Source: Myxococcota bacterium (GTDB lineage Bacteria; Myxococcota_A; UBA796; CAJQPC01). From it: a stretch of DNA of 26,711 bases. The translations under genes were made by a program, and so were the position numbers. Shown piece after piece: positions 1 through 26,711 of the stretch. The notes below the pieces were generated by a model. The model was not told the origin of the DNA. It saw only the letters and a list, made by a program, of their open reading frames with translations, and did no database searches. The first letter of the stretch is position 1. Every line of letters begins with the position of its first letter. The DNA is taken from positions 1-26,711 of the forward strand of contig DASCPX010000061.1 in NCBI GenBank assembly GCA_036012755.1, in the 5' to 3' direction.

Positions 1-562
1 TGTAGTAGATGCTGCGAGAGTCCCGATCTCCGTCGACGCCCAGATCCAGGAGGAGCTGTGTCGTGAAGCGGCCCTCGATCACCCTGTCCGTGCGGGAGGC
101 GGTCTCGGCGTCCGAGCCCTCGCGGAAGGTCTCTACGCCCTCGAAGCGGCCCCACTCTTCGACGCTGTCCCCGGAGTCGGCGAGGGTTGACTCCTCCGTC
201 GAGGTGAAGTCGATGGTGGTGTCGATCTCACCGTCGGTGTCCACGTCGATCTCAGCCCGGGCCAGGGTGAGGCCGTCGTAGCTGAGCGTCCATTGGGCGA
301 TGCGGGAGTCGTAGACCTCGCGCAGCGGGTCGCCAGCGTCATTGCGCTCGATCGTGTAGTGCTCGGACCCCAGCGGCCACTGCTCGACCAGCAGTCCACC
401 CTCGTCGTAGCGAGCGGACGAGGTGCCAGCGGTGCCGGTCTGCTGCTCGGTGCAGCCTGCGTACGGCGAGACGGCCCAGAAGTGACTCTCCCAGGCTGGC
501 GGATCCGGCGAGGTGTCGGCCATGACCGGCGGGTCGCCCCCGCAAGCCAGCAGCCAGATCAC
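1..562 (-). CDS. Putative lipoprotein with YD/RHS-like beta-hairpin and DxDxDG motifs (runs off window edge)
   Basis: Not in the ORF track because it has no stop inside the window. Manual translation from GTG 562: MIWLLACGGDPPVMADTSPDPP...ARYDEGGLLVEQ...IERNDAGDPLREVYD...IDVDTDGEIDTTIDF...LGVDGDRDSRSIYY. LLAC lipobox; GTGA overlap with the upstream stop (559-561); in-frame TAG at 569-571 limits the start. Confidence 0.75.
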   Translation of the reverse strand, partial: MIWLLACGGDPPVMADTSPDPPAWESHFWAVSPYAGCTEQQTGTAGTSSARYDEGGLLVEQWPLGSEHYTIERNDAGDPLREVYDSRIAQWTLSYDGLTLARAEIDVDTDGEIDTTIDFTSTEESTLADSGDSVEEWGRFEGVETFREGSDAETASRTDRVIEGRFTTQLLLDLGVDGDRDSRSIYY

Positions 563-999
563 ACGTGCCTACCAACCAGCCCGGCCAGCCGCGGGATCGC
601 GGCCTTCGTGTGCTCGACGCCTTGGGGCCTGAGCTTGTCGTAGGCCTTCTTCATCGCTCGGTTCTGGGCGTGCCGAGCCCGCCCGTCCGTGATCGACAGC
701 AGGGCATTGGCGATCTCGCCATCCCGGCTCGAGAAGTAGCTCTCCAGCGTGCCGGAGCCAGAGGCCTTCCAGTCATCGTAGAAGGGGTCGATCTGCTTGG
801 CGAAGTCTGGCATCAAGTGGTCCAGCGCCATGCCGATGACCCCGGGTCGGATGGCCTTCACGGCCTTGAACCCCGCCTTCACCGCCAGGCCACGGAAGCC
901 CCGCTTGGACGCGACCTCCTCCTCGATGACAGCTATGCCGTCATCGATGATGGCCTTGCGCTTGCCGGGATCGTTCAACGCGTCACTCAGGGCACCCAT
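559..999 (-). CDS. Conserved hypothetical protein, DUF6918-like
   Basis: Pattern 'EEVASKRGFRGLAVKAGFKAVKAIRPG...LMPDFAKQIDPF...ANALLSITDGRA...YDKLRP...A.PRLA.LV' recognised from memory. GAGGTGGAG RBS precedes ATG 999 (alternative GTG 1005). Confidence 0.75.
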   Translation of the reverse strand: MGALSDALNDPGKRKAIIDDGIAVIEEEVASKRGFRGLAVKAGFKAVKAIRPGVIGMALDHLMPDFAKQIDPFYDDWKASGSGTLESYFSSRDGEIANALLSITDGRARHAQNRAMKKAYDKLRPQGVEHTKAAIPRLAGLVGRHV

Positions 1000-1007
1000 C
1001 TCCACCT

Positions 1008-2162
1008 CTACTGGAACACCACTTCACCATAGCCCTCGTCCCCCTGGCAGCGAGGAACGTAGGTCTGGCCACCGACCTCGCGGAACCAGGCCCCGACGTA
1101 CTGCTTGCCCTTGCATGACCAGCCGCTCTTGGAGCGCAGGGCCTTCTCGAAGCACTCGTAGCTTCGCTCCCAGTCCCGGTCGTTCTGGGCCTGGCAGATG
1201 TCGGTCCCCGGCACCCTCTCGGGTGAGGCGTCCTCGATGTAGGACTTCATGTAGTGGGGGATGGCGTCGCAGAGGATGTCCGCAGAGCCCTGGTTGGGCG
1301 AGGACTTCAGCACGGTCATGAGCGCGCTGCGGACGCCGGGGTCCTCCTCGACCTGGAAGGCCTTCTTCCGGAGGCAAGCGACGGCCTCGTCCCGCTTGGT
1401 GCCCTTGTAGTTGAGGATGGCCTGGCTGCGGACCTCGGGCGAGGCGTCCTCGAGCATCGCGCGACAGATCATCTGGTCGGACTCGGGCAGGTTGAGTCCC
1501 CGGACCGTCTTGAGCGCGGCGGCTCGGACGACACCGGAGCTGTCCTCTGTGACCGCACCGACGAGGGCGTCGACCACAGCCTGATCGACCTGGCCGACGA
1601 GGGCGGACGCGGCCGCGGCGCGGATGCTCTCGTCCCCGTCGTCGGTCAGGAGCTTCGTCATGAGCACGACGGCCTCGGCGTCCTTCGTTCCACCGAGACC
1701 CTTGAGCGCCGTCGCCCGGACCTCTGGGTCCTCTGTGGAGTCGGCGACGATCGACTTCAGGCTGGGGAGGACCGAGTCACCGCGGGTGCGCCCCAAGCCG
1801 GCGATCAGACCTTTCTTGTCTTCGATCGCGGGATCGTCCAGCGCCGGCAGGAAGCACTGCACGAGGTCGTCGCGCTCGGTGCTCTGCAGGCCCCCGAGGA
1901 TCGCCTCGTCCCAGGTGTGCTTCTCCGCGCTCCACGCGTACTCGCACATGCACTCGGTGGAGCTCTCCTCCGGGACCTCCGTCAGCCGCTCGGAGGCGTA
2001 CCGGCGCGTGTCGGCGTCCTTCATCTCGAGGCCCTTGCAGACGGTCTTGTAGAGCTCGCGCGCCATGGCGTCGTCGACGTCGCGGGACTCGACGTGGGCC
2101 GGCACCATCTCGCAGGCGGACAGGGACAAGACGCCGCACAGAGCGCCCAACAGCTTTCGCAT
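1008..2162 (-). CDS. HEAT-repeat lipoprotein with Cys-rich C-terminal domain
   Basis: MRKLLGALCGVLSLSAC lipobox; GGAGG RBS; repeated HEAT motifs (DPEVRATALKGLG, DESIRAAAASAL, SGVVRAAALKTV, SPEVRSQAI, DPGVRSALM). Start trimmed from the ORF-track 2324. Confidence 0.85.
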   Translation of the reverse strand: MRKLLGALCGVLSLSACEMVPAHVESRDVDDAMARELYKTVCKGLEMKDADTRRYASERLTEVPEESSTECMCEYAWSAEKHTWDEAILGGLQSTERDDLVQCFLPALDDPAIEDKKGLIAGLGRTRGDSVLPSLKSIVADSTEDPEVRATALKGLGGTKDAEAVVLMTKLLTDDGDESIRAAAASALVGQVDQAVVDALVGAVTEDSSGVVRAAALKTVRGLNLPESDQMICRAMLEDASPEVRSQAILNYKGTKRDEAVACLRKKAFQVEEDPGVRSALMTVLKSSPNQGSADILCDAIPHYMKSYIEDASPERVPGTDICQAQNDRDWERSYECFEKALRSKSGWSCKGKQYVGAWFREVGGQTYVPRCQGDEGYGEVVFQ

Positions 2163-2184
2163 GGATCCTCCCAGGACGGAGGGC

Positions 2185-2397
2185 CTAACCCTCTTCGGAG
2201 GCCTCGGCGCTCCGCGCGGCCTGCTCTTCGGCGACCATCTCGCGATACTTGTCACGCTTTGGCGCGTAGTAGGCGTCGGGAGCATCGGACGACGTGTCGG
2301 CCATTCCAGCGACGACCTTGCCACCGACCTTGTCCATCAGCCGCGTGTAGACGCCCTTCATCGCGTTCTTCAAGAGCTTCCTTCCGATCCCTGCCAT
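2185..2397 (-). CDS. Small hypothetical protein (70 aa), first gene of the minus-strand operon
   Basis: GC3-rich codons and natural composition; fills the gap before the HEAT gene; TAGGCT -10-like hexamer 6 nt upstream of the ATG. Confidence 0.65.
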   Translation of the reverse strand: MAGIGRKLLKNAMKGVYTRLMDKVGGKVVAGMADTSSDAPDAYYAPKRDKYREMVAEEQAARSAEASEEG

Positions 2398-2502
2398 GCA
2401 CCCAGCCTAAGGCCCACTACTCCCAGGCCGCAAGGCTTGTGCCATGTGCACAGGTCCTGAGCCCGATATGATGATGCCGGCTCCAGGAGTGCCCCCGGCT
2501 CG

Positions 2503-3219
2503 ATGACCGACGCCCCTCGTTTCCGGTTCTGGCTTCGACGTAGCCCGGGCGAGGATCCGACCTTCTCCGTCCGCTTCGAAGTGCGGCAGGGGAAGGGACT
2601 CTTGCGCGTCGCGCGCCCCGGCGTCCTGGTGGATCCTCCCGCGCGCCAGTCGGGCTACGAGGAGCGGCTGACAGCGGCCCAGGTTCGCGCGAGCCGCTTC
2701 CTGCATGTCTGGGACGCCGGCCGAAGGCGCCAGGGCTTCGTGCTCTCGCGCCTCTCCGACGAGATCCTCAGCGATCTCGCCCGGGAGCGCTGGGTGGAGA
2801 TGGGGCTCGAGAGCGACGGCGGCTTCTGCTGGCTGCTCCCCCGGGAGGACGCCGATCCCACCGACCACGACACCGACATCGATCCGGCGGAGGAGCCCAC
2901 GAGGGTCCTCGAGAACTTGATGCCCGACGACGTTGTCATCGAGGAGATCGTGGACCCGGAGAGCGAGCCGGACGCGACCATTCCGCTCCAGCTGCTGGAT
3001 CCCTTCGTCACCACCTTCGGCAAGGCCACGACGCTCGTGCGCCACATGCGGCGCGAGAAGGTCCGGGACGCCGGGACGATCAAGAACCTGGAGAGCCGTG
3101 TCACCGAGCTCGAGGACAAGCTCGAGGCAGCCCACAAGCGGGAGATCCAGCTCCGCACGCGGGTGGCCCGGTACCAGCGACGCCTCAAGGCGCGAGAGTC
3201 CGTTTCCCGCGAAGGTTGA
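2503..3219 (+). CDS. Hypothetical protein: N-terminal globular region, acidic Thr-containing linker, C-terminal coiled coil
   Basis: 238-aa ORF with heptad tail (IKNLESRVTELEDKLEAAHKREIQLRTRV); stop overlaps the kinase start (TTGA). Confidence 0.7.
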   Translation: MTDAPRFRFWLRRSPGEDPTFSVRFEVRQGKGLLRVARPGVLVDPPARQSGYEERLTAAQVRASRFLHVWDAGRRRQGFVLSRLSDEILSDLARERWVEMGLESDGGFCWLLPREDADPTDHDTDIDPAEEPTRVLENLMPDDVVIEEIVDPESEPDATIPLQLLDPFVTTFGKATTLVRHMRREKVRDAGTIKNLESRVTELEDKLEAAHKREIQLRTRVARYQRRLKARESVSREG

Positions 3220-4022
3220 GCAGCTCCGCCAACGAACGCTACAGCCTCGGGCCGATCATCGGACGGGGCGCTGGCGGTGTGATCCACGAGGCCTTCGATC
3301 ACGACCTCCAGCGCACGGTCGCCCTCAAGCTCCTCCGCCGCTCGGACTCCACCCCAGCTCAGCGGGTCCGCTTCGTCGTGGAGGCCCAGGTCCCCGCACA
3401 GCTCGAGCACCCGAACATCATCCCCGTCCACGACATCGGCCGGTCTCCGGAGGGCGACCTCTACTACGTGATGATGCGTGTCGAGGGCCACACCATGAAG
3501 GAGCTCCACAACGGCGAGGCGACGGCGGACACGCTGCTCCGAGTCCTCGACGGGGTCGCTCGGGGCATCGCCTTCGCCCATCACCGGGGCTTCCTCCACC
3601 GGGACCTGAAGCCCAGCAACGTCATGGTCGGCGCCTTTGGCGAGGTCCTCGTGCTCGACTGGGGCCTCGCCTGGGCGCCTCCCGGCTCGACCGCCCGTGA
3701 CGAGGCTGGCCCGATGAGCCTCGACGGCGACGTCATGGGGACCCTCGGCTACATGGCCCCGGAGCAGGCCCTCGGCGAGGTGGACCGCCAGGGTCCGGCC
3801 ACGGATGTCCACGCCCTCGGGGCGATGCTGCACGAGATCCTCACCGGCACGCCTCCGCGGCCAGCTCGCACGCTGGTCCAGCTGATCCCGCAGCTCTCTC
3901 GCCTGCCACCACCTGCGCCCGGGCCCCTCGGCGCCCTGGCGTTGCGCTGCCTCGCGCAGGACCCCCGAGCGCGTCCGGCCGACGGCGCCGAGTTCCAGGC
4001 GCTGATGGAGATGTCGCTGTAG
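3216..4022 (+). CDS. Hanks-type Ser/Thr protein kinase (catalytic domain only)
   Basis: GRGAGG, VALK, HPNI, HRDLKPSN, DWGLA, GTLGYMAPEQ, DVHALG and RARP motifs; TTG start coupled to the upstream stop. Confidence 0.93.
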   Translation: MSSSANERYSLGPIIGRGAGGVIHEAFDHDLQRTVALKLLRRSDSTPAQRVRFVVEAQVPAQLEHPNIIPVHDIGRSPEGDLYYVMMRVEGHTMKELHNGEATADTLLRVLDGVARGIAFAHHRGFLHRDLKPSNVMVGAFGEVLVLDWGLAWAPPGSTARDEAGPMSLDGDVMGTLGYMAPEQALGEVDRQGPATDVHALGAMLHEILTGTPPRPARTLVQLIPQLSRLPPPAPGPLGALALRCLAQDPRARPADGAEFQALMEMSL

Positions 4023-4061
4023 ACCTGCGGATTGCGGCCTCGCGGATACGCGCCAGCCGAT

Positions 4062-4130
4062 CGCCACAAAGTGTGGCGGATGGGACGGACAAGACAGGCT
4101 TCCCGGGCCGAAACGCCACAGTTTGTGGCG
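4062..4130. repeat. Pair of 17-bp palindromes CGCCACA-N3-TGTGGCG
   Basis: CGCCACAAAGTGTGGCG (4062-4078) and CGCCACAGTTTGTGGCG (4114-4130). The reverse complement of the second differs from the first at one base. Confidence 0.85.
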
Positions 4131-4145
4131 CTTCGCGTTCAGAAG

Positions 4146-4169
4146 GCTCAGCGGGCGAGCCCGCTGAGC
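4146..4169 (-). terminator. GC-rich hairpin overlapping the stop codon of the four-helix-bundle remnant; possible terminator
   Basis: Perfect 10-bp stem GCTCAGCGGG / CCCGCTGAGC with a 4-nt loop; only a weak U-tract (CTTCT) on the minus strand. Confidence 0.4.
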
Positions 4170-4404
4170 ATGGCGCCGATGCGCTGGAGGTCGCCCTGCA
4201 GCTCCGTGTCCAGGCGTAGCATCTGAGAAAGACCGCGAACACCTCGCCGGCGCTGCCCAGGGCGATTCGAAAGTGGTTCCTGCCAGCGGCCGTCTTCCGG
4301 CCCCGGCCGCAGCCCTCGGCGACGTTCAGGACGACGCTATCGGACGCCCGGATGGCCTGGTCCTTGAGGTGGCCTCGCCCCGATGGCCATCGGGTCGTCG
4401 CGAC
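4148..4404 (-). pseudogene. Four-helix-bundle protein (23S rRNA IVP / bAvd-like family) remnant, 5'-truncated and frameshifted
   Basis: Manual translation gives VATTRWPSGRGHLKDQAIRASDSVVLNVAEGCGRGRKTAAGRNHFRIALGSAGEVFAVF. After a frame change near 4222-4235 it continues MLRLDTELQGDLQRIGAMLSGLAR*. No ATG/GTG/TTG lies between the in-frame TGA at 4462-4464 and the conserved core. Confidence 0.8.
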
Positions 4405-4515
4405 CCTCTCGTTGACCGACAGGTCGAGGCCCGCACCCGAGGCTCGATCATCGGGCGTCGATCATCGAGATCGAGACTCGCCAGGCCGGGATCAACGTGC
4501 ACCAGCCTCCTAGCG

Positions 4516-5196
4516 CTAGTCGAGGAGCTGCCCTCGTGTCCGCACGGCCAGGCTCGGTTCGCGCAGGACCGGGCCTCCTGGGGCACGGGTCAGCTCATGG
4601 AGTGTGCGCTCCATCGCCTCTCGAGTCGATGGGGGCATGCCGCGCCGCACGATGCTGTCCTCTGGCATCGAGCGGAGGGCCTCTTTCTTCAGCTTCCGGC
4701 GGGCCCGCTGCAGCACGCCTCGCGCGCCGGATCGGTTCGTGAGACCCATCATCTCTGTGACCTCGTCGACCGACAGGCCGCCCTCGTAGTGCAGGAGCAT
4801 CGCCTCTCGCTCCTCAGCCGAGAGCTTGGACAGCGCCTCTCGCACGCCTCGGGCCCGCTCGCCGTGGGCCTGCTCCTCGATGGCGTCGTCGCGGGGGTCG
4901 ACGAGGCGGCTGCCGTCGTCGCCGGAGTCCTCGCGCATCTTCTCGAGCCAGTTGAGGCAGAGGTTGCGGGCGATGCGGTAGGTCCAGGTCGACCAGGCGC
5001 ACTGGCGCTTGAAGCGCGGGATGGACTTGAAGACGCGCAGCACCGCCTCCTGGGAGAGCTCGGCGGCCACCTCCCTGTCGCGGACGAGCCCGGAGCAGAC
5101 GGCGTGGATGCGGCCCAGTTGACCGATGATGAGCGCCTCGATCGCCTCAGGGTCCCCGTGCTCGACAGCGCGGGTCAGCAGAGTGTCGTCGCTCAC
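4516..5196 (-). CDS. ECF-family RNA polymerase sigma factor with ~50-aa C-terminal extension
   Basis: Region 2 (GDPEAIEAL, AELSQEAVLRVFKSIPRF, WSTWTYRIARNLCLN) and region 4 (ALSKLSAEEREAMLLHYEGGLSVDEVTEMMG...LQRARRKL); GTGA overlap with the upstream gene. Confidence 0.92.
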   Translation of the reverse strand: MSDDTLLTRAVEHGDPEAIEALIIGQLGRIHAVCSGLVRDREVAAELSQEAVLRVFKSIPRFKRQCAWSTWTYRIARNLCLNWLEKMREDSGDDGSRLVDPRDDAIEEQAHGERARGVREALSKLSAEEREAMLLHYEGGLSVDEVTEMMGLTNRSGARGVLQRARRKLKKEALRSMPEDSIVRRGMPPSTREAMERTLHELTRAPGGPVLREPSLAVRTRGQLLD

Positions 5197-6254
5197 TTTC
5201 GATGCCGGAGCAGGTGGAGCGGTGGGTCGGCGAGCGCGTCATCGCTGCTCGCGGGGGACAGGGCCTCGCCCTCTGGCAGGGTCTGGAACATGCCGCCGGC
5301 TTCGAGCAGGGCACGAAACTCGGTGCGTGGGCTGTCGGACAACAGCGCGTTGGCCACCCTCAGCTGGGTGGCGAGCACCGCGAGCAGGGTCTCGGCGAAG
5401 GCGCGCTGGGCCCTCTCGGGGAGCGCCTCCAGAGCATCGCGCGTCGTCGCAAATGCCCAGGCCGGAGTCTCGGTGACGCAGGTCGCGGTGCGAGGGAGGC
5501 CCTCGACGAAGCCGTTGAGCCCGAAGGGGTCTCCCGGTCCCAGGCGCGCGAGGAGCACCTCTCCGGATCCCGTGCGGCGAGTGACCCGGGCGCTTCCTTC
5601 TGCGAGGATCCAGACGCGACCGCTGTCCTCGTCGTCCTGGCTCAGCAGCGTCGTTGCCCCCCCGACGGGGAAGGGTCGGAAGGAGGACGCGATGGCCTCC
5701 AGCGAGGGTCCGTCGAGGTTGTTGAGGCCCGGGAGGACGCGGAGGTGTCCGACGAGGTCCGGTGGCTCGCCGCTGGGCGGCCGGGAGGGGGACACCTCCG
5801 GCAGCTCCGTGCACTGGCGCTGGGCAAGGAGGGCATCGGCGGCTCGCACGCGATGGGCGAGGGTGTCCAGTGCTGCCGCGAGCAGGGCGTCGTAGAGGGG
5901 GCTGGTCTGTCTGCGGAGCGCCAGGAGGCCGGCGCGGCGAAGTGTCAACAGCTGGGTCTCGCCGACGGAGCTCACCGACGCGCTGCGGCTGGCTCCCCTG
6001 AGGAAGGCGCTGACCTCGCCGAGCAGCTCCCCCGCAGCTGGGCGGGCGAGCTCGACGCCGAGCGCCGTGACGACGACCTCTCCATCCAGCAGGAGCGCCA
6101 GCTCGAAGCCGTCCCCTCCCTCCTCCCACAGCACGTCACCGTCCTGGAGGGTGCGCAGCGACCAGAAGGGCCGAGACGCATCGAGGACGTCGACCTCGAC
6201 GTCTTCGAAGATGGGCTGTGCGCGCAGACGGGCGACGAGAGGGGACTCCGACAT
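5193..6254 (-). CDS. Tandem cyclic-nucleotide-binding domain protein (no HTH)
   Basis: CNB-A: GDVLWEEG...LLLDGEV...GELLGEVS...RSASV. CNB-B: ILAEGSARV...LARLGPGDPFG...PRTATC. GAGGGG RBS before ATG 6254. Confidence 0.85.
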   Translation of the reverse strand: MSESPLVARLRAQPIFEDVEVDVLDASRPFWSLRTLQDGDVLWEEGGDGFELALLLDGEVVVTALGVELARPAAGELLGEVSAFLRGASRSASVSSVGETQLLTLRRAGLLALRRQTSPLYDALLAAALDTLAHRVRAADALLAQRQCTELPEVSPSRPPSGEPPDLVGHLRVLPGLNNLDGPSLEAIASSFRPFPVGGATTLLSQDDEDSGRVWILAEGSARVTRRTGSGEVLLARLGPGDPFGLNGFVEGLPRTATCVTETPAWAFATTRDALEALPERAQRAFAETLLAVLATQLRVANALLSDSPRTEFRALLEAGGMFQTLPEGEALSPASSDDALADPPLHLLRHRK

Positions 6255-6309
6255 CCCCTCCGTTTTAACTCCCCGCGGCACTCTTCGGGGATTAGAGGAG
6301 GGCGCTCGC

Positions 6310-8124
6310 TTGATTGAGAGGTCCCCGGTGGAAGAGCACGAAAAGGGCCGCGCGGCTTTCGAGAGTGACGAGGCATTCAGGCTCCATGCCCTGCGGCACA
6401 GCGCGGCCCACGTGATGGCCGAGGCCATCGGCCAGATCTTCGAGGGGGCCAAGTTCACGGTCGGGCCGCCGATCAAGGACGGCTTCTTCTACGACGTCGA
6501 CGTCGACCGCCCAATCACAGAGGACGATCTCGTCGCGATCGAGAAGGCCATGAAGCGCATCTGCAAGCAGAACGCGCCCTTCGTGAAGAGCGTCTTGTCC
6601 CGCGACGAGGCCTCCGCGCTGTTCACCGAGCTCGATCAGCCCTACAAGGTCGAGCGTGTGTCGATGCTGCCAGAGGACGAGGAGATCAGCATCTACGTGC
6701 AGGGTGGCTTCACGGACCTCTGCCGGGGTCCGCACGTCCAGCGCACGCGCAACTGCCGTCACTTCAAGCTCCTGAAGGTCTCCGGCGCATACCTTCACGG
6801 CGACTCCAAGAACAAGCAGCTCCAGCGGGTCTATGGGACCGTCTGGCCCACGCGCGATGCGCTCGACGCATACATGTTCCGCCTGGAGGAGGCCAAAAAG
6901 CGCGACCACCGCCGCCTCGGCACGAAGCTCGGCCTCTTCCTCTTCCACGACTACAGCCCGGGGGCGCCCTTCTGGCTCCCCAGGGGCGAGGACCTCTACC
7001 ACACGCTCTCGGAGGCCATGCGGACGCTGCTCGTTCGTGGAGGCTACAGCCCGGTCAAGACGCCCCTGATCTTCGACAAGAGGCTCTGGGAGCGCAGTGG
7101 CCACTGGGACCACTACCAGGAGGGCATGTACCACTTCGCCGATGGCCACTACGCGGAGGGCGACTCCGACGAAGAGGACGACAGCAGCATCCTCGGTCTG
7201 AAGCCGATGAACTGTCCCTCCCACATGCTCATCTTCGCGAGCAAGAAGCGCAGCTACCGGGAGCTCCCGCTGCGCATCCACGACCAGGGCGTGCTCCACC
7301 GCAACGAGCTGCGCGGGACCCTCAGCGGGCTCACGCGGGTGCGCCAGTTCTGCCAGGACGACGCCCACATCTTCTGCACAGAGGAACAGATCGAGGGCGA
7401 GGTGAAGCAGCTGCTCGAACTCGTCGAGGTGCTGTACACCGCCTTCGGCCTCGGCTTCCGAGCCAAGCTCTCCACGCGACCGGAGGACAAGCTCGGCTCG
7501 GACGAACTCTGGGACCAGGCGGAGGACGCCCTGAAGGCTGCGCTGGACAGCGCCGGCCTCGACTACGAATTGAACGAGGGCGACGGGGCCTTCTACGGTC
7601 CGAAGATCGACTTCGATGTCCTCGACGCGTTGGAGCGGCAGTGGCAGTGCGCCACGATCCAGCTGGACTTCCAGATCCCTCGCCGCTTCGAGCTGTCCTA
7701 TGTCGGGGCCGACAACGAGGAGCACACGCCGGTGGTGGTGCACCGCGCCGTGTTCGGCAGCTTCGAGCGCTTCATCGGCATCCTCATCGAGCACTACGCC
7801 GGGGCCTTCCCTGTCTGGCTGACCCCGGAGCAGGTCCGGGTGGCGACGGTCTCGGAGAAGTCACGAGAGTATGGTGCGCGGGTCTTCGAGGCCCTGCGCG
7901 TCGCGGGCGTGAAGGCCACTCTCGATGACGGTGACCAGAAGATCGGCAAGAAGATCCGGATGTGGCACGGGGATCTCGTTCCCTACCTCGCCGTCATCGG
8001 CGAGAAGGAGCAAGCAGCAGGCACGGTGACGATCCGTTCGCGCGAGGGCCTGGAAGGCGGAACGCTGACCCTGGAGGCTTTCGTGGCTCGTGTCCTCGCC
8101 GAGTCGGAGGCCCCGTTCTTGTAG
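6310..8124 (+). CDS. thrS: Threonine--tRNA ligase (lacks the N-terminal TGS domain)
   Basis: RHSAAHVMAEA, GFFYD, DLCRGPHV, KRDHRRLG, SGHWDHY, KPMNCPSH, GLTRVRQF, GAFYGPKID, QLDF, HRAVFGSFERFIGILIEH. Start is TTG 6310 (GAGGAG RBS) or GTG 6328. Confidence 0.97.
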   Translation: MIERSPVEEHEKGRAAFESDEAFRLHALRHSAAHVMAEAIGQIFEGAKFTVGPPIKDGFFYDVDVDRPITEDDLVAIEKAMKRICKQNAPFVKSVLSRDEASALFTELDQPYKVERVSMLPEDEEISIYVQGGFTDLCRGPHVQRTRNCRHFKLLKVSGAYLHGDSKNKQLQRVYGTVWPTRDALDAYMFRLEEAKKRDHRRLGTKLGLFLFHDYSPGAPFWLPRGEDLYHTLSEAMRTLLVRGGYSPVKTPLIFDKRLWERSGHWDHYQEGMYHFADGHYAEGDSDEEDDSSILGLKPMNCPSHMLIFASKKRSYRELPLRIHDQGVLHRNELRGTLSGLTRVRQFCQDDAHIFCTEEQIEGEVKQLLELVEVLYTAFGLGFRAKLSTRPEDKLGSDELWDQAEDALKAALDSAGLDYELNEGDGAFYGPKIDFDVLDALERQWQCATIQLDFQIPRRFELSYVGADNEEHTPVVVHRAVFGSFERFIGILIEHYAGAFPVWLTPEQVRVATVSEKSREYGARVFEALRVAGVKATLDDGDQKIGKKIRMWHGDLVPYLAVIGEKEQAAGTVTIRSREGLEGGTLTLEAFVARVLAESEAPFL

Positions 8125-8233
8125 TTCTGCAAGAGCTGCAAAAACACGCTAGTACACATTCCTTGCGCAATATGTTTTTTCGAATGTCTTAGCGCTCGGT
8201 TCCGATATCGTGGCGTCTTCCTTGGAGGCCCCG

Positions 8234-9271
8234 ATGTCGCTGGCGTTGCTTCTTGCTTGCAGCATCGAGAACGGCATCGTCAACGCCAACCAGGACGTCG
8301 TCGAGCCAGTCGCCTTCGCGCCCACCATCGAGTACCCCAACGTCGACATGAGCGTCGATGTCGCCCTCCAGAAGATGGAGTGGGGCGACTCGGTCACCCG
8401 GTGCCAGATCCAGGTCGCCTTCCACAAGCTCGCCGAGGGTGAGGCTCCGGTGACCGAACACGGCGGCGGCGAAGAGGGCGGCGGCAACGTCATCGACATC
8501 CCCGATGCGCCCGGTACCTGCCTCTTCTCGGAGCTCGACTACTCCGGGAGCGAACAGGGTCCCCCCAGCGAAGATGAGACCTACGGAGACGACGGAACGG
8601 ACCCGGATTCGGACAACTGGCAGGAAGCGGGCAATCTCTCCGGAGCTCCCGAGATCTACCTGCACAGCGTGGACCGCACCATCGTCCTGCACCGCCAGCC
8701 TCTCGAGGATGGCCGTGTTCGCTACGAGTGGGACGGCTGTGACGCGGACACCTTCCCCTTCGGCGAGGTCTTCGACATCGAGGTTCCGAACTCCGACGAG
8801 GACGATTCGCTGCCCGGCTTCTACGTGGTCGAGGCCTTTGGGATCGGCACCGACATGGAGCTCGGCGAGCCCGTTCCCAACGACACCCACCGCCTGAGCC
8901 ACGCCAACCACATCGATCTCTGGTCTGACTGGCGGCACCTGGGCCAGATCCCCGAGGTGCGAGGACAGGACCTGCTGCGCGACGTCAAGTTGTTCATCCG
9001 CAACTACGAGCATGGTGGCGGGCCGGAGTTCGAGGCCCTCGCCTGCGATCCCCCCGGCGACTGGTCGGAGATCCGCGATGACGATCTCCAGTCCCTCACA
9101 CCGAACGCGACATCGAGCGCGGCGGACGCTCCGCTCTACGCGGCCTTCCAGGTCGATGCCCACTACGACAGCCCAGAGATCGAGTTGCCTTGGGGCCAGA
9201 CCATGCGGATCCGCAGCACGATCACGGAAGGCGGCACGCTGCACCTGTGGGAAGACGACTCGGCGCTGTGA
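8234..9271 (+). CDS. Hypothetical acidic lipoprotein
   Basis: GGAGG RBS; MSLALLLAC lipobox; GC3-rich codons; several Cys; no family recognised. Confidence 0.8.
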   Translation: MSLALLLACSIENGIVNANQDVVEPVAFAPTIEYPNVDMSVDVALQKMEWGDSVTRCQIQVAFHKLAEGEAPVTEHGGGEEGGGNVIDIPDAPGTCLFSELDYSGSEQGPPSEDETYGDDGTDPDSDNWQEAGNLSGAPEIYLHSVDRTIVLHRQPLEDGRVRYEWDGCDADTFPFGEVFDIEVPNSDEDDSLPGFYVVEAFGIGTDMELGEPVPNDTHRLSHANHIDLWSDWRHLGQIPEVRGQDLLRDVKLFIRNYEHGGGPEFEALACDPPGDWSEIRDDDLQSLTPNATSSAADAPLYAAFQVDAHYDSPEIELPWGQTMRIRSTITEGGTLHLWEDDSAL

Positions 9272-9318
9272 GCCCCGGATAGGGGACTTCGGGGCGCGGG
9301 GACGGTTACTCGCCAGGC

Positions 9319-10320
9319 ATGCAGATCCACTTCGACGAGGGCATCACCCTCGACCAGTTCCTCATGGAGGCCGGCCACGCGCATCCTAGGCGAACCGGCC
9401 AGTTCGTCACGCTGCTGAAGCAGGTCACCCTGGCCGCGAAGATGGTGTCCAGCCGGGTCAATCGAGCAGGTCTCGCCGGGATGATCGGTACCACCGGCGA
9501 GACGAACATCCAGGGCGAGTTCGTCATGAAGCTCGACGTCTACGCCAACGAGACCATCAAGAAGGCGCTGGCCCACGCCGGCGTCTGCTGCCTCGTCGTG
9601 TCGGAGGAGGAAGAGCACCTCATCCACATCCCCGAGCGCTTTCAACGCGGCTCCTACGTCTTCTGCATGGACCCCCTCGACGGCTCGAGCAACATCGACG
9701 TCAACGCCACCATCGGAACGATCTTCGGGGTCTTCCGCCGAAAGAGCCCGGAGGGTGGGCGGGGCACGCTCGAGGACGTCCTTCGGCCTGGCACCGAGCT
9801 CAGCGCTGCCGGCTATGTCATCTACGGGTCCGGCACCATCCTCGTGCTCGCCACAGAGGACACCGGCGTCAACGGCTTCACCCTCGACCCGGGCATCGGC
9901 GAGTTCTTCCTGTCGCACCCGGACATACGGCTCCAGCCCAGCGCCGGAATCTACTCGCTGAACGAGGCCTACAAGGCTCAGTGGGACCAGCGCCTCGTCG
10001 ACTACGTCGAGACGCTGAAGGCGCCCGAGCGCGACTTCTCCCAGCGCTACATCGGGAGCCTCGTCGCGGACTTCCACCGCAACCTGCTCAAGGGTGGGAT
10101 CTTCCTCTACCCGGCGACGACAAAGGCGCCCTCCGGCAAGCTGCGTGTGCTCTACGAGGCCTTCCCACTGGCCTTCATGGCGGAGATCGCCGGGGGCAAG
10201 GCGACCGATGGCGTCTCGCGCATCCTCGACATCGTGCCCACCGGACTCCACCAGCGCACCCCGCTGGTCATCGGCAACTCCGAGCTCGTCGAGGAGGCGA
10301 CCGCGGCGCTGTCTGGGTGA
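9319..10320 (+). CDS. fbp: Class 1 fructose-1,6-bisphosphatase
   Basis: NIQGE...KLDVYAN, SEE, DPLDGSSNIDVN, GTIFG, RYIGSLVADFHRNLLKGGIFLYP, GKLRVLYEAFP, LHQRTP. Confidence 0.97.
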   Translation: MQIHFDEGITLDQFLMEAGHAHPRRTGQFVTLLKQVTLAAKMVSSRVNRAGLAGMIGTTGETNIQGEFVMKLDVYANETIKKALAHAGVCCLVVSEEEEHLIHIPERFQRGSYVFCMDPLDGSSNIDVNATIGTIFGVFRRKSPEGGRGTLEDVLRPGTELSAAGYVIYGSGTILVLATEDTGVNGFTLDPGIGEFFLSHPDIRLQPSAGIYSLNEAYKAQWDQRLVDYVETLKAPERDFSQRYIGSLVADFHRNLLKGGIFLYPATTKAPSGKLRVLYEAFPLAFMAEIAGGKATDGVSRILDIVPTGLHQRTPLVIGNSELVEEATAALSG

Positions 10321-11291
10321 GGGTCGTCTCCCAGGGCCGGGTGGAGCACGTCACGGACGGCAATGAGGCGGCCACCTTCCAGGAGAGCCGGCTCGATCTG
10401 GACGGTCTCTCCATCGTGCGCACCCATCTGCCCGGCGGCGCCTCGCTGCCCCCCGTGGTGCTGGTCCACGGCTTCGCACAGAACCGCTACTCCTGGCACC
10501 TCTCCCGGCGTTCGTTGGTGGCCTGGCTCGCGCTGAGGGGCTGGGACGTGCACAACCTCGAGCTCTCCGGCCACGGTCGGTCCCGCCGAGGGCGAGGCAT
10601 GGTCTCCTTCGAGGACCACGTCGCGGACGTCCAGCGGGTGGCCGAGACGCTCGACAGCGCCTTCTTCGTCGGCCACAGCCTCGGCGGGGCCGCCTGCTAC
10701 GCGGCCGCGGCTCGCGGCGCCCCGATGGCTGGCATCGTCGGCGTGGCGGCTCTGTTCCACTTCGCGCAGCACAACTGGCTCCTGAAGGTGCTGTGCTCGA
10801 CCACCTGGGCACTTCGGCGGACCTTCATCCTGCGCCTGGGCGTGCGGACGCGGGTCGCCGGGGTCGTGCTCGGGCGGCTCTACAGGATCACCAACATCGC
10901 CGGCTACGGCTTCCCGATCAGCGGATGGTGGCCGGGGTCGATGGATCTCGAGCTGCTCCGGGAGCGCCTGGACAAGGGCATGGACTGGGCCTCGGTGCAG
11001 GTCTGGCTCGACATGAGCCGCTGGGGCGCGACCGGCCGCTGGGAGTACGAGGAGGCCTGGTCGCGCTGCGCCACGCCCGTCCTGGTCCTGGTCGGCGACG
11101 AGGATCACCTGATGCCCCTCGGCGATGCGCGCGGGGCCTACGACAGGAGCGCGAGCCCGGACCGCACCCTGCTGGTCTTCGACGATCTCAGCCACGAGGT
11201 GCACTGGGGCCACCTCGACCTCGTCCTCGGTGATCGCGCACCCAAGCATGTCTGGCCCGTGCTCCACCACTGGATGGCAGCCCGCAGCTGA
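10317..11291 (+). CDS. Alpha/beta-fold hydrolase (esterase/lipase-like)
   Basis: PVVLVHGFAQN oxyanion region; GHSLGG nucleophile elbow; GDEDHL Asp; WGHLDLVLG His. GTG overlaps the fbp stop (GTGA); alternative GTG 10341. Confidence 0.88.
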   Translation: MRVVSQGRVEHVTDGNEAATFQESRLDLDGLSIVRTHLPGGASLPPVVLVHGFAQNRYSWHLSRRSLVAWLALRGWDVHNLELSGHGRSRRGRGMVSFEDHVADVQRVAETLDSAFFVGHSLGGAACYAAAARGAPMAGIVGVAALFHFAQHNWLLKVLCSTTWALRRTFILRLGVRTRVAGVVLGRLYRITNIAGYGFPISGWWPGSMDLELLRERLDKGMDWASVQVWLDMSRWGATGRWEYEEAWSRCATPVLVLVGDEDHLMPLGDARGAYDRSASPDRTLLVFDDLSHEVHWGHLDLVLGDRAPKHVWPVLHHWMAARS

Positions 11292-11300
11292 GTCTCGGAC

Positions 11301-13385
11301 TCAGGGGCAGTCGGGGAGGTCGACGATGACGGAGTTGTTGTCCTCGTGGCACTCGCGCACGGCCTCGGCGCCGTTGGCTGAGCGATCGACGACGATCTCG
11401 ACGCGTCCCTCGGGGATGTCGGCGCGCTGGAAGCGGAAGCGGGCCGTCGCGGTCACCTCTCCTGGCTGGACGACCTCGTGGGTGAAGACCGTCGCCAGGT
11501 AGCGGCGAGTGGCGCCATCGACCGCGTAGGCTGAGACGGGGATCCAGATCGCGAGACCCGCCATGCCGCCGTTGCCCACCCGAACCGCCACGACGACCTG
11601 GCCGACCTCGCACTCCTCGTCGCAGACATCCACCAGCGGCAGCGCGTCGGCGCTGCGGCCGCCGCCCACGGGGTTCGGGTCGCCGCTGCGGAAGTTGTTG
11701 TGGGTTGGCCAGTTCGAGCTCACCGGAGAGGGCACGCCGAGGTCGTCGTCGACGTTCGTGATGCAGTAGCCGTGCTGGTTCCACACCTGTCGGTTGCCGA
11801 GCCAGCTGTCCGTCGCGCTGCCGAGGACGTAGATCCCGCCCAGCCCGACCTCGCCGTAGTGGGTGCCGGCGTTCGGAACGAGGATCTCGGTGCGTCCATC
11901 CCCGTCGACATCGACCACCGTGGGGAACTCGTGCAGGGTGCGCGACTCGTGGATGTCGTCGCGGAGGCGCACGGTGCCGTCCATGCCGGAGAAGACCTGA
12001 AGGGAGACCTCGTCGGCGTAGATGACCTCTGGTCGTCCGTCGCCCTCGAAGTCGAAGACGACGCTGCCGGTCGTGTGGCTCGAGGCGTCGATGACGGGCT
12101 GGCTCCAGTTCACCGTGCCGTCGACCTCGTAGACGGTGTACGCCGTGGCCTCGGCCACCCCGATCTCCGGGACACCGTCCGAGTCGAAGTCGGCGATCGT
12201 CGGCGGCCCGCCGTGCCCGCCGCCGACCAGCGTGGTGCGGGCGGTCTCGGTGCAGTCCGCCTCGTAGATGATGAGCTCACCGCTGGCCACGAGGGCGAAC
12301 TCGCCCACACCGTCCATGTCGAGGTCAGCCGGCCCGGGGAAGCCGTCGGTCCCGTCCGTGGCGCAGATCACGGAGCCGTCAGGGGCGTAGATCGTGTTGC
12401 CGGCGAGGACCTCCTGGATCCCGTCGAGGTCGAGGTCGGAGAGCACCGTGTGCGTCCCGAACTCCCGATTCGGTGTGCCCCGCGCCGCGCCACCAGCTCC
12501 CTTGGCGACGACCGCGCCGTCGCTGCCCTCGACGATGATGTTGCCGACGACCACCTCGACGTCGCCGTCTCCTTCGAGATCGCCGATGGCCGGAGCGTGA
12601 CCTCCGCATGTCTGGGCCGACTCGGGGGAGACCCACTCCACCGCGCCGCTGCGGTCGAAGGCGGCCAACACGCACTGGGGATCGCCGGCGTAGTCCTCGC
12701 TGGGCGGCCCCGGGTCGATCGGGACCTCGTCGCCGGTGTCGTCGGGGGGGTCTTCGGACCCGCCGGTCTCGGGCGGGCCGATCTCGGAGTCACCCCCACC
12801 GGTCTCCTGGGGATCGCCCCCACCGGGCATCCACATCGCCATCATCACGAGCTCGGGCTCACCGTCGCGGTCGATGTCGCCCAGCGCCACGTTGCTGTAG
12901 CGGTAGGGCAGGACCTGGCCCTCGCCGAGCGTCGCGCTGACGATGGTCCAGTGCTCCGCTCCGGTCGCGCCGTCGATGAGGCGGAGCGCCCCGGCGTACT
13001 GGTTGCTGTGGCTGTCCGGGTCGTCCGAGATGACGACGATGTCCGGGCTGTCGAGGTGATCGATGGTGCCGCTGCCGTCATCGTCGGTGAGCTGTCCGAC
13101 GACCGGGGCCATGACGATGTCGCTGTACTCCGGGTAGCTCCCGAAGGTCGTGCGCTGCCACTCGACGATGGCCTCGAGATCGCCGGTGACGATCTCGTGG
13201 ACGCAGGTCTCGTCGATGCCCACGTCACCGGCGAGCTCGACCTCGAACTCCTCGCAGGCGACGTAGGGGTCGGGGGCCGCCAGGCGCGGGAGCCAGCTGT
13301 CGGACAGCGGCGCCCGTACGTCCAGCTCGGGCTCGTGGAGCACGTAGTCGTGACAGCCGGTCAGGGAGAGGGCGACGATTCCCAC
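11301..13385 (-). CDS. FG-GAP/VCBS-repeat beta-propeller lipoprotein with C-terminal CARDB/Ig-like domain
   Basis: LTGC lipobox; repeated GDIDRDGEPEL, GDLEGDGDVEV, SDLDLDGIQEV, ADFDSDGVPEI, FDFEGDGRPEV, VDVDGDGRTEI; VWNQHGY; C-terminal ECHEDNN. Confidence 0.88.
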   Translation of the reverse strand: MGIVALSLTGCHDYVLHEPELDVRAPLSDSWLPRLAAPDPYVACEEFEVELAGDVGIDETCVHEIVTGDLEAIVEWQRTTFGSYPEYSDIVMAPVVGQLTDDDGSGTIDHLDSPDIVVISDDPDSHSNQYAGALRLIDGATGAEHWTIVSATLGEGQVLPYRYSNVALGDIDRDGEPELVMMAMWMPGGGDPQETGGGDSEIGPPETGGSEDPPDDTGDEVPIDPGPPSEDYAGDPQCVLAAFDRSGAVEWVSPESAQTCGGHAPAIGDLEGDGDVEVVVGNIIVEGSDGAVVAKGAGGAARGTPNREFGTHTVLSDLDLDGIQEVLAGNTIYAPDGSVICATDGTDGFPGPADLDMDGVGEFALVASGELIIYEADCTETARTTLVGGGHGGPPTIADFDSDGVPEIGVAEATAYTVYEVDGTVNWSQPVIDASSHTTGSVVFDFEGDGRPEVIYADEVSLQVFSGMDGTVRLRDDIHESRTLHEFPTVVDVDGDGRTEILVPNAGTHYGEVGLGGIYVLGSATDSWLGNRQVWNQHGYCITNVDDDLGVPSPVSSNWPTHNNFRSGDPNPVGGGRSADALPLVDVCDEECEVGQVVVAVRVGNGGMAGLAIWIPVSAYAVDGATRRYLATVFTHEVVQPGEVTATARFRFQRADIPEGRVEIVVDRSANGAEAVRECHEDNNSVIVDLPDCP

Positions 13386-13389
13386 GGGC

Positions 13390-13682
13390 TCAGCATATTG
13401 TAAAATTTTGAGAATTCAACACCCTCAGGATGATGCCGGCGAGCGGCCCTGATCGGTCCAGGTGAGGGGCGTGTCCGCCGTCGATCTCGACGAGGGTGGC
13501 GCAGCAGGCATCGATTCGCTCAGGGAGGCGATCCACTCCTCGATACCAGCTCTCGCGACCCAGCACGACGGTGGTCGGTGCAGAGATGCGACGGAGCATC
13601 CCGTGGTAGCGGTCGAGGTCGAAGGCGATCGGCGAGAGTGTTCGATGGAGCACATCCCGGGCCATGGAGAAACCCCGGAGGT
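13390..13682 (-). pseudogene. C-terminal remnant of an alpha/beta hydrolase
   Basis: '..DVLHRTLSP..LRRISAPTTVVLGRESW..LVEIDGGHAPHLDRSGPLAGII' resembles the last third of the fold, including the catalytic His. No GxSxG segment; begins at the response-regulator stop. Confidence 0.6.
13392..13419 (-). promoter_or_regulatory. Candidate sigma70-type promoter for the FG-GAP gene (leaderless)
   Basis: Minus strand reads TTGAAT-N16-TATGCT-N6-GTG in an AT-rich patch; no SD sequence. Confidence 0.5.
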
Positions 13683-14384
<702 letters not shown>

Positions 14385-14414
14385 GAGCCCAATCCTCGCA
14401 CGAACTGGGGGCGG

Positions 14415-16412
14415 CTATCTCGAGAGGGGAAGGTGGACGACGAAGCGAGCGCCGCCGTCGATGCCGTCTGTGCACTTGACCCGGCCATCATGTCGCGAGA
14501 CGGCGTCCGAGACGAAGGCCAGCCCGAGTCCGTGACCACCGGCCTTGCCGCGCCCCGGTCCTTCGACCCGGGCGAAGGGCTGGAAGATGGCCCGGCGCTT
14601 GTTGGGCGGGACTCCGATTCCATTGTCCACGACCTCCAAGACGGCGGTCGTGCCCTCCTGGCGGAGCATCACCTCCACCAGCGGTCGAGGGTGATCGTGG
14701 CGGCGGTACTTGAAGGCGTTGTCGAGCAGGCACACGACGCAGTCGCGCAACAGCGGCACGTCGCCGACTGCGAGGTCGACCGGATCGAGGCGGCGGTGCA
14801 GCGACACGCCGCCATCGGCGAAGCGGGGCTCCCACTCCCGGAGGACGTCCTCGACCAGGGCGCCGAGGTCGTAGGGAACCGGGCGGGCAGGCGCTCGGCT
14901 TCGTGCGACCGCCAGGACCTCCTCGATGCGCGCCGTGAGCTTGTCCGACTCGGCGATGATGCGGCCGGCGAAGGCCTCGACCATGGCTGGGTCGCTCGCG
15001 GCGCCGAGCTCCAGGTTCTCGGCCATCACGCGGATCCCAGCCAGCGGTGTCTTCAGCTCATGCGTGACGCGGGTCGCGAACTCCCGCTGGCGGTCGAGCA
15101 GCTCCTGCTCACGCCGATCCGCCGTCACGCGAGCGGCGAGGGCGGCGACGCCGATGATGCCGCCCACGAGGATCGGGAGGAGCTGGCTGAGGAACTGCGC
15201 CCGGTATTCCGCCTGGACGGCCAGCAGGTACTCGGGCACGAAGCCGAGACGCAGGTGGCTCAACAGCCGCGGGAAGCTCACGCTCGCGGCTGCGCTGCCG
15301 TTGCCGAAGAGGAGCTCGCCGCCGCTGTCGGTGACGACCAGACTCGCGGGGTCATCTGCGCCGAGCATGAGGTCTTCCAACAGGACCGTCTCGTTCAGCT
15401 GCACCGCCCCGAAGGTCGCCGGGGAGATCTCGCTGTAGACCAACAGGAAGTGGCTCCCGTACTGGTCGTGCACAACCCGTCGATCTGCTCCGCGCTCGGC
15501 GCGGACGGACAGCTCGCTCTTCACCTCCTTCCAGGCAGCCTGGCGCCTCTCTGCGGCCGGCAGTCGCTGCTCGATGTCCTGGGCCGGACTCGGCGCGTCG
15601 AGCAGCTCGAGCTGGTCGAGGATGGGGAAGCGCACGAAGTCCAGCGTCTGCTCGAGCACGGGGCCATCCTGGCCGACGATCTCCCGCCCCAGCTCGCTGA
15701 GCAGGGCGATGGCGTACTTGTCCCGGTCCGCCATCTGGAGGGCCTCTGCATGAAGCAGGCGGCGGATCGCCACGCGCCGGGGGGCGAGACCCAAGGCGGC
15801 GGCCCGCCGCAGATCGAGATCCTCCGGTACGCCCGTCCCCTCGAGCGCGGCTACGGCCTCGTCCGCGCGGCCCTGGGCGAGGAAGCGGCTGGCGGCCTCT
15901 GTCGCGGCGAAGAGCGCAAGGCCGGTGTCGCCCTCTGTGACGCACTTGACGAAGAGCCCGGGAGCGGAGCGGGGATCGACAGCGTCCTCTGCCAGGCGCG
16001 CAGCGCGAATGCAGCGGTTCGCGTTGAGCTCGGGCAGCGCCTCTGTCGGTGCGGGCGGCGGGAACACGAGCCTCGCCCCGAGCTCGCCGGTGACCATCTC
16101 CCACTTGTAGAAGCTGTCGAACCAGTCGACGGTCTCGCGGTAGTAGCGCTGACGAGTGAGGAGCTCCTCGCGCTCGCCGATGTCCTGGAGCCAGTCCTCG
16201 GTGCGCTGGGCGACACGGTCGTCCCACGCCCTGGCCTGCCGCTCCAGGTCTCGCGTGGCGCGGTCGATCTCCCGGGTCTCGAGGTCCTTCTGCAGCCGCC
16301 AGGCCTGCCACCCCCCCATCGCGACGAGCAGGAGCAGCGCAACGCCCAGCGCCCAGTACGAGATTCGGCGGATCGAGTTGGCGGTGACGCGTTGGATGGG
16401 GAATGCGACCAC
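14415..16412 (-). CDS. Membrane sensor histidine kinase with large extracytoplasmic domain
   Basis: Two hydrophobic TM segments; H-box VTHELKTPL; N-box LLDNAFKY; G1 DNGIGVP; F-box IFQPF; G2 GHGLGLA. Exact start uncertain. Confidence 0.93.
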   Translation of the reverse strand: MVAFPIQRVTANSIRRISYWALGVALLLLVAMGGWQAWRLQKDLETREIDRATRDLERQARAWDDRVAQRTEDWLQDIGEREELLTRQRYYRETVDWFDSFYKWEMVTGELGARLVFPPPAPTEALPELNANRCIRAARLAEDAVDPRSAPGLFVKCVTEGDTGLALFAATEAASRFLAQGRADEAVAALEGTGVPEDLDLRRAAALGLAPRRVAIRRLLHAEALQMADRDKYAIALLSELGREIVGQDGPVLEQTLDFVRFPILDQLELLDAPSPAQDIEQRLPAAERRQAAWKEVKSELSVRAERGADRRVVHDQYGSHFLLVYSEISPATFGAVQLNETVLLEDLMLGADDPASLVVTDSGGELLFGNGSAAASVSFPRLLSHLRLGFVPEYLLAVQAEYRAQFLSQLLPILVGGIIGVAALAARVTADRREQELLDRQREFATRVTHELKTPLAGIRVMAENLELGAASDPAMVEAFAGRIIAESDKLTARIEEVLAVARSRAPARPVPYDLGALVEDVLREWEPRFADGGVSLHRRLDPVDLAVGDVPLLRDCVVCLLDNAFKYRRHDHPRPLVEVMLRQEGTTAVLEVVDNGIGVPPNKRRAIFQPFARVEGPGRGKAGGHGLGLAFVSDAVSRHDGRVKCTDGIDGGARFVVHLPLSR

Positions 16413-16447
16413 GACGCGGGTGGTTCCGGCAAGTTAAGGAGCCGCCG

Positions 16448-17530
16448 ATGAAGCGACGTGAGCTGTTGCAGTTGTCGGCCCTCACGGCCGCATCCGTGGT
16501 CTTTCCCGCGGCGGCCAGGGGCCAGGACCTCGAGGGCGAGCGCCTCGCTCGCGTGGAGCGGATCCTCGCCGGGCTCTCGTTGGACGAGAAGATCGGCCAG
16601 ATGATGATGAGCTACCCACCGCTGGAGAAGACCGGGCCGGTCCCAGTGGGCTCGGTCATCTTCGTGGGCAACCTGCTGAAGTCCGAGTCCGCGGTCGTGG
16701 AGCGCGTGGAGTCCCTCCAGAGCCGTTCGAGCATCCCGCTGTTGATCGCGGCTGACGTCGAGGGTGGCAAGCTCAACAAGCTCTCCTTCCTCCCCGGGTT
16801 GGAGGCCGTGCCGAGCAACCGGGAGCTCGCGGACGAAGGAGAGGAGGCGGCGCGCGAGTGGGGTCGCCGGGTCGGCGCGGGCATGCGTCGCCTGGGAATC
16901 AACATGGCGCTGGCGCCGGTGCTCGACGTGGCTGGCTCCGGCATGATGTTCGAGAGCGGTCGCAGCTTCGGCGCGGATCCGGCGACGGCCGCGCAGCTCG
17001 GCCAGGCGTACAGTGCGGGGCTCGCAGAGAGCGGCGTGGTGGCCGTGGGCAAGCACTGGCCCGGATACGGCTCGCTGAGCGAGAACACCGATCACAACTT
17101 CGTCGTGACCAGCCGCAGCAGCGGCGAGGTGGAGCGACAGGCCCAGGCCTTCGTTGGCTGTGGGGACGCCATCGTCGGCGTGATGCTGGCGAACGTCGGC
17201 TTCGACTCCTATGGCAGCGTGCCAGCCATCCTGAGCGCCGACCTGGTGAAGGCGGCCCATCGCCAGGCCTGGCTCGCGATCACGGATGACCTCGCCATCG
17301 ATGCGCTCGCAGAGGCCACCGGCGGCGACAAGGAGGAGGTCGTGCGTCGCGCCTTCCTGGCGGGGAACGACATCCTGCTGACCACCGCTCCGATCGACTG
17401 GGATCGTGCGCTGGACTACCGCGGCATCATCAGGGCGCTCGTCGACGAGAGGCCCGATCTCGTGTCCCGCGTCGACGACAGCGTGCACCGAATCCTGCGA
17501 GTGAAGGCCCGCGCCGGCTTGCTAGACTGA
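16448..17530 (+). CDS. Tat-exported glycoside hydrolase family 3 protein (NagZ-like single domain)
   Basis: AAGGAG RBS; MKRRELLQL twin-Arg signal ending ARG-Q; LDEKIGQM, ADVEGG, LAPVLDV, RSFGADP, KHWPGYG, ITDDL, AFLAGNDILL, SVHRILRVK. Confidence 0.9.
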   Translation: MKRRELLQLSALTAASVVFPAAARGQDLEGERLARVERILAGLSLDEKIGQMMMSYPPLEKTGPVPVGSVIFVGNLLKSESAVVERVESLQSRSSIPLLIAADVEGGKLNKLSFLPGLEAVPSNRELADEGEEAAREWGRRVGAGMRRLGINMALAPVLDVAGSGMMFESGRSFGADPATAAQLGQAYSAGLAESGVVAVGKHWPGYGSLSENTDHNFVVTSRSSGEVERQAQAFVGCGDAIVGVMLANVGFDSYGSVPAILSADLVKAAHRQAWLAITDDLAIDALAEATGGDKEEVVRRAFLAGNDILLTTAPIDWDRALDYRGIIRALVDERPDLVSRVDDSVHRILRVKARAGLLD

Positions 17531-18496
17531 GGCCCCCTCGGTCCCGAAGGGGTTGTAGGACTCGGCCCGGACGACCTTGTTCCGCCCCTCGTCCTTCGCT
17601 GTATAGAGCGCCTTGTCGGCCCGGGAGATCCACGGAACCTGGAGCTCGTCCTCGCAGCGCTGCGCAACGCCGAAGCTCGTGGTGACCTTCAGACCCGTCG
17701 CGGTTCGGCCCCAGTCGTGGCCGGCGATCGCCCGCCGAATGCGCTCAGCGACTTCGAGGGCGCCGTCCTCGTCAGAGCCCGGGAGGAAGACCGCGATCTC
17801 CTCGCCGCCGTAGCGGACGACCGGATCGGTGTCCCGCACGCCGAGCATCACGAGCCGCGCGATGCCGGTGAGGACCTCGTCGCCGACGGAGTGTCCATAG
17901 GTGTCGTTGATGCTCTTGAAGCGGTCCACGTCGGCGAAGATGATGCTGATCGGGACCTTGGCCTCGACGCAGCGCTCGCAGAGATCCGGCAGCTCATCCT
18001 TGAGGTAGGCGCGGGTGTGGAGCCCCGTGAGCGTGTCCCGGCCGACCTGCTGGAGGCACTCGAGCACACGCCCGAGGTGGGCGAGCTCGTCGAGTCCGAG
18101 GAGGTCGAGGCGCAGCGAGACGCCTCCGATCTCCAGGTGGTCCCCGGGACGCAACAGCGCGCGGCTGACGCTCTGGTCGTTCACGCGGGTGCCGTTGGTG
18201 GAGCCGAGATCCTGCACGGTGACCTCGCCGCGGTCATCGCAGCTCACCAGGGCGTGGGCCCGAGACACCGAGGCGTCCGCCAGCTGCAGCCCGGCGCTCT
18301 CGTCGCGTCCGACCACGACCTCCTCGCCCCCCGACAGCGAGGAGAAGCGCAGCATGTCCTGGCCCGCGACGACTCGAATCGTCGGGATGGCGACGCGGCG
18401 CAGGCGGCGCTGGCGGGGCAAGGACAGCTTCATCGTGACCTCTGAGAGGTCGTCGAATCCCGCGTCGGGACGCGAGCTATTGCCGCGCTCGGCCAT
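17522..18496 (-). CDS. FHA-domain diguanylate cyclase
   Basis: FHA: VGRD...VSRAHA...DLGSTNGT. GGDEF: DTLTGL, DVDRFKSINDTYGHSVGD, RDTD I-site, RYGGEEI, ADKALYTAK..GRN. Start ATG 18496 (alternatives 18526, 18433). 3' end overlaps the GH3 gene by 9 bp. Confidence 0.93.
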   Translation of the reverse strand: MAERGNSSRPDAGFDDLSEVTMKLSLPRQRRLRRVAIPTIRVVAGQDMLRFSSLSGGEEVVVGRDESAGLQLADASVSRAHALVSCDDRGEVTVQDLGSTNGTRVNDQSVSRALLRPGDHLEIGGVSLRLDLLGLDELAHLGRVLECLQQVGRDTLTGLHTRAYLKDELPDLCERCVEAKVPISIIFADVDRFKSINDTYGHSVGDEVLTGIARLVMLGVRDTDPVVRYGGEEIAVFLPGSDEDGALEVAERIRRAIAGHDWGRTATGLKVTTSFGVAQRCEDELQVPWISRADKALYTAKDEGRNKVVRAESYNPFGTEGASV

Positions 18497-18571
18497 GACT
18501 TCCAAGGCTACCGCGAATGGGCGCAAAGCTCCACGCCATGCGCCATCGTCCGGCTCCCGAGCCTGGCGAGC

Positions 18572-21500
18572 CTACTGTCGCTGTCTGATGTGGAACTCGA
18601 CTCGTCGGTTCGCCGCGCGGGCCTCTTCGCTGGTCCCTGGTTGGAGCGGCTGGGACTCGCCGTAGCCCTGAGCCATCAGGCGCGACTCCTCGACGCCGGA
18701 CTGGACGAGGTAGGAACGGACCGACTTCGCGCGGCGCATGGACAGGTCGAGGTTGTACTCCTCGTCGCCCTGGTCGTCGGTGTGGCCCTGGATCTCGACC
18801 AGGGCGAGCTCGGGGTGGTTGAGCATGGTCTCGACCACCTCGTCGAGGAGGGAGAAGGAATCCTTGGCGATGATGTCGGCGTCGAGCTCGAAGAAGACCT
18901 TGTCCAGGATCAGGACGCGGTCACCCTCGACCACGACGCGGCCGCTCTGGAGCACGACGTCGACCCGCGCGGTCGAGCCGCCCTCGACGATCACGGCGTT
19001 CTCGATGCTCCGGTAGCCGTTGGCGGACACCACGAGGCTGTAGTCGCCGGGCTCGAGCTCCAGCTCGGTGATGCCATCGTCCCCGCCGACCTCCACGATC
19101 GCGGCTCCGAGGACGCGCACGCGGCATGCCACCGGCAGCCCCTGCTCGTCCTTGGCGGTGACGACCACCTGCCCCGGTCCCGCGTCCACCGGCACCGGCG
19201 TCACGATCACCTCGACAGGCACCTCCGGTGCGATCTGTGGTGACCAGGCCACTCCAGCGAAGACGCGGTAGTCGGGCGCCCCGATGCCCTGGCTCAGTCC
19301 ACCTCCGGCGCCGGCGTGGACCACCACGGCCAACAAGGGGTGGAGGTGGATGGCGCCGAGGGCCTCGACCGGGTGGGCTCCGGCCCCCTCCTGGCCCCAG
19401 ATGAGCTCGCCGTCGAGCTCGGCGGAGACGGACAGCAGGTTGTTCGCGCGCAAGGCGGCGCCGAGGCCGTAGTCGATGCGCGGCCCCCACTTCAGGGTCG
19501 GTCCGAGCTGCTGCCTGGTGCCAGAGCTGCCTCCGAGAGCGGCGGCTACCAGGACCGGGCCCGTCGCGAAGGAGCCGGACAAGGCGCCGCCGGCGGTGGG
19601 GTCGGCTTCACCGAGCCAGGAGCCCTCGTTGCCGGTGGGGAGGTCGAGGTGGCCGTGGAGCGCCACCCCGAGGCCGTCACCGCGCCGCTGGACGAGCTCT
19701 CCGCTCGCCGCGACCCGCGCGTCCCCGACGAGGTTGAAGCCCCCGACCTCGTAGCCCGTGGCCGCCATGTGCAGCGGCAGGTCCACGCCGACCCGCGCCC
19801 TCGGCAGGTTGACCCAGGCCTGGGCGTTGGCCGTCGCGAGGTGCTCCACCAGCTTCAGCTCCTCGCGGCCGTCGGTGTAGCGGTAGACGAAGGGGTCGTT
19901 GGCGTAGCTCAGGACGAACCCGCCTCCAGCCGTGAAGCTCGGCCCCACGACGGTGTCGGGCACCACCAGCAGATCACTGGCGCCCAGGGCGGGCCGTAGA
20001 CGCTGGGCGTCGAGGCTCTGGGGAGCGTCCTGCGCGGCGGCGGCGCCAGGGACCAGGAGCACCGCGGCGAGGGACCAGCGCCGACGGGTCAACAGCGCGC
20101 CCAGTAGAGCGAGGGCGAGGGCAGGCACTGCCCCCCCGGTGCTGCACGAGCCTCCGGTGAATTCGCCGCCGGAGAACAGCGGGTCACCGGTGACGCCCGT
20201 GTCGTCGGTGCCCGAGTCCTGGGAGCAGAGGCCCTCGTCGTCGGTGGGGTCGAGGATGTTCGGCACGCCGTCGCAGTCCGAGTCCTCGTCACAGGGCCCC
20301 TCCTGGCCGTCGGGGATGCCATCGCCGTCTGTGTCCGGGTCGAGCGGGTCAGAGCCGCAGTCGCCCTCGACGTCGTTGTCGAGGCCGTCGCCGTCGGCGT
20401 CCGGGTCGGGGTCCTTGTAGTCGGGGATGCCGTCGCCGTCGGTGTCGCCGGTGCCCTCGTCGACGTCTGGAATGCCGTCACCGTCGCTGTCCTCGTCACA
20501 GAAGTCGGGCCAGCCGTCGTCGTCGGTGTCGTCCAGCCACTCGGTGCTGTCGTCGATACCGTCGCTGTCGCTGTCGAGGTCGTCGACCTCGCCGCCGTCG
20601 AGATCGCACTTGTCTTCGAGCGCGTCCCAGATGCCGTCGCCGTCGGTGTCGACGTCGTCGTCGGCCAGGGTCGGGTCGATCTCCCACTCCCCGACGGCCC
20701 CGTCGATGTCGCGGTCCTCGTCGCCGTCCGGGACGCCGCCGGTGTCGGAGTCGACGAGGTTGGCGTTGGTCTTGGACTCCGGATCCAGGTCCGGGCGGAA
20801 GCACCCGACGCTCTCGTCGGTGTCGGCGTGGGCCTCTTCGATTCCACGCTCGAGGCCGTCCGGGAGGCCATCTTCGTCCGTGTCGCAGGCCTGGGCGTTG
20901 GTGCTGATGTCGAGCTCGCGGTCGTCCGTGAGCCCGTCGTCATCCGAGTCCGCGTCCCCGGGGTCCGTGCCCGCAGCCAGCTCCTGGCTGTCGGTCAAGC
21001 CGTCGCCGTCGCTGTCGATGGCGAAGGGGTCGCACCAGCCGTCGGGCATCGTGCCGAGGCCCGCGCTGTCGTCGTGACCGGCGAGGTCGGCGTCGAGGTT
21101 CTGGAGCCCGTAGGCCCCCTCCGTCGCGAGGGCCACACCGAAGGCGATCTCGTCGCTCAGCAGGGTCTCTGCCTGGAAGTCCGCCTTGTCGATGGCGAGG
21201 TCGACGAACCAGTCCGCGTCACCCCCGCTGCTGCTGTCGGACTCGGTGAACCGAGCCAGCTCGTCGTCTTCTGGAGAGGAGCTGATCACATCCACCGTCG
21301 TGAGCGTCGCGTCGACGCCAACGGCGCCATCCTCGTTCGCGGCCAGCGCGAGATAGGGCGCGGGCCCGCTCACGCCGAGGGCGTACTCGAAGGTGCTCGT
21401 GTCGCCGTCGAGCTCGAAGAGGACGGCCCAGCCGCCAGGGACCAGCGTCGTCTCGGAGCTGTCGGACCAGGGGTCCTCGTCGATGCGCACGCGGAACCAG

Positions 21501-21685
21501 AGCGTCTCGCCGTCCGTTGCCCAGAAACCGGCCGGATCCGCGGCGGTCCCGACGAGGTCGACAGCGTCGTCGTCGTGCTGGTGGTCGTCCCTCTCGTCGA
21601 CGAGATCGACTCCGTCCATCGTGAGGGGGACCCAGTCTCCTTCGGCGGGCCAGGCGTGTACGTTCAGCGACAGCAGGATCAGCAT
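18572..21685 (-). CDS. Large OmpA-family surface protein: N-terminal beta-rich domain, TSP3-like Ca-binding repeats, internal MYXO-CTERM-like tag, beta-barrel, PEGA/carboxypeptidase-regulatory-like domain, OmpA C-terminal domain
   Basis: Many DxDxDG repeats; GGSCSTGG-hydrophobic-RRR; barrel ending PDYRVFAGVAW; C-terminal VFFELD...IQGHTDD.G...YNLDLSMRRAKSV...GYGESQP...NRRVEF. GGAG RBS before ATG 21685. Confidence 0.9.
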   Translation of the reverse strand: MLILLSLNVHAWPAEGDWVPLTMDGVDLVDERDDHQHDDDAVDLVGTAADPAGFWATDGETLWFRVRIDEDPWSDSSETTLVPGGWAVLFELDGDTSTFEYALGVSGPAPYLALAANEDGAVGVDATLTTVDVISSSPEDDELARFTESDSSSGGDADWFVDLAIDKADFQAETLLSDEIAFGVALATEGAYGLQNLDADLAGHDDSAGLGTMPDGWCDPFAIDSDGDGLTDSQELAAGTDPGDADSDDDGLTDDRELDISTNAQACDTDEDGLPDGLERGIEEAHADTDESVGCFRPDLDPESKTNANLVDSDTGGVPDGDEDRDIDGAVGEWEIDPTLADDDVDTDGDGIWDALEDKCDLDGGEVDDLDSDSDGIDDSTEWLDDTDDDGWPDFCDEDSDGDGIPDVDEGTGDTDGDGIPDYKDPDPDADGDGLDNDVEGDCGSDPLDPDTDGDGIPDGQEGPCDEDSDCDGVPNILDPTDDEGLCSQDSGTDDTGVTGDPLFSGGEFTGGSCSTGGAVPALALALLGALLTRRRWSLAAVLLVPGAAAAQDAPQSLDAQRLRPALGASDLLVVPDTVVGPSFTAGGGFVLSYANDPFVYRYTDGREELKLVEHLATANAQAWVNLPRARVGVDLPLHMAATGYEVGGFNLVGDARVAASGELVQRRGDGLGVALHGHLDLPTGNEGSWLGEADPTAGGALSGSFATGPVLVAAALGGSSGTRQQLGPTLKWGPRIDYGLGAALRANNLLSVSAELDGELIWGQEGAGAHPVEALGAIHLHPLLAVVVHAGAGGGLSQGIGAPDYRVFAGVAWSPQIAPEVPVEVIVTPVPVDAGPGQVVVTAKDEQGLPVACRVRVLGAAIVEVGGDDGITELELEPGDYSLVVSANGYRSIENAVIVEGGSTARVDVVLQSGRVVVEGDRVLILDKVFFELDADIIAKDSFSLLDEVVETMLNHPELALVEIQGHTDDQGDEEYNLDLSMRRAKSVRSYLVQSGVEESRLMAQGYGESQPLQPGTSEEARAANRRVEFHIRQRQ

Positions 21686-21698
21686 GGTGGCTCCGTGA

Positions 21699-21720
21699 AC
21701 CTGAAGTATCACCTGAAGTA
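21699..21720. promoter_or_regulatory. 10-bp direct repeat ACCTGAAGTA x2 in a divergent promoter region
   Basis: Exact copies at 21699-21708 and 21711-21720; AT-rich; TTGACA on the minus strand at 21732-21737. Confidence 0.45.
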
Positions 21721-21763
21721 GTGATTATGCATGTCAACAGTGCGCGGTGGTTAGGGCCTGATC

Positions 21764-22429
21764 ATGTCTCTGCGCCCTGCCGCCACCGTGATCGTGCTCC
21801 GAGACGGGCCCGAGGCCCCGGAGGTGCTCATGGTGAAGCGGAGCCGGCGGTCGGCTTTCATGCCGGACGCCTATGTCTTCCCCGGTGGTCGCGTGGATCC
21901 CGAGGACGCGGGCATCGAGGTGCCTGGCGGTGAAGCCGACCGGGTCCGCATGGGTCTGGGAGAGGCAGGCACCGCCTACCAGGTCGCGGCGGCGCGGGAG
22001 TGCTTCGAGGAGGCCCGCGTGCGGCTCGTCCCCGGAGAGCTCGTGTACTGGGCCCACTGGATCACGCCCAGGGAGCGACCGTTGCGCTACGACACGCGCT
22101 TCTTCGTCGCGAAGGTCCCACCCGACCAGGTGGCCGTTCACGACGGCCACGAGACGGTCGACAGTGCCTGGTGGACCGTTGGTGAGATCTTCCGCCGCTT
22201 CGAGGATGGCCGCATCCAGCTCCCGCCCCCGACCTGGCGCACGCTCTTCGAGCTCCGGGACTTCCGGGATGTCGACGCCGTCCTCGCCTCTGGACGGAAG
22301 AGGCCCACGCCGCCGATCGAGCCGAGGGCAGAGGTCATCGACGGCAGGATCACGGTCATCCTGCCGGAGGGTGTGCCGGAGCCGAGGAAGCACGTCTTCG
22401 ACGGACAGCGGTGGTTCGTCCACAGCTAG
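21764..22429 (+). CDS. NUDIX hydrolase (NUDT19-like)
   Basis: RPAATVIVLRD, FMPDAYVFPGGRVD, AAARECFEEA, WAHWITP...RYDTRFF, LPPPT. Confidence 0.92.
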   Translation: MSLRPAATVIVLRDGPEAPEVLMVKRSRRSAFMPDAYVFPGGRVDPEDAGIEVPGGEADRVRMGLGEAGTAYQVAAARECFEEARVRLVPGELVYWAHWITPRERPLRYDTRFFVAKVPPDQVAVHDGHETVDSAWWTVGEIFRRFEDGRIQLPPPTWRTLFELRDFRDVDAVLASGRKRPTPPIEPRAEVIDGRITVILPEGVPEPRKHVFDGQRWFVHS

Positions 22430-22512
22430 GGTCCGGGCGTGACCCTCCAGAGCCCCGCCCCGGCGCAGGCTAGCAGCAGCGACAGCATCGGCTCGAAGGC
22501 TACAGTAGCGTC

Positions 22513-23745
22513 GTGCTCCTCGCGCTGTTCGCACAGGTCCACGCCACCGCTCCCGGACTCCGGAGCGACCTCGTACACGTGAAGGTCAGCGAGGCGCGAC
22601 CGGGGCTCGCGAAGCTAGGTCAGCCTCTCTGGCCTGGCAGTCCCTGGGTGCGCGTGACCACGGACGATGCCGGAGCGCTGGCTCTTCGGCTGAGGTCCGA
22701 GGACTGGGTCGCTGCCGCCACACCGGCGCTCGCTCCCCAGCCGCCTCCACAGGACATCCCGCCCGAGACCCCGGATCTCAGCTCCGAGCAGATCTACCTG
22801 GGCGCGAGCCCGGAGGGCCTCGGTGTCGAGCCGGTCACCGAGTGGCCAGGCGCACGCGGGGAGCACGTCGCTGTGGCCGACGTCGAGTTCTCCTGGGATC
22901 CGGAGCACGAGGATCTCGGCAGCACGGTGGACGCGACCACATGGGGCTGGGACCCGGAGACCTGGGTCTTTCACGGCAACGCCGTGCTCAGCCTGATCGT
23001 CTCCGGCGACAACGGCTACGGGCTGGTCGGCATCGCACCGGAGGCCACGGCCATCGTCGTGCATCCCTACGTGGCGGAGGACGACTATGACGTCGCCGCC
23101 GCGATCGGTGGGGCGGCAGAGCTGCTGGAGCCGGGTGACGTCCTCCTCATCGAGCAGCAGGCCTACGCCAACGGCAACTACGCGCCTGTGTCGGTGAGCC
23201 CCTCTGTCTTCGACGCCATCGAGCTGTTGGTCGACGCTGGCGTCGTAGTGATCGAGCCAGCCGGCAACGGTGGCCAGGACCTCGACGACGACGGCTTCGA
23301 GGGCTGGTTCGATCCCTCGATTCGTGACCACGGCGGCATCGTCGTGGGCGGAGGCGCGTCACCGCTGGACTCCTCGAACCCAATCCGGGGATGGACCGGG
23401 GGCTCGAACCACGGGGCCCGAGTGGACGTGCAGGCCTGGTACTCGTACACGACCGTCTCTGCGACCACGGGGGACTACCAGCCAGACCTCTTCTACGGTG
23501 ACTCCGACGACCGCCAGGCCTACACGACCCAGTTCGGAGGGACCTCTGGTGCTGCCGCGATGGTCGCTGGCATCGCGGCGGCGTTCCAGTCGGCGGCGAT
23601 CGAGCTGACCGGGTCTCCGTGGGCACCTCGGGAGCTGAGGGCGCTCATGGTCTCGACGGGTACGCCGCAGTCGTCCCTGACGTCGCAACAGATCGGTCCC
23701 CAGCCGGATCTCGCTCGCATGCTCCGCTGGGGGCTGCCGAGGTAG
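22513..23745 (+). CDS. Secreted S8 (subtilisin-like) serine peptidase
   Basis: Triad motifs VAVADVE (Asp), HGNAVL (His), FGGTSGAAAMVAG (Ser); PAGNG oxyanion Asn; short signal ending VHA. Confidence 0.9.
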   Translation: MLLALFAQVHATAPGLRSDLVHVKVSEARPGLAKLGQPLWPGSPWVRVTTDDAGALALRLRSEDWVAAATPALAPQPPPQDIPPETPDLSSEQIYLGASPEGLGVEPVTEWPGARGEHVAVADVEFSWDPEHEDLGSTVDATTWGWDPETWVFHGNAVLSLIVSGDNGYGLVGIAPEATAIVVHPYVAEDDYDVAAAIGGAAELLEPGDVLLIEQQAYANGNYAPVSVSPSVFDAIELLVDAGVVVIEPAGNGGQDLDDDGFEGWFDPSIRDHGGIVVGGGASPLDSSNPIRGWTGGSNHGARVDVQAWYSYTTVSATTGDYQPDLFYGDSDDRQAYTTQFGGTSGAAAMVAGIAAAFQSAAIELTGSPWAPRELRALMVSTGTPQSSLTSQQIGPQPDLARMLRWGLPR

Positions 23746-23748
23746 CCC

Positions 23749-25308
23749 TCAGCGCTTGGCTGCGCGCTTCAGCTTGGTCTTGGCGGCGAAGCCGAGGTCG
23801 ACGGCGAGCTGGAATCCTCCGGGGATCTCGCTGTCGAGCCGGGCCATCAGCGCGATGACCTGACCGTCGTGGAGCTCGAGGCGGAGGCTGACGCGTTGGC
23901 CCTCCGTCGGCGGCGCTTCGTGGGTCTGGAGCGCCAGCCTCTTCTTCTTGAGTCCGCCTTCCCAGGAGTCGGCGAAGGCGTCCCGGTCCGCCCACTTGAT
24001 GACGTAGGTATCGCCGACCTTGTGGACCTTGGGCCCGCCAGTGGTGACCGCGGCTGGCTCCGGTTCCGGTTCCGGCTCCGGTTCCGACTCCGGTTCCGAC
24101 TCCGGTTCCGGCTCCTCTGCCGTGGGAGGCGGAGGGGCCGGGTCTTCCGGCAGGTCGGCGGGGGCCTCCCGGCGAGCGAGCACCTCCGCGTCGACGGGCG
24201 TCTCCATGTCGGAGATGTTCTCTTCGTCGGTCACCTCGTCTTCGACGTCCTCGTCTTCGACTTCCTGGTGTTCCTCGACGTCTCCGACTTCCTGGACCGT
24301 CTCGATGTCCTCGTCCTGGGGGTCGAAGTCCACCGTCGGCATGTCGTCGACCGCGGGAGACTGCACGACCTCGTCCGGAGCGCTGGACTGAGGCACGTCG
24401 CTGTCGTCCCGGAAGGGTGGGGGCCGGAGGTCGTCCGTGTCGTCGTCGTCGAACTCGTCTTCGTAGACGAACTGCTCCACCGGTGGGTCCGGGACCTCGC
24501 TCGTGCCCATGACCTCGATCAGCGAGTCGTCCTCGTCGTCGTCCTCGATGATGTCCTCGAGCACGCCTCCCTCTTCGAGGAGCGAGTCGAAGTCGTCCTC
24601 TGAGAGGAAGCCGTCTTCGCTGGCGTCTTCGTCCAGGCCGAGGTCCAGGCTGTCGAGGCTGTCTCCGAGGGTGTCGAGCCAGCTCTCGTCCTCTGACTCC
24701 TGGGGTGCGGCGGTCTGGTTGGCAGGACGCGCTGGCGGAGGGTTCTTGGCCTCGCGCTCCCGGCGTGCAGCGAGGGAGTTCCGGAGCGCGCTCAGGACCG
24801 CCTCGCGATCTCCCTGGTTGACGTCCGTGTCGGAGTCGCTGCCCTCGAAGCCGTAGGGGTCCTTGGACTTCGACTGCTGGCCGAGGGTCTCGTCGATGGC
24901 CTTGAGGGTGTGGGCGACCTGGACGTCGTTCGCGGAGGACATCCGCATGTCGAACTTGTCCTGGATCTCGTCTACGACGACCTCCGGGCGGGTGCTGGAG
25001 CCGCCGCCCGCGTGGGTCTCCATCCAGACGTGGTAGCGCGCCTTGTCCGTGTCGCTGACGTCGTCGACGGTGCAGTCGTAGCCTCGCTGTCCCGCGGCGT
25101 GCCCTCCGGTGCGCGTGACCTTGAGGACGCAGGTGAAGGGCACCGGTGTCCCCGGCAGCTCCATCTTCAGCGTCATCCGCTCCCCGATCTGCAGCTTTCG
25201 ATCGGTCTTGAGGGCGATTCGGTCCTCGCCGTCCAGACGAATGACGCGTCCGAAGGCGATGCCACTCTCGGTCTTCAGCGTGACCGGAAGATCCAGGTTG
25301 ACCTGCAT
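23749..25308 (-). CDS. Protein with two degenerate PilZ-like domains joined by a long acidic disordered linker
   Basis: N-term 'GRVIRLDGEDRIALKTDRKLQIGERMTLKMELPG' and C-term 'IKWADRDAFADSWEGGL...LQTHEAPPTEGQRVSLRLEL' resemble myxobacterial PilZ-type barrels; D/E-rich middle. Start trimmed to ATG 25308. Confidence 0.7.
   Translation of the reverse strand: MQVNLDLPVTLKTESGIAFGRVIRLDGEDRIALKTDRKLQIGERMTLKMELPGTPVPFTCVLKVTRTGGHAAGQRGYDCTVDDVSDTDKARYHVWMETHAGGGSSTRPEVVVDEIQDKFDMRMSSANDVQVAHTLKAIDETLGQQSKSKDPYGFEGSDSDTDVNQGDREAVLSALRNSLAARREREAKNPPPARPANQTAAPQESEDESWLDTLGDSLDSLDLGLDEDASEDGFLSEDDFDSLLEEGGVLEDIIEDDDEDDSLIEVMGTSEVPDPPVEQFVYEDEFDDDDTDDLRPPPFRDDSDVPQSSAPDEVVQSPAVDDMPTVDFDPQDEDIETVQEVGDVEEHQEVEDEDVEDEVTDEENISDMETPVDAEVLARREAPADLPEDPAPPPPTAEEPEPESEPESEPEPEPEPEPAAVTTGGPKVHKVGDTYVIKWADRDAFADSWEGGLKKKRLALQTHEAPPTEGQRVSLRLELHDGQVIALMARLDSEIPGGFQLAVDLGFAAKTKLKRAAKR
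24056..24115. repeat. Coding hexamer tandem repeat (TCCGGT/TCCGGC/TCCGAC) encoding EPEPESEPESEPEPEPEPEP
   Basis: About 10 degenerate 6-bp units read directly. Confidence 0.85.
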
Positions 25309-25399
25309 GAGCCAAACATTCTCGCACGACCGAGTTGGCGAGTCGATGGGGGGCGTCAGAGTCCGTGGTCGATCCGATGAGCCTGGTCCATGATGCGGC

Positions 25400-26392
25400 A
25401 TGTTCCTCGTCCTCGCTCTTGGCTGCAGCGAGCCCGCCGCCGTCCTCGACACGGCCACCCCGTCCGACACGGAGGACACGGGCGCGCCGGACAGCGCGTG
25501 CGCCGACGGCGACGCCGACGGCATCTGCGACTTCGACGACGACTGCCCGGACGTGCCGAACGACCTGGACAGCGATGGGGACGGGGTACCGGACTGCGAG
25601 GACGCGTGTCCGGGGAGCGACGACGGCCTCGACACCGACTCGGACGGCGTCGCCGACTGCCTCGATCCATGCCCAGCGGACCCCCTCGACGACTCGGATG
25701 GGGACGGCGTGTGCGACAGCGACGACGAGTGCCCAGGTATCGACGACGCCCTCGGCTGCGACAAGTGCAAGGGAAGCGACGGCTACGCGCTGGAGGACAC
25801 CGATGGGGACGGGCTTCCCGACGACTGCGTGCTCTCGGTCTTGCTGGCCACGAGCGAGGTCTACACCTCGTCCCGTGTCGAGGACATGCTCCTGGAGCGC
25901 GGCTGGGACGTGGACGCCCTCGCCGCAGAGGACATCGACGGGTCGATCGACTTCTCGCAGTACGACGTGGTGGCGATCACCTTCGACGCGGCGCTCAGCG
26001 ACATCTCGGCGGTGGTCGAGGCCAACGACGCAAAGGAGACGGGGCTGTTGATCCATCGAGGGAACAACGAACAGCTCGAGTCCACCGACATGGGCATCGG
26101 CAGCACCTACCAGGAAGGGGACTGCAGCCTGACGGCCGAGCACTTCATCACCGAGCCCCTCGGCCTCGGCCCGGTCGACCTCGGCTACACCTACAAGAGC
26201 TACCTGACCAACGTCGCGGACGGGGTCCTCGAGCTCGGCAGCTGCCAGAGCGGGGTTGCGCTCGCCGTGCACCCGACCCATCGGCGCGTGTTCACCCCCT
26301 GGTACGGCCACGACGACGGCATGCCCTGGTCGGCCGAGGGCGAGCTCATCGACCTCCGCAGCTACGCCTGGGCCGCGGGTTTCGGCTCCTGA
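25400..26392 (+). CDS. Lipoprotein with thrombospondin type-3-like repeats and an unknown C-terminal domain
   Basis: MFLVLALGC lipobox (in-frame TGA at 25391 fixes the start); repeats DGDADGICDFDDDCP, DSDGDGVPDCEDACP, DTDSDGVADCLDPCP, DSDGDGVCDSDDECP. Confidence 0.85.
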   Translation: MFLVLALGCSEPAAVLDTATPSDTEDTGAPDSACADGDADGICDFDDDCPDVPNDLDSDGDGVPDCEDACPGSDDGLDTDSDGVADCLDPCPADPLDDSDGDGVCDSDDECPGIDDALGCDKCKGSDGYALEDTDGDGLPDDCVLSVLLATSEVYTSSRVEDMLLERGWDVDALAAEDIDGSIDFSQYDVVAITFDAALSDISAVVEANDAKETGLLIHRGNNEQLESTDMGIGSTYQEGDCSLTAEHFITEPLGLGPVDLGYTYKSYLTNVADGVLELGSCQSGVALAVHPTHRRVFTPWYGHDDGMPWSAEGELIDLRSYAWAAGFGS

Positions 26393-26414
26393 GCCAGCAC
26401 GTTAGACCTGCGGT

Positions 26415-26515
26415 GGCGGGTGTCGCCGTCCTGGTGGTGGCCCCGGTCTTCAAAGCCGGTCGGGGCGTGTCGAGAGGCACCGTCCGGTGGGTTCGATTCC
26501 CATCACCCGCCGCCA
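26415..26515 (+). tRNA. selC: tRNA-Sec (anticodon UCA)
   Basis: 8-bp acceptor GGCGGGTG/CACCCGCC; 6-bp D-stem GCCGTC/GGTGGC; anticodon arm CCGGT-CTTCAAA-GCCGG (TCA at 26450-26452); long variable arm; 5-bp T-arm GTGGG-TTCGATT-CCCAT; discriminator G plus encoded CCA. Confidence 0.95.
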
Positions 26516-26590
26516 CTCTGTGGAGAAACGCAGTCGTTCCCGTGGGTTGCGGCCTGGGCAGCCGAGCGCGTTCCGCAGGCGCTCCGCAGT

Positions 26591-26711
26591 TCAGCGATCG
26601 ACGGCTTCGTAGACGGCGATAGCGGCACGCACGTAGGCGCGCTGGCGGTCGGTGGAGAGCGTCGGGAAGCGGCGGAGCATCGTGACGAGGGCCTTGGCCT
26701 CGGTGGGAGCA
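26591..26711 (-). CDS. 3' end of a CDS entering from the right edge; product unknown
   Basis: Open frame ...APTEAKALVTMLRRFPTLSTDRQRAYVRAAIAVYEAVDR* with GC3-rich codons; stop at 26591-26593. Confidence 0.55.
   Translation of the reverse strand, partial: APTEAKALVTMLRRFPTLSTDRQRAYVRAAIAVYEAVDR

Follow-up and report, generated by a model that had tools for sequence, protein, structure and literature searches.

The window analysed here, a stretch of 26,711 nucleotides from a Myxococcota bacterium, holds an open reading frame whose 1037-residue product would, at a probability that I put at roughly 0.7, be cut into a lipid-anchored surface protein and a barrel/OmpA protein in 1:1 proportion, the hairpin that joins them being excised by two proteases. 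The frame is read on the minus strand from 21685 to 18572 without an internal stop, its codon bias is that of a true gene, and a protein identical to its product (P0001) is found on 8 contigs of the protein collection. A sequence-only reading of this DNA had already picked out the uninterrupted frame and put the junction in the right place, leaving out the strand; it had also foreseen two products of about 50 kDa, and the masses computed for the predicted cleavage products are about 52.5 and 50.9 kDa. The neighbours of the gene in the window are FHA-GGDEF and NUDIX genes, with a kinase gene also downstream.

Features of the predicted precursor and of its junction, in positions of the window
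Feature	Residues	Position	Strand	Basis
Whole ORF, predicted two-protein precursor (P0001)	1037 aa	18572..21685	minus	translation, codon bias
First signal peptide (predicted), short, uncharged	1-11	21653..21685	minus	sequence; orthologs begin alike
N-terminal beta-rich domain, candidate binding head	12-218	21032..21652	minus	AlphaFold2 model, confident
Asp-rich thrombospondin type 3-like repeats, predicted stalk	219-487	20225..21031	minus	Pfam TSP3_bac
Candidate barrel-docking segment, G-x-F-T-G-G-x motif	501-513	20147..20185	minus	motif directly before Cys
Internal MYXO-CTERM: Cys514, hydrophobic helix, RRR	514-536	20078..20146	minus	TIGR03901, TIGR03382
Second signal peptide (predicted), RRR shared as n-region	534-551	20033..20086	minus	register as free-standing barrel leaders
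TraB-like outer-membrane barrel with ordered N-terminal segment	552-817	19235..20032	minus	NF033763; model
Small beta-sandwich domain, CarboxypepD_reg/PEGA-like	836-915	18941..19180	minus	domain search, model
OmpA-type C-terminal domain, predicted peptidoglycan-binding	916-1037	18575..18940	minus	Pfam PF00691

The first signal peptide is predicted to be cut before Trp12, and the head that follows it has no Pfam match, returned nothing meaningful in a sequence search of the PDB, and is matched in the Atlas to Glucodextran_C (score 0.90, 159 shared features), which is a lead only. The repeats of the stalk score 34.2 bits with TSP3_bac (cut-off 25) and, since TSP3-type repeats bind calcium, a calcium-binding stalk is predicted; at the other end of the chain the OmpA-type domain scores 73.4 bits (cut-off 27.2). 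The AlphaFold2 model, built from 77 sequences (mean pLDDT 89.6, pTM 0.50), has 12 predicted barrel strands between residues 585 and 814, and its junction is of low confidence except for residues 501-510 (pLDDT 83), which are flanked by disordered stretches; a PDB sequence search with the barrel gave nothing meaningful. Going by these domain types, the N-half may function as an adhesin, and the most likely role of the gene would be to provide an adhesin-like or glycan-binding stalk that is held at the surface and tied to the cell wall.

It is the junction that carries the argument. GGEFTGGS begins at residue 506 (nucleotide 20170), Cys514 is encoded by nucleotides 20146-20144, and the RRR of residues 534-536 runs directly into a second hydrophobic stretch that ends in AAAA/QD (residues 548-553, the slash marking the predicted cut), where the TraB-like barrel starts. 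The invariant Cys, the hydrophobic helix and the Arg-rich cluster of a MYXO-CTERM tag are all present, and 501 residues follow, so the tag is not at the C-terminus of P0001. The internal tag claimed by the sequence-only reading was scored by TIGR03901 (cut-off 20) at 21.3 bits on a 47-residue piece ending at RRR, 19.0 on a 71-residue piece and 14.8 on the whole N-half, and by TIGR03382 (cut-off 15.85) at 19.5, 17.3 and 7.2 bits on the same three; the score is marginal, being about the cut-off and dependent on the piece scanned, and this counts against the model. The further claim, that RRR doubles as the n-region of a second signal peptide, is supported by hydropathy, by the residues at -3 and -1 and by the register relative to free-standing relatives, a rule-based judgement under which a basic n-region, an uncharged h-region and small residues at -3 and -1 are all present and a signal peptidase I site is predicted after Ala551. 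The TraB model NF033763 matches residues 544-1033, beginning with model position 8, which places the internal AxA site at the start of TraB, and a myxosortase is encoded in the same genome (G000:C135; NF040914, 117.2 bits, cut-off 100). A strict pattern, in which a hydrophobic stretch and A-x-A-Q follow the helix and basic cluster, fits 67 of the 98 fused relatives described below. Among the comparable helix-plus-basic sites inside proteins of this genome it fits 2 out of 336, this gene accounting for one, and it fits none of 84 read-throughs beyond terminal tags. The hairpin is more than chance, with the proviso that the control is one-sided, the Q being partly a trait of the barrel family. 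Ten internal pattern matches in this genome were also looked at by eye; six were set aside as ordinary membrane proteins and one as a near-terminal tag.

Conservation of the junction, whose absence the sequence-only reading had named as a refutation, is extensive. All 23 orthologs have the hairpin, and neither the Cys nor two Arg vary among them; the search took in only proteins of 570-1815 residues and so favoured fused forms. Across these orthologs the second stretch varies in length and sequence, yet stays uncharged and hydrophobic and ends in small residues (column identity 0.47 versus 0.59 for the barrel). A wider set of 170 proteins comprises 98 fused, 68 free-standing or fragmentary and 4 partial forms, numbers in which fused forms are again favoured, since several of the queries contained the junction, and which come from relatives that are not independent of one another; the 98 leave out P0077, a fused protein that the pattern failed to pick up. 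The second hydrophobic stretch is found in 94 of the 98, with a median hydropathy (2.58) close to that of 58 leaders of free-standing barrels (2.64), a strict A-x-A-Q in 71/98 versus 31/58, and a predicted cut site in the same register before the conserved start of the barrel. Among Myxococcaceae-type relatives the tag is present in 120 of 120, the second stretch in 119 by script (the single exception being a wrong Cys picked by the script) and A-x-A-Q in 115. At the level of the order, a search whose query likewise contained the junction gave 69 matches in 81 genomes, and 53 barrel loci were examined: an in-frame fusion with the full hairpin is present at 50, two loci are split, and one has a free-standing barrel. 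The hairpin also occurs with other surface modules at 12 loci, which were chosen for their long frames and come from six other families (five in other classes). Fusion is the usual state of the gene in this order, occurs also in other classes, and is not rare. Scanning the named genome contigs for a TSP3 pattern brought up mostly unrelated OmpA and TSP3 proteins, and the barrels found at eight loci rescanned from it were free-standing. A phylum-wide TraB search, used for picking loci only, matched 377 of 401 genomes, none over the cut-off and partly through OmpA. Two further proteins may be mentioned here, namely P0114, with an internal barrel and no Cys tag, and L003, a long open frame with no tag.

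That the gene would be a recognition module of TraAB type, as the sequence-only reading also proposed, is not supported. There is a likeness: in TraA/TraB a MYXO-CTERM surface protein is likewise followed by a barrel/OmpA protein, the barrels are homologous, and the two proteins act 1:1 (PMC12045341). However, traA and traB are two overlapping genes whose products localise independently (PMC3325183; PMC12045341), whereas P0001 comes from one; the PA14-like head and Cys-rich repeats of TraA were not found in P0001 by Pfam or NCBIfam, nor does the N-half match any TraA-type family, and the C-half, although it has the N-terminal barrel and C-terminal OmpA domain asked of a TraB, scores 157.5 bits with NF033763 against a cut-off of 700. 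TraB also carries TSP3 repeats between its barrel and OmpA domain, where P0001 has the small beta-sandwich and the consensus of longer orthologs does have such repeats. Furthermore, this genome encodes nine such barrels, two of them fused and two directly behind terminal-tag genes (88 terminal tags by an uncurated pattern), and their partners differ, which makes the barrel look like a partner for surface proteins in general. By these family matches P0001 is neither TraA nor TraB, kin recognition is unsupported, and a TraAB-type recognition role for the fused gene is unlikely.

The sequence-only reading had suggested looking for relatives in which the halves are separate adjacent genes, and these exist in G401 and G402, where a stop codon closes the N-half at the same tag and, 14 bases past it and after a GGAG, an ATG starts a barrel that has a leader of its own. 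Downstream, the FHA-GGDEF and kinase genes match those of the window, and a short way upstream of one of the two split orthologs a myxosortase gene lies on the opposite strand. In a FastTree tree of 186 barrels the G401 and G402 barrels are placed among fused proteins, which suggests, on a tree without a root, fission in these two; the starred branches require 13 or more changes of the fused label, a count inflated by rows scored as free-standing that are contig-edge fragments. That fusion and fission recur suggests that TraB-like barrels serve MYXO-CTERM proteins as partners in general, and this bears on the role of TraB for TraA.

The layout is not new in itself, having already been published for MXAN_5598 of M. 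xanthus DK1622 (ABF92571.1, Q1D0T6; AgmC family NF047640), which Guo, Haft and Wall described in mBio in 2025 as an 'atypical' protein with an internal MYXO-CTERM (PMC11980579). In the parts of that paper used here, the protein is given barrel and OmpA domains, is likened to a fused TraA/TraB, is proposed to have its N-half processed and surface-anchored, and is called rare in its layout, which settles a matter of documentation that the sequence-only reading had left open. In those parts of the main text the term 'second signal' is absent and export of the barrel is not discussed; Table S1, which colours signal peptides, may show a second signal. The accessible part of the Haft preprint gave no match for internal, fusion or polyprotein, and literature searches, in a coverage that leaves most subscription journals outside, returned no description of a tag-plus-signal hairpin and nothing relevant on bacterial polyproteins with internal signals, agmC or FbcH.

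MXAN_5598 was identified in the collection as P0294 by its length of 2699 residues and a peptide at 741-755. Like P0001 it joins a surface module, an internal MYXO-CTERM, a homologous barrel and an OmpA domain in one frame, and like P0001 it has, after the Arg cluster, a second hydrophobic stretch and a PAVA/QV site, with the tag Cys at 2081 and the predicted new N-terminus at Gln2136; unlike P0001 it is far longer, carries Ig-like repeats and an AgmC head (356 bits, cut-off 275, with no match in the N-half of P0001 and its different 200-residue head), and adjoins ftsA/ftsZ (PMC11980579) rather than FHA-GGDEF and NUDIX genes. Now considering that the published account of MXAN_5598 leaves a topological gap, in that a barrel following the MYXO-CTERM helix would be cytoplasmic, a second signal peptide would close this gap and predicts exact cut sites in a genetically tractable strain, and since MXAN_5598 also has this second signal, the idea is testable in the model strain. 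What is new here are the syntenic split orthologs, the exact cut sites predicted for MXAN_5598, the pre-Cys motif and the collapsed variants discussed below.

The processing that I would propose begins with the first signal peptide sending the N-half through Sec, whereupon the MYXO-CTERM helix would halt transfer with RRR staying in the cytoplasm, the topology published for terminal tags, and the second hydrophobic stretch, with RRR as its n-region, would restart export until signal peptidase I cuts after Ala551 and frees the barrel for outer-membrane assembly. Myxosortase would cut after the probably lipidated Cys514 and the N-half would travel to the surface by type II secretion, by extension from TraA, for which the myxosortase cut and delivery by type II secretion have been shown (PMC11980579). 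Both cuts would leave behind a hairpin of 37 residues, which would replace the stop codon, ribosome-binding site, start codon and leader of the split relatives and fix synthesis at 1:1. In the literature surveyed, some of it seen in part, no cleavage, lipidation or localisation is reported for any internal tag.

A single cut would be the closest competitor to this course of events, with signal peptidase I freeing the barrel and myxosortase skipping the hairpin tag, so that the N-half either remains in the inner membrane or travels on with the helix still attached. Myxosortase processing of an internal tag is only proposed in PMC11980579, which also reports that some TraA is surface-exposed without myxosortase and proposes an uncleaved route; on the other side, Cys514 is invariant in 77 of 77 aligned proteins, the tag is terminal in the split orthologs, one of them with a myxosortase gene nearby, and a peptide from the N-half of MXAN_5598 was recorded in three outer-membrane vesicle samples and one membrane sample in the supplement of PMC4158809, as far as that source was seen. 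With one peptide given per protein, two products are not demonstrable from that table. I consider a single cut a little less likely again than a TraAB-type role, and the two-protease reading the better account.

Under the two-protease reading, the two products would probably come together again in the outer membrane by way of the pre-Cys segment and so tie the surface stalk to peptidoglycan, a step for which support is weak. Of the 98 fused proteins, 90 have a G-x-F-T-G-G motif ahead of the Cys, compared with 8 of the 88 terminal tags of this genome, the pattern having been drawn from the fused set itself. Complex prediction of residues 436-514 with the barrel reached an ipSAE of 0.56 versus 0.01 for the best of three controls, with contact agreement between runs of at least 82% and partner pLDDT of at least 46, and is rated weak, as the mark applied lets through 116 of 157 solved complexes together with 2 of 215 mismatches, and both of these mismatches, but only 18 of the 157 complexes, lie at values up to 0.60. 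Binding of the two halves to each other is plausible only.

This genome also places the hinge in other company. A second gene (G000:C47) has tag, signal and barrel behind a beta-helix module, and in a third (G000:C228) the tag leads into a lipoprotein-type signal and then RCC1-like repeats. The N-half of G000:C228 occurs at 17 loci: the tag is terminal at 9 of these and internal at 5, where a lipobox-like Cys accompanies it in 4 cases, while no tag was found at the other 3. A paralogous hinge that ends in a lipoprotein-type signal indicates that the second element obeys the rules of export signals and not the structure of the barrel. A wider reading, for which I would give even odds, is that the hairpin serves as a general polyprotein hinge of the Myxococcota, excised by two membrane proteases, interchangeable with a stop-and-restart boundary, served on its second side by signal peptidase I or a lipoprotein signal, and delivering a lipid-anchored surface protein together with its own TraB-like barrel, which would dock the pre-Cys segment. 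Should this be true, TraAB would be a single example within a broad class of surface-protein/barrel pairs. Polyproteins that undergo processing are uncommon in the bacterial envelope. In FbcH of Bradyrhizobium japonicum, the cytochrome b/c1 precursor, one cut at an internal signal peptide yields two subunits that belong to the same complex; these are respiratory proteins of the inner membrane and no sorting tag is involved, whereas two different proteases and two outer-membrane routes are predicted for P0001. Flavivirus-type polyproteins contain a hairpin of stop-transfer and signal sequence, with two helices around a short basic loop, of which the first anchors one product and the second exports the next; these are viral proteins in eukaryotic membranes, and the analogy is one of topology only. 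An internal LPXTG tag was reportedly described by Navarre and Schneewind in 1994, and an ArtA substrate of Haloferax volcanii is said to have been described by Abdul Halim in 2017. In the part of PMC11980579 used here, LPXTG and Haloferax volcanii ArtA cases are cited in which a tripartite tag is processed away from the C-terminus. Annotation pipelines label such genes 'OmpA family protein' and thereby miss the tag and both products.

Four fused proteins (P0090, P0096, P0109 and P0119) keep A-x-A-Q without a second hydrophobic stretch, their Arg pair running directly into it so that there is one helix only. They form no single clade, and an OmpA match is absent in all four, as it is in 31 of the 98 fused proteins overall. 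These relatives count against the two-signal model, which leaves them unexplained; they may be degenerate genes or, if the hinge reading is true, mark a further export route. They could also fit an uncut, autotransporter-like protein in which the N-half, still attached, reaches the surface by way of the barrel, with the hydrophobic segment as a mere linker. Autotransporter barrels have 12 strands, the number predicted here. By established topology rules, however, two helices that flank an Arg cluster would be retained by the inner membrane, and the halves exist as separate genes, TraA and TraB localise independently (PMC12045341), and the same hinge precedes the lipoprotein-type partners that are no barrels. 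An uncut protein is for these reasons improbable, somewhat behind the single cut.

The chances are marginally slimmer still that translation starts afresh inside the gene, at a TTG that would give a separate barrel protein with an ordinary leader and no polyprotein to cut. This TTG lies two codons before RRR, is a rare Leu codon (5% of Leu codons), and would give a textbook leader. Start-type codons within 6 codons before the Arg cluster are, however, no more frequent at fused loci (19 of 40) than at terminal tags (42 of 88), those of the fused loci have no SD-like motif (compared with 437 of 1124 first ATGs in this genome), and no such codon is present in 8 of the 10 closest orthologs; the split orthologs, by contrast, do have the GGAG and ATG.

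That two genes were merged by a missed stop or frameshift has a negligible chance of being right, even in a fragmented assembly (6.7 Mb in 250 contigs) and with real split forms in existence, as 50 of the 53 barrel loci examined from the order are fused in frame and contigs from four other runs (X4, X5, X6 and X8) read across the junction with neither a difference nor a gap, a refutation in which X4-X6 share one study with a possible source run and X8, from another study, contributes a 170-base contig. The runs that contain DNA of the window are marine metagenomes.

The internal signal peptide of the fused 1037-aa ORF has a basic n-region, unlike the N-terminal signal peptides in the window, one at the start of this same ORF and one further along, which are both very short and uncharged. 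Among the 98 fused barrel proteins related to this ORF, four (P0090, P0096, P0109 and P0119), which do not group in a single clade, possess a collapsed junction in which the Cys is followed by one helix, Arg and A-x-A-Q with the second hydrophobic stretch absent, and in these four the barrel also lacks the OmpA domain. Barrel genes also occur in tandem pairs, at loci L180, L181 and L182 (genomes G408, G412 and G415), where both members are fused in G408 (2/2) and in G412 (2/2) and the G415 pair comprises one fused and one free-standing gene; several of these genes have long C-terminal parts with no OmpA match.

Features of the window and of other contigs of the same genome (G000)
Feature	Location	Strand	Remarks
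FHA-GGDEF protein, histidine kinase, response regulator	window 13683-18526	same as fused ORF	downstream of fused ORF
GH3 gene	window 13683-18526	opposite to fused ORF	
N-terminal signal peptide	window 21653-21685		
673-aa protein	window 23749-25770	(-)	middle part long, acidic
N-terminal signal peptide	window 26360-26392		
RCC1-like repeat gene (L147, L154)	G000:C228:1664-4105		internal MYXO-CTERM, then lipoprotein-type signal, then repeats
Second fusion (L148)	G000:C47:71828-76957		beta-helix plus MopE-like repeats, followed by tag, signal, a distant barrel and an OmpA domain
Diverged N-half copy (L149)	G000:C158:1-1819		1.8-kb contig
Head-domain gene (L151)	G000:C59:94201-95175		few repeats, terminal MYXO-CTERM, no barrel

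The same genome encodes another fusion built like the 1037-aa ORF (L148) and an RCC1-like repeat gene, for which the 17 related loci carry a terminal tag in nine cases and an internal one in five. The diverged copy of the N-half (the part preceding the junction) is accompanied by a divergent NUDIX-like gene in an arrangement matching the window, and its contig is possibly contamination from a relative. The head domain of the fused ORF recurs at L151, and because this sequence is read in two adjacent frames, the locus may be broken or mis-assembled.

Split orthologs, with the two halves as separate genes, are found at L152 (G401:C39) and L153 (G402:C270) and share synteny with the window, the GGDEF and kinase genes occupying the same position in both genomes, and in G401 a myxosortase gene lies near L152, upstream and on the opposite strand. 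The 673-aa protein of the window had no Pfam match; its acidic middle part is listed in the table.
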